A stretch of 64,000 nucleotides of DNA from a bacterium. Its GTDB lineage: Bacteria; UBA8248. Location of the stretch: the NCBI GenBank assembly GCA_965202625.1, contig CBDBBI010000010.1:1056001-1120000 (forward strand). Direction: 5' to 3'. The notes under the pieces were generated by a model that saw nothing but the letters and a program-made list of their open reading frames with translations, was not told the DNA's origin and ran no database searches. Every line of letters begins with the position of its first letter. The stretch's first letter is position 1. Positions 1 through 64,000 of the stretch are shown one piece after another. A program made the translations under genes and the position numbers.

Positions 1-1
1 C

Positions 2-244
2 TGGGCACTCAACCCCTACGTAGGGGGAGGGGTTGGAGTGATGCATCTCGACGTGCCACGTGGTACCGACAGCGGCTTCTCCTGGCAACTCGGTGCGGGC
101 GCAATTTTTCCCATAGGCAATAATCTGGCACTTGACGCCAGCTACCGGTTTCTGAACACCGCCTACGAACCTGAAATTTTCTCTATTGTGTATGAGGATA
201 TCGAGGCACACGCATTCTTGCTGGGCATCAAGCTCACGTTCTAG
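2..244 (+). CDS. Outer-membrane beta-barrel protein, C-terminal part (5'-partial)
   Basis: Frame open from the window edge: NPYVGGGVG...FSWQLGAG...LDASYRF...LGIKLTF; alternating beta-strand pattern, terminal Phe. Confidence 0.8.
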   Translation, partial: WALNPYVGGGVGVMHLDVPRGTDSGFSWQLGAGAIFPIGNNLALDASYRFLNTAYEPEIFSIVYEDIEAHAFLLGIKLTF

Positions 245-258
245 TCCGATTCGCACAA

Positions 259-296
259 GGCCGGCCCCTGCTGATGCGGGGCCGGCTTTTGTTTTT
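259..296 (+). terminator. Rho-independent terminator
   Basis: GCCGGCCCC-loop-GGGGCCGGC followed by TTTTGTTTTT just after the OMP stop. Confidence 0.8.
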
Positions 297-390
297 GTGC
301 TCGTTGCCCAAGGGAGTCGCCAACCCCAAAAACACCCAGCGGGCACAGGAATTGCTCGGCAGCGGGGGCCGGGGAGGCAGCTGGCTTTGC

Positions 391-1152
391 TTAAGAGGTG
401 AGGAGAGATTTCTCCTGAATGGTTCTTGATGGGTTGATTCCAAACGCTTGAGGCATTTCAGTCCACGTTCTGCCATCCAGCGTTCGACCCGTCTTTTTCT
501 TGAATACGCCGCCCCATTGCTTGAAGAAAAAAGGCGTGCCGCTGCCCACGCAATTATCCCGAATCTCTCGCGCCCAGTCCGGCTCCATGGGCCTTGCGCC
601 CGGACCGCTTTCGCCGCCGACGATGACCCAGTCAATGCCGTCCAGATCCAGACTCGGCAAGGGTTCAAGCAGCGGCTCAAGAGAGAGAAACTTCGTTCGG
701 GCACCCGTTTGCCGGAGCAGGCGCGCCCGGTTCAGAAAATCCGCAGACTCAATGCTCGTCCCCAGCCAGATGTTCGGCGTCCAGCGAAGCCGCCGGCTCC
801 ACCGGACAGCGCGTCCCGGCCGCTTCGTGAGCACCTGAAACGTGTGCTGGGTCGCGCGGTTCATCACCCCGAACACGGCCTCAAGGAAGTCCAGCGGCAC
901 CGCTCGGTGAAACAGATCGCTCATAGAGTTCACGAAAACAAGGCGCGGCTTGCGCCACTTCAGAGGCTCTTCCAGAATGGATGGGTGGGTTCTGAGCGAA
1001 AAGCCGTCCGCGTACTTGCGGGTCCCCATCCCCTGGAGCCGCCTCGACATCCGCGCAGCGTAACAATGCTTGCACCCGGGGCTGATCTTCGTGCAACCGG
1101 TAGTCGGGTTCCAGGTGATTTCCGTCCACTCTATGCCGGAAACTTTAGGCAT
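391..1152 (-). CDS. DUF5131 / phage Gp37-Gp68 family three-Cys (radical-SAM-like) protein
   Basis: IEWTEITWNPTTGCTKISPGCKHCYA, FVNSMSDLFH, FQVLTKR, SLEPLL, WVIVGGESG, FFFKQWGG; start at ATG 1152. Confidence 0.92.
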   Translation of the reverse strand: MPKVSGIEWTEITWNPTTGCTKISPGCKHCYAARMSRRLQGMGTRKYADGFSLRTHPSILEEPLKWRKPRLVFVNSMSDLFHRAVPLDFLEAVFGVMNRATQHTFQVLTKRPGRAVRWSRRLRWTPNIWLGTSIESADFLNRARLLRQTGARTKFLSLEPLLEPLPSLDLDGIDWVIVGGESGPGARPMEPDWAREIRDNCVGSGTPFFFKQWGGVFKKKTGRTLDGRTWTEMPQAFGINPSRTIQEKSLLTS

Positions 1153-1154
1153 GG

Positions 1155-1895
1155 CTAAATGTGACCCAGAATGTGGCCTGCAATCCGAGTAGCTGGAGCA
1201 ATTCCCCTGGGGTGGCCTACGCAAAACATAAATTCAAATAGCGCCGAATTCTTGGAGTTTTTAAGAGTTCGGGATTTTTCGAGAAACCTGTCTCTAAATA
1301 AGCACTTAAGATTTCTTTTGTATATGGAGGTCAGGCCCCCGACGCCAGAGTCTCTCTCATAATGAAGACCTCCAAATAGATCAGTGTTTTCCTGATACAG
1401 GCCTCTCCATCTCTCATCACCGAATACTTTTGTGAGTCGCTCAGCCCACTTTGGCTCAACTTCCTCGGGCATTCTTGATTTCGGCAACATCCTAGCAACA
1501 GCGGACGTAGGGAAGAGAATCCAGGTATCGAGCACCTTAAGGTTGGCTATCTTTTCAATAGTCGCCCATGCAACTTCCGTGGCGAAGCGCCGCTTCGCCG
1601 CCGCGTCCGCCGCGCAAAACCCGCTGTCGTGGGCCTCCGAGGTTGCCACAATGTGTTCAATGTCCGTCTGGTGCCTGCTGGAAAACGTCCGCCCGGTGTA
1701 TGGCCCATACGTCCGGCCCCCAAGACCGGCAACGATGCGGGCCTCAAGAGATTGCGAATACGGATAGTCGCGCCGCTTGTCGTAGGGTGCGCACCGGTGC
1801 TCGGGTGCGACCACGAGGCCGCGCCAGGTGTCAGCGGCCCACATGGTTGCGGGAGTGAGCGCAACGAGAGCGAAAACGAATATACACAAAATCAC
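1155..1895 (-). pseudogene. In-frame chimera: signal peptide plus N-half of a DUF1524-like HNH nuclease (about 1576-1895) fused to the C-half of TcmP three-Cys-motif partner protein (1155-about 1586)
   Basis: N-part YGPYTG...DIEHIVATSEAHDSG...RRFAT; C-part EVAWATIEKIA...DTWILFP...LKNSKNSALFEFMFCVGH; adjacent to DUF5131; GC drops at the junction. Confidence 0.7.
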
Positions 1896-1925
1896 CCTTC
1901 ATCCACCCCCTTGGTGCCGACCGCC

Positions 1926-2246
1926 TTAACGGTTTCCCTCTTTGCATCGAACGCGGTAATAGATTCGGCTGCCCGCAGCGCCGAGGTTATATTCCCGAAT
2001 CACTTTCCGCTCGAAAATCTCGTATCCACCGGGGCACAAGTCGTTGTCAGTGAGGTAGAGCTTGAGCCTCGATAGTCTGTTGGATTCAGCGGAGGAGCTG
2101 TCATGCGGAGTGAGCGGGCCAGCTACCGCCTCGTACTGAAACGTCCCGTCGGACAATGGCCTGAATCTGGTATCGAATATAGTGTCGTGCGCAGAACAAC
2201 CCATTAATGCCAGGAACGCAAAAACGGCCAGGCCTTTCGCAAACAT
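1926..2246 (-). CDS. Small lipoprotein, variant 1 (106 aa)
   Basis: MFAKGLAVFAFLALMG-C lipobox, strong RBS GGAGG, two further conserved Cys; paralog of 2413-2736. Confidence 0.8.
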   Translation of the reverse strand: MFAKGLAVFAFLALMGCSAHDTIFDTRFRPLSDGTFQYEAVAGPLTPHDSSSAESNRLSRLKLYLTDNDLCPGGYEIFERKVIREYNLGAAGSRIYYRVRCKEGNR

Positions 2247-2412
2247 CGGCTCCTCCTCCCTCAAAAAGTCCGCGCCATCCAGCACACCTCTCCCAAAACC
2301 TCCGCACCGCGCGGAGGCGGGATGGGCTCCCACGCCGGATGATCGCTCTCCAGAATCCACCGCCCCTCCACCCACACCGCGCGCGGCCACAGCGAACAGG
2401 CTGCAGACCGCC

Positions 2413-2736
2413 TTAACGGTTTCCCTCTTTGCATCGAACGCGGTAATGGATTCTGTGGGCCAAAGCGTCGGAGCCATATTCCCGAATCGCTATCCGCTCG
2501 AAAACCTCGTATCCACCGGGGCACAAGTCGTTGTCAGTGAGGTAGAGCTTGAGCCTCAATAGTCTGTTGGCTTCAGCGGAGGCACTCTTCGGCGGATAGA
2601 ACGGGCCAGCTACCGCCTCGTACTCAAACGTCCCGTCGGACAATGGCTTGAATCTGTGATCGTATCCAGTGATGCGCGCAGTAGTACAACCCATTAATGC
2701 CAGGAACGCAAAAACGGCCAGGCCTTTCGCAAACAT
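2413..2736 (-). CDS. Small lipoprotein, variant 2
   Basis: Same signal peptide and lipobox; starts just after the repressor stop codon. Confidence 0.8.
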   Translation of the reverse strand: MFAKGLAVFAFLALMGCTTARITGYDHRFKPLSDGTFEYEAVAGPFYPPKSASAEANRLLRLKLYLTDNDLCPGGYEVFERIAIREYGSDALAHRIHYRVRCKEGNR

Positions 2737-2750
2737 CATCTCCTCCTCCC

Positions 2751-3527
2751 TCAAAAAGTCCGCGCCATCCAGCACACCTCTCCCAACACCTCCGCCCCGC
2801 GCGGAGGCGGGATGGGCTCCCACGCCGGATGATCGCTCTCCAGAATCCACCGCCCGTCCACCCACACCGCGCGCTTGACCAGCAAGCCATCCTCGCCGCG
2901 CACCACGAATATCCGTCCGCTGTGCAGGTGCTTTTTTTTCATGTCAATGAGAATGGAGCAACCCGCCGGCAGCGTCGGCTCCATGGATTCGCCCGCCACG
3001 CGGATGATGCGGCACTGGGCGGCCTCCAGCCCTTGCTCCCTCAGCCACTCCGCGCGAAACGCCAGACGTCCCGCCACCGTCTCGCTGTCCGCCTCCGCAC
3101 CGCCTCCCGCCGCCGCGTCCACCTCCACGATTTCCACGTGACGGAAATGGAAAGCGTCCGTATTTCCGGCGGCCTCCGATTCTGCCGCGTCGCGCAATTT
3201 GTCCAGGGTACCGGCCGCATCGCGCAAGCGGGAGAGCTCCGCATCGAAAGCCTCCTCCAGCATTCGCTTCGCCGAGCCCTCCTGGAGTGCCGCCGCCCCT
3301 GATGCATCGGGCACCCCTGATGCACCGGGTGGGGCGACGAGAGGAAATTCAATGCCCAGAGCTTCGCAAATCTGGGCGGCGCGCCCGATAGAAGGTTGCT
3401 GTCCGTCCAGGATTCCCTGGAAACTTCGCACAGGAATCCCCGCACGCATTGCCGCCGCGCGTACGGACTCACCATTCCTTGCGAGGTGATCACGAACATC
3501 TTTCACAAACCGTTCCCTTACTCCCAT
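2751..3527 (-). CDS. Phage CI-type repressor, HTH plus S24 peptidase
   Basis: N-terminal HTH (SVRAAAMRAGIPVRSFQGIL...PSIGRAAQICEALG), AAAG cleavage site, VAGESMEP (Ser) and LLVKR (Lys). Confidence 0.9.
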   Translation of the reverse strand: MGVRERFVKDVRDHLARNGESVRAAAMRAGIPVRSFQGILDGQQPSIGRAAQICEALGIEFPLVAPPGASGVPDASGAAALQEGSAKRMLEEAFDAELSRLRDAAGTLDKLRDAAESEAAGNTDAFHFRHVEIVEVDAAAGGGAEADSETVAGRLAFRAEWLREQGLEAAQCRIIRVAGESMEPTLPAGCSILIDMKKKHLHSGRIFVVRGEDGLLVKRAVWVDGRWILESDHPAWEPIPPPRGAEVLGEVCWMARTF

Positions 3528-3624
3528 GTGGCAATGTATAGCATATTGTGCCCCCAAATTGCCATTGGCATTATAATGCAAATATGGGCTTGACATCTTG
3601 GCGTAATAAAGCCATATTGGCCTT
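3528..3624. promoter_or_regulatory. Divergent lysis/lysogeny switch: sigma70 promoter TTGACA(3590)-17bp-CATATT(3613) and three operator-like repeats
   Basis: AT-rich; repeats TGGCAATGTATAGCATATTG (3529), TGGCATTATAATGCAAATATG (3566), TGGCGTAATAAAGCCATATTG (3599). Confidence 0.65.
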
Positions 3625-3873
3625 ATGACGCCAAACCAGATCATCCACCTTATAGACGTCATGGCCGAGGCGACCGCCCGAAGCCCGCACACGCTCGCCC
3701 GCTACGCTGCCGGCTCCGGAGATTTCTACGCGCGCCTGAAGGTTGGACACGACATCACGACCCGCCGCGCCGCGCGCGTCGTTCAATGGTTCTCCGATCA
3801 ATGGCCCTCCGACCTGGAGTGGCCGTCGGACGTTCCCCGCCCTGTGCCGAAAGCGAAGGAGAGTGCCGCGTGA
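3625..3873 (+). CDS. Cro/Ner-like small phage regulator
   Basis: 82 aa divergent from the repressor; TLARYAAGSGDFYARLKVGHDITTRRA...WFSDQWPSDLEWPSDVPRP resembles alphaproteobacterial phage regulators. Confidence 0.65.
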   Translation: MTPNQIIHLIDVMAEATARSPHTLARYAAGSGDFYARLKVGHDITTRRAARVVQWFSDQWPSDLEWPSDVPRPVPKAKESAA

Positions 3874-4628
3874 GCGGGTGCGATCTGCGGGTGATAACGG
3901 AGGAATCCCCCCCCGTTTCGCCGGCGAAACAGGCACACGAAGCGCCGCGGCCCCTCTTTCATGAAGGGCTTGGGCGGGATCGCTGGGCGGAGATCGGGCG
4001 CGATCTTTCCCACTGGGCGGAGAACACGCAATGGGAAATGGGAGAATGGGCTCTGTTTGGGGAGGCGTCTTTTGGCGAGAGGACGCTGCGGGAGGTGGCG
4101 TCCGGTCTGAAAATCAGCGCGGGCAAACTGTCCAACTGCCGACTGGTCGCCAAGAATTTCCCCGCGTTTCGCCGGCGAAACGCCTTGAGTTTTTCTCACC
4201 ATCTCGAAGTGGCGCGCCTGCCGCAAGCGGAGGGCGACGAAATTCTCGCCCGCGCCGAGGCGGATGGATGGACGCGAGAGCAGATTCGGAAGGAAGCGCG
4301 CGAAGCGCGGGCGGCGGTGCTGGCGTGCCTGGTGCGCGAGAACGAGGCGCTTCGCGCGGAGAATGCGCGGCTCAAAACCACGCCGGCGGCGGCGAAGGAT
4401 GCGGCGCGCGACCTGGAGAGACGCGCGAAGGCCGCCGCCCGAAAGGTGAGCGCGGCGTTTGCGGACCTCGCGCGGGTACTGGGCGAGGCGGGTGCATCGG
4501 CGGAAATCACAGGTTTGCACGGCAACGCGCGCGCGGCACTCGACGCGCGCCTGAAACGCATCGTGTGCTCGGCTGGAAGGGATGCGGCCGGCGTGCAGAT
4601 GCGCTTCACTTTCGGGGCGGGCGAATGA
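3870..4628 (+). CDS. LmbU-like HTH DNA-binding protein with C-terminal coiled coil
   Basis: QWEMGEWALFGEASFG...LSNCRLVAKNF...RRRNALSFSHHLEVARLP...AEADGWTREQIR; GTG start overlaps the upstream stop, RBS AAGGAGAG. Confidence 0.7.
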   Translation: MSGCDLRVITEESPPVSPAKQAHEAPRPLFHEGLGRDRWAEIGRDLSHWAENTQWEMGEWALFGEASFGERTLREVASGLKISAGKLSNCRLVAKNFPAFRRRNALSFSHHLEVARLPQAEGDEILARAEADGWTREQIRKEAREARAAVLACLVRENEALRAENARLKTTPAAAKDAARDLERRAKAAARKVSAAFADLARVLGEAGASAEITGLHGNARAALDARLKRIVCSAGRDAAGVQMRFTFGAGE

Positions 4629-5284
4629 ATCCCCACGCCCGTGAAACCGCCCAGCAACCCTCTTTCATCGCCCTGGAAACGCCCGAAAAACTCCCTTGCA
4701 ACGACCTGGAAACCGCCTGGAACGCCGCCACGGACGCCCAGAAAGAGCGCGCCGTCAAGCGGCTGCGTGCGGTCGAGCGTTCCGAGGCTTTGGCGGCGGA
4801 GGGGATAGTGCGCGCGGAGGCGGACGGAATAGCGGCACTTGAATGCGGCGCGTCCAAATCCGCCGTCGCCACCTGGCGGCGTCGCGCACGAGGTGCGGGG
4901 CGGGGAGATAGACTGCGCACGCTTCTTGACGCACCGGGGCGCGGACGGCCGCGTGCAGAATGGACGGGCACGGCGGCGGAGACGCTCTGGACGCTGTGGC
5001 GCACGGACTGGCTCCGAGAGGAAGCACCGGATGCGGCGGCGGCACATCGGCGGGTGGAGGCGGTCGCCCAGGCGCGGGGCTGGGAATGTCCGCCCCTCCA
5101 GGCGTTCACCCGCAGGGTGCGGCGCGAGGTTTCCCGCCGCGAAGTCGTACGCGCGCGCAAGGGTGCCCTCGCCGCCATGAACACCTCGCCCCACCAGACG
5201 CGAAGCGTGGAGGCGGGATGGGCTCCCACGCCGGATGATCGCTCTCCAGAATCCACCGCCCCTCCACCCACACCGCGCGCTTGA
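4625..5284 (+). pseudogene. Mu-type transposase A, end-binding domains only; truncated at about 5209 before the DDE core
   Basis: DWLREEAP...HRRVEAVAQARGWECPP...VVRARKG...PHQTRSV matches the MuA I-beta/I-gamma pattern; then reads into a repressor-gene fragment. Confidence 0.75.
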
Positions 5285-5297
5285 CCAGCAAGCCATC
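5209..5297. repeat. Third copy (89 bp) of the repressor 3' region, direct repeat of 2803-2891
   Basis: One mismatch to 2803-2891; that base matches the copy at 2313-2384. Confidence 0.95.
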
Positions 5298-5351
5298 TCG
5301 GTAGAGGCACACGTCGGCTTTTGTTCTTGTTCAATAGTCGAAGTCCCTCCT

Positions 5352-7247
5352 CTACTTCCCCGGATAGCCCAGGCCGGCGAGGGTCTCGGCGATCTCGGGC
5401 AGGATGGCCGGGTCGTCAATGGTGGCAGGTGCCTTGTATTCCTCGCCGTCGGCGATGCGCGACATCGTTCCCCGTAAAATTTTGCCCGAGCGCGTCTTGG
5501 GCAGGCGCTTCACCACTGCCGCCTGACGGAATGCGGCCACGGCGCCGATCTGGCGGCGCACGAGCTGCACCACCTCGCCGACGACCTCCGCATCCTCCCT
5601 CTCAACGCCCGACGTCAAGACCAGAAAACCGAGGGGAAGCTGGCCCTTGAGCTGATCCTTCACTCCGATGACGGCACACTCCGCCACGTCGGGATGCGAG
5701 GTCAACACCTCCTCCATCGCGCCCGTGGAGAGCCTGTGGCCCGCCACGTTGATGATGTCGTCCGTCCTCGACATCACATAGACGTAGCCCTCCTCGTCCA
5801 CGTAGCCGGCATCGCCCGTTTTGTAGAAGCCCGGATATTCGCTCAGATAGGAATCGACAAAACGCGCGTCCGCGTTCCAGAGGGTGGGGAGACAACCGGG
5901 CGGCAGGGGCAGTTTGACGCACAGCGCGCCCATCTCGCCCGCACCCAGTGCGCGGCACTCGCTGTCGAGAACCCGAAAATCGTAGCCGGGAACGGGCTTC
6001 GTGGGGGAGCCGTATTTGACGGGCAGATGCTCGATTCCGATGGAGTTCGCCAGCATCGGCCAGCCGCTCTCCGTCTGCCAATAGTGGTCGATGACGGGAA
6101 CCCCCAGCTTATCCTCCGCCCACTGCACCGTGTCCGGGTCGGATCGCTCCCCCGCCAGAAAAAGGGTGCGGAAACAGCCGAGGTCGTAATTTCGCATGAG
6201 TTCAGCGTCCGGATCATCGCGCTTGATAGCGCGAAACGCCGTGGGCGCCGTGAACAAAACCTTCACCCCATGCTCGGAGATGACGCGCCAGAAAGCGCCT
6301 GCGTCGGGCGTGCCCACGGGCTTGCCCTCAAACAGGATGGTCGCGCAGCCGTGGAGCAGCGGCGCATACACGATGTAGGAATGCCCCACCACCCAGCCTA
6401 CGTCGGACGCCGCCCAGAACACCTCGCCCGGCGCCACGCCATACACGTTTCGCATCGACCACTTGAGCGCCACCATGTGGCCGCCGTTGTCTCGAACCAC
6501 CCCCTTGGGCTGTCCCGTCGTGCCCGAGGTGTAGAGGATATAAAGGGGGTCCGTGGCGGCGACGGGAACACAGGCCGCAGGCATCGCGCCCCGCAGCGCA
6601 TCGCCCCATTCGACGTCGCGGCCCTCGATGAGCTCCGCCTCCGCCTGGGCGCGCTGCAGGATGACGCACTTCTCCGGCTTCACGCTCGAGAGGTTGATCG
6701 CCTCATCGAGCAGGGGCTTGTAGGCGATGACGCCCGAGGGTTCCACTCCGCACGAGGCGGATATCATGAGTTTCGGCTTTGCGTCCTCGATCCGCGCCGC
6801 CAGCTCGTTCGGTGCGAACCCGCCGAAGACGACCGAGTGCACCGCGCCGATGCGCGCGCAGGCGAGCATGGAGATCGCCGCCTCGGGTACCATCGGCATG
6901 TAGATGATGACGCAGTCGCCCTTCTCCACCCCCAGGGATTTGAGCGCGCCCGCGAAATGCGCCACCTCGCGCAGCAACTCCCCATAGGTGAACTTTCGGG
7001 CAGGCGCACCCGTGATGGGGGTGTCGTATATCAGGGCGAGTTGATCCGCGCGTCCCGCCTCGACGTGACGATCCAGTGCGTTGTAGCAGGTGTTGACCTC
7101 GCCTCCTGCGAACCAGCGATAGAAAGGAGGGCGGGAATCATCCAGCACCCTCTCCCATCTCTTGTGCCAGTGCACGTCCTCCGCCGCCTCCGCCCAGAAC
7201 GCCTCCGCGTCCAAGAGAGAGCGGGCGTGAACCTCTGCGTAGCCCAT
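5352..7247 (-). CDS. prpE: Propionyl-CoA synthetase
   Basis: YILYTSGTTGQPKG, SDVGWVVGHSYIVYAPL, LFLAGE, LPKTRSGKILR. Confidence 0.88.
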   Translation of the reverse strand: MGYAEVHARSLLDAEAFWAEAAEDVHWHKRWERVLDDSRPPFYRWFAGGEVNTCYNALDRHVEAGRADQLALIYDTPITGAPARKFTYGELLREVAHFAGALKSLGVEKGDCVIIYMPMVPEAAISMLACARIGAVHSVVFGGFAPNELAARIEDAKPKLMISASCGVEPSGVIAYKPLLDEAINLSSVKPEKCVILQRAQAEAELIEGRDVEWGDALRGAMPAACVPVAATDPLYILYTSGTTGQPKGVVRDNGGHMVALKWSMRNVYGVAPGEVFWAASDVGWVVGHSYIVYAPLLHGCATILFEGKPVGTPDAGAFWRVISEHGVKVLFTAPTAFRAIKRDDPDAELMRNYDLGCFRTLFLAGERSDPDTVQWAEDKLGVPVIDHYWQTESGWPMLANSIGIEHLPVKYGSPTKPVPGYDFRVLDSECRALGAGEMGALCVKLPLPPGCLPTLWNADARFVDSYLSEYPGFYKTGDAGYVDEEGYVYVMSRTDDIINVAGHRLSTGAMEEVLTSHPDVAECAVIGVKDQLKGQLPLGFLVLTSGVEREDAEVVGEVVQLVRRQIGAVAAFRQAAVVKRLPKTRSGKILRGTMSRIADGEEYKAPATIDDPAILPEIAETLAGLGYPGK

Positions 7248-7765
7248 GCCTTCTCCTTCCAGGGAAAACCTGTATCTTTATTTTCATGATCACGTGAAGA
7301 CGCATCATACCAAACTCCGCCTCTGCCTGCCTGGAGGATTCTTCGCAGATGCACAAACCCTCGACGCGCGCGACGCCGCCAGTCCCGAACCCATCATCAA
7401 AAACGGGATGGCGAGGCCCCATAATAAAACCCCATGCGCACTCGATGCACACCCCTTGCATCGTTTGTGCAACGCCCTTTCCCGCCCCCTGAAACGGCGG
7501 GTTTTCCAGGGGATTTTCTTCTGAAAAACCGGCGCATTTTTCACCCGTTCGCAATGATTTTCATCGGGCCAGAGCGGCGAGAAAACGATTTCGCCAAGGG
7601 AGGCACCGCATTTCAAGCGATAGGCGTTGCGCACGGACGCCTCCAGGTCGAGAATTTCGTCTTTCACGGACATTTTTTTGCGCCTTTCGCCCAGGTCATT
7701 TTTTGCTATACTTCTCCCCATGGTGTTTGCTTTCGTGAGTTGCTCTCATTCCAAAGGGGCGATCC

Positions 7766-8224
7766 ATGGCGTCATCAGAGACGAAAGCGGCACCTGACGG
7801 GCGGCGCGGCTTCATCGCCACCCTCTTTATGCTTGGCGGCCTCATCGTCAGCTATGGAACGGCCGCCGTCTATGGATTGCGCTATCTTTTCGGCAGGCAG
7901 CTTCCTCCCCGCATGACGCAAGTCCTCACCGCCACCCTTTCCGCCATCCCCGACGGCGGAAGCATCATCGGGAGCGATCTGTCGGGCAGAAAATTCCTGC
8001 TCGTGCGCGCGGGCGATACGGTGCGCGCGTTTTCCACCGCCTGTACCCATCTGGGATGCCAGGTCTATTGGCAGGACGAGAAGAAGGTGTTCTTCTGTCC
8101 CTGCCACAACGGCTTCTTCGACGCCGACGGCAACCCCACGTCGGGGCCTCCGCCCACACCGCTCGCCCAATACCCCGTCGAAATACGCGGGACGAGCATT
8201 TTCGTCACCATGCCCGAGGCCTGA
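7766..8224 (+). CDS. Rieske 2Fe-2S subunit of a Rieske/cytochrome b complex
   Basis: Tat-like GRRGFI plus TM helix; CTHLGC and CPCHNGFF; GPPPTPL. Confidence 0.93.
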   Translation: MASSETKAAPDGRRGFIATLFMLGGLIVSYGTAAVYGLRYLFGRQLPPRMTQVLTATLSAIPDGGSIIGSDLSGRKFLLVRAGDTVRAFSTACTHLGCQVYWQDEKKVFFCPCHNGFFDADGNPTSGPPPTPLAQYPVEIRGTSIFVTMPEA

Positions 8225-8227
8225 GCC

Positions 8228-9283
8228 ATGAACAGCCGGATTCCGCGCTGGGTCGGAGAGCGAATTCCCTTCGACTGGGATCACCTCAAGCACATCACGA
8301 GCGAACCCATTCCGCGTCACCTGAAAAAATGGTGGTTTTGCGTGGGCGGAACCCCGCTGTATCTGTTCCTCATTCAAATCCTCACGGGCATCGCCCTCAC
8401 CTTCTACTACGTGCCCGAGCCGGGCAAGGCGTATGAATCGGTGCGCCACATCACCGAGGCGGTCCCCTTCGGCTGGTGGGTTCGCGGAATACACCGCTGG
8501 GCGGGAGAGCTGATGGTGGTGACCGTCATCCTGCACATGATGCGGGTATTCTTCACGGGTGCGTATCGCAAACCCCGCGAGATCAACTGGCTCATCGGCA
8601 TGGGACTTCTCATCACCATATTCACCTTCGGCTTCACGGGCTATTCCCTGATCTACAACCAACTCTCTTACTGGGCGACCGTGGTGGGCACCAACATCGC
8701 CGCAGCGGTGCCCGTGGCAGGCCCCTATCTCGCCGGCTTCATCCGCGGAGGGCCCGTCATCAGCGCGAACACGCTGACGCGCTTCTACGTGCTCCACATC
8801 GGCATTTTGCCGACCACCGCCTTCATCCTGCTCGCCCTCCACATCTTTTTCATCCGCATTCACGGGGTGAGCGAATTCATCGACCCCCGCGACGAGGAAG
8901 CGAAAAAAGACCGATTTTTCCCGTTTTTCCCCGATCACCTCCTGACCGAAGTAGCCCTTGGGGTTTTTCTCATATTTCTGGTCAGTCAGCTGGCCATCAT
9001 CTTTCCCGCGCAGATGGGCGCGCCGGCGAATCCGGCCATCACGCCTGAACACATCAAGCCTGAGTGGTATTTCTACCCGGTGTTCCGCTGGCTGAAGCTG
9101 TTCTCCTTCGAGACGGGCATCATCGGCGCAATTCTCATCGTCATCGTCATGTTCGCCTGGCCCTGGGTGGACGCCGCCCTGGAACGCCGGGCGCCCGGGC
9201 GGGACGTCAGCATATACGTGGGGGTGCTCGCCGTCCTCGCCATGACGATATTCATGATCATCGAGGGCCTTTCAGGCCACTAG
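8228..9283 (+). CDS. Cytochrome b (b6 plus subunit IV in one chain)
   Basis: WFCVGG, IHRW...LHMMRVF, FGFTGYSL, LHIG...LHIFF, HIKPEWYF. Confidence 0.93.
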   Translation: MNSRIPRWVGERIPFDWDHLKHITSEPIPRHLKKWWFCVGGTPLYLFLIQILTGIALTFYYVPEPGKAYESVRHITEAVPFGWWVRGIHRWAGELMVVTVILHMMRVFFTGAYRKPREINWLIGMGLLITIFTFGFTGYSLIYNQLSYWATVVGTNIAAAVPVAGPYLAGFIRGGPVISANTLTRFYVLHIGILPTTAFILLALHIFFIRIHGVSEFIDPRDEEAKKDRFFPFFPDHLLTEVALGVFLIFLVSQLAIIFPAQMGAPANPAITPEHIKPEWYFYPVFRWLKLFSFETGIIGAILIVIVMFAWPWVDAALERRAPGRDVSIYVGVLAVLAMTIFMIIEGLSGH

Positions 9284-9307
9284 GAATAATGAGGAAGGGA
9301 GGAACTC

Positions 9308-10648
9308 ATGCAGTTGCGAACGAAGCAATGGATAGTCGCAATTTTAAGCTTGTTCTTTCTGGGTTCCCTGATCACCGTCGGTCTGATTGAGAGTGAGCGC
9401 CTCGTGCCCGAGCGGGCGAGGAAGACCGTCGTCACCGCCAAGAACGAAGGCTGCGTGAATTGCCATACGGAGAAATCGCCGGGCATCGTCGCCCAATGGC
9501 AGGACAGCCGACACGCGGAGATCGGCGTGGGCTGTCTGGACTGCCACGAAGCCCAGAAAGAGGACAAGGACGCCTGGCAGCACGAGGGCTCTCTGGTGGC
9601 CGTCATCGTATCGCCGAAGGATTGCGCAAAATGCCACGCCCAGCAGGCGGAGGAGTTCACGGCCAGCCACCACGCGAAGGCGGCGCAGTTCATCGGCAGC
9701 CTGGACAATTTTCTGGGCGTCGTGGTCGAGGGCGTGCCCGCGGCGGTGGGCGGATGCCAAAAATGCCACGGCTCCACCGTGAAGGTGCTTGCGAACGGCA
9801 GGCTCGACCCCGCCACCTGGCCCAACACGGGCATGGGGCGCATCAATCCGGACGGCAGCAACGGCGCATGTTCCGCCTGTCACGCGCGGCACCAATTCTC
9901 GCCCGCGCAATCGCGGCGTCCCGAGAACTGCGGAAAGTGCCACATGGGGCCGGACCATCCCCAAATCGAGATTTACGAGGAATCCAAGCACGGCATCGTC
10001 TTCCACGCGCGCGTGAAAGAGATGAACCTGGACAGCAAAAGCTGGGTGGTCGGCAAGGACTACACGGCGGCGCCCACCTGTGCGACGTGCCACATGAGCG
10101 CGGCGCCGAACCTGCCCACCACCCACGACGTGGGCAAGCGCATCAGCTGGACGCTGCGGCCCGTCATATCGAAGAAACTCTCCAACTGGGAGCAAAAGCG
10201 GACGGACATGAAAAAGGTGTGCGGGGCCTGCCATGGACCGGCGTTCGTCAACGCCTTCTACACGCAATACGACAACGTCATCCACCTCTACAACGAAAAG
10301 TTCGCCATTCCGGCGCAAAACATCATGAAGGAGCTCAAAAAGGAGAAGAAGCTCACCTCCACCCCGTTCGATGAGAAAATCGAGTGGACCTTCTTTGAGC
10401 TATGGCATCACGAGGGACGTCGCGCGCGGATGGGCGCGTCGATGCAGGGGCCGGACTACACGCAGTGGCACGGATTCTACGAGGTCGCCAAGCACTTCTA
10501 CTTCAAGTTCCTGCCGGAGGCGGAGGAGCTGCTGCCCGGCGTGAGCGACAAATTCGTGAAGGGCCAGCACCACGCCTGGCGCAAGGGAATGAACAAAGAG
10601 CAGATTCAGAACATGCTCGATTTCTATCAGACGCGCTACGGGCAATAG
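9308..10648 (+). CDS. Octaheme hydroxylamine oxidoreductase (HAO)-family cytochrome c, predicted reductive type
   Basis: Eight CxxCH motifs; CGKCHMGPDHPQIEIYEESKHG, APTCATCHM, HHEGRRARMGASMQGPDYTQWHG; N-terminal TM anchor. Confidence 0.92.
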   Translation: MQLRTKQWIVAILSLFFLGSLITVGLIESERLVPERARKTVVTAKNEGCVNCHTEKSPGIVAQWQDSRHAEIGVGCLDCHEAQKEDKDAWQHEGSLVAVIVSPKDCAKCHAQQAEEFTASHHAKAAQFIGSLDNFLGVVVEGVPAAVGGCQKCHGSTVKVLANGRLDPATWPNTGMGRINPDGSNGACSACHARHQFSPAQSRRPENCGKCHMGPDHPQIEIYEESKHGIVFHARVKEMNLDSKSWVVGKDYTAAPTCATCHMSAAPNLPTTHDVGKRISWTLRPVISKKLSNWEQKRTDMKKVCGACHGPAFVNAFYTQYDNVIHLYNEKFAIPAQNIMKELKKEKKLTSTPFDEKIEWTFFELWHHEGRRARMGASMQGPDYTQWHGFYEVAKHFYFKFLPEAEELLPGVSDKFVKGQHHAWRKGMNKEQIQNMLDFYQTRYGQ

Positions 10649-10712
10649 AAAAAGCCGAGGGGCCAGCGCAAGAGAGGGCGGTTTTGCGTCCGCCGATTTC
10701 GGAATGCGCCTC

Positions 10713-12014
10713 TCAAAGTTCGACGACGTCCATGGCGTCCGGATTGAGAACCCGGGGGCCATTCTCCTCGACGATCACCTGGGGGCCGAACACCAGGAAA
10801 ATCCTGTCCTCATGGGCGGCCTTCACCTCGACGGCGAGCGTCATGCCCGCCTGGACCTCAAAATCCTCCAAAAAACCATAGCGATCGCCCGCCAGGGCGC
10901 GCCATTCGGGGTTCTCGGCCAGGCTCCCCTCCACGAAGGCCTCGCGCCAGGGAGAATCTCTGGGAATATCGCCCGCGCATATCGTCGTCAAGGGCGGCTC
11001 GATGCCGTCGATTCCCACGCCGTGCACCTGGGGAATCTCGTGGTAATATCCGCCCCGCAGCACCGCCTCGCTGGATGCGCGATCCACTTCGGACCATGCC
11101 GTCCCCGGCTTGAGGGCTTCGAGTGCGGCGTGGAGACTTTCCCGCACCGCCTCGCGCAGCGGCTTGTATTCCGCATCCATCCGGCCGAGCGACATGGAGG
11201 TATGCGGATGGCTCCAGTAGCCTCCATAGCGCGCGTAATAGCCGATGCACAGCATATCTCCCGAGCGGAGAACCCTGTCCGTGGGCCTTCTGTTCACCGG
11301 ATAGCCCTTGCCCGAGCAGAGGATCAGCCAGTTGTCGCGGCCCGGCTCCGCTCCCGCCCGCAGGCTCGCGTTGAAAAGCGCGGCGTATATCTCGTTCTCC
11401 CTGACGCCCGGGCGGCAGCATCCGAGCACGGTGTCTATCTCCAGGTTCACCATCTCCGCCGCTTTTTCCATCATCGCGATCTCCTCGGGGCTCTTCACCA
11501 TGCGAAGGCGCGTGAGGATGTCCGAGGCGTCCGAGAACGCGCCATCCGGCAGCAGGCGCTTGAGATTCTGATACGTCATGTAGGGAATCGCGCCCTCAGC
11601 GCCGTATCCGCCGCCGATCAACCCGACAATCCCTATGTTGCCCCGCTCGTAGCCCAGCTCCTTGACGGCGTCGGAGGCTACGACGCTCACCTTGCCCTCG
11701 TGTCCCCGGTAGCGCACCCCCTCGAAGCAGGAATCCGTGTACCACTTGCCCCAGTTTTGCAGGAGCCAGAAGGTGACGGGCGATCCCTTGCGGGGGAAGA
11801 CCATGCTGCGCTCCCCATAATCCCCTCCGTCGAGCCATCGGGCGTTGCCGTTGCCGTTCATCCCGCGCCCCACGATGATGAGGCAGTCAAGCCCTCGCGC
11901 ATCCATCGCGGCGCGAGTCGCGTCCCACCTTCTGTCGCGCTCCCGGGTCGAGAACGCGGCCGCGGCATCGCCCAGACGACCATCTTTCGGAAAAAACCTC
12001 GGGTCGGTCACCAT
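10713..12014 (-). CDS. M24 (creatinase / Xaa-Pro peptidase fold) protein
   Basis: LRMVKSPEEI, RPGVRENEI, YGGY, HGVG, MTLAVE. Confidence 0.8.
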   Translation of the reverse strand: MVTDPRFFPKDGRLGDAAAAFSTRERDRRWDATRAAMDARGLDCLIIVGRGMNGNGNARWLDGGDYGERSMVFPRKGSPVTFWLLQNWGKWYTDSCFEGVRYRGHEGKVSVVASDAVKELGYERGNIGIVGLIGGGYGAEGAIPYMTYQNLKRLLPDGAFSDASDILTRLRMVKSPEEIAMMEKAAEMVNLEIDTVLGCCRPGVRENEIYAALFNASLRAGAEPGRDNWLILCSGKGYPVNRRPTDRVLRSGDMLCIGYYARYGGYWSHPHTSMSLGRMDAEYKPLREAVRESLHAALEALKPGTAWSEVDRASSEAVLRGGYYHEIPQVHGVGIDGIEPPLTTICAGDIPRDSPWREAFVEGSLAENPEWRALAGDRYGFLEDFEVQAGMTLAVEVKAAHEDRIFLVFGPQVIVEENGPRVLNPDAMDVVEL

Positions 12015-12132
12015 CTCCCATCTCCCATGTGCAAGGCGAATCCTCCGCGCGCGACTGGACGCGGAGGAGCGGAATCATTTAGCCTCGACTCTCATCTGCT
12101 CTCACTATAATAGATTCGCTGGCGTCAGAAAA

Positions 12133-13254
12133 ATGAGCGACCGAAAATTCACCTGCATTGATTGCGGTCAAAACCATCCCTTGCGCCTCCCCCGCTGGCG
12201 ATGCGACTGCGGCGGGCCGCTGGAGGTGGAGGGCCCGAACATGTTCCCGCGCGATGCGCTTGCAGGGCGGCCAGCCAGCCTATGGCGCTACCGGGAGGCG
12301 CTTCCCATCGAGAGCGACGCGCACGTCGTCAGCATGGGCGAGGGCATGACGCCGCTCATCCCCGTCGCTTTCTCCGGAATGGAAATTCTCTGCAAACTCG
12401 ACTTTTTGTTCCCCACCGGCTCGTTCAAGGATCGCGGTGCCACCGCCCTCATCAGCAAACTCAAAGAATGGGGGATCACGAAAGTGCTGGTCGATTCCTC
12501 CGGAAACGCCGCCGCGGCCATCGCCGCCTACGCCGCGCGCGCCGGAATGGAATGCGAGGTCTACGCGCCCGCGTCCACCTCCGCCGCCAAGTGCGCGCAA
12601 ATCACAGCCTACGGCGCGGCCCTCCGCAAAATACCCGGCCCCAGACAAGCCGCGACGGACGCTGCGGTGGCGGCGTCTGGGAAACGCTTCTACGCTTCCC
12701 ATTTCTGGAACCCCTGGTTTCACCACGGAACGAAGACCTGGGCGTTCGAGGTCTGGGAACAGCGCGGCTTTCAGGCACCCGACTCCGTCGTCGTCCCCGC
12801 CGGCCATGGCTCTATGCTCATTGGCGCGCACCGGGGCTTTTCCGCGCTTCTCCGGGCCGGCTACGTCGCCAAAATGCCGAGAATCTTCGCCGCACAGGCG
12901 GCGGGCTGCGCACCGATGGTGAGAATGTGGGAGGAGAACCTGAAAGCCGTCCCCGCCCTCCGCCCGAAGGCCACGCTGGCGGAGGGCATCTCCATCGCCG
13001 CGCCGGTGCGCTGGAAGCAGATGCGCGAGGCGGTGCGCGAGAGCGGGGGCCGTTTTCTCTCGGTCGAGGATGCGCAGCTGCCCCCCATCCTCAAGGCGTT
13101 TGGCAAAAAGGGCGTCTGGATGGAGCCGACGAGTGCCGTCGCGTTCGCCGCAGCCGCCCTTTTGAGAGAGCGGGGAGAGATCGCAGCAGGGGAGACCGTC
13201 GTCGTTCCCGCGACGGGCCATGGACTGAAAGCCGCTGACAAACGAGAGAAATAA
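12133..13254 (+). CDS. Threonine synthase-like PLP enzyme
   Basis: Zn-ribbon N-terminus, SMGEGMTPL, PTGSFKDRG, DSSGNAA, EPTSA. Confidence 0.85.
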   Translation: MSDRKFTCIDCGQNHPLRLPRWRCDCGGPLEVEGPNMFPRDALAGRPASLWRYREALPIESDAHVVSMGEGMTPLIPVAFSGMEILCKLDFLFPTGSFKDRGATALISKLKEWGITKVLVDSSGNAAAAIAAYAARAGMECEVYAPASTSAAKCAQITAYGAALRKIPGPRQAATDAAVAASGKRFYASHFWNPWFHHGTKTWAFEVWEQRGFQAPDSVVVPAGHGSMLIGAHRGFSALLRAGYVAKMPRIFAAQAAGCAPMVRMWEENLKAVPALRPKATLAEGISIAAPVRWKQMREAVRESGGRFLSVEDAQLPPILKAFGKKGVWMEPTSAVAFAAAALLRERGEIAAGETVVVPATGHGLKAADKREK

Positions 13255-13375
13255 CGGGTGCCTGATGGATTTTCGCCGCCTGGAGTTGAACCTGTAGATT
13301 TCTCAAACCGCAGACGCCGTTTTCTGCGCGCCGGACAGAATGGAACAGCCGACCGCACGCGAGAGGAGGTTTTTC

Positions 13376-14581
13376 ATGTACAACGCCATCGCCCCTGTTC
13401 CCGTGGATGGGGACTACATCGTTCAACTCGCACAGGAGCTGATTCGCATACCGGCGGAAAACCCGCCGGGAGACTGCTCCGCCATCGCCGAGCGCATTCT
13501 GGCGGAGCTCAAGGCCATCGGCGTCGAGGACGTCCGCACCCATGAATACGAGGCGGGAATGCCGAATTTCATCATCCAGACCGGCTCCGGCGGGCCGGGC
13601 GGCCATCTCCTCATCGGCGGCCACATGGACACCGTGCCCGTTCACCCGGACGAGGTGGAAGCCTGGGAGGTCCCTCCATTCAGCGGCGACCTGAGGGGGG
13701 GTGAAATCTGGGGCCGGGGCGCCGCCGACATGAAAGGCGCTCTGGCTTCCACCATCGGCGCGCTCAAGGCGCTCCGGGACGAGAACGTCCCCCTGGACGG
13801 CGCCCTCACCTGGGTGCTGCTCTCAGACGGGGAGAAGGGCGACTACCACGGCGCGCAGGCGCTGACGGACAACGGCGTCCTGAAAGAGTTGGGCGGCGAC
13901 ATGGTGCTCTACACCGAATCGACGGGCAACAACGTCATCCGATCCTTCAAGGGGCGCGTCTTCTTCGAGGTCAAGGCGCGCGGCCGATCGGTTCACGTAA
14001 GCGTGCCGGAGAAAGGGGTCAACGCCATCGAGAAGATGGCGAAGATCATCGGCGCCTTTCGGGCGGAGCGCATCGCACCGCCGCCGCACCCGTTTCTGGG
14101 TCCCTCCACCCTCGCCTTCTCCACCATCAAGGGAGGCTCCGCAGTCAACGTCGTAGGCGGACGCTGCAGTGCCACTTTCGACGTGCGGATGCTGCCGGGG
14201 CAAACCTCGGCGGGCGTAAAGGAGCAGCTCGAGAACGTTCTGGCGGAACTCGCCCAGGAGGATCCTGAATTCGACGCATCTCTCGAGATACTGCCCAGCG
14301 GGGCGCGCGAGGTCACCGAAATCGCCGAGGACGCGCCCGTCGTTCGGCTCATGGAGCGGGTCGTCCCCGCGGTGAGGGGCAGGCCGGCCGCGCATCTGCC
14401 CGGCATCGAATCTCCGGGTGCGCTCCGGCTTTTCATCGAAAACGGAATTCCGGGAATTTTCTTTGGCCCCGGCGAGTTCATATCGGAGGCGCATCTTCCG
14501 AACGAGCGCGTTCCGGCACAAAACCTCATTGACGCCGCCGGAATGTTCGCCACGGCCGCCAAGGCGCACTGCCGAAAATAA
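13376..14581 (+). CDS. M20 family (ArgE/DapE-like) metallopeptidase
   Basis: GHMDTVP, GRGAADMKG, FGPG...AHLPNE; RBS GAGGAGG. Confidence 0.88.
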   Translation: MYNAIAPVPVDGDYIVQLAQELIRIPAENPPGDCSAIAERILAELKAIGVEDVRTHEYEAGMPNFIIQTGSGGPGGHLLIGGHMDTVPVHPDEVEAWEVPPFSGDLRGGEIWGRGAADMKGALASTIGALKALRDENVPLDGALTWVLLSDGEKGDYHGAQALTDNGVLKELGGDMVLYTESTGNNVIRSFKGRVFFEVKARGRSVHVSVPEKGVNAIEKMAKIIGAFRAERIAPPPHPFLGPSTLAFSTIKGGSAVNVVGGRCSATFDVRMLPGQTSAGVKEQLENVLAELAQEDPEFDASLEILPSGAREVTEIAEDAPVVRLMERVVPAVRGRPAAHLPGIESPGALRLFIENGIPGIFFGPGEFISEAHLPNERVPAQNLIDAAGMFATAAKAHCRK

Positions 14582-14648
14582 ATGCGCCGAACGACGGAGA
14601 AAAATAGCCGAGAGAGCACCGCTGCGCGCGCACCGCCTCGCCCTCGCC

Positions 14649-15026
14649 TCAATATCCCTCGTCTATCACCTCTTTGAGCTGCGTGCACCCGGCGACCAGT
14701 GCCGTCATTCCGCAGGGGGGCAGCATGCACTCGAGCGCCTCTGTCGCCTCCTCGACCGTAGCGCCGAGCTGCAAGGCCTTTTTCAGGTGGTTCTTGATGC
14801 CCTCCGTATCAGAGGGGTCGCGCGAAGCGCTCGCCACGGCGATAAAAAGCTCCTTGTATTTCTCCGGAAACGGCCCCTCCTTCTTCATGATGTGGTTCTT
14901 GAGGTTCTCGTAGTTCTCCAGAAGGTCCGGGTCCACCTCGCACAAAAGCGCATAAGCAGGATAGATAAACCCGCGAGCCGCTTTCATGCGCTCATACAGC
15001 GCCCTGCCCCGCTCGCTCATCGCCAT
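14649..15026 (-). CDS. Carboxymuconolactone decarboxylase / AhpD-like protein
   Basis: KYKELFIAV...HLKKALQLGATVEEATEAL. Confidence 0.8.
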   Translation of the reverse strand: MAMSERGRALYERMKAARGFIYPAYALLCEVDPDLLENYENLKNHIMKKEGPFPEKYKELFIAVASASRDPSDTEGIKNHLKKALQLGATVEEATEALECMLPPCGMTALVAGCTQLKEVIDEGY

Positions 15027-15073
15027 CGTGAATCCTCCCAAGCGCCCTCGCCCGGCGGCGCATTGCTTCCCGC

Positions 15074-15844
15074 TTACGGATACACTTCCTTCTCCAGGAC
15101 GGAAGCCTCATGTCCGGGCAGAATATATTCCTCCTTCGTCGCCCGGTTGATGCACTTCCAAATGGAATCCACCGCGTCCTTCATGCTCGACATCTGGCCG
15201 GCGGGAACGCGCCGCTTGAGGCCCTCCTGAATCTGAATCACGTCGGCGGCGATCACGTAGGTACCGACGCGCGTCTCCACGGCGACGGAACAATGCCCCG
15301 GCGTGTGGCCCGGCGTGTGGAAATAGGTGACGCCCGGCACGATCTCGAAATTATCCGTCCAGATGGGCTCGAAGATGATGCCCTGCTGTGCGACGACCGG
15401 CCAGCGGGTGTTGGGGTGAATCGGTGCGTCATAGGGTTTGGATTGCAGCGCGACCGGACAGACGGAGTATTGCAGCTCTTCCGCCCACACGTATTTGACG
15501 GCGTTGGTGAACAGGTCGCAGTTCTGGGAATGATCCCAGTGCAGGTGCGTGAGAATCAGAATGTCCACCTCCTCGGGCTTCCAGCCGGCACCCTCGAGCC
15601 GCTTCCTCACCCCCTGTTCGGGCTCCCTGCTGGCGGGCCAGGGCGCACCACCGCGCTCGGGGTCCAGAAAGCTCGTGTCGACCACGATTTTCACGTCTTT
15701 TCCGTCGCGATCCTTCGCCCCCTCGATCATGTAGATGAAGGAGGGAATAGCGAGCTTCGTTCCGAAATTCGTCCAATACACCATGTTGGAATAATCCGTG
15801 TGAATGGTGCCGCAGTTCAGGGGACGGATGGTGAGATCTGGCAT
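15074..15844 (-). CDS. MBL-fold hydrolase, N-acyl-homoserine lactonase family
   Basis: THLHWDH, TPGHTPGH, AAD, LPGHE. Confidence 0.85.
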   Translation of the reverse strand: MPDLTIRPLNCGTIHTDYSNMVYWTNFGTKLAIPSFIYMIEGAKDRDGKDVKIVVDTSFLDPERGGAPWPASREPEQGVRKRLEGAGWKPEEVDILILTHLHWDHSQNCDLFTNAVKYVWAEELQYSVCPVALQSKPYDAPIHPNTRWPVVAQQGIIFEPIWTDNFEIVPGVTYFHTPGHTPGHCSVAVETRVGTYVIAADVIQIQEGLKRRVPAGQMSSMKDAVDSIWKCINRATKEEYILPGHEASVLEKEVYP

Positions 15845-15961
15845 GGAACTATCCTTTCTGGCTTGGGTTTCGCGGCCAGAAGGCCGCAAACGAACAATGG
15901 CGGTCAATCGCCTGATAATCGCCGGCACAGGCACCGCACCGGCGATGGAATACGCGGTTCG

Positions 15962-16561
15962 TCAGGTTCGCGCGGTTCGGGAGAAGCGCACCACCTCCCT
16001 CAGCGCATCGGGGCCTTCCGGCTCGGTCGCGTCAAGACCAAGAGCGATGTTCAGCCGATTGCTCATGTTGCGATACGCCACGGAGCCGATGATGTCCATC
16101 AGGTTCTCCTCGCTGAAGCCCACCTCGCGCAGCGCGTCCAAATCCGCCTCGCGCATCGCATAGTGATCAAGCGTGAGCTTCTCGGCGAAGGCGAGCATCG
16201 CCTTGTCCGCATCGTCGAGAACCGGAGAATTGTCCCTGTCCATTACCACGGTCGCCACCTCCGCCATCGTGACGCCCTCGCCGCTTTCCGCACGGAAAGC
16301 CTGGCCATGGTTCATCGTTCAGCCGTAGCAGCCGCCAATCGTGGCCACGTAGTAGGAGAGGAGCTCCTCGCGCCTTCTGCCCAAAGTCGAATTGCCGCCA
16401 TGCACGGCCATGTTCATCGTCTGGCGTCCGTTCAGCACCTCGGGACGGCGCGCCATAGCGAGCAGCAGACGGGGCACGGCGCCTCTTTTCTTACGTATGC
16501 CCTCGAGAATCCCTTTCGCGGGTTCTTGCGCCTCGTTCAGCCTTAAAGGGGATATCCACAT
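15962..16561 (-). CDS. AhpD-like peroxidase-related selenoprotein (in-frame UGA at 16319-16321, CxxU)
   Basis: ORFs 16319-16561 and 15962-16315 share a frame: ELLSYYVATIGGCYG-TGA-TMNHG; hairpin 18 nt downstream. Confidence 0.8.
16283..16300 (-). promoter_or_regulatory. Putative bacterial SECIS upper stem-loop
   Basis: GCTTTCC-GTGC-GGAAAGC starts 18 nt after the UGA; G leads the apical loop. Confidence 0.65.
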
Positions 16562-16589
16562 TCTGTTTTCTCCTCAACGCCGATATCAT

Positions 16590-17642
16590 TCACTCGATTG
16601 TAGCCGCGCGCTCTTTCTGAAACGCGGGCATCACCTCTTTTGAAAACCTCTCCAGGGAGAGAATCGCCTCGTCCTGGGGTATGCCCCGGAGAACGAACAG
16701 CATGACGTGATTCACCTTGAACTCCGACTGGAGACGCTTGAGATCGGCAATCACCTTCTCTGGCGGACCGATGACGCCGCCCCCCTCGATGACCTCGCGG
16801 ATGTTGACGTCGTAGCTCCAGTTGCGCTTGAGGGCCTCTTTCTCCTCAATGGACATCTCGATGGAGTTCACCGCGCTGCGGTAGGAAAGATACCAGGATT
16901 CCGAGGGCTCGATCTGCTTCCAGGCGCGCTCGGGATCGTCGCAAACGTGCACGTGGTGGGCCATGAGGGCGGGATAATCGTCCGGGTTCCCCCCGCGCTT
17001 CCTCACCGCCTCGTGAAACAAGCCCATTTTTTCCAGATACGCCTCGGGCCCCTTGAAGGTGCCCGAGGCCATGACGTTAAAACCCCTCTCTCCAGCAAAG
17101 GCATAGGTTTCGGGGCTCGTGCCGGCCAGCCAAACGGGAGGACGCGGCTTCTGAATCGGTTTGGGGAATATCTCCGCGTCAATGCAGCTGTAATGCTTTC
17201 CGCGAAAGGTGAGGCATTCTCCCTCCAGAAGGCGGGTCAGTACCTCAATGCCCTCCTGCATCTTCTCTCTGCTGTCGGTGGGAGAGACGTCAAAGCCCTG
17301 AAACTCCTTCGGCTGGGAGCCTCGGCCTATGCCCAGCTCCAGGCGTCCGCCGCTGAGCACGTCGGCGAGAGCGGCCTGCTCGGCCAGGCGCACCGGATTG
17401 TGGAAGGGCATGATGCAGATGGCGGTGCCCACCCTGATCCTCTTCGTTCTTTGCGCGATGGCGAGGGCGACCATGAGCGCGTCCGGGCACATGCCCACGC
17501 GCGAGAAATGGTGCTCCGCCAGAAACACGGCCTCGTAGCCCAGCGCATCAGCCGCCTCGCACTGGACGATCAGCTGCTCGAACTCATGCTGATAGGTCTC
17601 GCCTTCCTGACACGCCGGAATATAGAAAAGAGAGAATTTCAT
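16590..17642 (-). CDS. LLM-class (luciferase-like) flavin-dependent oxidoreductase
   Basis: FLAEHHF, RIRVGTA, NPVRLAEQAALADVLSGGRLELGIGRG. Confidence 0.92.
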   Translation of the reverse strand: MKFSLFYIPACQEGETYQHEFEQLIVQCEAADALGYEAVFLAEHHFSRVGMCPDALMVALAIAQRTKRIRVGTAICIMPFHNPVRLAEQAALADVLSGGRLELGIGRGSQPKEFQGFDVSPTDSREKMQEGIEVLTRLLEGECLTFRGKHYSCIDAEIFPKPIQKPRPPVWLAGTSPETYAFAGERGFNVMASGTFKGPEAYLEKMGLFHEAVRKRGGNPDDYPALMAHHVHVCDDPERAWKQIEPSESWYLSYRSAVNSIEMSIEEKEALKRNWSYDVNIREVIEGGGVIGPPEKVIADLKRLQSEFKVNHVMLFVLRGIPQDEAILSLERFSKEVMPAFQKERAATIE

Positions 17643-17680
17643 CTTTCAGGCCTCCAACCTCGACGTGAAAATCTGGCGGA

Positions 17681-18079
17681 TCACGCACCCATGGTGAACG
17701 CTTTTCTCACGCGTATTCGGTAGATGACGCGCACCTGGCCCGGCTGGCGGTTCGGATAGACGTCCTTGTCCAGATACTTCTTCGACAAGGCGTCGATGTG
17801 CTCCTCCGCTCCCTCCTCGCTGATCTCCACAACCTCGCCCTGAAGCCCCAGCCAGCGATAGAGATTTTCCGGATCGACGATAGCCATCGACACCCGGGAG
17901 CGGGAGCGCATGTTGACGTCCTTCAATCGACCCCTGGCGGAATTGATTCGGATGAGATCGCCCTCCGTATCGAACCAGATGGGTGAGACCTGGGGCGAGC
18001 CGTCCTTGTTCTGGGTACCCAGATACAAAAGGGCCTTGGTGTCGAGAATGCCGATGTGCGACTGCGGTATCTGTAGCAT
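17681..18079 (-). CDS. PPOX-class F420-dependent oxidoreductase
   Basis: DGSPQVSPIWF, INSARGRLKDVNM, HIDALSKKYL. Confidence 0.88.
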   Translation of the reverse strand: MLQIPQSHIGILDTKALLYLGTQNKDGSPQVSPIWFDTEGDLIRINSARGRLKDVNMRSRSRVSMAIVDPENLYRWLGLQGEVVEISEEGAEEHIDALSKKYLDKDVYPNRQPGQVRVIYRIRVRKAFTMGA

Positions 18080-18135
18080 CTGCGGGTTCCTTGTATGAGA
18101 AAAAACGGTTGATGACGCGAAGAAGAAAGGCGCGC

Positions 18136-19110
18136 TCACGCGCACCTGGGCAAAACCTCCTCGGTGAACATTTTGAGGGAGTCGTCGAAGTCCTGAACGG
18201 GAGGGTCGATCATGATGCTCTTCACCCCATAGGATTCGATCTCCTGAATGCGCGCGACGCACTCCTCCGGCGTGCCCGTGATGGTGAAGCGATCCAGAAT
18301 GTAGTCGGTGATGAGGGGGACGTGCTTGGGGTCGCGCCAGTTGCGCACGTCGAAATTGTCCAGGAGGTTCTGAATTTCGGACTTGAATTCGTGCGGAACG
18401 GAATCAAGCGTCATGCGAAAATTATGGTGTGCGCGATTCGCCACCCGCGCCCGCACCTTTTCTCTCGCGCGGGTGCCGTCGCCGTCCACGGAAACGATCG
18501 CCCCAAAAATGACGTCCATCTCGCCGAGAGAGGCATCGCGGCGCACCAGCCCCTCGTTCAAATGCCCCAAAACCCATTCCACCGTCTCTTGATAGACGCC
18601 TGAGCCCACGATGACGCCGTCTGCGATCTCGCCGGACATGGCGAGCGTCCTGGGCCCCTCGGCGGACGTATAGATGGGGATTTCGCGCGCACACCACATT
18701 TTCACGTTGACGCCCTCGGCGTATTCCACCGTCTCGCCGCGCGTGAACGCCCGAACGTTCGCTATGGACTCCCGCATTCTGGCGAGCCGGGCCATCTTTT
18801 TCCCCAGCGTATAGACGGGCGTATCCCCCGAGCCTATGCCGAACATGACGCGCCCGCCGGACAGCTCATCCAGCGTGGCGACGGCACTCGCCGCCACGCT
18901 GTCGTCGTGGAGTACGGGGTTCGTCACGCCGGGGCCGATTTTCACCTTCTCGGTGTGCTCAATCGCCAAGGCGAGGGCGACGTTGTGATCCCGACAGGTG
19001 AGGTGGCTCTCCGCTATCCATACCTGCTCGAAGCCGTTGTCCTCGGCGTATTTCGCCCGCTCCGCCAAGAGCCGGATATCGTCGGGCACCAGATGAAGAC
19101 TAAAACGCAT
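18136..19110 (-). CDS. LLM-class oxidoreductase, Mer-like (probably F420-dependent)
   Basis: WIAESH, IGPGVTNP, ATLDELSGGRVMFGIGSGD, GPRTLAMSGEIADGVI. Confidence 0.88.
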   Translation of the reverse strand: MRFSLHLVPDDIRLLAERAKYAEDNGFEQVWIAESHLTCRDHNVALALAIEHTEKVKIGPGVTNPVLHDDSVAASAVATLDELSGGRVMFGIGSGDTPVYTLGKKMARLARMRESIANVRAFTRGETVEYAEGVNVKMWCAREIPIYTSAEGPRTLAMSGEIADGVIVGSGVYQETVEWVLGHLNEGLVRRDASLGEMDVIFGAIVSVDGDGTRAREKVRARVANRAHHNFRMTLDSVPHEFKSEIQNLLDNFDVRNWRDPKHVPLITDYILDRFTITGTPEECVARIQEIESYGVKSIMIDPPVQDFDDSLKMFTEEVLPRCA

Positions 19111-19645
19111 TCCCAACGCCTCCCCCATTGTCAGACAAGAGAAAAAACCTCAAAAGCGGCCCCCATGCGCTCCCACCGGCGCGGCCTCGCTCCCCTGCGC
19201 CCGACAGCGAGATACTCCCCGTGTTTGGTGCGCTTCAAAGCATTGCTCCCCATCGTTCGCATCGCACGCAGCACCGCCCGCGTTTTTGACGGCATCATCA
19301 AAGGCGATGCCCGGCATACCAGACGCGCGAACAGCCCGGCGCATCCGCCGGAAGGCTCCCCTCGCCCATCTCCTCCGGGCGATACAAGACGTGAAAGGAG
19401 GAAAATCCATTCGGCCATCCCTGGTTCCCGCGCGCTGAGGGCGGCGTTGACAGATTCCCTTTCGGCGTCCACAAGGACTCCGACGCCATGAGCGTGGAAA
19501 GGGGTTTTCAGAGCTCCCGCATACGGGTTTGAAAGTTATAATGCCGACATCATCGCAATCGCGTCAAGGTTGGAGCGTGAAGTTTGCAGATTTCCTTTGA
19601 GGACATATTCTCGATGCGGCATACGCGCATCTCGCCGAGGTTATC

Positions 19646-20404
19646 TTGAGTTCTTTCGCTTTCATCGCCGTCTTTTGCGCTGCGTTCATCGGCTCAGGCC
19701 TCAAAGCCGTCGGGGGATTTGGTTTCGCCACCCTGACGACGCCGGTCGTTGCCATCTTCTGGGACGTGCCCACGGCCATCGCCGTCATCTCCGTTCCCAC
19801 CCTTTGCACGAGCCTCATGAACGCCTGGCGCGTGCGCGAAGCCGTTCACGAGGGGCTCAGGTCTTTCGTCCCCTTTTTCATGATGAGCCTGGTGGGCCTG
19901 GCCGTTGGTCTGACGATTCTTCTCAACGCCGACCCGCATCTGATGAAATTCATCCTCGGCGCCTTCCTCATCTGCCAGCTCGTCTGGCAATGGACGCATC
20001 CGGAGAAATCAGCCCCCGAGGATTCCTTGACGCGCTCTCTGGGCATGGGCGCGATCGCCGGGTTGATGCTGGGCACGATCAACGTTCCCTCTCACGTCAT
20101 CGCGTCCTACCTCACGGGGATGAAAATCTCCAAGGAGCGGTATTTGTTCGTGCTGAGCGCGAGCCAGGTCGTGCTTCGCGTCGCGGCTATCGCCTCCATC
20201 GCGACCGCGGGCTTCATCGACTCCAGGGCGCTGTGGCTCATCCTCGTTCTGGCGACGCCTGTGCTGCTCGGATTTTTCGTGGGCACGAAAATATACAGCA
20301 TTTTCACGGACCAGCTGTTTTTCCGCATCATCACCATCGTTCTGTTCCTGATGGGCGTCGTGCTCGTCGTGATGAACGCGAAGGCGCTCGCCATCTTTCA
20401 TTGA
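19646..20404 (+). CDS. TauE/SafE family membrane protein (start uncertain)
   Basis: About 8 TM helices, GLKAVGGFGFA, GAIAGLMLGT. Confidence 0.82.
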   Translation: MSSFAFIAVFCAAFIGSGLKAVGGFGFATLTTPVVAIFWDVPTAIAVISVPTLCTSLMNAWRVREAVHEGLRSFVPFFMMSLVGLAVGLTILLNADPHLMKFILGAFLICQLVWQWTHPEKSAPEDSLTRSLGMGAIAGLMLGTINVPSHVIASYLTGMKISKERYLFVLSASQVVLRVAAIASIATAGFIDSRALWLILVLATPVLLGFFVGTKIYSIFTDQLFFRIITIVLFLMGVVLVVMNAKALAIFH

Positions 20405-20542
20405 ACCGCCCGAGGCGAAGCAGGGGGTGCGTCGAATTGACGAGGGCGAATCATCCAGGGTATTTTTTGTATTCATCATTGACACTGGAAAAACCGAGAC
20501 ACTGAGGCATATCCATCGGGTATCTCAAGAGGATCGAACAAA

Positions 20543-21295
20543 ATGCCAGTGAAAGTAAGCATCAAAAACCTGCACATGGAATACTACCTCAAGGACAGGA
20601 AGGTTCATGCCCTCAAGGAAATCAACCTCGACATTCAGAATGGAGAGTTCGTCTGCGTCGTGGGGTTGTCCGGATGCGGAAAGACCACTCTGCTGAACAT
20701 TCTTGCCGGATTCCTGGAGCATACGGCCGGCTCCATTCTGCTTGACGGCAAACCCATCTCGAATGCGGGCCGCATGAACCGGGGCGTCGTGTTTCAGGAA
20801 TACGCGCTCTTCCCCTGGCGTACGGCTCTTCGGAACGTCGAATTCGGACTTGAGATGAAGGGACTGAGCAGGGAGGAGCGCACGAAAAAAGCCCAGGAAT
20901 ACCTCTCGCTCGTCCACCTGGAGAAGTTCACCCACCTGTATCCCCACAACCTCTCGGGCGGCATGAAGCAGCGCGTCGCCGTGGCGAGGGCATACGCCTA
21001 CGAACCCCAATTCATGCTGATGGACGAGCCCTTCGGCGCACTCGACGCGCAGACGAGGGAGAATCTCCAGTCCCTGACGGTCGAGGTCTGGGAGAAGACC
21101 CAAAAAACCATCTTCTACGTCACGCACAACCTCAGCGAAGCGGTTTATCTTGCGGACAGAATCATCGTCCTCGCCGGCCAGCCGGGGAAAATTCACAAAG
21201 AGATCAGGGTGGACCTCCCCCGGCCCAGAGACCCGTTCGACCCCAAGGTGGTGGACCTCGAACATCAGACGACCGAGGCGGTGCGCGGCAACTGA
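20543..21295 (+). CDS. NitT/TauT ABC transporter ATP-binding protein
   Basis: GLSGCGKTT, VFQEYALFPWRT, LSGGMKQR, MDEPFGALD. Confidence 0.92.
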   Translation: MPVKVSIKNLHMEYYLKDRKVHALKEINLDIQNGEFVCVVGLSGCGKTTLLNILAGFLEHTAGSILLDGKPISNAGRMNRGVVFQEYALFPWRTALRNVEFGLEMKGLSREERTKKAQEYLSLVHLEKFTHLYPHNLSGGMKQRVAVARAYAYEPQFMLMDEPFGALDAQTRENLQSLTVEVWEKTQKTIFYVTHNLSEAVYLADRIIVLAGQPGKIHKEIRVDLPRPRDPFDPKVVDLEHQTTEAVRGN

Positions 21296-21577
21296 AGCCG
21301 TCTCATCTGGGATTTTTTCCGAATTTTCCGGTGCAACAGCACATGCAGATCCGGACGCGAGAGCGCAAACTCCCGCAAGGGGGGAAGCCTGTGCTTACAA
21401 GTTTGGATTATTGAAAATGGAATGGTGCGCTTTTGGATTCGATAAAATAGCCCAACCTTCCTATTTTATAAGCATAGAAGGAGGGACACGATGAACATGA
21501 GAGATTTGCAAGACTTTTCACGCCGAAAGCGGGGAGGGATTCGATGATTCGATTCGCCAGTTTATCGGGGCGGCCGC

Positions 21578-22524
21578 ATGAACCGCCTGTTTTATGGGGA
21601 CAATCTTCAGATTATGGGAGAATTGCCTCCAAATAGCGTTGACCTCATCTATTTAGACCCGCCATTCAACTCGAACAAAAACTACAACCTCATGTATCGG
21701 GACATGGTGGGCCGTCCCGTTTCGGAACAAATAGAGGCGTTCTGCGACACATGGGAAATGGACGCCGAGAAGGAAGAGATCGCCCGGAAAATGCCGGTCC
21801 CTTATGCGAGAACAAGGGATCGAGGATTACTACGTCGATTTCTGGCGGCTCTGGATCAAGGCTTTGCGGCACACCCAGCCGCGCCCTCGCCTATCTCTCC
21901 TACATGTCGGAACGGCTTGCCGAGGCGCGCCGCCTCCTCAAGCCCACAGGCTCCATCTACCTGCATTGCGACCCGACCATGAGCCATTATCTGAAGGCGG
22001 TGATGGATGACGTTTTCGGCGTCAAGAATTTTAGAAACGAGATTATTTGGAGCGGCATTCCGCACGACCTCTCCAGTGCGCGGAAGCTCGCGCAGGACAA
22101 ACCCTTCGACTTCGAGAAATGGGCGATTTGCCGAATCCCCGGGCTCGCGCCAAACGCCAGGCAGGTGGGCGACGGGGGAATCGACGGACGTGGCCTGCTT
22201 TTGAACGCGCCCGACGATCACGATTCCCGCCTGGTACTGGCACAAGTCAAGGGTGGAAAATTCCAGGCGAGCGGGTTGCGGGATTTTCTGGGCGTCATGG
22301 AAAGGGATCGCGCCGCCATGGGCGTATTCATCACCCTGAACAGCGCGACCTCTCCCCATGCGCACACCGAAGCGGGGCGAAAGGGAAGCATCCGCATGGG
22401 CGCGTCTCAATATCCGCGCGCGCAATTATGGTCGATAGACGATCATTTCAGAAAGAATCAGCCGCACATGCCGCCCCTCGCCGACCCTTACACGGGCAAG
22501 GAAATGCAGCAGCCCCTGTTTTGA
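21578..22524 (+). pseudogene. Decayed N6/N4 DNA methyltransferase with C-terminal Mrr-like restriction domain
   Basis: LFYGDNL...YLDPPFNS; frameshifts near 21800 and 21890; SIYLHCD...FRNEIIW joins directly to GIPHDL...GDGGIDG...QVKGG, so the FxGxG motif is missing. Confidence 0.8.
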
Positions 22525-22543
22525 CAATACGAAGGGAGATGAC

Positions 22544-22810
22544 GTGATATGGTTCGCGGAATTTATCGATTCAAGCGGAAAGTTCGTCGCGTTCGGCGAT
22601 GATCCCGAAGAGATGCCCGTCCACAAGGAACAGCGGAACGGCGGCCTCTATCCGACGCCCATGACCTTCCCCTCGTGTCTGAAGTTTCTCTGGGGAGCGG
22701 ATGAGGTGGCGCTGCCCCGCAAGGTCACCGAGCAGGAAATCCTGAATCGCTTCGCCGATCCCGATCATGAAGAAGACTGGGAGCGCGAACTGCGGCGCCG
22801 AACGACCTGA
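22544..22810 (+). CDS. Small hypothetical protein (MTFPSCLKFL family, copy 1)
   Basis: RBS AAGGGAG; homologous to 24053-24253. Confidence 0.6.
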   Translation: MIWFAEFIDSSGKFVAFGDDPEEMPVHKEQRNGGLYPTPMTFPSCLKFLWGADEVALPRKVTEQEILNRFADPDHEEDWERELRRRTT

Positions 22811-23047
22811 CGTTCTCGCCAACGGGGACTTTCCCGATTCTTTGGCGCGCTATCTGACGCCGCATTCCCTTGCCCAGCGCTGGACGTTCCCAGATCGCCC
22901 TCCGTTGTCTGGCGCACTATCTGACGCCTCTGACGCCATCACCTCGCGCTGGCCATGCTTCGCGCCTGTCCGTTATTTCCTTGGGAAATTTTGTTGATTT
23001 GTCGCCAATCGGATAGCGTTGGATTCGCCGTTTTCGCGTTGACGCAA

Positions 23048-23351
23048 GGCGCGGTTCCGAAATCCAAGACCTTCTGATGCGAAAACGGCCGACTCCCCGG
23101 AGGGGAGCCGGCCGCCTTAAGCCGCTCTTATCGCCGCTGACCGCCCACTTCCTCCATCATGCCCCACTTGACGACGGTCACCCTCTCGAACTTCTCAAAA
23201 ATGAATTTCTCCATCACGAATCCCACCAAAGCGATGGCCGCGATTCCCACGAGCATGAAAGCCGTATCCAGATCTTCACGGCTGTCGAATATGGCGTATC
23301 CCAAGCCCCAATCACTCGCGGCCACCATCTCTCCGGCGATGCCCGCGCGCC
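23048..23351. repeat. About 304-bp direct copy of 24407-24711 (3' end of the ABC permease plus its terminator)
   Basis: Near-identical by eye (a few SNPs, one indel). Confidence 0.95.
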
Positions 23352-23507
23352 GAAGCGGGACAAAAGGGGAACATCCGCATGGGCGCGTCCCAATATCCGC
23401 GCGCGCAATTATGGTCGATAGACGATCATTTCAGAAAGAATCAGCCGCACATGCCGCCCCTCGCCGACCCTTACACGGGCAAGGAAATGCAGCAGCCTCT
23501 ATTTTGA
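23350..23507 (+). repeat. Diverged copy of the methylase 3' end (22367-22524)
   Basis: Shared long identical core ...CAATATCCGCGCGCGCAATTATGG...GAAATGCAGCAGCC. Confidence 0.92.
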
Positions 23508-23590
23508 GCTGACGCGCTGGCGGGGCGCGGATGGCGGGACAACGCGCTGATGCGCGGGCTTTATTCGCACTTTTAATATGTGATACAAGC

Positions 23591-23622
23591 AAAGGGCTCC
23601 GGGTAGAGACCGGAGCCCTTTT
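23591..23622. terminator. Bidirectional terminator-like hairpin
   Basis: AAAGGGCTCCGG-loop-CCGGAGCCCTTTT. Confidence 0.7.
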
Positions 23623-23729
23623 GATTTGCCCGTTCGCTTGCTGACAAGGTCGCTCACGGGATATGACCGCTGCCCCCAACATATCCTTTGCAAAGCGAAC
23701 CTGTCAACTTCATGGGAGGGGTTCGCTTT

Positions 23730-23999
23730 ATGGACGAGAAGACGCTTCTTTGCCGCGTTTGCAAGATCGAGCCGAAACGCGTCGAAGAGGAAGGAAAGCC
23801 TGATCTGATACGTTGTCCCCGGTGCGGCGCATTCGGTAATTTTGATGAAGTCCTTGAAGCGGCTTCCAGGCATTTGACAGGCAGCATCATAAACGACGGG
23901 TTCAATCGCCGCGCGCGTAAATCCAGGAGATCGAAGGTTATGCGCTACGTCCTCGGCAATCGCAAAAATATCACTGCCCCCGCTTTCATCTTTCAATGA
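23730..23999 (+). CDS. Small basic Zn-ribbon protein
   Basis: CRVC...CPRC; RBS GGGAGG. Confidence 0.6.
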   Translation: MDEKTLLCRVCKIEPKRVEEEGKPDLIRCPRCGAFGNFDEVLEAASRHLTGSIINDGFNRRARKSRRSKVMRYVLGNRKNITAPAFIFQ

Positions 24000-24052
24000 T
24001 GATTCCTCCTTGACGCGCGCTAGACGATCTCCCGACCGAAGCGTTTCCTGAT

Positions 24053-24253
24053 CTATTTCGCCGTCGTCTTGGCGGCATCGGTGATGTCGTCCGCACCGTG
24101 CAGGAATTTGAGGCAGGAAGGGAACGTCATCTCCGTTCTGGAATAGTCGGGACCGCCGCCGACGCCCAGGCTGTAGACGGGCAGGACGTTCCTGTTTTCT
24201 CCAAACGCGATGAATTTATGGTCGCCGTCCGTGAATTGCACCAGATAGATCAT
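24053..24253 (-). CDS. Small hypothetical protein (MTFPSCLKFL family, copy 2)
   Basis: Homolog of 22544-22810; ATGA-coupled to an upstream truncated ORF end (...FNKSILEKYE). Confidence 0.55.
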   Translation of the reverse strand: MIYLVQFTDGDHKFIAFGENRNVLPVYSLGVGGGPDYSRTEMTFPSCLKFLHGADDITDAAKTTAK

Positions 24254-24440
24254 TCGTATTTCTCCAAAATGGACTTATTGAACACGTCGGCGGCGAAGTT
24301 GGCGTTTTCCGCGCGGGAAACGCCCGACGGATTCATGGCGATTTCGGAGACGAGGGAGAACTTGATGGGACTTAGGGGATCTGCACCAAAGCGTCGAGGG
24401 CCAGGGGGCGCAGTTCCGAAATCCAAGACCTTCTGATGCG

Positions 24441-24474
24441 AAAACGGCCGACTCCCCGGGAGGGGAGCCGGCCG
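24441..24474 (-). terminator. Terminator of the ABC permease (copy at 23082-23114)
   Basis: CGGCCGGCTCCCC-loop-GGGGAGTCGGCCG-TTTT on the minus strand. Confidence 0.75.
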
Positions 24475-24487
24475 CCTTAAGCCGCTC

Positions 24488-25357
24488 TTATCGCCGCTGA
24501 CCGCCCACTTCCTCCATCATGCCCCACTTGACGACGGTCACCCTCTCGAACTTCTCAAAAATGAATTTCTCCATCACAAATCCCACCAAAGCGATGGCCG
24601 CGATTCCCACGAGCATGAAAGCCGTATCCAGATCTTCACGGCTGTCGAATATGGCGTATCCCAAGCCCCAATCACTCGCGGCCACCATCTCTCCGGCGAT
24701 GCCCGCGCGCCAGGCGCGCGCCAGGCCGATGCGGACGCCTGAGAGAATGAACGGCAGCGAACCTGGGAAGATGACCTTCCAGAACAAGGTCATCCCCTCC
24801 GCGTTCATCGACTTCGCAGCCCGTATCCAGATCGGATTGATGGTTTTCACCCCCGTCCACGTGGAGGAGATGGCGGGCAGTGCCGCGGCGAACGCGGTGA
24901 TGAAAATCATGGTGGTATTGCCGAGGCCGAACCACAAAACGAGAATCGGGCTCCAGGCCAGTGCCGGTATGGGCAGAAGCATGCTCAGGATGGGGATCAT
25001 GAATTTCTCGAACCAACCGACGCGGCCCATGGCGATGCCGATGGCTATCCCCACGAAGCCGGCGATGATCATTCCCACCATAATCCGCCAGGCGGTGTGA
25101 TAGGAGTGCACGCAGAGAACGCAGGTGGTATCGCCGGACTTGAGGAAAGTGACTTCATAAAAACGGTGCAAAATGGGCAGTGCCCGCGGAAAGAGCGCGG
25201 GCTCGTTCACAATCCAGGCGATGGACTCCCAAATCACCAGCACCGCGATAAAACTGGGAATGTTGTCCCTGATCCACATCCACATTTTTTCCTGCGCGGT
25301 GTATTCCGTCGGCAGCCTGACGTCATCCCTTCTGATTTCATCCGTCGCGGTGGTCAT
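24488..25357 (-). CDS. NitT/TauT ABC transporter permease
   Basis: PIPALAWSP, WFGLG, RAAKSMNA, GVRIGLARAW, GEMVAASDWGLG. Confidence 0.92.
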   Translation of the reverse strand: MTTATDEIRRDDVRLPTEYTAQEKMWMWIRDNIPSFIAVLVIWESIAWIVNEPALFPRALPILHRFYEVTFLKSGDTTCVLCVHSYHTAWRIMVGMIIAGFVGIAIGIAMGRVGWFEKFMIPILSMLLPIPALAWSPILVLWFGLGNTTMIFITAFAAALPAISSTWTGVKTINPIWIRAAKSMNAEGMTLFWKVIFPGSLPFILSGVRIGLARAWRAGIAGEMVAASDWGLGYAIFDSREDLDTAFMLVGIAAIALVGFVMEKFIFEKFERVTVVKWGMMEEVGGQRR

Positions 25358-25639
25358 CGACCAGCCTCCTAGATCATGCGAAGAGCAAAGCGTTCAACGC
25401 ATCTTGCGTCATTCACCCATGCGAAAAACAGCGGCGTCATCCGCTTGGCTTTCGGCCCCGTTTCGAGAAGGAGTCATTCTTGCAAAAATGGCTTTTCAAG
25501 TCAAAATCCCCGCCCAAGACGCCGCCCTTCACCCATCATGAAACGGCGGGACAACGCATTTTCTCTCGCCGCCGCGCTCGTATGCGCGCTTCCCTCTCAT
25601 CGCCCGAACGTCAAGGCCATCGCCCCCTGCCGCATTCGA

Positions 25640-26086
25640 TCAATCTCTGCCTGATTCGGCACCCTCCTCGGCAATCGCTCGAAAGCGAGCGGCGACGCTC
25701 TCGCTCGCACCCTCGCCGATATACGCCCCATAGGAAGAATCATCATCGGCGACGCCCTCAATCTCCCAGGCCGTATCCTTCGCCACGATGAAAACGACGT
25801 CCTCATCATCCGCGGCCACCATGCTGTGGAGCGCATTCGCCGGTATGTGAATGATCCCCCCCGCCCCGACCGTCTTTCGCTCCCCGTCGATCATCGCCTT
25901 CAGACGACCCTGCTGAACGAGAATGAACTGCTCGTTCGCGTGCCGGTGCGGCCTGCTGCCCGTACCGGCGGGCTTGTTGATGATGCCGAATATGACGCGC
26001 TCGCCGTCGACCCACACGCCCTCGGAGGTGCTGTAGCTCCGCCCCGCCAGTTTTTGCTCCATCGTCTTGGGATCGTAAAAAGGCAT
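25640..26086 (-). CDS. Cupin domain protein
   Basis: PHRHANEQ...G...HIPANALH. Confidence 0.85.
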   Translation of the reverse strand: MPFYDPKTMEQKLAGRSYSTSEGVWVDGERVIFGIINKPAGTGSRPHRHANEQFILVQQGRLKAMIDGERKTVGAGGIIHIPANALHSMVAADDEDVVFIVAKDTAWEIEGVADDDSSYGAYIGEGASESVAARFRAIAEEGAESGRD

Positions 26087-26168
26087 CGTATTCCCTCTCC
26101 CCCTTTGGTTGTGTGAAAGGCCCGGAAACGCGCCTGCGGTTTCGCACGCTTCATCCATTCATTATATT

Positions 26169-27203
26169 TCATATTTCTCGATATTCCGTGGCGAGGGCGA
26201 ACCCTTTGTTCCCCGCCTCTACCGGCCCGCTGCACCGGCTGAAAAAGAGCACCCCCTCGGCGGGACTCCGCAACTCCTCGACCACTTCAAGGCGAAAAGG
26301 GTCCAGCATCTCGCCCAGCAACTCCCCCTCGCTCACCCGCGCGCCAAGGTCGGAGAAACCTGTTTTTCGAGAGAGGAGATAGCCCCCTCCCGACGGATTG
26401 ACCTCGACGCGATGGGCGAAGTCAAAGCAGGTAATTCTCTCCCTTCGCTCCTCCCCCGAAACCATCTGGAGATGACGGAGGAGGTTCCAGAAGCCACCCT
26501 CCAGGCTTTCTCGATACAGGTTCTCCTCACACTCGGGCAGATAGACCCCGCCAATCTCAGCGCTGATGGCGGGCACGTTCTGCGTGAGGGCATAACCGGA
26601 GGGGCTCGACGCGTTCGAAGGCACGCCATGCACCATCCCCGCCCCCCCGCTGGCGAAGGCGATCGCCAGCGCGCGCGCGCGCGCTCCGAGCGGGCCCTCG
26701 ACGTTCGGGGCCACGTCGACGCGCCTTTGAATTCTCCCCGCCATTCCGCCAGAGTGGAATTCGACGAAATAATCCGCGTCGTCGAGCAGCGTTTCACGGA
26801 TTTTGGAGGCGAAGCGCTGCGTCAGCGTCCCCCTCGCAGAACCTGGAAACGCCCCCCAAAGATTCGTCTGCTCATGCTGATCCGGAGACTGGCGGGAGAA
26901 ACTGGCAAAAGCAAAAGGGTTCCCTACCGGAACGAGCAGCAAGGTGCCTCTGAAACGCTGGGGATCGATGCGCGTCAGGACATTTTGAAGCGCGCGAATC
27001 GGCTGCGGCTCATCCCCATGCACACACGCCAGAGCGGAGAGGGTGGGTCCTGGCTCCGCCCCCCTTACGCAGTGCAGGGGCAAAGCCGTCTCGGAGCCGG
27101 TGAGCATTCGCGCCACGGGAACCTTGGCGTATGCGCGCTCCCCCGGGGCGAACTTCATTCCGCCAAGTTCCAATACGTTCCACCTCGTTCCGCTCACCCT
27201 CAC
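26169..27203 (-). CDS. Succinylglutamate desuccinylase / aspartoacylase (M14) family
   Basis: VHGDE, PVGNP, AFPG, EFHSGG, AEIGG. Confidence 0.85.
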   Translation of the reverse strand: MRVSGTRWNVLELGGMKFAPGERAYAKVPVARMLTGSETALPLHCVRGAEPGPTLSALACVHGDEPQPIRALQNVLTRIDPQRFRGTLLLVPVGNPFAFASFSRQSPDQHEQTNLWGAFPGSARGTLTQRFASKIRETLLDDADYFVEFHSGGMAGRIQRRVDVAPNVEGPLGARARALAIAFASGGAGMVHGVPSNASSPSGYALTQNVPAISAEIGGVYLPECEENLYRESLEGGFWNLLRHLQMVSGEERRERITCFDFAHRVEVNPSGGGYLLSRKTGFSDLGARVSEGELLGEMLDPFRLEVVEELRSPAEGVLFFSRCSGPVEAGNKGFALATEYREI

Positions 27204-28210
27204 CGCCCCCTGAACTCCGTAACCTCCACCACCCGTCCACTCCTTGCGCTCTCGACGATCGACTCCAGAACGGCCACGACTTCCTTGGCGACTTCCCCAT
27301 CCGTCTCGGGGGCGGCCTCACCCCGAATACATCTTCCAAACTCCTCTATCTCCTCAGCGAGCGCATCGCCGCCATCCACCGGCAATTCACTCCTTCGGGT
27401 CTCATCCTTTTTCTGAAAAAACAGTCGCTCCCCCTCATCCTCGCTCCACGCGGACGCCTCCGTTCCATGGGCAGCCGTCGCGCATTGTTTGGGAATGACG
27501 TAGGTGGTGTTGACGTATCCAAGCGGGCCGCTCTCATATTCGAGAATTACGCTCGTCACGTCGTCGAGATTACTCCTGCCGAGCAGCTTTTTGCTGAACG
27601 CGCTCACGCGCCTCACCGGACCGCCCAAATATTGGAGGTTGTCCACCATGTGAACGCCTAAGCCCGTCATTCCCCCAGCGGGACACTCTTGCGGGTCGTT
27701 TCTCCAGCCGCCTCTGGGGTTTTGTCCATTGGGGTTGGAAAGATTCGCCTCAAGGACGTGAACCATCCCCAACGCGCCGCTATCTATCATTTCCCGTATC
27801 TTTCGGTTCGCTCCCTGCCTCCTTCTATGGTGCCCCACCAAGAGCGTCACTCCGGCTTTCTTCATGGCGACAATACATTTGTTCACATCATCCACGCTCA
27901 AAGCGAGCGGCTTCTCCACAAAAACGTGCTTCCCAGCAGATGCGGCCTGCGCGATCAAATCCGTATGCGTAGAATGGGGCGTGGCTATCAAAACTCCCTC
28001 CACCTCGCCATCTCTCAGGATTTCCTCATAAGATTCCGCCGGACGGCACCCGAATTTCTCCGCGAATCCCCTTCGGGTCGCCTCCGTTCTCGTGAAACAT
28101 CGGACGATTTCTACATTCCCCGCCCTTCGCACGGCATTCGCCAACACGGTTCCCCAGTTGGCCAGACCTACGGACGCCAATCGAACCTTCTCATGCGTCA
28201 TATCATCCAC
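27200..28210 (-). CDS. Gfo/Idh/MocA oxidoreductase
   Basis: IATPHSTH, GKHVFVEKP, GVHMVD. Confidence 0.9.
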   Translation of the reverse strand: MDDMTHEKVRLASVGLANWGTVLANAVRRAGNVEIVRCFTRTEATRRGFAEKFGCRPAESYEEILRDGEVEGVLIATPHSTHTDLIAQAASAGKHVFVEKPLALSVDDVNKCIVAMKKAGVTLLVGHHRRRQGANRKIREMIDSGALGMVHVLEANLSNPNGQNPRGGWRNDPQECPAGGMTGLGVHMVDNLQYLGGPVRRVSAFSKKLLGRSNLDDVTSVILEYESGPLGYVNTTYVIPKQCATAAHGTEASAWSEDEGERLFFQKKDETRRSELPVDGGDALAEEIEEFGRCIRGEAAPETDGEVAKEVVAVLESIVESARSGRVVEVTEFRGR

Positions 28211-28474
28211 CTCCGGTAAATTTGACTTACGCCCAGAACGCTCACACGCTCACGCCACCATCATCGTGAAAGCGCGACAATATCGACAACCGGATCATTC
28301 GTTTTCATTTGAATAAAAATCTCGAAACGCAAATTGCCAAGTATATAGAGAAAGGGTAGCATGCACTTCAGAGTTCAACAAATCTGAGAGCAAAATTTTT
28401 CAACGCCCCGTGAACAAACGTCGTAACCTGCGAGAAACCCTTTGTATGGACGAACGAAAACAGGAGCCTACTGA

Positions 28475-29302
28475 ATGCCATTTCATCGTTTTGAAGGAAT
28501 AGAAAAAAAAGCCCTCTCCCCCCATCTGTCCTCCGGCCAAGGTGCGATCGTGGAGGGGGAATATATGTATTTTTGCAAGGTCAGCAAGGTGGCCGGCACG
28601 GGTTCTCAAATTCATTATCACCCCAACGAACTCATGATTTTCCCCGTCCAAGGAAAAATCAACGCGCTGGTCGGAAAGGATAGAAGGGTCGTCTCGCCGG
28701 GCACGTTCGTTCACGTGCCCGCGTATGCGCAGCATCAAATGATCGCCACCGAAGACGGCAATATGGACTATCTCTACGTGAAAGATCGCTCATGGACGGT
28801 CGTGGGCCTGGACAGAGACCAGGTGGTGCCCGACAAGGCACCGACCGTCGATGAAATCAACGAGCAATACGACCAAGGGAGCACAGAAAACCTCGAAAGA
28901 GACGCCAGCAGGGCGAAAATCATCGTCGAGGGTCTGAAGAACTCCTATTACCCGATCCTCCCTTCATTAGACGCCCCCGAATGCTCTGGCCATCATAGCG
29001 TCTGGATAGAGGGCGAGCGTCTCGCGTTCGGGTATGTGGAAATACCCGCAGGGTTTCAAGAGATGACCACAGAAAACGCGCATGAGCAATTCATCTACGT
29101 CCTCAAGGGAACCATTGACGCCCAGGTAGACGATGAGCGTCGGGAGGCGGGTCTTGGTTCGGTCATCCACATCCCCAAAGGATCGAAGCGAAACCTCTCC
29201 TCTCACAGCGGCCAACATGCGCGCTACGCGTCGGTGCGGGCCATGCCGATGCTCGAGGAGATGTTGAGAGAGAAAACGGCGGGTCTGGCGAGACAAGACT
29301 AG
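28475..29302 (+). CDS. Bicupin protein
   Basis: IHYHPNE...HVPAYAQH and a second degenerate cupin (NAHEQFIYV...HIPKG). Confidence 0.82.
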   Translation: MPFHRFEGIEKKALSPHLSSGQGAIVEGEYMYFCKVSKVAGTGSQIHYHPNELMIFPVQGKINALVGKDRRVVSPGTFVHVPAYAQHQMIATEDGNMDYLYVKDRSWTVVGLDRDQVVPDKAPTVDEINEQYDQGSTENLERDASRAKIIVEGLKNSYYPILPSLDAPECSGHHSVWIEGERLAFGYVEIPAGFQEMTTENAHEQFIYVLKGTIDAQVDDERREAGLGSVIHIPKGSKRNLSSHSGQHARYASVRAMPMLEEMLREKTAGLARQD

Positions 29303-29319
29303 AGCGGGGCGAATCGCCC

Positions 29320-29719
29320 GTGGCTAAACACCTAGTGTGCAGAATATCGGAATTGTCCCCCGGCGGACGAAAGATAGTCGAGGTCAAGGGCCGCTCCATC
29401 GGCGTGTTCAACGTCAAGAATTCCCTATATGCGCTGAGAAACGCTTGCCCTCACCAAGGCGCGCCGCTTTGTCTCGGCAAGGTCCAAGGGAACCATGAGA
29501 TCCTCCAAACCCCATGCCTATGATTACGTGATGGACGAGCGGGTTCTCGTGTGCCCATGGCATCGCTGGGAGTTTGACACCACGAACGGACTCTCCGTGT
29601 TCAACCCCCATAGAATGCACGTCAGAACTTATGAGGTCGACCTGGAGGCGGACGAGGACCCCTCCATCCAAACCTACGAGGTCACGATCGAGAAAGACCT
29701 GGTGATGGTACACGTCTGA
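29320..29719 (+). pseudogene. Rieske ferredoxin, frameshifted near 29490
   Basis: CPHQGAPL and CPWH lie in different frames. Confidence 0.8.
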
Positions 29720-29747
29720 CGCTTTATCACCGGAGCCGGTTCCGCAA

Positions 29748-30840
29748 ATGAGAAAAATAGAGATATTCCTCGTTGCCATCCCCCTCACCCATCCCTACAA
29801 GAGCGCCACGCGCACGGTCACGCACTCTGAGGATATTGTCGTGAAAATCACATGCGAGGGCGTTTCCGGCTGAGGGGCCGCGGCACTTCGTTCGTTTCCG
29901 ACCGGGGAAATCATCAAGAGCGCGTATCGCATCCTTGAAGAATACCTGATTCCCGCCATCGCCGACTCTAACCGTTCCATCGGGAACATATCGTCCAGGC
30001 GATGGACAAAGCCATCCCTTTTCACTACTCTCCAAAGGCGTCGATCGATTGCGCGATGCGCGATCTAATCGGACGCATGCTGGATTGCCCGGTCCATGAT
30101 CTGCTCGGCGGAAAATCGGGGACGAGATGCCCTCCTGCGACATATTGCCCCTTGAATCACCGGAGAAGACGGCGGAGCTCGCCGGCGGAATCTATCGCAA
30201 TGGGCGTCAAGTCCTTCAAGGTGAAGATGAGCTGGGACACGAAAACCAGCGTCACGCGCGTGGTGGTGGTGGTGGCGCGTGAGGCGGTGGGAGACGAAGC
30301 GCGTATCGTCGTTGACGCGAACATGAGCTGGACGTCCAAGTTTGCCGTGCAAATATGCTCGCGCATTGAGGAGATTGGAATCACGATGCTCAAGCAACCC
30401 GTGCCCGGCCATGATCTGGACGATCTGGAATTCGTCACCGAGAACTCACTCATCTCCATTTGCGCAGACAAGTCGTTCCGGCCCGACTATTTGGCCGAAA
30501 TCGCTCGAAGACGCGCCGCCGACATCATGAACCTGAAAGTAAACTGGGAGGGTGGTCTCCTTCACGCGAAAAAGCGGCCGCCCTCATCGGGCTCCACGGT
30601 ATCGAGGGTTTATGCGGCAGCGTGACTCACAGCGTGCTGAACGACGTGGCGTGCACACACCTTTTCGCCTCTACCCCCGTGATCGTATACAATGAATCCG
30701 ACAAAGCTCCCGCTTGGCATGAAAAGGACATCGTCGCCGGTTTCAAGACGAAAGACGGGATGCTCAAGGTGCCCGAGGGCTCCGGGCTTGGCGTGGAAGT
30801 GAACGAAGAGGCGGTCCGGAAATTCCGTCTTGACGTTTGA
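29748..30840 (+). pseudogene. Mandelate racemase / muconate lactonizing enzyme family pseudogene
   Basis: KASIDCAMRDL, FKVK, VDANMSW, KVPEGSGLGVEVNE spread over several frames; internal stop near 29871. Confidence 0.82.
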
Positions 30841-30898
30841 CGCCGGCCAGCACACGCCCGCTCGCGGGGCCGCGCGCCTCTAACGCACGAGCGATCTC

Positions 30899-31260
30899 CT
30901 AGAGCTTGTGGCCATATAGTTCCTCGGCGCTTTCGTGATAAATGCGGTGCTTCAGTGCATCCGAGACTTCCTGAAAACCTGCCGGGGATCATCAAAATCC
31001 CAATGTGGATAATACGACGCGAAAAGTAGGATTTGCTCCGCCATCGTCATCATCCTGAGAACATGGCGATGGTCCTCTCTCGTGTGCGGCTCGGTGATGG
31101 GCTGCTTCGTCAACCGGACATGCCAGACGAACATATTCGCTGGGCGGGCACTCGAGCCAGCAGGGCACCTCCGCGCGCAGCGAACGCCATTCCTGGCGAA
31201 GCGCCACATGATGCTCGGCAGGCAGGCGTAGCCGATCTCCTGGAAAACGGCTTTCAACTT
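30899..31260 (-). pseudogene. Amidohydrolase_2 C-terminal fragment
   Basis: FPKLKAVFQEIG...PSEY...QPITEP...LLFASYYPHWDFDDP with frameshifts. Confidence 0.72.
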
Positions 31261-31368
31261 TGGAAAGATGATTTTCAACTTCACGCCATCCGCCGCCGCT
31301 TCCCGCACCACCTCAAGGCCCGCCTCATTCACCTTCAAACACTCCGTATAGTGAAAACCCATTCCGCC

Positions 31369-32712
31369 CTATAGATCGGGAAACTTCGCCCTCCAGCCCA
31401 TTTCATCCTCGAACCAGCGCGCCATGGACAACAGACTCTCCTCTCCGCAGCGCATGGCGCCAAACTGGATGCCCAGAGGAAGGTTCATGTTCCCCTGCCC
31501 CAAAGGCAAGGTGAGCGCGGGCTGTCCCGAAAAGGTAAGCGGCTGCAAAAATACGGGACTGCCCGTGGACTCCTTCCAAGGGGGCGGCCCCTCGCCAAAA
31601 CTGGGCAGCACCAGCAAATCATACCGACTCACCAGTGCGTCCATCTTTCTTATAAAACGGGCGCGAACGCGCATCGCTCTCACGTAATGGACTGCAGGCG
31701 TCATGTATCCGATCGTCAGGCTCCTGCGCACGAAAGGCGGCAGGTCATCCCCGTGCATCACGTATAAATCTTGATGACAAGACGCGGCATCCACGCATCG
31801 TGCGATAAAATGCGCCGCATCGATCTCCTCCACGCTCAAGGGTAACTCCACCTCGTCGACAACAATCCCCCTTGATTGGATTCGGGACACGGCCTGCTCC
31901 ACCCATTCGGAAACCTCCGCGCTGGCCAGGGCGAGCATATGTTTGAGATACGCGATTCTTTTCGGCTTTTGCGCCGTATTCTTTACCGAAGGGGGCGCGC
32001 CCCTTACAACGTTATGATCCAACCTGTCGGGACCAGCCACTACTTCCAAAATTCTCGCGATATCCTCCACCGAGCGCGCGATGACGCCCACATGATCGAA
32101 ATTCCAGGAAACCTTGAGGAGACCCGTTCTCGGAATGCGCCCATAGGTAGGCTTCAGGGCGGGTACGCCGCAATACGCGGCGGGACGAAGGACGGAGCCC
32201 GTCGTCTGGCTGCCCAACGCGGCGGGAACCATGCCAGCGCCGACCGCCGCCGCAGAGCCACTGCTTGAACCGCCCGGGCTACACTCCACGTTCCAAGGGT
32301 TGCGCGTAATAGATGGGTCTCCCTGCGCAAAAGGCGTCGTCACCGCCTTGCCCATAGCAATCGCGCCGGCATTTCTCAAACGGGCCACGGACGTGGCGTC
32401 ATCGGCTGCTATCTCCCCTTTGAGAATCTCCGTTCCCGCCTCACGCTTGAGACCCCGGACGTCAAAAATATCTTTGGCCGCATAGGGCGCGCCCGCCAGA
32501 GAACCCGGGTTCTCCCCATCACTTCGGACATCGTCTATTTCCCGCGCCGCCTTGAGTGCGCCATCCCTGTCCACCTGCGCCCAAGCCTTCACCTTATCTT
32601 CACACGCATCGATCCGCGACAACAAAGAGCGCACCCATTCCTCGGCCCCGAGTGCGCCCTCCTCCATCCTGCGCAAACCCTCGCTCATCGAGAGCTTCCA
32701 GTATTCGCTCAC
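31369..32712 (-). CDS. Amidase signature family enzyme
   Basis: KDIFDV, PGGSSSGSAAAV, GSQTTGSVLRPAAYCG. Confidence 0.92.
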   Translation of the reverse strand: MSEYWKLSMSEGLRRMEEGALGAEEWVRSLLSRIDACEDKVKAWAQVDRDGALKAAREIDDVRSDGENPGSLAGAPYAAKDIFDVRGLKREAGTEILKGEIAADDATSVARLRNAGAIAMGKAVTTPFAQGDPSITRNPWNVECSPGGSSSGSAAAVGAGMVPAALGSQTTGSVLRPAAYCGVPALKPTYGRIPRTGLLKVSWNFDHVGVIARSVEDIARILEVVAGPDRLDHNVVRGAPPSVKNTAQKPKRIAYLKHMLALASAEVSEWVEQAVSRIQSRGIVVDEVELPLSVEEIDAAHFIARCVDAASCHQDLYVMHGDDLPPFVRRSLTIGYMTPAVHYVRAMRVRARFIRKMDALVSRYDLLVLPSFGEGPPPWKESTGSPVFLQPLTFSGQPALTLPLGQGNMNLPLGIQFGAMRCGEESLLSMARWFEDEMGWRAKFPDL

Positions 32713-32924
32713 TTCATGCTCTCATCCGCCCACGTTTTATCGAGCGGCGGCAAAAACGGCTCAGTGGTAGATTCCAGCGCGATTCTGGAGAGTATTTCGA
32801 GCATCCGGACGCAATCATCCGCCGTTTTGAGGGTGAATTCATCATCGGGAACGCCATAGACCGTAGAGGCCATCTCACTTATTCGCGCCGCCATCTCCGC
32901 ACGGCCTTCCTGAGGTGCAGTCAC
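32709..32924 (-). CDS. Small protein coupled to the amidase (GatC/AtzG-like position)
   Basis: RBS CAGGAG plus GTG; stop overlaps the amidase start; C-terminal TTEP. Confidence 0.5.
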   Translation of the reverse strand: MTAPQEGRAEMAARISEMASTVYGVPDDEFTLKTADDCVRMLEILSRIALESTTEPFLPPLDKTWADESMK

Positions 32925-33030
32925 GTTCTTCTCCTGAGCGCGTTGACGTTGCCCACCTCGCATGTCACATTAAAAAAGTATGATACTATAAAAAACCGTG
33001 ATGATGAGGCCCCATCTGAAGGAAAAAGAC

Positions 33031-33483
33031 GTGCGAATCTGGGTGGATGCGGACGCATGTCCACAGGATATCAAAGAGATTCTTTATAAAACCACCGAGC
33101 GACTCCACATTCCCATCACCCTGGTGGCCAACATGAAATTGAGAGTCCCGGACATGCCCTCCGTCTCCACGATACAGGTTCCTGGCGGAGCGGACGCGGC
33201 GGACGCTTACATTGTCGAGCATTTGCGCCCGGGTGACTTCGTCATCACCGCAGATATCCCGTTCGCTGCAAAGGCGGTGGAAAAGGGCACTCTGGCCATT
33301 GACCCACGGGGCGATGTCTATACAGAAGAAAACGTGGGCGAGAGGCTTTCGCTCAGAAACTTCATAATGGAGATGCGCGCAAACGGTCTCGTCCAAGGCG
33401 GCCCACCGCCCATGGTCGCGGCGGATCGGCGCAAATTCGCGGAGGCACTCGACAGAGAACTGGCGAGAAGAAAGAACCTTTAA
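33031..33483 (+). CDS. YaiI/YqxD (DUF188) family protein
   Basis: IWVDADACP, DAADAYIV, VITADIPFA. Confidence 0.92.
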   Translation: MRIWVDADACPQDIKEILYKTTERLHIPITLVANMKLRVPDMPSVSTIQVPGGADAADAYIVEHLRPGDFVITADIPFAAKAVEKGTLAIDPRGDVYTEENVGERLSLRNFIMEMRANGLVQGGPPPMVAADRRKFAEALDRELARRKNL

Positions 33484-34466
33484 GCGTTCACGTCAACCAC
33501 CACGCGGCCCCTCACCCGCCCCTTTAATATGTCGGCGCCCAAGCCAGCCAAATCAGAAAGGGTGGCTTCGGTGATCATGGATTCCAGCCTATCCATCGGC
33601 ATCTGTGCGGAGAGCCGGGTCCACGCTTTTTGACGACGCGCGTAGGGGCACATGACCGAATCAATCCCCAGGAGATTCACCCCTCGCAAGAGAAACGGAA
33701 TCACCGTCGTCCTCAGAGAACTCCCACCGGCCAAACCTACCGCCGCCACAGAGCTCCCATATTTCATCTGCGTCAACAGGCGCGCGAGCGTCGCCCCCCC
33801 TACCGAGTCGACACACCCCGCCCAGCGCTCGCTCTCAAGCGGCCGCTTCGTCTCCTCGGAGAGCTCGTCACGCGTAATTATCCTCGAAGAGCCCAGCGAT
33901 TGGAGATATTCGTGGTTCTCCTCCCTTCCCGTCGACGCGGTGACGGAATACCCTTGGCCCCCGAGAATGGCCACCGAGACTGAGCCCACCCCACCAGCCG
34001 CCCCTGTGACCAGGACTTCTCCATCGTCGACGCCGAGACCGTGGGCCTCGAGTGCCTGAACGGAAAGCATGGCCGTGAAACCAGCCGTGCCAAGCGCCAT
34101 CGCCTGTCTCGTCGACAAATTATCAGGCAGATGAACCAGCCAGTCCCCTTGGACGCGCGCTTTTTGAGAATATCCCCCCCAGTGCGTCTCGCCGACTCGC
34201 CAGCCGGTAAGAATCACTTTGTCCCCCGCGCGATAATTCGGGTGCGCACTTTCCTCCACGACGCCCGAGAAATCAATACCCGGCACGTGGGGATAACGAC
34301 GCACCATCCGTCCGACGCCGCTCAATATCATTCCATCCTTGTAATTGAGCGTTGAGTAATCGACTGCGACGATCACGTCGCCATCCGGCAGACGCTCCTC
34401 ATCGATCTCTTGAATTGATGAGCGGATATCCCCGTCCGCCTCGTCCAAAACCAACGCATGAAACAT
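33480..34466 (-). CDS. acuI: Acrylyl-CoA reductase AcuI/YhdH (MDR family)
   Basis: YSTLNYKDG, GETHWGGYSQ, GTAGFTAM, VTGAAGGVGS, PFLLRGVNLLGIDSV. Confidence 0.85.
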   Translation of the reverse strand: MFHALVLDEADGDIRSSIQEIDEERLPDGDVIVAVDYSTLNYKDGMILSGVGRMVRRYPHVPGIDFSGVVEESAHPNYRAGDKVILTGWRVGETHWGGYSQKARVQGDWLVHLPDNLSTRQAMALGTAGFTAMLSVQALEAHGLGVDDGEVLVTGAAGGVGSVSVAILGGQGYSVTASTGREENHEYLQSLGSSRIITRDELSEETKRPLESERWAGCVDSVGGATLARLLTQMKYGSSVAAVGLAGGSSLRTTVIPFLLRGVNLLGIDSVMCPYARRQKAWTRLSAQMPMDRLESMITEATLSDLAGLGADILKGRVRGRVVVDVNA

Positions 34467-34487
34467 AACGCATCATCTCCACACAGT

Positions 34488-34973
34488 TTAACTTCGCTCT
34501 ATTCCCTCTTTGAGCAAACCAAGCGTTGCCCTGGCGAACGCCCACATGTTCGCCTCCCTATCGGCGCTGTCCGTCTCCAGCGTTGTCGTTTTATTCATCG
34601 GACCAGAAACGGCCATGCACGAATGTCCCGGCTCATCCCCATATCGGTTTCCAGAAGGGCCAGCGGCCCCAGTTTCGGAGACGCCCCAGGTCGCTCCCAG
34701 ACGACTTCTCATCGCATCGGCCAGCTTCTCCGCGTATGCCTCAGTGCTCGGCCTCATTCCCTCCAAGGCATCCTCGGGCAAGCCAAGCAAAACGTTCCTC
34801 GAATTATAGGTATAGAGCACGCCCCCGCCAACATAATAGGCAGAGGCACCTGGAACGGCGAGGAGGGCGGATGAAACTAAACCGCCCGCAGACGTTTCCG
34901 CGACGGCGACCGTCTCTCCCCTCTCTTTCAACAACTTCCCGATCTCATCAGCCATCCGCGTGAGCAAATCCAT
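34488..34973 (-). CDS. CinA C-terminal / PncC-like protein
   Basis: VAVAETSAGGL, VPGASAYY, SETGAAGPSG. Confidence 0.85.
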   Translation of the reverse strand: MDLLTRMADEIGKLLKERGETVAVAETSAGGLVSSALLAVPGASAYYVGGGVLYTYNSRNVLLGLPEDALEGMRPSTEAYAEKLADAMRSRLGATWGVSETGAAGPSGNRYGDEPGHSCMAVSGPMNKTTTLETDSADREANMWAFARATLGLLKEGIERS

Positions 34974-35180
34974 AAAATTTCTCCAAGCATAAAAAAATGA
35001 CGTCTAAGGTTAAAGAATGACATATTCTCGTCCTAAAATCATCTTATTCCCGGGTCTTAGGGCGGATGAGGCGAGACGACCGAACAAGGGGATTACCCAT
35101 CTCCTTCTCGTTCGTGATATGTTGGTGTAGTGAATGCCCAACAATCGAGCCTATATTGAGTTTGCGGAGGAAATCGCCCG

Positions 35181-37502
35181 ATGCACGACGAGCGGGTTGA
35201 AAAACATCCTCACAGCTCTCACTGGGGAGCGTTCCAGGCGCATGTCCGGAATGGGCGCATGGTGGGTTTCGAGCCATTCGGCAAGGACCCGGAGCCCTCA
35301 CCCATCCTAGAGTCGATTCAAAGCACCGTTTACGACGAGAGCCGCGTGTCCCGGCCGATGATTCGCGCCGGCTGGCTCGAGCGTGGGCCAGGGAAAAACA
35401 CCGAGGCGCGTGGTGCTGAGCCTTTTGTACCCGTCTCATGGAACTTCGCCCTTAGAATGGTTGCCGACGAAATTAAGCGCGTCAAAACCAAACATGGAAA
35501 TACGTCCATATTCGCCGGTTCATACGGCTGGGCGAGTGCGGGCCGCTTTCACCATGCGAACACTTTGGTGAAAAGATTTTTCAACTGCTATGGTGGTTTC
35601 ACGGATCAAGCGACCACCTACAGCATCGCTGCCGGATACGTCATCCTACCCCATATTCTAGGAAACAAAGACGCCTGTTCGGGCCCCATCACGACGTGGG
35701 ACAGTATCGTCAAAGACACCCAGCTCTTCGTCATGTTCGGCGGTGTTCCGGTTAAGAACGCGCAAGTATCCTCGGGAGGCGCCGGAGAGCACACCCTCGC
35801 ACTTTGGCTGGAGAGGGCGAAATCAAACGGCGTGGAATTTGTCAACATCAGTCCGCTAGAAGACGACGCGCCTGATTTTTTGGGTGCCCGGTGGATCCCC
35901 GTGCGTCCCAACACGGACGTGGCCTTGATGCTCGGTCTCGCCCACACCCTTCTTGACGAAGGTTTGCACGATACGGATTTTCTCGCGCGCTATTGCGTGG
36001 GCTTTGAGAGGTTCCAAGCGTATTTAACGGGAAAAACCGACGGCCAGCCCAAAAGCGCGGACTGGGCGGCTGACATCACAGGCGTCGAAGCGAACACCAC
36101 GCGGGCACTTGCCCACCGCATGGCGAGAGAGAGAACGATGCTCAACACGAACTGGTCGCTCCAGCGCGCCGATCACGGAGAACAGACGTTCTGGATGACC
36201 ACCACGCTCGCCGCCATGCTCGGGCAAATCGGCCTGTCCGGCGGCGGGTTCGGCTTCGGCTACGGAAGCATGGGTGGACGCGCGACGCCGCGCGAGAACA
36301 TATCATCGCCCAACATGAGCACCGGAAAGAATCCAACCCGAAGCTTCATCCCCGTCGCCCGCATAGCGGACATGATGCTTCACCCAGGTCAAACGTATGA
36401 CTTCAACGGAGAACGGCGCACCTACCCAGACGTCAGGATGGTGTATTGGTGCGGAGGCAATCCCTTTCATCATCACCAAGACTTGAATCGCCTGATGGGG
36501 GCATGGCGACGGCCGGAGACCATCGTTGTTCACGAGCCTTGGTGGACTTCCACGGCGCGTCATGCGGACATCGTTCTTCCCGCAACCACCACGCTTGAGC
36601 GAAATGACGTCGGCTCGAGCGCAAAGGATCGCTTCATCATGGCGATGCGCAAGGTGATTGATCCGGTTGGCGAAGCCCGGCATGATTTCGATATTTTCTC
36701 AAATCTCGCCGAGCGGCTAGGGTTTAGGGGCAAATTCACCGAAGGCCGCGACGAGATGGAATGGATCGAGCATATCTACGAGGAGGCGCGGCGCAAAGCC
36801 GCGGCGAAAGGCGTGGTTCTCGACACGTTCACTAACTTCTGGGAGACCGGACACACGGAAGTCGCCCCACCGGAGACACCCTACGTCTATCTGGCCGATT
36901 TTAGACGCGACCCAGAGAAAAACGCCCTCAAGACGCCCTCGGGGAAAATCGAAATATATTCTGAGCGCATTGAGAGTTTTCAATACCCGGATTGTCCGCC
37001 CCATCCAGCCTGGCTTGAACCTGCGGAATGGTTAGGAAGCGAGCAGGCGAAAAAATTTCCGCTCCATATGATCTCGAACCAACCCCGCACGAGGCTACAC
37101 GGGCAGATGGACAATGGGACCACCAGCCTCAAAAGCAAGATTCACGGCAGGGAACCGGCGTGGATACATCTCAATGACGCCGCCGCACGAGGAATTCACG
37201 ATGGGGACATCATTAAAATTTTCAACGAGCGCGGGGCCATTCTCGCAGGAGCCAGGATTTCCGAACGACAGCTCTCCGGTGTGATCCAACTCTCCACGGG
37301 AGCTTGGTATGACCCGCAGGAACCTGGAAAAATCGGCACACTAGATAAACACGGAAACCCAAACGTCCTCACGATTGACAAGGGAACCTCCAAGCTGGGC
37401 CAAGGACCGATCGCGCACAGTGCTCTGGTAGAGGTGGAACGCTACGAGGAGGAGCTCCCCGAAATTACGGCATTTCAACCCCCATCCTTCGTAGAGGCGT
37501 AA
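35181..37502 (+). CDS. Cytoplasmic Mo-bis-PGD sulfoxide/N-oxide reductase, BisC/TorZ-like
   Basis: SSHWGAF, GSYGWASAGRFH, TYS, GGNPFHHHQDLN, RLHGQ, GAWYDP; no Tat peptide. Confidence 0.9.
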   Translation: MHDERVEKHPHSSHWGAFQAHVRNGRMVGFEPFGKDPEPSPILESIQSTVYDESRVSRPMIRAGWLERGPGKNTEARGAEPFVPVSWNFALRMVADEIKRVKTKHGNTSIFAGSYGWASAGRFHHANTLVKRFFNCYGGFTDQATTYSIAAGYVILPHILGNKDACSGPITTWDSIVKDTQLFVMFGGVPVKNAQVSSGGAGEHTLALWLERAKSNGVEFVNISPLEDDAPDFLGARWIPVRPNTDVALMLGLAHTLLDEGLHDTDFLARYCVGFERFQAYLTGKTDGQPKSADWAADITGVEANTTRALAHRMARERTMLNTNWSLQRADHGEQTFWMTTTLAAMLGQIGLSGGGFGFGYGSMGGRATPRENISSPNMSTGKNPTRSFIPVARIADMMLHPGQTYDFNGERRTYPDVRMVYWCGGNPFHHHQDLNRLMGAWRRPETIVVHEPWWTSTARHADIVLPATTTLERNDVGSSAKDRFIMAMRKVIDPVGEARHDFDIFSNLAERLGFRGKFTEGRDEMEWIEHIYEEARRKAAAKGVVLDTFTNFWETGHTEVAPPETPYVYLADFRRDPEKNALKTPSGKIEIYSERIESFQYPDCPPHPAWLEPAEWLGSEQAKKFPLHMISNQPRTRLHGQMDNGTTSLKSKIHGREPAWIHLNDAAARGIHDGDIIKIFNERGAILAGARISERQLSGVIQLSTGAWYDPQEPGKIGTLDKHGNPNVLTIDKGTSKLGQGPIAHSALVEVERYEEELPEITAFQPPSFVEA

Positions 37503-37503
37503 G

Positions 37504-38895
37504 TTGTCCAAAAAATTCCTCTCCGACCACGGCAAATGGCCCCAGTGTATTTCAGCAGGGCCTTTCCTGTTCTTTGGCGGGTGGATGGGTGCCCATCCGA
37601 AGACGAGGAACATTTGCGCGTCCTACGCCGAAATCGGTGAAGCGGGCCCCATACGGACCAAAAATTATCCTTGGGTCGATAAAATCGAGGCGCCTATCGG
37701 CGCTCAGGCTATCGCCACTTACGAGGGCGTGCAAGAAACGCTCCGGAAAAATGGTGGGGGATTGGAGCATCTGCTCAGGTTTCACCTTTATCAGCTCGAC
37801 AAGCGTTTTTTTCCGGTGTTCGACGCCATCAGACGCCATTATGAACCCGAAGCCCCTACGCCGAGCACCGCCGTGGGCATGGGCGCGTTCGACCCGGGGA
37901 GAATCGTCCGCTTCAACATCGACGGTATCGCCCTGCGTCCAAAAGCAGTGGACGCTCTGGGGAAAAGAGTGGTTCACGAAGGCTCGAAAGCACATTCCAC
38001 CGCCGCGCACTTCTCACACGTTGTGGGCACGGGCCCCTACCTTTTCGTCGCCGGCCAGATTCCGACAGACACCTCGAAACCCGGCTCCCCTCTCATCCGC
38101 AACTATCCCGACATTCCCGAGGAAGGCAGATTTCTTTCCGTCGGCCAGAGCCATGAGGACAGTAGAAACGGCCCCATAGCGGCGCAAACATGGTTCGTAT
38201 ATGACCTGATCCGAAAACACCTGGAAGGTTCCGGATCGTCTCTCGAAAATATCCTAAATCTCACCGTCTACCTTCAGGACATGCGCGATTTCCCTACTTT
38301 TCACCGCGTCCACGAGAGGTTTTTCCCCGAAAACCCACCGGCTCTCACAGTGATACAAGTAACAGAAGTCGGCCACAAGGGAGAGAAAATCGAAATCGAA
38401 CCGACGGCGTTGATCAAAGGAGCGAAGATGAAGCGCGAGGCGATTTCCTGGGACGACACACCGAGTGCGCAAATGAGCCTGGGGGTCTCGGCCGGCGGTC
38501 TTTTATTTCTCTCCAACCTCGTTGGACTGAACCGAGACGGAGAGCCGATTCAGCGAAAAAGCGAATTGAGCGGAACGCTCCGCAAGAATCTGCCGAAAAC
38601 GCTTTCACCGTCGGGAAGAAAAGCGCTCTTTCAGGGTTTGGGAATTCTGGATGGGATGGAGAGGGCGATGAGGGCCGCAGGCTCCAGAATGCGCCGGATT
38701 TCCCACCTCACCCTGTTCCTCAAAAACATCTCTCACCTATCGTCACTCGAACCCGTTTTTGCAAAATATTTTCCCAAACAAAGGCCTGCCTTCACCGCCA
38801 TTCAAATACCCGAACCCTCGCCCCTCGCCGGCACCGAAGTCTCAATGACGGCCATCGCCTGGACGGGAGACGGCGAGCCTGAAATTCTCGCTTAA
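37504..38895 (+). CDS. Protein with three tandem RidA/YjgF-like domains
   Basis: Three repeats: AGPFLFFGG, TGPYLFVAGQIP...LTVYLQDMRDF...IEIEPTA, AGGLLFLS...LTLFLKN; TTG start right after the bisC-like stop. Confidence 0.78.
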   Translation: MSKKFLSDHGKWPQCISAGPFLFFGGWMGAHPKTRNICASYAEIGEAGPIRTKNYPWVDKIEAPIGAQAIATYEGVQETLRKNGGGLEHLLRFHLYQLDKRFFPVFDAIRRHYEPEAPTPSTAVGMGAFDPGRIVRFNIDGIALRPKAVDALGKRVVHEGSKAHSTAAHFSHVVGTGPYLFVAGQIPTDTSKPGSPLIRNYPDIPEEGRFLSVGQSHEDSRNGPIAAQTWFVYDLIRKHLEGSGSSLENILNLTVYLQDMRDFPTFHRVHERFFPENPPALTVIQVTEVGHKGEKIEIEPTALIKGAKMKREAISWDDTPSAQMSLGVSAGGLLFLSNLVGLNRDGEPIQRKSELSGTLRKNLPKTLSPSGRKALFQGLGILDGMERAMRAAGSRMRRISHLTLFLKNISHLSSLEPVFAKYFPKQRPAFTAIQIPEPSPLAGTEVSMTAIAWTGDGEPEILA

Positions 38896-39097
38896 TTCCT
38901 CGTCGGATGGGTCATCAAGGAAGTGATTTATATGTCAGTTTTTCCCGTATGGTCGGGAGTTCATCCATCCGATTGGGACACCGCCTTTCGTCAACGCCCG
39001 TCTTTTCGAAAGGAAATACGCGAATTCTCCGAGAACGACGCGCCGACTGGAAACAACGACTAAGGTGTATCGCAAACCCGATGCCCTGCGGGATCCT

Positions 39098-39390
39098 CTA
39101 CAAGAGTGGCGAAACGACTATGATCCAACTCTCCACGATCAACCGCAAGAGTACGGTGAACCTCTGATACAGCTGGCCCGTCGCAGGTATGGTCACTCCC
39201 AACTCCACACCCGCTTCCATCGCGAGACGTAAGTCCTTTCGATGCAGACGAATTCGAAAACCCGGAGGATATTCGCTCTTCACCAGGTTCGGCCCCCGCA
39301 ATTCGAGCACGCGGGATTGCGCAAGACCGCTGGATAATGCGGCAATCATCTTTTCCGGATTCTCGCCCGCCTCGAACGCGCTCATCCAAA
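39098..39390 (-). pseudogene. C-terminal fragment of a beta-hydroxyacid dehydrogenase (GlxR/MmsB family)
   Basis: GLAQSRVLELRG...PGFRIRLHRKDLRLA. Confidence 0.7.
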
Positions 39391-39441
39391 TTCTGGCGGC
39401 CCCGGCTCCAGGAACCAGGGGATGAAACGAGCCGCCCTCCC

Positions 39442-40803
39442 TCAACCCGACAAAAATCTCTTCGCCGCCGCACACAAGAGCCCTTCCTTGAAGGCGGGCG
39501 CGAGCAAGGTGATGCCGATCGGAAGTCCATTCGAATAGAAACCATTGGGTATGGCGATAGCGGACAAATCCAGCAAGTTCACGAAGTTCGTATACATTCC
39601 CAAATTCGCATTCAAGGCGATGGGGTCGGCCTTCACCTCGTCTATCGTGTAGGCGGTGAGCACGACTACAAAATGAATGGTTCGCCAGATTTTTTCCGCC
39701 TCGCGCTTGAGTTCCTCCAAACGGTAGAAAGCCCGGAAGGCATCCACCGCCGAATACCTAGAGGCGTCCGCAATCAAACCCCTCGTGAGAGGATAAAGAG
39801 GATTTGGGTTTCGTTTGCAAAAATTCTTCAATCGCGGCCAGCCGCTCCGCCATCCATGGGCCCTCATACACGAGTTTGGCCGTCTCATAAAAGGGAGAAA
39901 AATCGACCTCCTGAACAGTCACGTCCATCTCCTCAATGCGCTCAAGGCTCCGATCATACGCCTTCCGCGCCTCCCCGTCTCCCAGAAAATTTCTTTGCCC
40001 AAGAAAGGGTGCCCCAGATTTCACTCCATCCGGAAAATCAGCCTCCTCCTCCAGAGACACCCCCACCGGAAGAGCGCGGCTATACGGGTCGTCATCCAGA
40101 GCGGTCATCGTCTTCAACACGTGAAGTGCGTCTGAAGTATCCAGGGCAAAAACCGAGACGCAATCCAGCGTGCGGCATGCGGGCGTCACGCCGCGCGCAC
40201 TCACTAGGCTCCGCGAGGGCTTCAGTCCCACGATGTTGTTGAACCCAGCAGGCACCCTGTCTGAATCAGCCGTGTCCGTACCAAGGGCGAAACTCACCAA
40301 GCCTGCCGCGACGGCCACGGCCGAGCCTGAACTCGAGCCGCCTGGAATATAGGCCGGATGAAACGGATTTCGAGCCACGCCATACGGCGTGCGCGCGCCC
40401 GTGAGACCCAAAGCGAACTGATCCAGATTCGTCTTTCCGACGAGGATCGCTCCGGCGTCGAGCAGAAACCCCACGCAGGGGGCGCTTTCCGCGGGCGTAT
40501 AGGCAAGTCAGGACATGCCGCTGTTGTAGGGACCCCCTCAACGTCGATGTTATCTTTCACCGCAAAGGGAAGGCCGTAGAGAGGGATTCCACGCGCGTTC
40601 GTGTTGAGCGCCTCCAGCTCGCGCGCGCGGACAGCTTCTCCACTAGCTCTACGTGAATCCACACGCCATCTTCGCCACGCGCCGCGATTCGTTCGCAAAC
40701 CGCCTGGACGGTGTCCGAAGGCGCGTGTGCGCCCGGATACATAGGCCTCCCGAATTCGGCGCAAGCGAAGACCATCCGTTTGCGACGAGGCACCCGTAGT
40801 CAC
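39442..40803 (-). pseudogene. atzF: Allophanate hydrolase pseudogene
   Basis: PLYGLPFAVKDNID, GKTNLDQFA, GGSSSGS, degenerate GTDTADSDRVPA, NLGMYTNFVNLLDL across several frames. Confidence 0.85.
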
Positions 40804-41116
40804 CTGGGATTCTCCGCCTTCATGGCTTCATCGCTTGCATGGCACCATTTACCTATCCGTCGTTCCAATCGTATAAAAGAGCTAAGCCAACTTCATCCGC
40901 CCCTATGGTTCATCGAAGTCGCATCCCTTAACAATCAAAATCGCCCAGCCGCAAAGGCCATTCCCAATGGTCGATCATTCATTTCATCGTTTGATGATAA
41001 GATATTTCCGAATCCATGAATATGCGGTAGCATTAAAATACATTGGCATTTTATGAATGGGCACGCGTGAGGCACATTGCGCCCTCTCCGTTCAAACACC
41101 TATGGAGACGATTTCC

Positions 41117-41580
41117 ATGCGAAGCGAGAAAGACCCGCTTCATTCCGAAAAGAAGTACAGATTTCGCGGCCTAGTGGACAAGTTAGTTTTTTCAGGGCCC
41201 GTCTTCGCGCGCGGCGAAGGATCGACTATCGAGGACATGAACGGCAAGTGCTACATCGACTTCAACTCGGGGCAAATGTTCTCCGCGCTCGGCCACAACC
41301 ATCCCCACCATCACGGCGGCCATCCCAATAATCTGCGACAGCCTCATCCACACGCACAGCAGTTTCTTCAACGACCAGGAAATTCTTCTCGTCGAGTGCC
41401 TTGGCGCGCTACTGCCCGCGTCGCCCGAGAAAAACCTTTTTCTAGGCTCCGGAGCGGACAAAAACGAAGCCCGGGGACGATCGACCGAAAATTCACCGGC
41501 GGATTCGAGGTGTCAAGCCCCCACATCAGCTTCCACGACCTCTCCGACACGGCGCGCGCGTTCATCCTCACCACCGGAGG
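41117..41580 (+). pseudogene. Class III aminotransferase N-terminal fragment
   Basis: ARGEGSTIEDMNGKCYIDFNSGQMFSALGHNHP, then frameshifted and truncated. Confidence 0.75.
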
Positions 41581-41661
41581 CGATAGACCAAGCGAGCGTT
41601 CGCGGAGCCGTCTCGTGACGCGCCTCAGGCTCGATTCTTCCACCCCCCTCGACTAGGCCAG

Positions 41662-42138
41662 ATGCTCCACGTCGCTCTGTATCGTCCGGCCATTCCGCAG
41701 AACACCGGAAACATCGGTCGACTATGCGTCGGAATGGAAGCACATCTCCACATCATCGAACCCGCAAAATTCGACCTCTCGGACAACGCCCTGAGAAGGG
41801 CAGGGCTCGACTACTGGCCTGACCTGACGCTTACCCTCCACCAAGACGAAAGCCTGTTTCTGAAATGGCTGGGCAAGAGGAAACCATGGCTGATCACAAA
41901 GTTCGGCAACACCCGCTTCGATCAGGTCGCGTATTACGAGGAAGACGTGCTGATACTGGGAAACGAGAACACCGGCCTGCCAGATGAATGGCACCGGCGC
42001 TGGTCCGATCGGCGGATTTACGTGCCCATGCCCGGGCCGATCCGCTCCTACAACCTCGCCAACACCGCCGCGATCGTCCTCGCGCAAGGATATGTTTGGC
42101 TGCACGAGGCGGAAACTCCAAACCACAGGGGAGCGTAA
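41662..42138 (+). CDS. trmL: tRNA (cytidine(34)-2'-O)-methyltransferase
   Basis: PAIPQNTGNIGRLC, LRRAGLDYW, GNENTGL, RSYNLAN. Confidence 0.92.
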   Translation: MLHVALYRPAIPQNTGNIGRLCVGMEAHLHIIEPAKFDLSDNALRRAGLDYWPDLTLTLHQDESLFLKWLGKRKPWLITKFGNTRFDQVAYYEEDVLILGNENTGLPDEWHRRWSDRRIYVPMPGPIRSYNLANTAAIVLAQGYVWLHEAETPNHRGA

Positions 42139-42314
42139 GGCGAGCACCCCAGAAAAGATATCGCCTCCACGCCCCACTCGCGCTCTCGGGACGCTCATCG
42201 CCTCGAACTACCGACGGCCGCCCGCCACCACCATAGGATTCTTACATTCGCCTGCTCGTAGTTTGAACGAACTCAACCGTCGCGCCGTCGGTCTTCCGCC
42301 CCTACCGTCCCCAG

Positions 42315-43472
42315 TCATGATGTCATGTCAACCCAGCCACCCTCGCGAGCACTGCGCAGACATACCTCAGCCAGCCGGACGTCGCGGATTCCGGCCGATA
42401 GATCGGCGTAAAAAGGTTCATCCCTCGTCACGTGGCGGATAAAGCGCTCCCAGCCGAAGCGATAGGGATTCTTGTAAGGCGCTCGTTCGGGCACTTCCTC
42501 CCAACCCTCTCGATAATCCACTGAAACTTCCATGGCATCCGCGTCGCGTCCCATGAGAAAGCCACGCACCACTGGCGTATCATGCGCCGCCTGCCTCCAA
42601 CAGCGTCTCAGGCCGGCCACAACCGATCCGTCCGTTCCATCGACCTGGAATGTCACCAGGTCTTCGCGCCACACACGAGTGGACCAAGAGGTAGAAATCA
42701 AACCCCGCGCGCCGCTTTTAAGTTCGATGAGGGTATGCGCGTTGTCTTCGACATCCGTCTCAAAGCGCTCTCCCGCCTCATCGACGCGCTCGATTTGCCC
42801 CGTCCACGAGAGGGCGGCCACGCGCGAGATCGGCCCAAGGACGCCCTCTACAACATAGCGCCAATGCGGGTGCATGTCCGAGATGAGTCCGCCTCCGCGC
42901 CCCTTTTGGTAGTTCCAGCTCGGACGCTGGGATGCCGCCTCGACTCCGTCGAACACCCACCACCCGAACTGAATCTGAAAACCGATGACGCGGCCCAAAA
43001 AGCCGCTCTCCACAACCCGCAGCAGCTTCAGAAACCCCGGCAAGAAAAGCTTATCCTCCACAGCACCATGCTTGATTCCCTTCGCCCGCGCCGCGCGCAA
43101 CAGGTGCTCTCCATCCTGGACGGTGGGTGCCACCGGCTTTTCGGAGTAAACATGCTTCGAGGAGGCGATGGCGCGCTCCAGAGTATCCAGTCTTAAATAC
43201 GTGGTCGCCGCGTCAAAAAAGACGGGATACGCCGGATTCGCGAGAGCCGCGTCCAGATCACACGTCCATTCGAGACCACCATTTTCTTCCGCCAGTTTCG
43301 CGAGTCGCTCCGCATTCCTGCCGACGAGGAGCAACTTCGGCAAAACTCTCTCATCGCCCAGGTCGAGTCCGCCCTCGTCAATGATGGGCACGAGCGCGTT
43401 CCGCAAGTGCTGCAAGGAGCAGATGCCACCCGTCGCTCCATGCAGAATGATGCCCAACTCCCGCGTCGCCAT
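42315..43472 (-). CDS. Gfo/Idh/MocA oxidoreductase
   Basis: KHVYSEKP, DKLFLPG, QRPSWNY, DMHPHWRYV. Confidence 0.9.
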   Translation of the reverse strand: MATRELGIILHGATGGICSLQHLRNALVPIIDEGGLDLGDERVLPKLLLVGRNAERLAKLAEENGGLEWTCDLDAALANPAYPVFFDAATTYLRLDTLERAIASSKHVYSEKPVAPTVQDGEHLLRAARAKGIKHGAVEDKLFLPGFLKLLRVVESGFLGRVIGFQIQFGWWVFDGVEAASQRPSWNYQKGRGGGLISDMHPHWRYVVEGVLGPISRVAALSWTGQIERVDEAGERFETDVEDNAHTLIELKSGARGLISTSWSTRVWREDLVTFQVDGTDGSVVAGLRRCWRQAAHDTPVVRGFLMGRDADAMEVSVDYREGWEEVPERAPYKNPYRFGWERFIRHVTRDEPFYADLSAGIRDVRLAEVCLRSAREGGWVDMTS

Positions 43473-43580
43473 GTATTCGCCTCGTCCCTACTAATTTTCC
43501 TGAAGCCCCTACAACACCCACCAACATTGAAGTAAAGAAACACAGGGAATCACCAAAAGGGTGGGCACGTCGAGACGCCG

Positions 43581-44711
43581 CTACGCTTCTAGACCGGCCA
43601 TCAACTCCGCCGGATCGATCGGGAGTTTCAGCTCCGCGCCGCGCTTGGCTGAGAGGTCCATCGCCATGGTCAACATGAGGTTGCGATGACCCTCGGCGGC
43701 GGTCGCATGGGGGGTGCGCTTGCCCGAATAAATCCTCTGGAACCAGGAGTTGGTCTCCTCGCGCATCGGGCCCCAAAGTTCTCCGTCATAGATGTCGCCA
43801 GGGGGGAAACTCGTGAGAAAGTCGACGTTGCGCCGCGCTTTTAAGTCAAAATCCTCAGGCTGATAGGCGGGCCCTTGTGAGAATTCAGACGCCATCACGA
43901 CATCTCGGTGCGTGTCCTCGATATCTACCACCCCCTTGGCGCCTACGATTCCGATCTCAAGCCCATACACCGCGCCAGGCCATTCCTTGGGCAACGCCCA
44001 GCAAATGTTCATACTCCAGATGGCGCCATTCTCCATCGTGAACACGCCGAAAGTGGCGTCCTTGGTGCCCAGATCGCTCAATATCCCCTCTGTCGATCGC
44101 GCGAAAATCGAAACCGGCTTCGCGTCACCCATCAGCCACATGCACATGTCGAGACTATGGGTGCCGGAGACGACCATGGGCGTTAAAAAGCGGCGATCCT
44201 GAGAAAGCCGAACCTCTCCGCTCGGCGCCATCCGGTTCATGAAGGCGCGCGTGACCGCCGCGGTGATATCGCCGATCTGGCCACTGTCAATGCGCTCCTT
44301 GACAGCTAGAAATCGCCGACGAAAACGCTGGGTATAACCGACGACGGCGTCCACTCCGGCCGATTCGATGGACGAGAGCACGAAGGCGGACTCGCGTGCG
44401 TCCGTGGCGAGAGGTTTTTCAATCAGAAGGGATAAGCCGCGCTCCGCCGCGGCGAGGGTAGGCGCGATGTGCGCCCAGGTCGACGTTGCAATGATGGCCG
44501 CGTCCACCTCTGGGCGGGCGATGAGTTCCTGAAAGTCAGTGGTGAAGTAGTCGGCGCCAATGTCCGCTTTGAGGTTCTCGCCAACCTTTTCATTGACGTC
44601 GCTGAGACCAATCCACCCAATTCCGGGAAAATCCCTAGCCAACGCGCCCCGAATACGCCCCACGACCCCGCAACCGACAATAGCCAGTCCAAGTTCTTTT
44701 TTGTTCGCCAT
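43581..44711 (-). CDS. Gfo/Idh/MocA oxidoreductase
   Basis: VGCGVVG, LIEKPLA, VGYTQRF, SGTHSLD. Confidence 0.9.
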   Translation of the reverse strand: MANKKELGLAIVGCGVVGRIRGALARDFPGIGWIGLSDVNEKVGENLKADIGADYFTTDFQELIARPEVDAAIIATSTWAHIAPTLAAAERGLSLLIEKPLATDARESAFVLSSIESAGVDAVVGYTQRFRRRFLAVKERIDSGQIGDITAAVTRAFMNRMAPSGEVRLSQDRRFLTPMVVSGTHSLDMCMWLMGDAKPVSIFARSTEGILSDLGTKDATFGVFTMENGAIWSMNICWALPKEWPGAVYGLEIGIVGAKGVVDIEDTHRDVVMASEFSQGPAYQPEDFDLKARRNVDFLTSFPPGDIYDGELWGPMREETNSWFQRIYSGKRTPHATAAEGHRNLMLTMAMDLSAKRGAELKLPIDPAELMAGLEA

Positions 44712-44912
44712 TCCCTTTTCCTCTCTGTCCTAAAAGCCCCAGCCCCATGCCTGCACCGCCAGAGGCAAAACCATCGAGTCGCCCGCAGAATAAAACAAGA
44801 ATACGGAATTATAATATACGGGATGGAGTTCAGGAAGGTGCTAAGGACATCCGAGCACATGATTCCGCTCTTCGGACTTCGCGAAGACAAGCGGCGTTAC
44901 TTCACGCGCGAT

Positions 44913-44957
44913 AAAACAACAAAGGGCCGCGCTAGTTGAGCGGCCCTTTGTTGTTTT
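44913..44957. terminator. Terminator downstream of the tRNA
   Basis: AAAACAACAAAGGGCCGC-loop-GCGGCCCTTTGTTGTTTT. Confidence 0.85.
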
Positions 44958-44961
44958 ATTT

Positions 44962-45038
<77 letters not shown>

Positions 45039-45141
45039 TCAATGGGTACTTCCTATTGAGACAAAATCATTATACCACCGAGAGCGGATTTCCGCAAGCA
45101 CGCGGAAGATTCCAAAAATATCAAGAGAGAATCCTCTCACA

Positions 45142-45501
45142 TTATTTCGGGGAGGGAATGAATTCATAGACAACCTCCCCTTTTTTCACCAGCCCCAAGT
45201 CTTCGCGCGCAATTCTCTCGATCGCGCGCATATCAGAGCGCAAAGAACGAATTTCGGCTCGCAACTCCTTATTTTTCGACTCGATTTCCTTGATCTCGCG
45301 CTTAAGCCCAGACACCCGCCCCTCGTTCGCCATGACGGCTAGATAGCCATCCTGGCCTATCCACGCTGAACCCAGCAACAAGGCGATGACGCCCGCCGAG
45401 AGCCAAAAGAAAAGTCTGCTTCCCGTAAAATGGCCCGTGCTGGAGGACTGCCCTGGTTTTCCCATCACACTGGTAAGACTCCCTGGCCTGTGCCACATCA
45501 A
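45142..45501 (-). CDS. ftsB: Septum formation initiator FtsB/DivIC (start uncertain)
   Basis: TM helix, coiled coil, [16 protein letters not shown]. Confidence 0.85.
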
Positions 45502-46784
45502 CAGAGCTCGGCGAACGTTTCTCGGGCTGCGGACAGCGTAGCCTCCAACTTCTCATCTGTATGGACGGAGGACATAAATCCCACCTCAAACTGGCTTGGG
45601 GCCAACGCCACGCCTCTTTTTAACATAGAATGAAAGAATTTGGCATACCGCTCCGTATCCGAGCGCATAGCGTCCGAGAAATTCCGCACCGGCCTCGCCT
45701 GAAAAAACGCACCGAACATCGACCCGCATCGCGCGGCGACAAGCGGGACGCCCGCTACCCGCGCCGCATCCGACATTCCGTCAGAGAGCATCTTCACCCT
45801 CTCGGCCAAGGCTTCCGGCAGCCCTTCCTCCTCAATGATTCGCAGCGTCTCGACGCCCGCCGTCATGGCCAGGGGGTTTCCGGAAAGCGTGCCCGCCTGA
45901 TAGACGGTGCCTAGGGGCGCGACGCATTCCATCACGTCGCGCCTTCCGCCGTAAGCACCCACGGGCATGCCGCCGCCAATCACCTTCCCGAGAGTGGTCA
46001 AATCAGGCGCGACCCCGAAAAGCGCCTGCGCACCGCCTCTCGCCACACGGAAACCCGTCATCACCTCATCGAAAATGAGCAAAGCCCCCGCCTTTTCGGT
46101 CTCCTCTCTCAAAACTTGCAAAAACCCGGCGTCAGGAAGAATGAGTCCCATGTTGCCGGCCACGGGCTCGACGATGAGGGCGGCGACGTCCGCTCCTCGC
46201 AGGGCGAAGAAATCCCTCACCGCTGCAGCGTCGTTATAGGGGAGCGTCGCTGTGTTTCGCGCGTAATCCCGCGGCACGCCCCCGCTGTCCGGCACGCCCA
46301 GGGTGGCGCCGCCGCTGCCGGCCTTGACGAGCAATCCATCGGCGTGTCCGTGGTAGCAACCATCGAATTTAACTATCACGTCCCGGGCCGTGAACCCACG
46401 CGCGAGGCGAATGGCCGACATCGTCGCCTCGGTGCCCGAGTTCACGAAGCGCAGCAACTCCATGGAGGGATACGCAGCGTTCACCAACTCAGCTAACTCG
46501 GTTTCAAGGGCCGTGGGCGCACCGAAGCTCATCCCTCGAGCCGCTGCCTCTTGCACCGCCCTCACCACGCGCGGGTGGGAATGGCCCAAGAGCAACGGTC
46601 CCCAAGAAAGCACGTAATCAATATAGACGTTTCCATCAACGTCCCATATGTGGGCACCCGCCCCTTTCTCGACGAAAAAAGGCGCGCCGCCGACGCCCTG
46701 AAACGCGCGGACGGGGGAATCCACTCCCCCCGGAATGCGGCTTTGCGCAAGCGCGAACAGTTTTTCGGATTTACCCCGATTCAC
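45498..46784 (-). CDS. hemL: Glutamate-1-semialdehyde 2,1-aminomutase
   Basis: [35 protein letters not shown]. Confidence 0.97.
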
Positions 46785-47644
46785 GATACGTATTTTCCAA
46801 TCAAATGACGCAGGCGCTCTTTCGCCTCACTCGGAATGCAGGCCGGTTCAGTGATGATGGCTTTCTCCAAAATGCCGGCGAAGGGACTGTCGCCGTCGAT
46901 CGCAGGCACCGCCTCCTGGATAATATGCTGGGCGAGAGTCGCGTTGCGCTTGAGCAGGGCGACCACGGCCTCCACGCTCACCGCCGCTTCCTCCTCGCAC
47001 CAACAGTCATAGTCCGTCGCAAGCGCAATGGTGGCGTAGCTCATCTCCGCCTCTCGGGCGAGCTTCGCCTCCGGCATATTCGTCATCCCGATGACGGAAG
47101 CGCCCCAATCGCGGTAGCGAAAACTCTCCGCCCGGCTGCTGAACTGGGGACCTTCCATGCACACATACGTGCCGCCGGTGTGCGCGGTCGCGCCCACTCT
47201 GAGTGCCGCGCCCATCAGTATCTCACTCAAAACCCCGCAAACCGGATCGGCCATCGACACGTGGGCGACGACGCCATCGCCAAAAAACGTAGATGGCCGC
47301 ATTTTGGTAAGGTCAATGAACTGGTCGGGAACCACGACATGGCCCGGCTGGATGTCTTCTCGCAGGCTACCCACCGCGCTGACAGAAATGAGCCACTCCA
47401 CGCCCAACTGTTTGAAGCCATGGACGTTGGCCCTAAAGGGAATTTCGCTCGGCATGAACACGTGCCCCTCTCCGTGTCTCGGCAAAAACGCGACTCGCCG
47501 ACCAAGGAGCGTCCCCAGGAGGTAAGGGGCCGAGGGGGTGCCGTAGGGTGTATCCAAGACGCGGTTTTCCACGTCAACCAAGTCCGCCATCCCATAAAGG
47601 CCGCTGCCGCCGATGACCCCAATTTTCGCGTCAGACACCGCCAT
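46781..47644 (-). CDS. mtnP: S-methyl-5'-thioadenosine phosphorylase
   Basis: [44 protein letters not shown]. Confidence 0.93.
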
Positions 47645-47656
47645 GCTCCTTGTCCG

Positions 47657-48691
47657 TCATCGCCTGCCTCGTGGGGACAGTGACAGCATTCCCATCTCAA
47701 GCAGCGCCTCGGCAATTTGCACCGCGTTGAGCGCGGCGCCCTTTCGCAAGTTGTCCGCCACGATCCACAGGTTGAGCGTTTTCTCCCGGGAATCATCTCG
47801 GCGTATTCGACCAACGAATACGGAATCCTTCCCATTCGCGTGCCTAGGCATGGGATACGCGAACGATTCCACGTCATCCACCACCTCCACGCCCGGGGCG
47901 CGGGCCAGCAACCCCCGCGCCTCTTCCGGCGAAATGGACTCCTCGAACTCCACGTTCACCGATTCCGAATGCGCGTTAAAAACGGGCACCCGCACGCATG
48001 TGGCGCTGATGGCCAGACGAGGCGCGCCCAGAATCTTTCGCGTCTCGTCCACCATTTTCCTCTCTTCTTTCGTATGCCCACCATCAACAAAGCGGTCGAT
48101 TTGGGGCAGGCAGTTGAAGGCGATTTCATAGGGCATTTTTCGAGAGGGAGCGGATTCGCCACGCGCACGGGCGTCGATTTGCGCCTGCATCTCATCCATC
48201 GCAGCCCCTCCCGCCCCGCTCACCGCCTGATAGGTGCTCACCACAACTCTTCTGACGCGGACGGCATCGTGAAGAGGATTGAGCGCCACCACGAGCTGGA
48301 TGGTGGAGCAGTTCGGGTTCGCGATGACACCCTGATGCGCCTCCACTGCACCCGCGTTAACCTCCGGCACTACAAGGGGAACATTCTCGTCCATGCGAAA
48401 GGCGCTGGAATTGTCCACGACCACCGCACCCGCGCGCACCGCCTCGGGCGCGAACGCAAGCGACTGGGAGGTGCCACATGAGAAAAGCGCTAAGTCCACG
48501 CCCTCGAACGCTCCCTCGCCGAGTTCTCTGACGGGAAGAGCCGCGCCTCTAAACGAAATTTCTCGCCCCGCGCTGCGCGCGCTCGCCAGCAAGAGGACTT
48601 CGTCGATGGGAAAACGCCGCTCCTCCAAAATCTTGAGCATCTCTCCGCCCACGACGCCTGTGGCTCCGACGACCGCGACGCGCGTCATCAT
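47657..48691 (-). CDS. asd: Aspartate-semialdehyde dehydrogenase
   Basis: VGATGVVG, NPNCST, YQAVSGAG, DNLRKGAALN. Confidence 0.97.
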   Translation of the reverse strand: MMTRVAVVGATGVVGGEMLKILEERRFPIDEVLLLASARSAGREISFRGAALPVRELGEGAFEGVDLALFSCGTSQSLAFAPEAVRAGAVVVDNSSAFRMDENVPLVVPEVNAGAVEAHQGVIANPNCSTIQLVVALNPLHDAVRVRRVVVSTYQAVSGAGGAAMDEMQAQIDARARGESAPSRKMPYEIAFNCLPQIDRFVDGGHTKEERKMVDETRKILGAPRLAISATCVRVPVFNAHSESVNVEFEESISPEEARGLLARAPGVEVVDDVESFAYPMPRHANGKDSVFVGRIRRDDSREKTLNLWIVADNLRKGAALNAVQIAEALLEMGMLSLSPRGRR

Positions 48692-49773
48692 CCCCTCCCT
48701 ACGAGACTGGCGATGCGCGCGCCCATCTCGGCGCAGCCCACCTCCTTCGCGCCGGACGTATGGACGTCAGGCGTTCGTAGACCCTCATCAAGCGCCGAAG
48801 CGACAGCCACTTCGATCGCTTCGGCCACGTCCCCCCGCTTGAGCGAGTAGCGGCACAGCATAGCCGCAGACATCACCGCCGCAATCGGGTTCGCCTTGTC
48901 CTGGCCGGCGATGTCGGGCGCCGTTCCATGCACCGGTTCATAAAGACCAAATCCGGTATCGTTGAGGTTCGCCGAGGCAAGCATGCCGATGGAGCCCGTG
49001 AGCATGGAGGCGGCATCGCTCAAAATATCCCCGAACATGTTGCCCGTCACGATGACGTCGAACTGCAGCGGGTCGCGGATCAACTGCATCGCTGCATTGT
49101 CAACATACATATGGCTGATCTCGACTCCTGGAAACTCCGCAGAGACGTCTGTGGCGACCTTGCGCCACAGACGGCCGTTATCCAGAACGTTCTCCTTATC
49201 CACCGAGCAGATCTTCTTTCTCCGCGCGGCCGCAAGCTCAAACGCGAGACGAACGATTCGGCGAATCTCGCCGGTGGTATACGTCATCGTGTCGACCGCT
49301 TTCTCCTCATCCGCCGAGAGGCGCTCGACCCCTCTGGGCCGGCCGAAGTAAATGCCGCTCACGCCCTCGCGCACGACGAGGAGGTCGAGGCCGTGAACTA
49401 CTTCGGGCTTGAGCGAGGAGGCTTCCACCAGAGGCTCGAACATGACGGCAGGTCTCAAATTGGCGAAAAGGCTCAATTCCTTCCTCAAGCCCAGAATGGC
49501 TTGCTCGGGGCGCTTCTCGCGCGGGAGCGCATCCCACTCGGGGCCTCCCACGGCGCCGAACAACCCAGCGTCGCTCCTGCGGCAAAGCGCAATGGTCTCC
49601 GCAGGCAAGGGCTCTCCCGTCGCGTCATAGGCGACGCCGCCGCAAAGCCCTTCCTCGAAATCGAAATCCACCCCGAAGCGCGTGCCTGCCGCCTCCAACA
49701 CCAAGGACGCCTGCGCCACCACCTCCTGACCGATGCCATCGCCCGGCAAGACGGCTATCCGATAACGGCTCAT
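48688..49773 (-). CDS. leuB: 3-isopropylmalate dehydrogenase
   Basis: GDGIGQEV, NMFGDILSD, YEPVHGTAPDIAG. Confidence 0.96.
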   Translation of the reverse strand: MSRYRIAVLPGDGIGQEVVAQASLVLEAAGTRFGVDFDFEEGLCGGVAYDATGEPLPAETIALCRRSDAGLFGAVGGPEWDALPREKRPEQAILGLRKELSLFANLRPAVMFEPLVEASSLKPEVVHGLDLLVVREGVSGIYFGRPRGVERLSADEEKAVDTMTYTTGEIRRIVRLAFELAAARRKKICSVDKENVLDNGRLWRKVATDVSAEFPGVEISHMYVDNAAMQLIRDPLQFDVIVTGNMFGDILSDAASMLTGSIGMLASANLNDTGFGLYEPVHGTAPDIAGQDKANPIAAVMSAAMLCRYSLKRGDVAEAIEVAVASALDEGLRTPDVHTSGAKEVGCAEMGARIASLVGRG

Positions 49774-50396
49774 TGAAAACTTCCCTCCCCTCGCGCCTGT
49801 CGCTCAAAATTCGAGGTGTATGGCAGCCCCCGCGCCACCTCCTTGACCCGGGGGAGGTTCCCCCTCAAATTGGCGAGCATGTCCCACGCGCCGAACAGAA
49901 ACGCTTTCCTGCGCTCCTCGGGAATCTCAATGGAAATGACGGTCTCCTCGAAGCTGACGGTGGAGTTTCTGACGTCTATGGTGAAGCGCGTTTCTGGTGC
50001 CTCTTGCGCTTGGCTGGCGAGGAGATGGACGTCATCCGCCGACGCCACGCCGAGCGGCACGCCGATGGCGAAGCAGTTTCCCGCGAAAATTTCGGCGAAC
50101 GATACACCGATGAGCGCGTCGACGCCGTAGCGCTTGAGTGCCTGTGGGGCGTGCTCGCGCGAGGAGCCAGAACCAAAGTTCTTGCCCACGAACATCATTT
50201 TGGCACCTTTGTACGCAGGATTGTCAATGGGATGATCGGGCGTGTTCTCGCGTTCGTCGCAAAAAAGCGCCCTCTCCATGCCCTCAAAGGTGATGGCCTT
50301 GAGAAACCGGGCCGGCGTGATTCTATCGGTATCAATGTCGTCTCGGAGCATGGGAATGGCCTTTCCCGTAATTCTTTCAATACGCCGGGCGCTCAT
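49770..50396 (-). CDS. leuD: 3-isopropylmalate dehydratase small subunit
   Basis: DIDTDRI, NFGSGSSREHAP, SFAEIF. Confidence 0.96.
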   Translation of the reverse strand: MSARRIERITGKAIPMLRDDIDTDRITPARFLKAITFEGMERALFCDERENTPDHPIDNPAYKGAKMMFVGKNFGSGSSREHAPQALKRYGVDALIGVSFAEIFAGNCFAIGVPLGVASADDVHLLASQAQEAPETRFTIDVRNSTVSFEETVISIEIPEERRKAFLFGAWDMLANLRGNLPRVKEVARGLPYTSNFERQARGEGSFQ

Positions 50397-51805
50397 GCTG
50401 ACTCTCCCATCTCCCTAGGATCCGCGATGCGGCCCGCGATCGCCGACGAGACGACAAGGGCCGGGCTACCCAGGTGGGTTCTCCCGCGCGGGCTGCCCTG
50501 GCGTCCGATGAAATTGCGGTTCGACGTAGAGATGCTCCTCTCCGCGCCCTCGAGTTTGTCCGGGTTCATACCCAGACACATCGAACATCCCGCCTCGCGC
50601 CACTCCGCGCCCGCCTCTTGGAAAACCTCGTGCAAGCCCTCCTGCTCCGCCTGTCGCTTCACCTGCTGCGAGCCGGGCACCACCAGCATCTTCACCTTCG
50701 GGTGCACCTTGTTTCCCCTGATGAGCCGCGCGCCCTCGCGCAAATCAGAGATTCTCGAATTCGTACAGGAACCGAGAAAGGCGACGTCAACCTTCGTGCC
50801 TAGAATCGCCTCGCCAGGCTTGAGGCCCATGAACTCGTAGCCATGCTCCGCCGTTTTCCTATCCTCGCCCGAGAAGCGACTCACCTCGGGAAGAGGGGCC
50901 GAAACCGCGACCGACTGCCCCGGGTTGATGCCCCAGGTGACCATCGGCTCGATTGACTCGCCCTCCACCTCATAGAGTTCGTCATATTCCGCGTCCCCGC
51001 CCGAAGCGACCTCTTTCCAATAGGAGAGACCTTTCTCCCAGGCCTCTCCTTCGGGGCTCAACTCGCGACCTGCGAGGTAGTCATAGGTCGTTTGATCCGG
51101 ATTCACGTAGCCGATGCGAGCGCCCCCCTCAATGCTCATGTTGCAGACCGTCATGCGTCCTTCCATCGACATGGACGCAAAAACGTCTCCGCCATACTCA
51201 TAGGCGAAACCCAGCCCGCCCTTGATGCCCAGATCGTGGATGATTCGCAAAATCACGTCCTTGGGCGTCACGCCGGGGCCAAGGACCCCTGAGACGTCGA
51301 TTCTCTTCACCCGCAGGCGATTCAACGCCAGCGTCTGCGTCGCCAGCACGTGCCCCACCTCGGTCGTGCCGATTCCGAAACCCAGGGAGCCCATCGCGCC
51401 GTGCGTGCTCGTGTGGCTGTCACCGCAGGCGATGGTCATACCGGGCTGACTCAACCCCAGCTCCGGCCCGATGACGTGAACGATGCCCTGCTTGCCGGAG
51501 CCCAAATGCAAAAAGCGGACGCCGAACTCGCTCACGTTCTCCTCTAGGGCGGCCATCATCCTCTCCGCCTGCTCATCCTCGTAGGGTCTTATTTGCTTCA
51601 GAGTGGGTATAATATGGTCCACGGTCGCCACTGTCCGGTCGGGAAAAGCAACGCCGGCACCGATTTCCTTGAGCATGGCGAACGCCTGGGGGGTAGTGAC
51701 CTCGTGGATGAGGTGCAGGCCGATGAATATCTGCTCCTGCCCGGAGTCGAGATGGGCCACGGTGTGAGAATCCCAAACCTTATCGTAGAGTGTGTTTTTC
51801 GACAT
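50393..51805 (-). CDS. leuC: 3-isopropylmalate dehydratase large subunit
   Basis: HEVTTPQAF, CGDSHTSTHGA, GSCTNSR, AGCSMCLGMN. Confidence 0.97.
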   Translation of the reverse strand: MSKNTLYDKVWDSHTVAHLDSGQEQIFIGLHLIHEVTTPQAFAMLKEIGAGVAFPDRTVATVDHIIPTLKQIRPYEDEQAERMMAALEENVSEFGVRFLHLGSGKQGIVHVIGPELGLSQPGMTIACGDSHTSTHGAMGSLGFGIGTTEVGHVLATQTLALNRLRVKRIDVSGVLGPGVTPKDVILRIIHDLGIKGGLGFAYEYGGDVFASMSMEGRMTVCNMSIEGGARIGYVNPDQTTYDYLAGRELSPEGEAWEKGLSYWKEVASGGDAEYDELYEVEGESIEPMVTWGINPGQSVAVSAPLPEVSRFSGEDRKTAEHGYEFMGLKPGEAILGTKVDVAFLGSCTNSRISDLREGARLIRGNKVHPKVKMLVVPGSQQVKRQAEQEGLHEVFQEAGAEWREAGCSMCLGMNPDKLEGAERSISTSNRNFIGRQGSPRGRTHLGSPALVVSSAIAGRIADPREMGESA

Positions 51806-51861
51806 GGCATCATCCTCAAAATGATTCTACAGACCCTCACGCGCCGCGTTGAAGCTCGATA

Positions 51862-52683
51862 TTAAGAAGCCATCTTCGAGCGATCGAGCCCTTCGCGCAA
51901 AGCGGCGACGTACGCGCGCGCCGCCGCCATCTTACCCTCCCGCTCCACCTGTGCCTCCATGACGTCTATCAGGGCACTGCCCACGATGACGCCATCGGCG
52001 TGCCAAGCCGCTTCCGCCGCCTGCTCGGGCGTCTTGATGCCGAAACCCACGAGGACGGGCCGGCTCTTCACCCGATTGATCCGCGCCAAGGTAGCACCTA
52101 AATCGATATCCAGCGCGTCGCGCGCGCCGGTGACCCCCATTTGTCCGACATAATAGATGAAGCCGCCACCCGCCTCGTTCACCAGTTCGATCCGCTCCTG
52201 CGTGCTCGTGGGCGCAAGCATAAAAACGGGCTCGAGAGGATAATCTTCCATCATATCGAGCAAATCGCCCGCTTCCTCGGGCGGCAGGTCGGGCACGATG
52301 ACAGCGTCGGCCCCCACTCTCGAGGCGTCGCGCACAAACTGCGCCATCCCCATCGCGACGATGGGGTTGTAATACGTCATCAGGACCAAGGGCGCGCCGG
52401 GCATCTCTGAGCGGACTTCACGCACCATCTCCAAAACGCCGCTCAAGCGCGTCCCCCCTGCAAGCGAACGCATGCTCGACCGCTGGATGGTGGGTCCATC
52501 CGCAAGAGGATCGCTGAAGGGAACCCCTATTTCGAAACCATCCGCCCCTGCCTGGGCGAGCAGAGGCAGCAAGCACCGGGTGAACGCCAGGTCCGGGTCG
52601 CCCGCGGTGACGAAAGGGAACAGGCCGGCCCGGCCCTCCGCGCGCAAGCGCGCGAAACACGCCTCCAGTCTGTCACCCATCAT
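51862..52683 (-). CDS. trpA: Tryptophan synthase alpha subunit
   Basis: [33 protein letters not shown]. Confidence 0.97.
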
Positions 52684-53900
52684 CGCGCGTCCTCATCGTC
52701 GAGCATCTCCGACAAAAGCCCCTCCGCCTGATGAACGTCCTTGTCCCCTCGACCGGACAGGCAAAGCACCACGGTCTTCATCTCGCCCGCCTCCTGCGTC
52801 TCTCTGGCAAGACGATCCAGGTAAGAGATCGCGTGGGCGCTCTCAAAAGCGGGAATGACGCCCTCGAGCACGGAGAGCTTCTGAAATGCCTTGAGCGCGT
52901 CGTGATCTTCCACCGTCACGTAGTGCGCGCGCGCTGAATCCTTCAGATAAGAGTGCTCGGGGCCCACTCCCGGATAATCAAGGCCCGCCGATACCGAATG
53001 CGCCGGAATGATCTGCCCATCCGCGTCGTAAAGCAAAAACGTCTCGCAGCCATGTAAAACGCCTATGCGACCGGCGGTCAACGACGCGCCGTGCTCCTCG
53101 GTATCCAGACCCCGACCCCCCGCCTCCACGCCGATGAGTTCGACGTCTGCATCATCTATGAAAGGATAGAACAAACCGATGGCGTTGCTGCCGCCGCCCA
53201 CGCAAGCCACGCAAACGTTGGGAAGCCGGCCTTCGGCCTCGAGAATCTGCGCCCGCGCCTCCCTCCCGATGACGGACTGGAAGTCGCGGATCATCTCCGG
53301 AAACGGGTGCGGCCCCACCACAGAGCCGATGATGTAGTGGGTCGTCCGCACCGAAGCTGTCCAGTCGCGCAGCGTTTCGTTCGTCGCGTCTTTGAGGGTC
53401 TTGCTGCCCGAGGCAACCGGAACCACCCGCGCGCCCAAAAGCCGCATTCTGAACACGTTGAGCGATTGCCTCCCGATGTCCTCCTCCCCCATGTAGATGT
53501 CGCAATCCATTCCGAACAGGGCCGCGACCGTGGCGGTGGCCACCCCGTGCTGGCCCGCTCCCGTCTCGGCGATGATGCGGGTTTTCCCCAACCTCCTCGC
53601 CAGAAGAACCTGGGCGAGCGTGTTGTTGATCTTGTGGGCACCCGTATGGCAGAGATCCTCGCGCTTGAGATAGACCTTGAGCACACCCAGGTGATCGGAG
53701 AGGCGCTCCGCCAGATACAGCGGAGTGGGTCTCCCCACGAACTCTCTCAAGTAATGGGCGAGCTCCTCATGATACGCCGGATCCTCGCGCGCCTCTCGGT
53801 ATGCGCCTTCCAGCTCATCAAGCGCCGGCATGAGGGTTTCCGGAACGTAGCGCCCGCCGAATCGACCGAACCTCCCCTTTGAAATCAGCTCCTCGCTCAT
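52680..53900 (-). CDS. trpB: Tryptophan synthase beta subunit
   Basis: [37 protein letters not shown]. Confidence 0.98.
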
Positions 53901-54547
53901 CTTCTCGCTTCCTCGTGCGCCGCCATCGCCGCGTGCGCGTTCTGGATGAAGTCCAAAACCCGCTCGGAGTCCTTTCGGCCCGAAATCACACCCTCCAGAC
54001 CGCTGCTCGAATCCACGCCATAGGGCTGAACGCGCCTTACCGCCTCTGCCACGTTGTCCGGCCTCAAGCCCCCCGAGAGGATGATGGGTGTGCTGCGGGC
54101 CGCCCCCTCAGCCAACAGCCAGTCGAAACTCCTCCCCGTGCCCCCGAGCACGCCCTCCACGTAGGCGTCCAGCAAAATGGCGCAGCCGGGGAACGCGTCT
54201 ATCTCCTCTATCGTCTTTGGTCCCTTCACCCGCAAGGCGCGAATCACGCGCAAACCTTGCTTGATAAGCCAGCGGCAATCCTCGGGCGCCTCATCGCCAT
54301 GAAGCTGCGCGGCGTCCAGGCCGACGCGGCGCGCGACTTCCAATACGCGCTCCGGAGACTCGTTCACAAAAACCCCGACCCGCGTCCCGAAGGGGGGCAG
54401 CGCCTCGCCAATTTCTCTTGCCTGCTCCACATCCAGGCATCGGGGCGTGCCGGGGACGAAATTCAACCCCAGAGCGTCGGCACCCGCCTCCAGTGCGAAT
54501 TTCGCGTCCTCAGCAGTGGTGACGCCACAAATTTTCACGCGAATCAC
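53897..54547 (-). CDS. trpF: Phosphoribosylanthranilate isomerase
   Basis: [29 protein letters not shown]. Confidence 0.96.
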
Positions 54548-54786
54548 GATGCAAAACCCTCGCCGAGAAAAAGGGGTCTTATAGCACAGAGTCAAAGCGT
54601 AAGCATAGGCTGAGGGAGTCCTCCCCCTGCTTTCAAGAAGCGGAATTTCCAGGGGGGATGCACATTCGCGCCGGGCGGAAAGTTTTCCATAAATGACGGA
54701 AAAACGCGATGAGAGCGCAGGTTGTCAAGAAGCGCGAGGAACGAGAATTTTCAAAAGAAGGTAAGAGCGGGATTCGCCGAACCGCA

Positions 54787-55500
54787 TCAAGCGCCGCCGA
54801 GATACATCATCTTGACTTCCTGGTTGTTCAGGAGCTCGTGTCCGCCGCCTTCGTAGCGATTCCTACCGAGTTCCAGCACGTAGCCTCGATCCGAAATCTC
54901 CAAGGCGCGGGCGGCGTTCTGCTCGACGAGCATGATGGTCAACCCCTCCTTGGCGAGGCCCACGATTTTTTCGAACACTTCGGTCACGAAGCGGGGGCTC
55001 AACCCCAGGGAGGGTTCGTCGAGCATAATCATCTTCGGTCTCGTCATCAGCGCGCGGCCCATGGCCAGCATTTGCTGCTCGCCGCCGCTCATCGTGCCCG
55101 CCAGCTGCTTTTGTCGCTCGCCAAGGCGCGGGAAGAGGGCGAAAACGTAGTCCATCGCGTCATTGATTTTCTTCTGCTCGCGCTCAATATAGGCGCCCAT
55201 CTCCAGGTTTTCCTTGACCGTCATCTGATTGAAGACGATGCGGCCCTGCGGCACATAGCCCAGCCCCCGGCTCAGAATCTGGTCCGGGCGGTAGCCTACG
55301 ATGTTCAGGCCTTCAAACTCGATCTCACCGCCCAGATAGTTGATGAAACCCATGATGATTTTGAAAGTCGTGGATTTTCCCGCCCCGTTGGGCCCGATGA
55401 CGGCCACCACCTCGTTTTTGTTCACGTGAAGCGATACGTCGTGGAGTATCTGGATTCGGCCATACGCCGCGCTGACGTCCTTGAGTGCTAATAGCGCCAT
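54787..55500 (-). CDS. livF: HAAT ABC transporter ATP-binding protein
   Basis: GPNGAGKST, SGGEQQMLAMGRALM, LDEPSLGL. Confidence 0.9.
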   Translation of the reverse strand: MALLALKDVSAAYGRIQILHDVSLHVNKNEVVAVIGPNGAGKSTTFKIIMGFINYLGGEIEFEGLNIVGYRPDQILSRGLGYVPQGRIVFNQMTVKENLEMGAYIEREQKKINDAMDYVFALFPRLGERQKQLAGTMSGGEQQMLAMGRALMTRPKMIMLDEPSLGLSPRFVTEVFEKIVGLAKEGLTIMLVEQNAARALEISDRGYVLELGRNRYEGGGHELLNNQEVKMMYLGGA

Positions 55501-56226
55501 TTATCTGTGTCCAAAATATGCTTCGATGACGTCTTCGTTCGTCTGAATGTCCTCGGGCACGCCCTCGGCAATTTTGGTGCCGTAATCGAGCACAAACACT
55601 TTCTCGCAGTGATTCATGATCACGTTCATGTCGTGTTCGACGATGAGAATCGTCTTTCCCTGCTCTTCCTGAAGATGATGAATGTGGTCGAGCAGGTTGT
55701 TGAGAAGAGTTCTGTTGACACCCGCCGCCGGTTCGTCAAGCAGGATGAGATCCGGGTCCGTCATCAGGGCACGCGCGAATTCGAGGAGTTTTTGCTGGCC
55801 GTAGGAGAGGTTTCCGCCATACTCGCCGCGAAGTTTCGTGAGCGTGACGAACTCCATCAACTGCTCGGCGCGCGCGCGCGCCTCGCGCACGGGCATCTTC
55901 ATGCTCGATGCGGAGAGCATGTTCTCGAATACCGTCATTTCACGATAGATGCGGGTAATCTGGAAGGTGCGGCTGATGCCCCGGTTGAAAACTTCGTAGG
56001 GCTTCAAACCCACGATATTCTCTCCGTTGTATAAAACGGAGCCGCTGTCCGCTTGGAGAACACCCGTCAGGAGGTTGAACGTGGTGGTCTTTCCGGATCC
56101 ATTCGGTCCTATCAGACCGGATATCTTGCCCTTGGGCACCTGAAAAGTGCACCCATCCACCGCCTTGATGCCCCCGAAATACTTCTTCAGGTCTTGAATG
56201 TCGAGGGCGATTGCCGCATCAGCCAT
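55501..56226 (-). CDS. livG: HAAT ABC transporter ATP-binding protein
   Basis: GPNGSGKTT, RTFQ, LSYGQQKLLE, EHDM. Confidence 0.9.
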   Translation of the reverse strand: MADAAIALDIQDLKKYFGGIKAVDGCTFQVPKGKISGLIGPNGSGKTTTFNLLTGVLQADSGSVLYNGENIVGLKPYEVFNRGISRTFQITRIYREMTVFENMLSASSMKMPVREARARAEQLMEFVTLTKLRGEYGGNLSYGQQKLLEFARALMTDPDLILLDEPAAGVNRTLLNNLLDHIHHLQEEQGKTILIVEHDMNVIMNHCEKVFVLDYGTKIAEGVPEDIQTNEDVIEAYFGHR

Positions 56227-56247
56227 TTTCCCGCATTGCTCCGCCTC

Positions 56248-57186
56248 TTAGTGCACCATTCCCTTGCGCGCCCAGCCCTTGTCAATGGCGAATCCCATCA
56301 ACCCGCGCGGCATAAATCGGGCCACGAGAACGATGAAGACGCCAAAGGCGATGAGGTGGGCCGTGGGGAACTTCACCCAGGTAATTTCCTGAACGATATA
56401 CAAGACGAACGTGCCCAGGATGGGACCAACCACCGTCCCCTTGCCGCCGAACATGGCAAAGAGCTTCATATAGATGGTGACAAGAATGAAGAATTCGCTT
56501 TCGGGGTCGATGTAAAGAACTTTATACGCCTGAATGCCGCCGGCCGCCGCCGGAAAGATGGCGGAGAGCGCGAAGGCGGAAAGCTTGTAGAACGTGGTGT
56601 TGACGCCCAGGCTCTCCGCGGCGATTTCGTCCTCGCGTATGGCGCTCAGGCGGATGCCGAATCTCGAATGCCCCACCCAGTAGGACACGACGATGGTGAT
56701 CAACATGACCAACAACATGGCGAAATAGGTTTCAAACGAGTTTTCTACGTTGGGCAGTCCGATGCCCTCGCCGCCGTGGGTGAGGCTCTCCCACACCGTG
56801 GCGACCACGCGCGTTCCCTCCGCAGCTCCGAGCATGGCGATGGCGAAATAGGGGCCCTTGAGGCGCAAAACCGGAAACCCGATACACAGGGAGACCACGA
56901 AGGAAACGAATACGCCCACGAAAAGGGTCGGTACCCAATGCCAGCCGTAATCCACCACAAGAATGGCCGTGGCATAGGCCCCGATGCCGTAGAACATCAC
57001 GTGCCCAAACGACACGTAGCCCGTGTAGCCGCTGATGATGTTCCAGCTCAGGGAGAGAACGACGTACATCATCGTGAACATAAGGACCGAGCGGTAGTAA
57101 AGGCTTATCTGCCAAGGCAAGAAAGCCAGGACGATAATGAGCACACCCAGCATTCCGAAGTTGCGGAGGTGTTCTTTTTGGGCCAT
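56248..57186 (-). CDS. livM: HAAT ABC transporter permease
   Basis: SGYTGYVSFGH, LRLKGPYFAI, AIREDEIAAESLG. Confidence 0.9.
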   Translation of the reverse strand: MAQKEHLRNFGMLGVLIIVLAFLPWQISLYYRSVLMFTMMYVVLSLSWNIISGYTGYVSFGHVMFYGIGAYATAILVVDYGWHWVPTLFVGVFVSFVVSLCIGFPVLRLKGPYFAIAMLGAAEGTRVVATVWESLTHGGEGIGLPNVENSFETYFAMLLVMLITIVVSYWVGHSRFGIRLSAIREDEIAAESLGVNTTFYKLSAFALSAIFPAAAGGIQAYKVLYIDPESEFFILVTIYMKLFAMFGGKGTVVGPILGTFVLYIVQEITWVKFPTAHLIAFGVFIVLVARFMPRGLMGFAIDKGWARKGMVH

Positions 57187-57197
57187 TCAGATATCTC

Positions 57198-58187
57198 CTA
57201 GCTCTCTTTTGGTCCCATCAGACCGCGAGGTCTGATCAGCAGCACGAATAGCATCATTCCGTAGGAAGCGATCTCCACCATGGCGGTGCCGTTGGGAATC
57301 ATAAAAGAGATGAGGCTCTCGATGACCGCCAGCATCACCCCCCCGATCAGCGCGCCGATGTAGTGGCCTCTACCTCCGAGCACGATGATGGCGAAAGCCT
57401 GCAAGGTATACAGGATGCCCGTTTCTGGGTTGAAGCCGAACTGAATCGACACCAAGGCGCCGCCCGCCACCGCGAGCGCCGCGGCGAGGCCCGACGTGAT
57501 CATGTATATCTGGAATATGTTGATGCCGCAGACCATCGCGACGTCCGCGTTTTGCGCGGTTGCGCGTATCGCCTTGCCGATGCGGTGGACTTTCAGAAAA
57601 ACAAAAACGCTAACGGAGATGAAGGCGGCCATCACGAAGCTGATGATCTTGCTTTTGCTCACGGCGATGGACTCGGTGATTTGCAGCGCGTTAGGAGCGT
57701 AGGGGATGGTACGATAATCCGTGGTGAAGATGGCCTGCACGATATGAATGATCGTGAGGCCCAAGCCGAAAGTGATCAGCAAGGGCGTCAGTTCCGGCCC
57801 GCCCACCACGGCGTTCAGGAGCACCTTCTGAATCATGATGCCGATGACGAAGGCGATGGGCAGCGTGAGGAACAAGGCGAGGAGCGGGTCGAATCCCGCG
57901 TAGAAAAAGAACATCCAGGTGAGGTAGGCGCCCAGCATCACCATCTCCCCATGCGCGACGTTGATGATGCGCATGACGCCGAAGATGAGCGTGAGACCCA
58001 CGGCGAACATGGCGTATACGCCACCCTGCATGACGCCGTTCAGAATAACGGTGGTCAGACCTGCCAGCCACTGAAGGTCAAAGAAAACATTTTTCGTATA
58101 AATTCCAATGGCGAATGGAATGCTATAAGCCGCGACCAAAAACACCGCCAGCCAGTATTTACTACGAATTTCCGCTCTTTCTTGCAT
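57198..58187 (-). CDS. livH: HAAT ABC transporter permease
   Basis: GLTLIFGVMRIINVAHGE, GKAIRATAQN, RPRGLMG. Confidence 0.9.
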   Translation of the reverse strand: MQERAEIRSKYWLAVFLVAAYSIPFAIGIYTKNVFFDLQWLAGLTTVILNGVMQGGVYAMFAVGLTLIFGVMRIINVAHGEMVMLGAYLTWMFFFYAGFDPLLALFLTLPIAFVIGIMIQKVLLNAVVGGPELTPLLITFGLGLTIIHIVQAIFTTDYRTIPYAPNALQITESIAVSKSKIISFVMAAFISVSVFVFLKVHRIGKAIRATAQNADVAMVCGINIFQIYMITSGLAAALAVAGGALVSIQFGFNPETGILYTLQAFAIIVLGGRGHYIGALIGGVMLAVIESLISFMIPNGTAMVEIASYGMMLFVLLIRPRGLMGPKES

Positions 58188-58309
58188 TCGAGACCGTGCC
58201 CTTCAATAACACGCGAAAAAAACGTCGCATTCGCCGCCGCGCCAAGGCCATCCTGGGCAGCCTTGGCGCGGACGATACGCGCGTTGATTTAATTTTCCCG
58301 AATCCGCGC

Positions 58310-59506
58310 CTAGTTCTTGCCTCTCTCGCTCCATTTCGGCATCGGCAGCTTGTAGGGCACTTCCGATATCTTCGTGGGCCATACGATCTTACGCTCACCG
58401 TCCAGGATTTGGAACGTCAGACCCTCGTGCGCGTTCAGGTTGGTCGCATCGACCTTCCAGGGGCCGATGACGGTCGTGGTACTCATCGTGCGCAGCGTAT
58501 TCCACACCTTGTCGCGGTCCACGGAGCCTGCGCGCGCAACCGCGTCGCCGAAAATCTGCAAGGCTGCGTAGGACTGACCCGCGTGGTAGTTCGGCTTCAC
58601 GCCGTAGCGCTTCTCATACGCCGTAATGTACGCATCCATGCCGGGCCGCTTGAGAATGGCCGGCTTTGGCTCCCACTGGCTGAAGCCCAGAACGTATTCC
58701 GCCGTGTCGCCGAGTTGCTTGGCGAATTTCGGGAGACCAGGGCCGACGGTTCCGGCGAAAATCCTGAGGTTGATGTTGAGCTCTCGCAGCTGGCGAATCT
58801 GCGCGGCGGCGTCGGCGAAGTAGCTGTTCGAGATGAGCGCCTCCGCGCGGCGCGCCTTGATCTTCTGGAGAAGCGCGGTGAAGTCCGTCTGCTTGCGCGG
58901 ATAGTTCTCGTTCAGCACCACTTCCAGGCCCAGCTTCTTCGCCCACTCCACGGCACCCTCCGCCGACTGCCGAGGGAAGAGGCTGTCATCGCCCACGATG
59001 GCGATTCGCTTCACGCCGAGGTCCCTGGCGATGTGAATCGCGCCTTTCTGATAGTCCTGGGCGACGGCGATGATGTTGAAGAGATACTTGCGGCCCTTCT
59101 TCCAGATGATGCCCGATGAGGCGCCAGGGGCCATCGTGGGGTATTTGTACCTTTCCAGCACGTTGGCCACCGCGTCGGTGATGCCGCTGGAGTAGGGGCC
59201 GACGGTCAGGTCCACCTTGTCCTGCGTGATGAGCTTCTCGTAGAGTTTGATGCTGGTCTGCTTGTCCGACTTGTCGTCGAGAATGGTAAAGTCGATTTTC
59301 TTGCCGTTCCATCCGCCCTTCGCGTTCATCTGATCTACATACAGCTTGTAGGAGTTCACCATGCGACCGGCAGGCTCCGCGTAGCGGCCCGTCTGTGAAA
59401 TGGCGATTCCCAGCGTGACCTTGTCCGCCGCCAGACCCGTCTCCGCGAAGGGAGCAGCCGTGAGGGCGAGAGCAAAGCCAAGAACACATACCAAGCTTCT
59501 CTTCAT
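58310..59506 (-). CDS. HAAT ABC substrate-binding protein, paralog 1
   Basis: Signal peptide, SQTGRYA, DDKSD, GPYSSG. Confidence 0.9.
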   Translation of the reverse strand: MKRSLVCVLGFALALTAAPFAETGLAADKVTLGIAISQTGRYAEPAGRMVNSYKLYVDQMNAKGGWNGKKIDFTILDDKSDKQTSIKLYEKLITQDKVDLTVGPYSSGITDAVANVLERYKYPTMAPGASSGIIWKKGRKYLFNIIAVAQDYQKGAIHIARDLGVKRIAIVGDDSLFPRQSAEGAVEWAKKLGLEVVLNENYPRKQTDFTALLQKIKARRAEALISNSYFADAAAQIRQLRELNINLRIFAGTVGPGLPKFAKQLGDTAEYVLGFSQWEPKPAILKRPGMDAYITAYEKRYGVKPNYHAGQSYAALQIFGDAVARAGSVDRDKVWNTLRTMSTTTVIGPWKVDATNLNAHEGLTFQILDGERKIVWPTKISEVPYKLPMPKWSERGKN

Positions 59507-59758
59507 CGTCTTATACTCCTCTTAATATCTGATGGTGAACAAAAACGTTCCGCCGCCGTGGGAAAAAGTTAGAAAGGGATTTTAGGCTGGCACAACACAC
59601 CTAAAGGGCTCACGAGCAAACCAGCTCGCGCGAAGGTTTCATCAAACAAGCCTAATCCCAAATATAAATACTATGATACGCATATTATTTCCTGTGTCAA
59701 AGGAATTTTTGTCCCCGCCAAGGCCAACGACGACGCCCTTTCTATCCCCTACACCTCC

Positions 59759-60946
59759 CTAGTTCTTGCCTCTCTCGCTCCATTTGGGCATCGGCAGTTT
59801 ATAGGGGACTTCGGCGATTTTCTTCGGCCAGACGACCCTGCGTTTGCCCTCGAGAATCTGGAACGTCAGGCCATCGCGCTCGTTGAGGTTGTTCTCATCC
59901 ACCTTCCACTTCCCCATCACGGTCTGAAACTCCGAGGCGCGCAGCGTCTTCCAGACCTTGTGGCGGTCGTGGGAGCCCGCCTTCTGAATCGCCTTGGCCA
60001 CCACCTGTATCGCTCCATAGGCCATGGCGACGTGGTCGCTCGGCTTCACGCCGTGTCGCTTCTCGTAGGAGGCGATCAGGCGTCTCATGCCTGGAAACTT
60101 CAGTGCGCCGGGTTGCGGCTCCCACTGACTGAAGCCCAGAACGTATTCCGCCGTGTCGCCGAGCTGCTTGGCGAATTTCGGGAGACCAGGGCCGATGGTT
60201 CCGGCGAAAATCCTGAGGTTGATGTTGATCTCTCGCAGCTGGCGAATCTGCGCGGCGGCGTCGGCGAAGTAGCTGTTCGAGAAGAGCGCCTCCGCGCGGC
60301 GCGCCTTGATCTTCTGAAGAAGCGCGGTGAAGTCCGTCTGCTTGCGCGGATAGTTCTCGTTCAGCACCACTTCCAGGCCCAGCTTCTTCGCCCACTCCAC
60401 GGCACCCTCCGCCGACTGCCGAGGGAAGAGGCTGTCCTCGCCCACGATGGCGATTCGCTTCACGCCGATTTCCCTGGCAATGTGAAGTGCGCCCTTATGG
60501 TTTTTCTGGGCGACGGCGTTTTGATTGAACAGGTATTTTCGGCCCTTCTCCCACACCGCCCTGGAGGAGGCACCAGGAGCCAGCGTGGGGTATTTGTGCC
60601 TCTCAAAAATGTTGGCCACCGCGTCGGTGATGCCGCTGGAGTAGGGGCCGAGAGTCAGGTCCACCTTGTCCTGCGTGATGAGCTTCTCGTAGAGTTTGAT
60701 GCTGGTCTGCTTGTCCGACTTATCATCCAGAAGAATCAGCCTGATCTTCTTGCCCAGCAGGCCGCCCCTGGCGTTCTGCTGATCGGCGAACAGGCGATAG
60801 GCGTTGACGAACCGGCCGGCGGGCTCCGCGTAGCGGCCCGTGTGGGAGATGGATCCGCCAATGGCGATCTCGTCCGACGCCAGTGCCGGGCTCCCGAGAA
60901 GCGTTGCGCTCCATGCGAGCGCGATGAAGGCGTGCGCCGCTTTCAT
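59759..60946 (-). CDS. HAAT ABC substrate-binding protein, paralog 2
   Basis: Start MKAAHAF with RBS GGAGG; highly similar to paralog 1. Confidence 0.9.
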   Translation of the reverse strand: MKAAHAFIALAWSATLLGSPALASDEIAIGGSISHTGRYAEPAGRFVNAYRLFADQQNARGGLLGKKIRLILLDDKSDKQTSIKLYEKLITQDKVDLTLGPYSSGITDAVANIFERHKYPTLAPGASSRAVWEKGRKYLFNQNAVAQKNHKGALHIAREIGVKRIAIVGEDSLFPRQSAEGAVEWAKKLGLEVVLNENYPRKQTDFTALLQKIKARRAEALFSNSYFADAAAQIRQLREININLRIFAGTIGPGLPKFAKQLGDTAEYVLGFSQWEPQPGALKFPGMRRLIASYEKRHGVKPSDHVAMAYGAIQVVAKAIQKAGSHDRHKVWKTLRASEFQTVMGKWKVDENNLNERDGLTFQILEGKRRVVWPKKIAEVPYKLPMPKWSERGKN

Positions 60947-61177
60947 CTTCTTGCCCTCCTTGATTGAACAGGGTGGAAAAGGATTATAGAAACGTCGCGG
61001 CGACACGTTCGCCTGGTCAAAACGCTTTCCACAACAGGACGAAACGAAAGCCCATCGGACGCGACGCCGAGAAAATGGGAACCGACAAGACGCGAAACGC
61101 CGTCCCCTTACGGTGGGCTTCATGGGAGGTGGGGCAGATTGAACAGCAACTGAATTCTAGCCCGGCAGGAGAAAAAC

Positions 61178-61639
61178 TCAAAGTCGCTCTTTTTCACGCT
61201 TGCCAGGCTCCGCAGTCGCCACGTCCACCGCGCACTCCTCCACCCAGACCGCCCCGTCTTCGCAATGCTCTTTCTTCCATATCGGCACGATCTGCTTGAT
61301 GCGGTCAATCGCGTAGCGGCACGCCTTGAAGGCCGCGTCCCGATGGGCGGAAGCCGCCGCGATGCCCACCGCGACGTCGCCCACGTGAAGTGCTCCCACG
61401 CGATGGGCCATCGCCAGATGGACGACGCCGAAACGCTCCTCGATCTCCTCGGCGACCTGGCGCATCTTTTTCTCCGCCATCCCAGGATAGGCATGATACT
61501 CCAGGCGCGTGACACTCCGTCCACCGCTGTGGTTTCTGACCCTGCCGACGAACGCACAAACCCCGCCCAGTTCGGGAGCGTCCACGCTGCGCGTCAGCAC
61601 ATCCACGTCAATGGCTGAATCCGTGATGCGGCAAATCAT
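61178..61639 (-). CDS. moaE: Molybdopterin synthase catalytic subunit
   Basis: FVGRVRN, LEYHAY, HRVG, AHR, PIWKKE. Confidence 0.95.
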   Translation of the reverse strand: MICRITDSAIDVDVLTRSVDAPELGGVCAFVGRVRNHSGGRSVTRLEYHAYPGMAEKKMRQVAEEIEERFGVVHLAMAHRVGALHVGDVAVGIAAASAHRDAAFKACRYAIDRIKQIVPIWKKEHCEDGAVWVEECAVDVATAEPGKREKERL

Positions 61640-61887
61640 GCGACGCCTCCGCTAATGGGGGGAATCAGTGCCAGTTCGTCGTCCGCCTCCACAGGTGTCC
61701 CCTCGCCCGCGAACTCGTGGTTGACGGAGACGGCGATGGACTCCATCCGCCCGGAAAACACCGGAAACCGCGCCGAGAGGCTCTCCCGTAAGTCATTCAC
61801 CGTCGCGCTATCGGGCACTTCAAGGTCGATTTCATCCTCTCCGGTCACCTCCTTCGCCCAAGCGAAACATTTGACGCGAACCCTCAT
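61636..61887 (-). CDS. moaD: Molybdopterin synthase sulfur carrier
   Basis: VKCFA...SVNHEF...DELALIPPISGGVA. Confidence 0.92.
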   Translation of the reverse strand: MRVRVKCFAWAKEVTGEDEIDLEVPDSATVNDLRESLSARFPVFSGRMESIAVSVNHEFAGEGTPVEADDELALIPPISGGVA

Positions 61888-62145
61888 GCGCTTCCCCACC
61901 AGATAAAAGAACGGACGCCGCCGGAAGGAAACCATCCCCCCTCCAAAGCACCGCAGGTCCTCATGTGAAACCTCATATGAAGCCTCGCCAACAAAAAGCG
62001 ACAACGCTCCAACACCCCTCACTCCCACCGTCACATCACTTGAGAATGATAGATATTTCACCCGGCAGAATCAAGAGGGGGGGCTGCAGCATCTTTCATC
62101 TTTCATCGCCCCTCATTTTTATTTTTCGGTGTATACTCGCCGCCC

Positions 62146-63303
62146 ATGAAAATCGCCTCTCATCCCGAATTGTCCAAAGCCCTCTCGGAAGCGCTGAAAA
62201 ACGGCCCCATCCCCTTTCGCCGCTTCATGGAACTCGCCCTCTACCATCCGGTGGGCGGCTATTATTGCCAGGAAAACGCCCGAATCGGACCCGACGGGGA
62301 TTTCTACACCAGTCCCCATCAAAGTCCCTGGCTCGGAAGGATGATAGCGCCGCTTCTTGAGAAAATCTGGCGCGGCATGGGCGAGACGCCCTCGTTGCGC
62401 CTGTGGGAATATGGGCCGGGGGAGGGGTGGCTCGCCTTTGACATTCTGGAGTCAATTCGCTCCTCGCGCCCGGATTTCAGCCAGGCCGTCTCCTACGCGC
62501 TCGCCGAGCGAAGCGCTACGGCCAAAAAGCGCATCCAGCAAAGACTGGGCGGCAGCCATGACGTTCAATTCCTGGACGGCGCGCGATACCCGCCCACTCG
62601 CTTCGAGGGCGTCGTGCTCGCCCATGAGTTTCTGGACGCCCTGCCCGTCCACGCCCTCATCCAGAGAGAGACGTGCCTTAAGGAGAGATACGTGGCGTGG
62701 CGCGATTCACGTCTTCGCTTCTGCGAGGACGCGCCCTCCAACGAACGCCTGCGCCGCTGGCTCCCCGAATTGGGGGTCCGGCTCTCGCCCGGTCAGATGG
62801 CGGAGGTGAACTTGTGCGCCTTCGACTGGATGAGCGAGATGGCGCGCCGCATGGAGCGCGGCGCTATGTTGATCTTCGACTATGGCTTCTCCGCGCGCGT
62901 TCTCTACGGCCCCACCCGGTCAGAGGGCACGCTTCGTGGCTACAGAAACCACGCCCTGATCGGCGACGCGCTCTCCCGCCCCGGAGAAACCGATCTCACC
63001 AGCCACGTCGACTTCACGTCCATCCTGCGGGCGGCGAGGTCCCAAAACATGGAACTTGCCGGTTTTACCGATCAGGCACGCTTTCTCCTAGGAGCCGGTC
63101 TGCCCCGCACGGCGGCGAGCCTGGGGGGCGATGACGAAAAAACGCGGCGAGAACGGAGGGCCATCATGGGCATCATGGACCCCACGGGTCTGGGCGGGGC
63201 CATAAAGGTCATGTTCCTGGTCAAAAACCTGGCCGTGAATGATTTGAGCGAGTTTTCGATGAAGCCCGACGACAGAGCGTCTCTCGATACGCTCTCGGAC
63301 TAA
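62146..63303 (+). CDS. SAM-dependent methyltransferase, MidA/NDUFAF7 family
   Basis: FMELALYHPVGGYY, GDFYTSP, EYGPGEG, HEFLDALP, DYG, DLTSHVDF. Confidence 0.92.
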   Translation: MKIASHPELSKALSEALKNGPIPFRRFMELALYHPVGGYYCQENARIGPDGDFYTSPHQSPWLGRMIAPLLEKIWRGMGETPSLRLWEYGPGEGWLAFDILESIRSSRPDFSQAVSYALAERSATAKKRIQQRLGGSHDVQFLDGARYPPTRFEGVVLAHEFLDALPVHALIQRETCLKERYVAWRDSRLRFCEDAPSNERLRRWLPELGVRLSPGQMAEVNLCAFDWMSEMARRMERGAMLIFDYGFSARVLYGPTRSEGTLRGYRNHALIGDALSRPGETDLTSHVDFTSILRAARSQNMELAGFTDQARFLLGAGLPRTAASLGGDDEKTRRERRAIMGIMDPTGLGGAIKVMFLVKNLAVNDLSEFSMKPDDRASLDTLSD

Positions 63304-64000
63304 CCCTCCGCCGGACGGACGGCGCACAGTTCGAGCTGCGTCCTCGCGCTCCCGCGCCAGCGGTTCAGGCTCGGGGAGAACGCGACGTCCAGTTTTCCCC
63401 TCAGACGATCTGGCTCCTTGAGCAGAGCGCCCATGCCAAACCCAATGGCCTCCCTCTCATCATCGCGAAACTGCCGCAAGCGCAACTTCAGGTGCTCGCC
63501 CTCTCGACCCACCACGCCCGGGCTTCCAACCACCTCGACCCGAGAAGAGCAAAACAGTGGACTCGGGTTCTCCTCTCCAAAGGGCGCCATGTCCTCCAGT
63601 CGCTCCAGAAGGGGAACGTCCACCTCGGATAGGTCAACGGCGGCGTCAAGCACGAGCTGACGCTCATCCGCGCCAGGCGCCCGCATTTCGCGAGCCACCT
63701 CCTGGAAGCGCGCCCTGAAATCAGCAATTTTCCGCTCCTCCACCCTCAGCCCCGCCGCGCCCTTGTGCCCGCCGAACTGGATCAAGAGGTCCGCGCATCG
63801 CTCAAGCGCGTCATACACGTGAACCCCCAAGGCCGAGCGAACCGATCCCTTGCCCACCCCATCCTTGACGTGGATGAGAACCGAGGGCTGGCGATACGCC
63901 TCCACGAGTTTCGACGCCACGATGCCCACCACGCCGGGGTGCCACCTCTCGCTCGAGAGCACGATGGCCTCATCAGAAGCATCGGCTCCCGATGATTCCA
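63300..64000 (-). CDS. recJ: ssDNA exonuclease RecJ, C-terminal part (5'-partial)
   Basis: WHPGVVGIVASKL, GSVRS, FGGHKGAAGL, APFGEENPSP. Confidence 0.93.
   Translation of the reverse strand, partial: ESSGADASDEAIVLSSERWHPGVVGIVASKLVEAYRQPSVLIHVKDGVGKGSVRSALGVHVYDALERCADLLIQFGGHKGAAGLRVEERKIADFRARFQEVAREMRAPGADERQLVLDAAVDLSEVDVPLLERLEDMAPFGEENPSPLFCSSRVEVVGSPGVVGREGEHLKLRLRQFRDDEREAIGFGMGALLKEPDRLRGKLDVAFSPSLNRWRGSARTQLELCAVRPAEG

Follow-up and report, generated by a model that had tools for sequence, protein, structure and literature searches.

What causes two adjacent copies of a small lipoprotein gene, placed directly behind a phage-type repressor, to diverge almost solely through amino acid replacements, and what might the resulting variants do? 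This question is raised by lipA and lipB, two genes of the window (the whole stretch of 64,000 nucleotides of DNA from an uncultivated bacterium), which are intact tandem paralogues encoding a small Sec/lipobox lipoprotein with two conserved cysteines (Table 1). The predicted lipoprotein signal peptide carries a lipobox cysteine (MFAKGLAVFAFLALMGC); this residue, Cys17, is invariant in 86 of the 86 family members aligned, and C71 and C101, near-invariant in the family alignment, fit the disulfide-held scaffold that the original prediction envisaged. The mature part (~89 aa) is predicted to adopt a beta-beta-alpha-beta-beta fold, and the AF2 model of LipA (pLDDT 87.7) is confident enough for a protein of this size to offer a concrete place to seek its partner and the residues that determine specificity. 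As had been noted, the genes lie directly downstream of a repressor, identified here as an S24 CI-like protein encoded on the same strand, whose TGA stop codon lies 15 nt 5' of the lipB ATG with a Shine-Dalgarno sequence (GGGAGGAGGAG) between them; lipB also has a second in-frame ATG at 2739. Contigs from an independent 2018 RNA library span positions 1931-2235 and 2418-2688 with 0-2 letters differing per piece, these contigs telling nothing of expression level and the library possibly containing DNA. RNA run X6 covers 5 of 30 depth bins over 1000-5600, all five inside the two lipoprotein ORFs, the uncovered neighbors being a contig-level absence of no evidential weight. A scan of the locus for promoters and terminators gave counts no higher than shuffle level. 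A weak hairpin precedes each cassette.

Table 1. Features of the lipA/lipB locus, with positions given in the coordinates of the window.
Feature	Position	Strand	Size	Description
DUF5131 protein (PDC-M41B)	391..1152	-		Candidate defense gene; Pfam 3.2e-98, PADLOC 7.5e-112
Chimeric ORF	1155..1895	-	246 aa	Two-part fusion, 30 nt downstream of lipA
Tandem unit 1	1915..2401		487 bp	lipA and ~165 nt copied from repressor gene 3' end
lipA	1926..2246	-	106 aa	Lipoprotein; lipobox LMGC; Cys17, Cys71, Cys101; promoter-distal cassette
D3 repeat copy 1	2309..2401		93 nt	88%; dead copy, repressor codons ~219-261, before lipA
Tandem unit 2	2402..2891		490 bp	lipB and genuine repressor gene 3' end
lipB	2413..2736	-	107 aa	Paralogue of lipA, 76% aa identity; promoter-proximal cassette
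CI-like repressor	2751..3536	-	261 aa	From ATG at 3536; Peptidase_S24 PF00717 2.4e-14; phrog_4 4.1e-24
D3 repeat copy 2	2799..2891			Within repressor 3' end
Early-region protein	3625..3873	+	82 aa	Divergent from repressor; phrog_7669
Unassigned protein	3870..4628	+	252 aa	No family match
Truncated Mu-type transposase	4625..5284	+	219 aa	HTH_Tnp_Mu_2 / I-gamma alone; PF09039 5.3e-15, phrog_310 1.4e-19
D3 repeat copy 3	5205..5297			98%; overlaps last ~25 codons of truncated transposase

The array arose by duplication of a unit made up of the 3' end of the repressor gene, a ribosome-binding site and the lipoprotein gene, so that each unit includes the last ~40 codons of the CI-like repressor upstream. 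In the available passages of a study of tandem lipoprotein paralogue clusters, the evolving unit is described as the 3' end of an ORF, the spacer and the 5' part of the next ORF (Mol Biol Evol 2008, PMC2568036); the lipA/lipB unit likewise has its start in the 3'-terminal part of the gene preceding it, whereas those clusters involve another protein family and organism, and these passages state no phage link. A second contig of the same assembly represents an alternate haplotype of the locus and holds three further copies, the flanks of the haplotypes differing at 79 of 19,311 nt. Co-existing strains differ both in the size of the array (2 or 3 copies) and in how long the spacer is (about 490 or 414 bp), and the 2406 bp separating D3 copies 2 and 3 are missing from haplotype C8 and from a contig of run X5. 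The flanks of haplotypes C8 and C10 are ~99.4-99.8% identical, and their cassettes are nonetheless different. Co-variation of the cassettes with the neighboring outer-membrane protein finds no simple support, since the C8 and C10 proteins score nearly alike (68.9 and 69.3% identity to the C3 protein) and the flanks are nearly identical while the cassettes differ. The inclusion of alternate-haplotype contigs in the assembly and the decayed state of the surrounding prophage could be taken to mean that the two copies are a strain-mixing artefact, or that they are decaying under relaxed constraint after duplication, but this combined reading is exceedingly improbable. Both copies lie 487-490 bp apart on a single 2.9-Mb contig, recur in independent runs and are recovered in the 2018 RNA library, and hence are not the strain-mixing artefact that the original prediction had named as a danger.

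Divergence after the duplication consists almost only of amino acid replacements, while the signal peptide, helix core and cysteine framework stay constant. The codon alignment of lipA and lipB contains 37 substitutions (17, 17, and 3 at codon positions 1, 2, and 3) and one codon indel, lipB having one ACT codon more, which follows the lipobox Cys. Of the 27 codons that differ, 25 are non-synonymous and 2 synonymous. The original hand count proves exact on every one of these points (substitutions, indel, synonymous codons and third-position changes), the three variable patches match those quoted in it, and the shared signal peptide that it described is borne out by the identity of codons 1-17, which form it. 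The signal peptide and upstream spacer (192 nt) are 97% identical, against 87% for the stretch encoding the mature part (280 nt); this 97% and the few differences in the haplotype flanks serve as neutral yardsticks, and both indicate low background divergence. The cassettes show 26 transitions to 35 transversions, against 772 to 472 between the haplotype contigs (p = 0.003). The probability of finding at most 3 of 37 changes at third positions, given an expectation of 1/3, is 3.5e-4, and the Nei-Gojobori method (Sd 2.5 of 62.8 sites, Nd 34.5 of 204.2 sites) yields a dN/dS of 4.68 (Fisher p = 0.003). The other independent within-array pair differs by 22 replacement and 0 silent changes (p = 0.0013), which is among the cleanest arms-race signatures obtainable from a pairwise comparison. 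When the comparison is extended to all five copies, dN/dS stays above 1 in 10 of 10 pairs (range 1.28 to infinity), and the 76 variable sites of the mature part fall 33/30/13 on the three codon positions. Neutral decay would give a dN/dS of ~1 together with stops or frameshifts, but the copies exceed this ratio and all five are intact and have kept their helix core, Cys residues and signal peptide. A coding role for another reading frame is rejected, given that the lipoprotein frame alone is open in both copies and the other five carry 1-6 stops.

The residues unchanged in all five copies include the family-invariant C17, E54, and Y97 and the near-invariant R57, L61, C71, G74, R80, and C101, and the positions that vary between paralogues coincide with family-variable columns (Mann-Whitney p = 2e-4). 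Variation is not limited to three loops, as had been supposed, but affects 43 of the 89 mature residues among the five copies, comprising 20 of the 37 strand residues, 9 of the 20 helix residues and 14 of the 32 coil residues. The replacement excess marks an arms race, in which phages are the most likely opponent. Between haplotypes dS is also high (0.13-0.16), and part of the diversity is therefore old or imported. A related phage pair (L024/L030), the sole phage pair compared, has a dN/dS of 0.09 with saturated, and hence uninformative, dS, so that the replacement excess is documented solely for recent copies in this genome.

Targeted hypermutation, in which a DGR or another mutator rewrites the three patches, would account for the many codons that change at positions 1 and 2 with position 3 fixed, mostly of the NNC form that AAC template codons would give, and for the observation that transversions equal or outnumber transitions in all 10 pairs. 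The variable proteins of DGR systems, such as the Bordetella phage tail fiber, share with lipA and lipB a fixed scaffold whose replacements concentrate at the first two codon positions. In lipA and lipB, however, these replacements are accompanied by neither a reverse transcriptase nor a template repeat. A search for the reverse transcriptase domain PF00078 gave 0 matches in the 99.69%-complete genome, the same search being positive in 3 of 14 control genomes, and a genome-wide blastn search (word 9) with both units as queries recovered only the five cassettes, the fragments of D3 and one contig end of 39 nt. Furthermore, 42 adenines of the mature part are invariant across the five copies, and 17 of these lie within the patches; an A is present in any copy at just 39 of the 76 variable sites; the variation extends over ~240 nt in three blocks split by constant DNA that itself contains A; and both alleles are found again in the 2018 library with 0-2 differences. 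Lacking a reverse transcriptase and a template copy, and with its adenines invariant, the locus does not support a DGR, a reading that is close to refuted, and hypermutation of any kind has very little probability. The cause of the divergence is positive diversifying selection acting on ordinary point mutations, so that of the two causes originally offered, selection or targeted mutagenesis, selection stands and the DGR falls. The locus hence illustrates that a DGR-like pattern of first and second position changes in NNC codons can arise without a DGR.

The phage context of the array is that of a Mu-like left-end remnant, made up of the repressor, two small genes and a transposase that breaks off behind its I-gamma DNA-binding domain, with an acyl-CoA synthetase gene beyond it. 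The assignment to a prophage thus holds for the repressor but not for a whole prophage: the full transposase, structural genes and two ends of an intact Mu-like prophage are not all present, and the remnant is missing from the alternate haplotype. A tblastn search of the whole genome found no other full copy of the repressor or transposase, its only matches being short repeat fragments by the array.

The lipoproteins belong to an unnamed family of ~100-aa lipoproteins, comprising 232 clusters at 50% identity in an exhaustive HMMER search, which was needed to delineate it, a word-indexed protein search having retrieved just the three proteins of this genome. The family has no Pfam, NCBIfam, PHROG or PADLOC assignment, and its nearest clusters in a protein atlas are unnamed hypothetical proteins. 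One candidate member (P0106, 1066 aa, 5 stretches) is a low-complexity repeat protein and was treated as a spurious match. A profile search against PDB sequences found nothing below E 0.2, and Foldseek found no match at E <= 1e-3 in PDB or BFVD; its weak rows, ferredoxin-like or S6-permutant with TM < 0.5, were given no interpretation. The nearest relatives are found in phage tail modules, including those of prophages of Dongia deserti SYSU D60009, whose copies lie between gpK and gpJ, and seven of the eight phage-type loci lie in structural modules, one of these (L029) being counted on a tape-measure tblastn match alone, and the eighth (L025) lying at a contig end. In three loci (L012 and L013, 43% identity to LipA; L016, 37%) the homologue sits between a gpK-like NlpC/P60 minor tail gene and gpJ, and in a fourth (L014, 35%) it is likewise flanked by K and J but is encoded on the other strand. 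Locus L024 has two tandem copies by the tape-measure gene, oriented opposite to the tail genes, and L030 has a single copy at the matching site, so that four relatives occupy the K-J interval and three (L024, L029, L030) lie in tail modules. The copies in the window, in contrast, adjoin no tail gene and follow a repressor. Distant members are single chromosomal genes beside housekeeping genes at 7 loci (with RNB/RsmB, RsmB/NDH-2, MCP, TerC/AMP-binding and aminotransferase neighbors), and the fold is therefore not exclusive to phages. The family is present in 2 of 51 genomes of the phylum and had 0 matches at E <= 1e-8 in a sample of 400 other Pseudomonadota genomes; tblastn found none in 50,697 phage records or 72,556 plasmids, and a metagenome scan with one family protein (P0035) gave no match.

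Exclusion of phages at the envelope is known from a few small lipoproteins of model coliphages and of dairy phages that are unrelated to one another. The array can be read, with a probability that we put at about one half, as a set of lipoproteins that began as phage "morons", have been domesticated, are under diversifying selection and probably serve superinfection exclusion, a role for which the original prediction gains support from the location of the nearest relatives in phages. In such a scheme, a lipoprotein gene of phage origin, carried as a moron in tail modules by the central tail fiber gene in its nearest relatives, would have come to lie in the immunity region of a Mu-like prophage, now decayed, where it would be read together with the repressor. 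The lipoproteins, presumably anchored in the envelope, would each bind a different variable partner, either the tail or injection protein of an incoming phage or an outer-membrane receptor, and this binding would block superinfection; the array would then constitute a small germline repertoire of exclusion specificities, its diversity maintained by phage pressure.

Known exclusion systems provide partial parallels. According to the passages available, small siphoviruses carry the genes of their known superinfection-exclusion factors adjacent to the J-like tail hub and receptor-binding gene (PMC11990801), and Llp and Rtp45 are small periplasmic lipoproteins, the latter with a disulfide (PMC12685063). 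The siphophage exclusion lipoproteins T5 Llp, T1/phi80 Cor and Rtp45 resemble the relatives of lipA in being small phage-encoded envelope lipoproteins and, as far as these sources go, in being encoded beside a J-like hub, but similarity to lipA in sequence or fold is undetectable. Unlike these factors, lipA and lipB reside in a prophage immunity region, are tandemly amplified and have dN/dS > 1, and their exclusion activity is a candidate one. Ltp of Streptococcus thermophilus phage TP-J34 is described, in the available part of its report, as a lipoprotein whose gene follows that of the CI repressor in the same orientation and is expressed from the prophage, with variants that differ in the phages they inhibit (PMC3952083). 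It thus shares with lipB a co-oriented position behind a CI-like repressor in a lysogeny module, but it is an unrelated, single-copy protein of a Gram-positive host, and lipA has no PHROG or Pfam match. More tentatively, and against the odds as we see them, the family, unrelated in sequence and fold to Llp, Cor, Rtp45 and Ltp, might be a widespread tail-tip exclusion moron that this bacterium took over from a dead prophage and amplified into an array differing between strains, its variable face serving as a heritable repertoire of anti-phage binders.

Interaction with an animal host would offer another source of diversifying selection, the variation then reflecting evasion of host recognition rather than phage exclusion. 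Two runs labelled as sponge metagenomes (X3 and X5) yield contigs with parts of the lipA/lipB locus, the RNA-library contigs cover both ORFs, and tandem, positively selected lipoprotein families are, in the passages available, typical of host-interacting bacteria (PMC11389397). This reading is nonetheless unlikely: the nearest relatives lie in phage tail modules, including prophages of D. deserti, which is no sponge organism by the title of its record, only a small fraction of the phylum carries the family, and exposure of the lipoproteins on the outer surface is putative. Small periplasm-facing lipoproteins in tandem, diverged arrays also resemble arrays of immunity genes. By this resemblance, the copies might be orphan immunity genes against envelope-acting toxins or, given that the homologue adjoins an NlpC/P60 gene in four loci (L012, L016, L013, L014), might inhibit the NlpC/P60 tail peptidase that incoming phages carry. 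No toxin gene is found by the array in any of the three haplotypes, however, and L024, L029, and L030 have no NlpC/P60 neighbor within the loci examined, making an immunity or inhibitor array distinctly unlikely. The phage exclusion reading bears on more than this genome, given that phages of other phyla carry the unnamed family at a comparable position, and exclusion is testable in D. deserti, which is cultured and has prophage copies. A limited literature search, in sources partly accessible, found no description of the family or of a tandem, positively selected array of exclusion lipoproteins, which is not proof of absence.

If the lipoproteins do act in exclusion, they would represent a component of a defense island that works through diversified binders rather than nucleases. 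The strain-variable island by the array carries either PDC-M41, a Type II R-M system or an SDH-type protease, and the DUF5131/PDC-M41B gene lies within it. In the 246-aa ORF next to lipA, an N-terminal segment from a GmrSD_C/HNH-like protein with a signal peptide is fused to a C-terminal segment of PDC-M41A.

The two tandem lipoprotein genes lipA and lipB are the members of a direct repeat with 487/490-bp spacing, each unit of which comprises, in order, a copy of the final ~40 codons of the upstream gene, a stop codon, a GGGAGGAGGAG ribosome-binding site and the lipoprotein gene. Both proteins open with MFAKGLAVFAFLALMGC, a signal peptide whose last residue is the lipobox cysteine, and the two units are 97% identical over the 192 nt of signal peptide and upstream spacer and 87% identical over the mature part, with no difference in the signal-peptide codons. 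Codon alignment returns exactly the figures of the hand count behind the original prediction: 37 substitutions (17/17/3 by codon position), one additional codon in lipB, and 27 differing codons, two of them synonymous.

Several comparisons bear out the strong diversifying selection that had been proposed. In all ten pairs of the five copies dN/dS exceeds 1 (1.28 to infinity), and two phylogenetically independent within-array pairs are each significant alone: lipA/lipB, with 34.5 changes that replace an amino acid and 2.5 silent ones (Fisher p = 0.003), and the cassettes c8_2/c8_1 of C8, a small contig carrying an alternate haplotype of the locus, with 22 and 0 (p = 0.0013). Third codon positions account for 3 of the 37 changes between lipA and lipB (p = 3.5e-4) and for 13 of the 76 sites variable across the five copies (p = 1.3e-3). 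Transitions and transversions number 26/35 in the two within-array pairs versus a genome-wide 772/472 between haplotype contigs (p = 0.003), a transversion-rich ratio that would be expected if radical replacements were favoured. Between haplotypes, cassette dS (0.13-0.16) lies far above the 0.4% divergence of the flanks, and part of the cassette diversity is therefore old or was brought in by recombination. In the one related phage pair available, the IMG/VR phage L024 and its relative L030, saturation of dS leaves only the observation that, of six genes compared, the lipoprotein gene has the highest dN (0.29; the others, 0.08-0.22).

The variation had alternatively been attributed to targeted mutagenesis, but a mutator such as a DGR is a very improbable source. 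RVT_1 has no match in the genome, in a search that was positive in 3 of 14 control genomes; no further copy of cassette DNA was found in the genome that might act as template; and 42 adenines are constant in all copies, 17 of them inside the variable patches. A DGR thus fails on every defining feature tested (reverse transcriptase, template copy and adenine-restricted variation). Furthermore, contigs of a 2018 library show both alleles again with 0-2 differences, and lipA and lipB are therefore stable alleles, not a churning population.

The genome assembly comprises 10 contigs and is 99.69% complete, with 4.69% contamination. Most of its nine small contigs (10-24 kb; C1, C2 and C5-C9) represent alternate haplotypes of stretches within the 2.9-Mb main contig, at 95-99.8% identity over kilobases; the assembly is a main strain mixed with variant segments from co-existing strains, which explains the contamination figure. 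The lipoprotein frame is the only one open in both lipA and lipB. Decay or artefact is a scarcely credible origin of their differences. C8 matches the flanks of the locus at 99.2-99.8% identity (79 differences in 19,311 nt) and carries three cassettes at 412-414-bp spacing. In the main contig repeat copies 2 and 3 enclose 2406 bp that C8 does not have and that a contig from X5, a sequencing run labelled sponge metagenome, also skips; a contig from X3, another run so labelled, has a 75-nt deletion in the spacer. This 2406-bp segment, flanked by 93-nt direct repeats, looks to have been lost or gained through recombination between them.

The stop codon of a CI-like repressor gene lies 15 nt ahead of the lipB start, and lipB at least should therefore be cotranscribed with the repressor. 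The prophage setting originally envisaged reduces, however, to a left-end remnant of a Mu-like prophage: the transposase is shortened, tblastn of the genome recovered no further full copy of repressor or transposase, only short repeat fragments beside the array, and an acyl-CoA synthetase gene lies beyond the truncated transposase and third repeat.

Features of the lipoprotein array, its surroundings and related loci (window positions unless a contig or locus is named)
Feature	Coordinates	Strand	Description or match
lipA	1926-2246	minus	106-aa lipoprotein gene
lipB	2413-2736	minus	107-aa lipoprotein gene
CI-like repressor	2751-3536	minus	Peptidase_S24 domain (Pfam 2.4e-14), phrog_4 (4.1e-24)
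82-aa protein		divergent from repressor	phrog_7669
252-aa protein		divergent from repressor	no family match
Mu-type transposase, 219 aa		divergent from repressor	HTH_Tnp_Mu_2
93-nt direct repeat	2799-2891		left flank of 2406-bp segment
93-nt direct repeat	5205-5297		right flank; third copy of repressor-tail repeat, forms end of transposase ORF
2406-bp segment	2856-5263		repressor body, two early genes, truncated transposase
PrpE-like gene	5352-7247
Window cargo	391-1895		DUF5131/PDC-M41B (7.5e-112), complete, and chimeric ORF with C-terminal part of PDC-M41A
C3 cargo	C3:90-3760		Type II restriction enzyme (1.6e-88), C5 methyltransferase
C8 cargo	C8:17086-19087		SDH-type ClpP-like protease
GmrSD_C/HNH-like protein	1155-1895	minus	window form
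GmrSD_C/HNH-like protein	C8:18675-19067	minus	C8 form
GmrSD_C/HNH-like protein	C3:90-452	plus	C3 form
Outer-membrane beta-barrel	2-244	plus	full gene C10:1055579-1056241
Outer-membrane beta-barrel	C3:3930-4574	minus	C3 form
gpJ-like central tail fibre	C3:12813-15029		tblastn E down to 7e-27
L024 family copies	4663-5279	plus	tandem pair, IMG/VR phage
L030 family copy	4941-5243	plus	single copy, related phage
L018 family member	1501-1782		distant chromosomal locus

Neither lipoprotein matches Pfam, PHROGs, NCBIfam or PADLOC (2 of 86 family members touch an NCBIfam lipoprotein model, at E 0.008), and a word-indexed protein search returned only copies from the same genome. When 1.84 billion representatives were searched exhaustively with phmmer, 232 proteins came up at E <= 1e-3, of which 27 reached E <= 1e-10; almost all are of ~100 aa, and the top foreign match has 46% identity; those members looked up are named only 'hypothetical protein'. 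An alignment of 86 sequences shows no change at C17, E54 or Y97 and near-invariance at P30, R57, L61, C71, G74, R80 and C101. The AlphaFold2 model built with this alignment (pLDDT 87.7) has strands at 27-30 and 35-42, a helix at 51-67 and strands at 75-87 and 90-101; it had no match at E <= 1e-3 among solved and viral predicted structures, and a profile search of PDB sequences gave nothing below E 0.2. If beta2-alpha-beta3 is a crossover and both hairpins are antiparallel, the predicted topology would set the C71-C101 pair at the opposite end of the sheet from the N-terminal segment, the loop joining beta2 to the helix and the hairpin formed by beta3 and beta4. The earlier picture of three variable loops on a scaffold holds only roughly, since the 43 residues (of 89 in the mature protein) that differ between the five copies are found alike in strands, helix and coil; they are enriched in family-variable columns (p = 2e-4).

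The family is sporadic. Of 51 genomes from the phylum of the window, 2 have it, as do 7 of 401 sampled from the class that includes Dongia deserti, while 400 other sampled genomes from the phylum of that species gave none at E <= 1e-8; tblastn of phage and plasmid record collections gave no match. The members nearest lipA (35-43% identity) lie in phage structural modules. Genes for a minor tail protein, an NlpC/P60 gpK-like protein, the lipoprotein and gpJ follow one another in that order in one IMG/VR contig and in two prophage regions of Dongia deserti, and in another IMG/VR contig the lipoprotein gene lies between K and J on the opposite strand. One more locus has the gene on the opposite strand of a structural module recognised solely by a tape-measure tblastn match, and another, at a contig end, is near an anti-repressor. 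L024 carries two tandem copies, ~40% identical, beside its tape-measure gene and opposite to the tail genes, so the window is not the only place where the family is amplified in tandem; L030 has a single copy in the corresponding position, 64% identical, among genes 71-87% identical to their L024 counterparts. Opposite-strand insertion and copy-number change mark the family gene as an accessory 'moron' rather than a tail part. Distant members (pairwise E >= 0.004 to lipA, with no pairwise match for L018) are single chromosomal genes neighbouring RNase R/RsmB, RsmB/NDH-2, chemoreceptor or TerC/AMP-binding genes; one that comes from the taxonomic family of the window adjoins an aminotransferase gene. 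L018 adjoins an AMP-binding acyl-CoA synthetase gene, as does the C8 array, probably by coincidence.

The cargo left of the array differs among the window, C8 and C3, a further small contig with an alternate haplotype, which puts the array on the margin of a defence island that varies between strains. The hotspot for this cargo is the stretch between an outer-membrane protein gene and the array (including loci L026 and L027).

That lipA and lipB are real paralogues under positive selection, without a DGR, and belong to a phage-derived family is very probable. Phage-borne exclusion lipoproteins are a known class, for which lipA and lipB are functional candidates. According to PMC11990801, superinfection-exclusion factors of small siphoviruses are encoded at a J-like hub locus, a position shared by the relatives of lipA and lipB. 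PMC12685063 describes Llp and Rtp45 as small lipoproteins of the periplasm, binding the outer-membrane receptor of the phage, Rtp45 with a disulfide. Ltp of phage TP-J34, according to PMC3952083, is a lysogen-made lipoprotein whose natural variants differ in the phages inhibited and whose gene lies downstream of a CI-type repressor on the same strand; the window's lipoprotein genes share this downstream position. The best explanation, at a probability of about 0.5 for the whole chain, is that lipA and lipB may be exclusion lipoproteins that were amplified and diversified. It ranks first on the tail-hub position of the relatives, the repressor position here, the adjoining defence island and the replacement-driven divergence, which would be expected of a protein keeping pace with a changing partner. 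Interaction of the lipoproteins with an animal host is unlikely, and a role as immunity or inhibitor proteins slightly more so. In literature represented mostly by titles and abstract openings, no description was found of the family, its tail-module recurrence or a chromosomal tandem array whose dN/dS runs from 3 to infinity.

All three haplotypes have, immediately downstream of the array, the first part of a gene for a small protein with an apparent signal peptide, judged by eye, and a GmrSD_C/HNH-like motif (Pfam 9e-07 and 5.5e-06 in the 120-130-aa forms); the window form is fused at ~residue 104 to foreign, lower-GC sequence matching PDC-M41A. It is possibly an exported HNH-type nuclease adjoining the exclusion-like lipoproteins. 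The small outer-membrane beta-barrel beside the island has only 69% protein identity between C3 and the main haplotype, with indels and a dN/dS of 1.47 (Nd 60, Sd 13), and may serve as a phage receptor that diversifying selection acts on. On C3, where no family member was found beyond a 39-nt cassette end, a gpJ-like central tail fibre ~12 kb from that end suggests a siphophage-type element near the locus in this strain.
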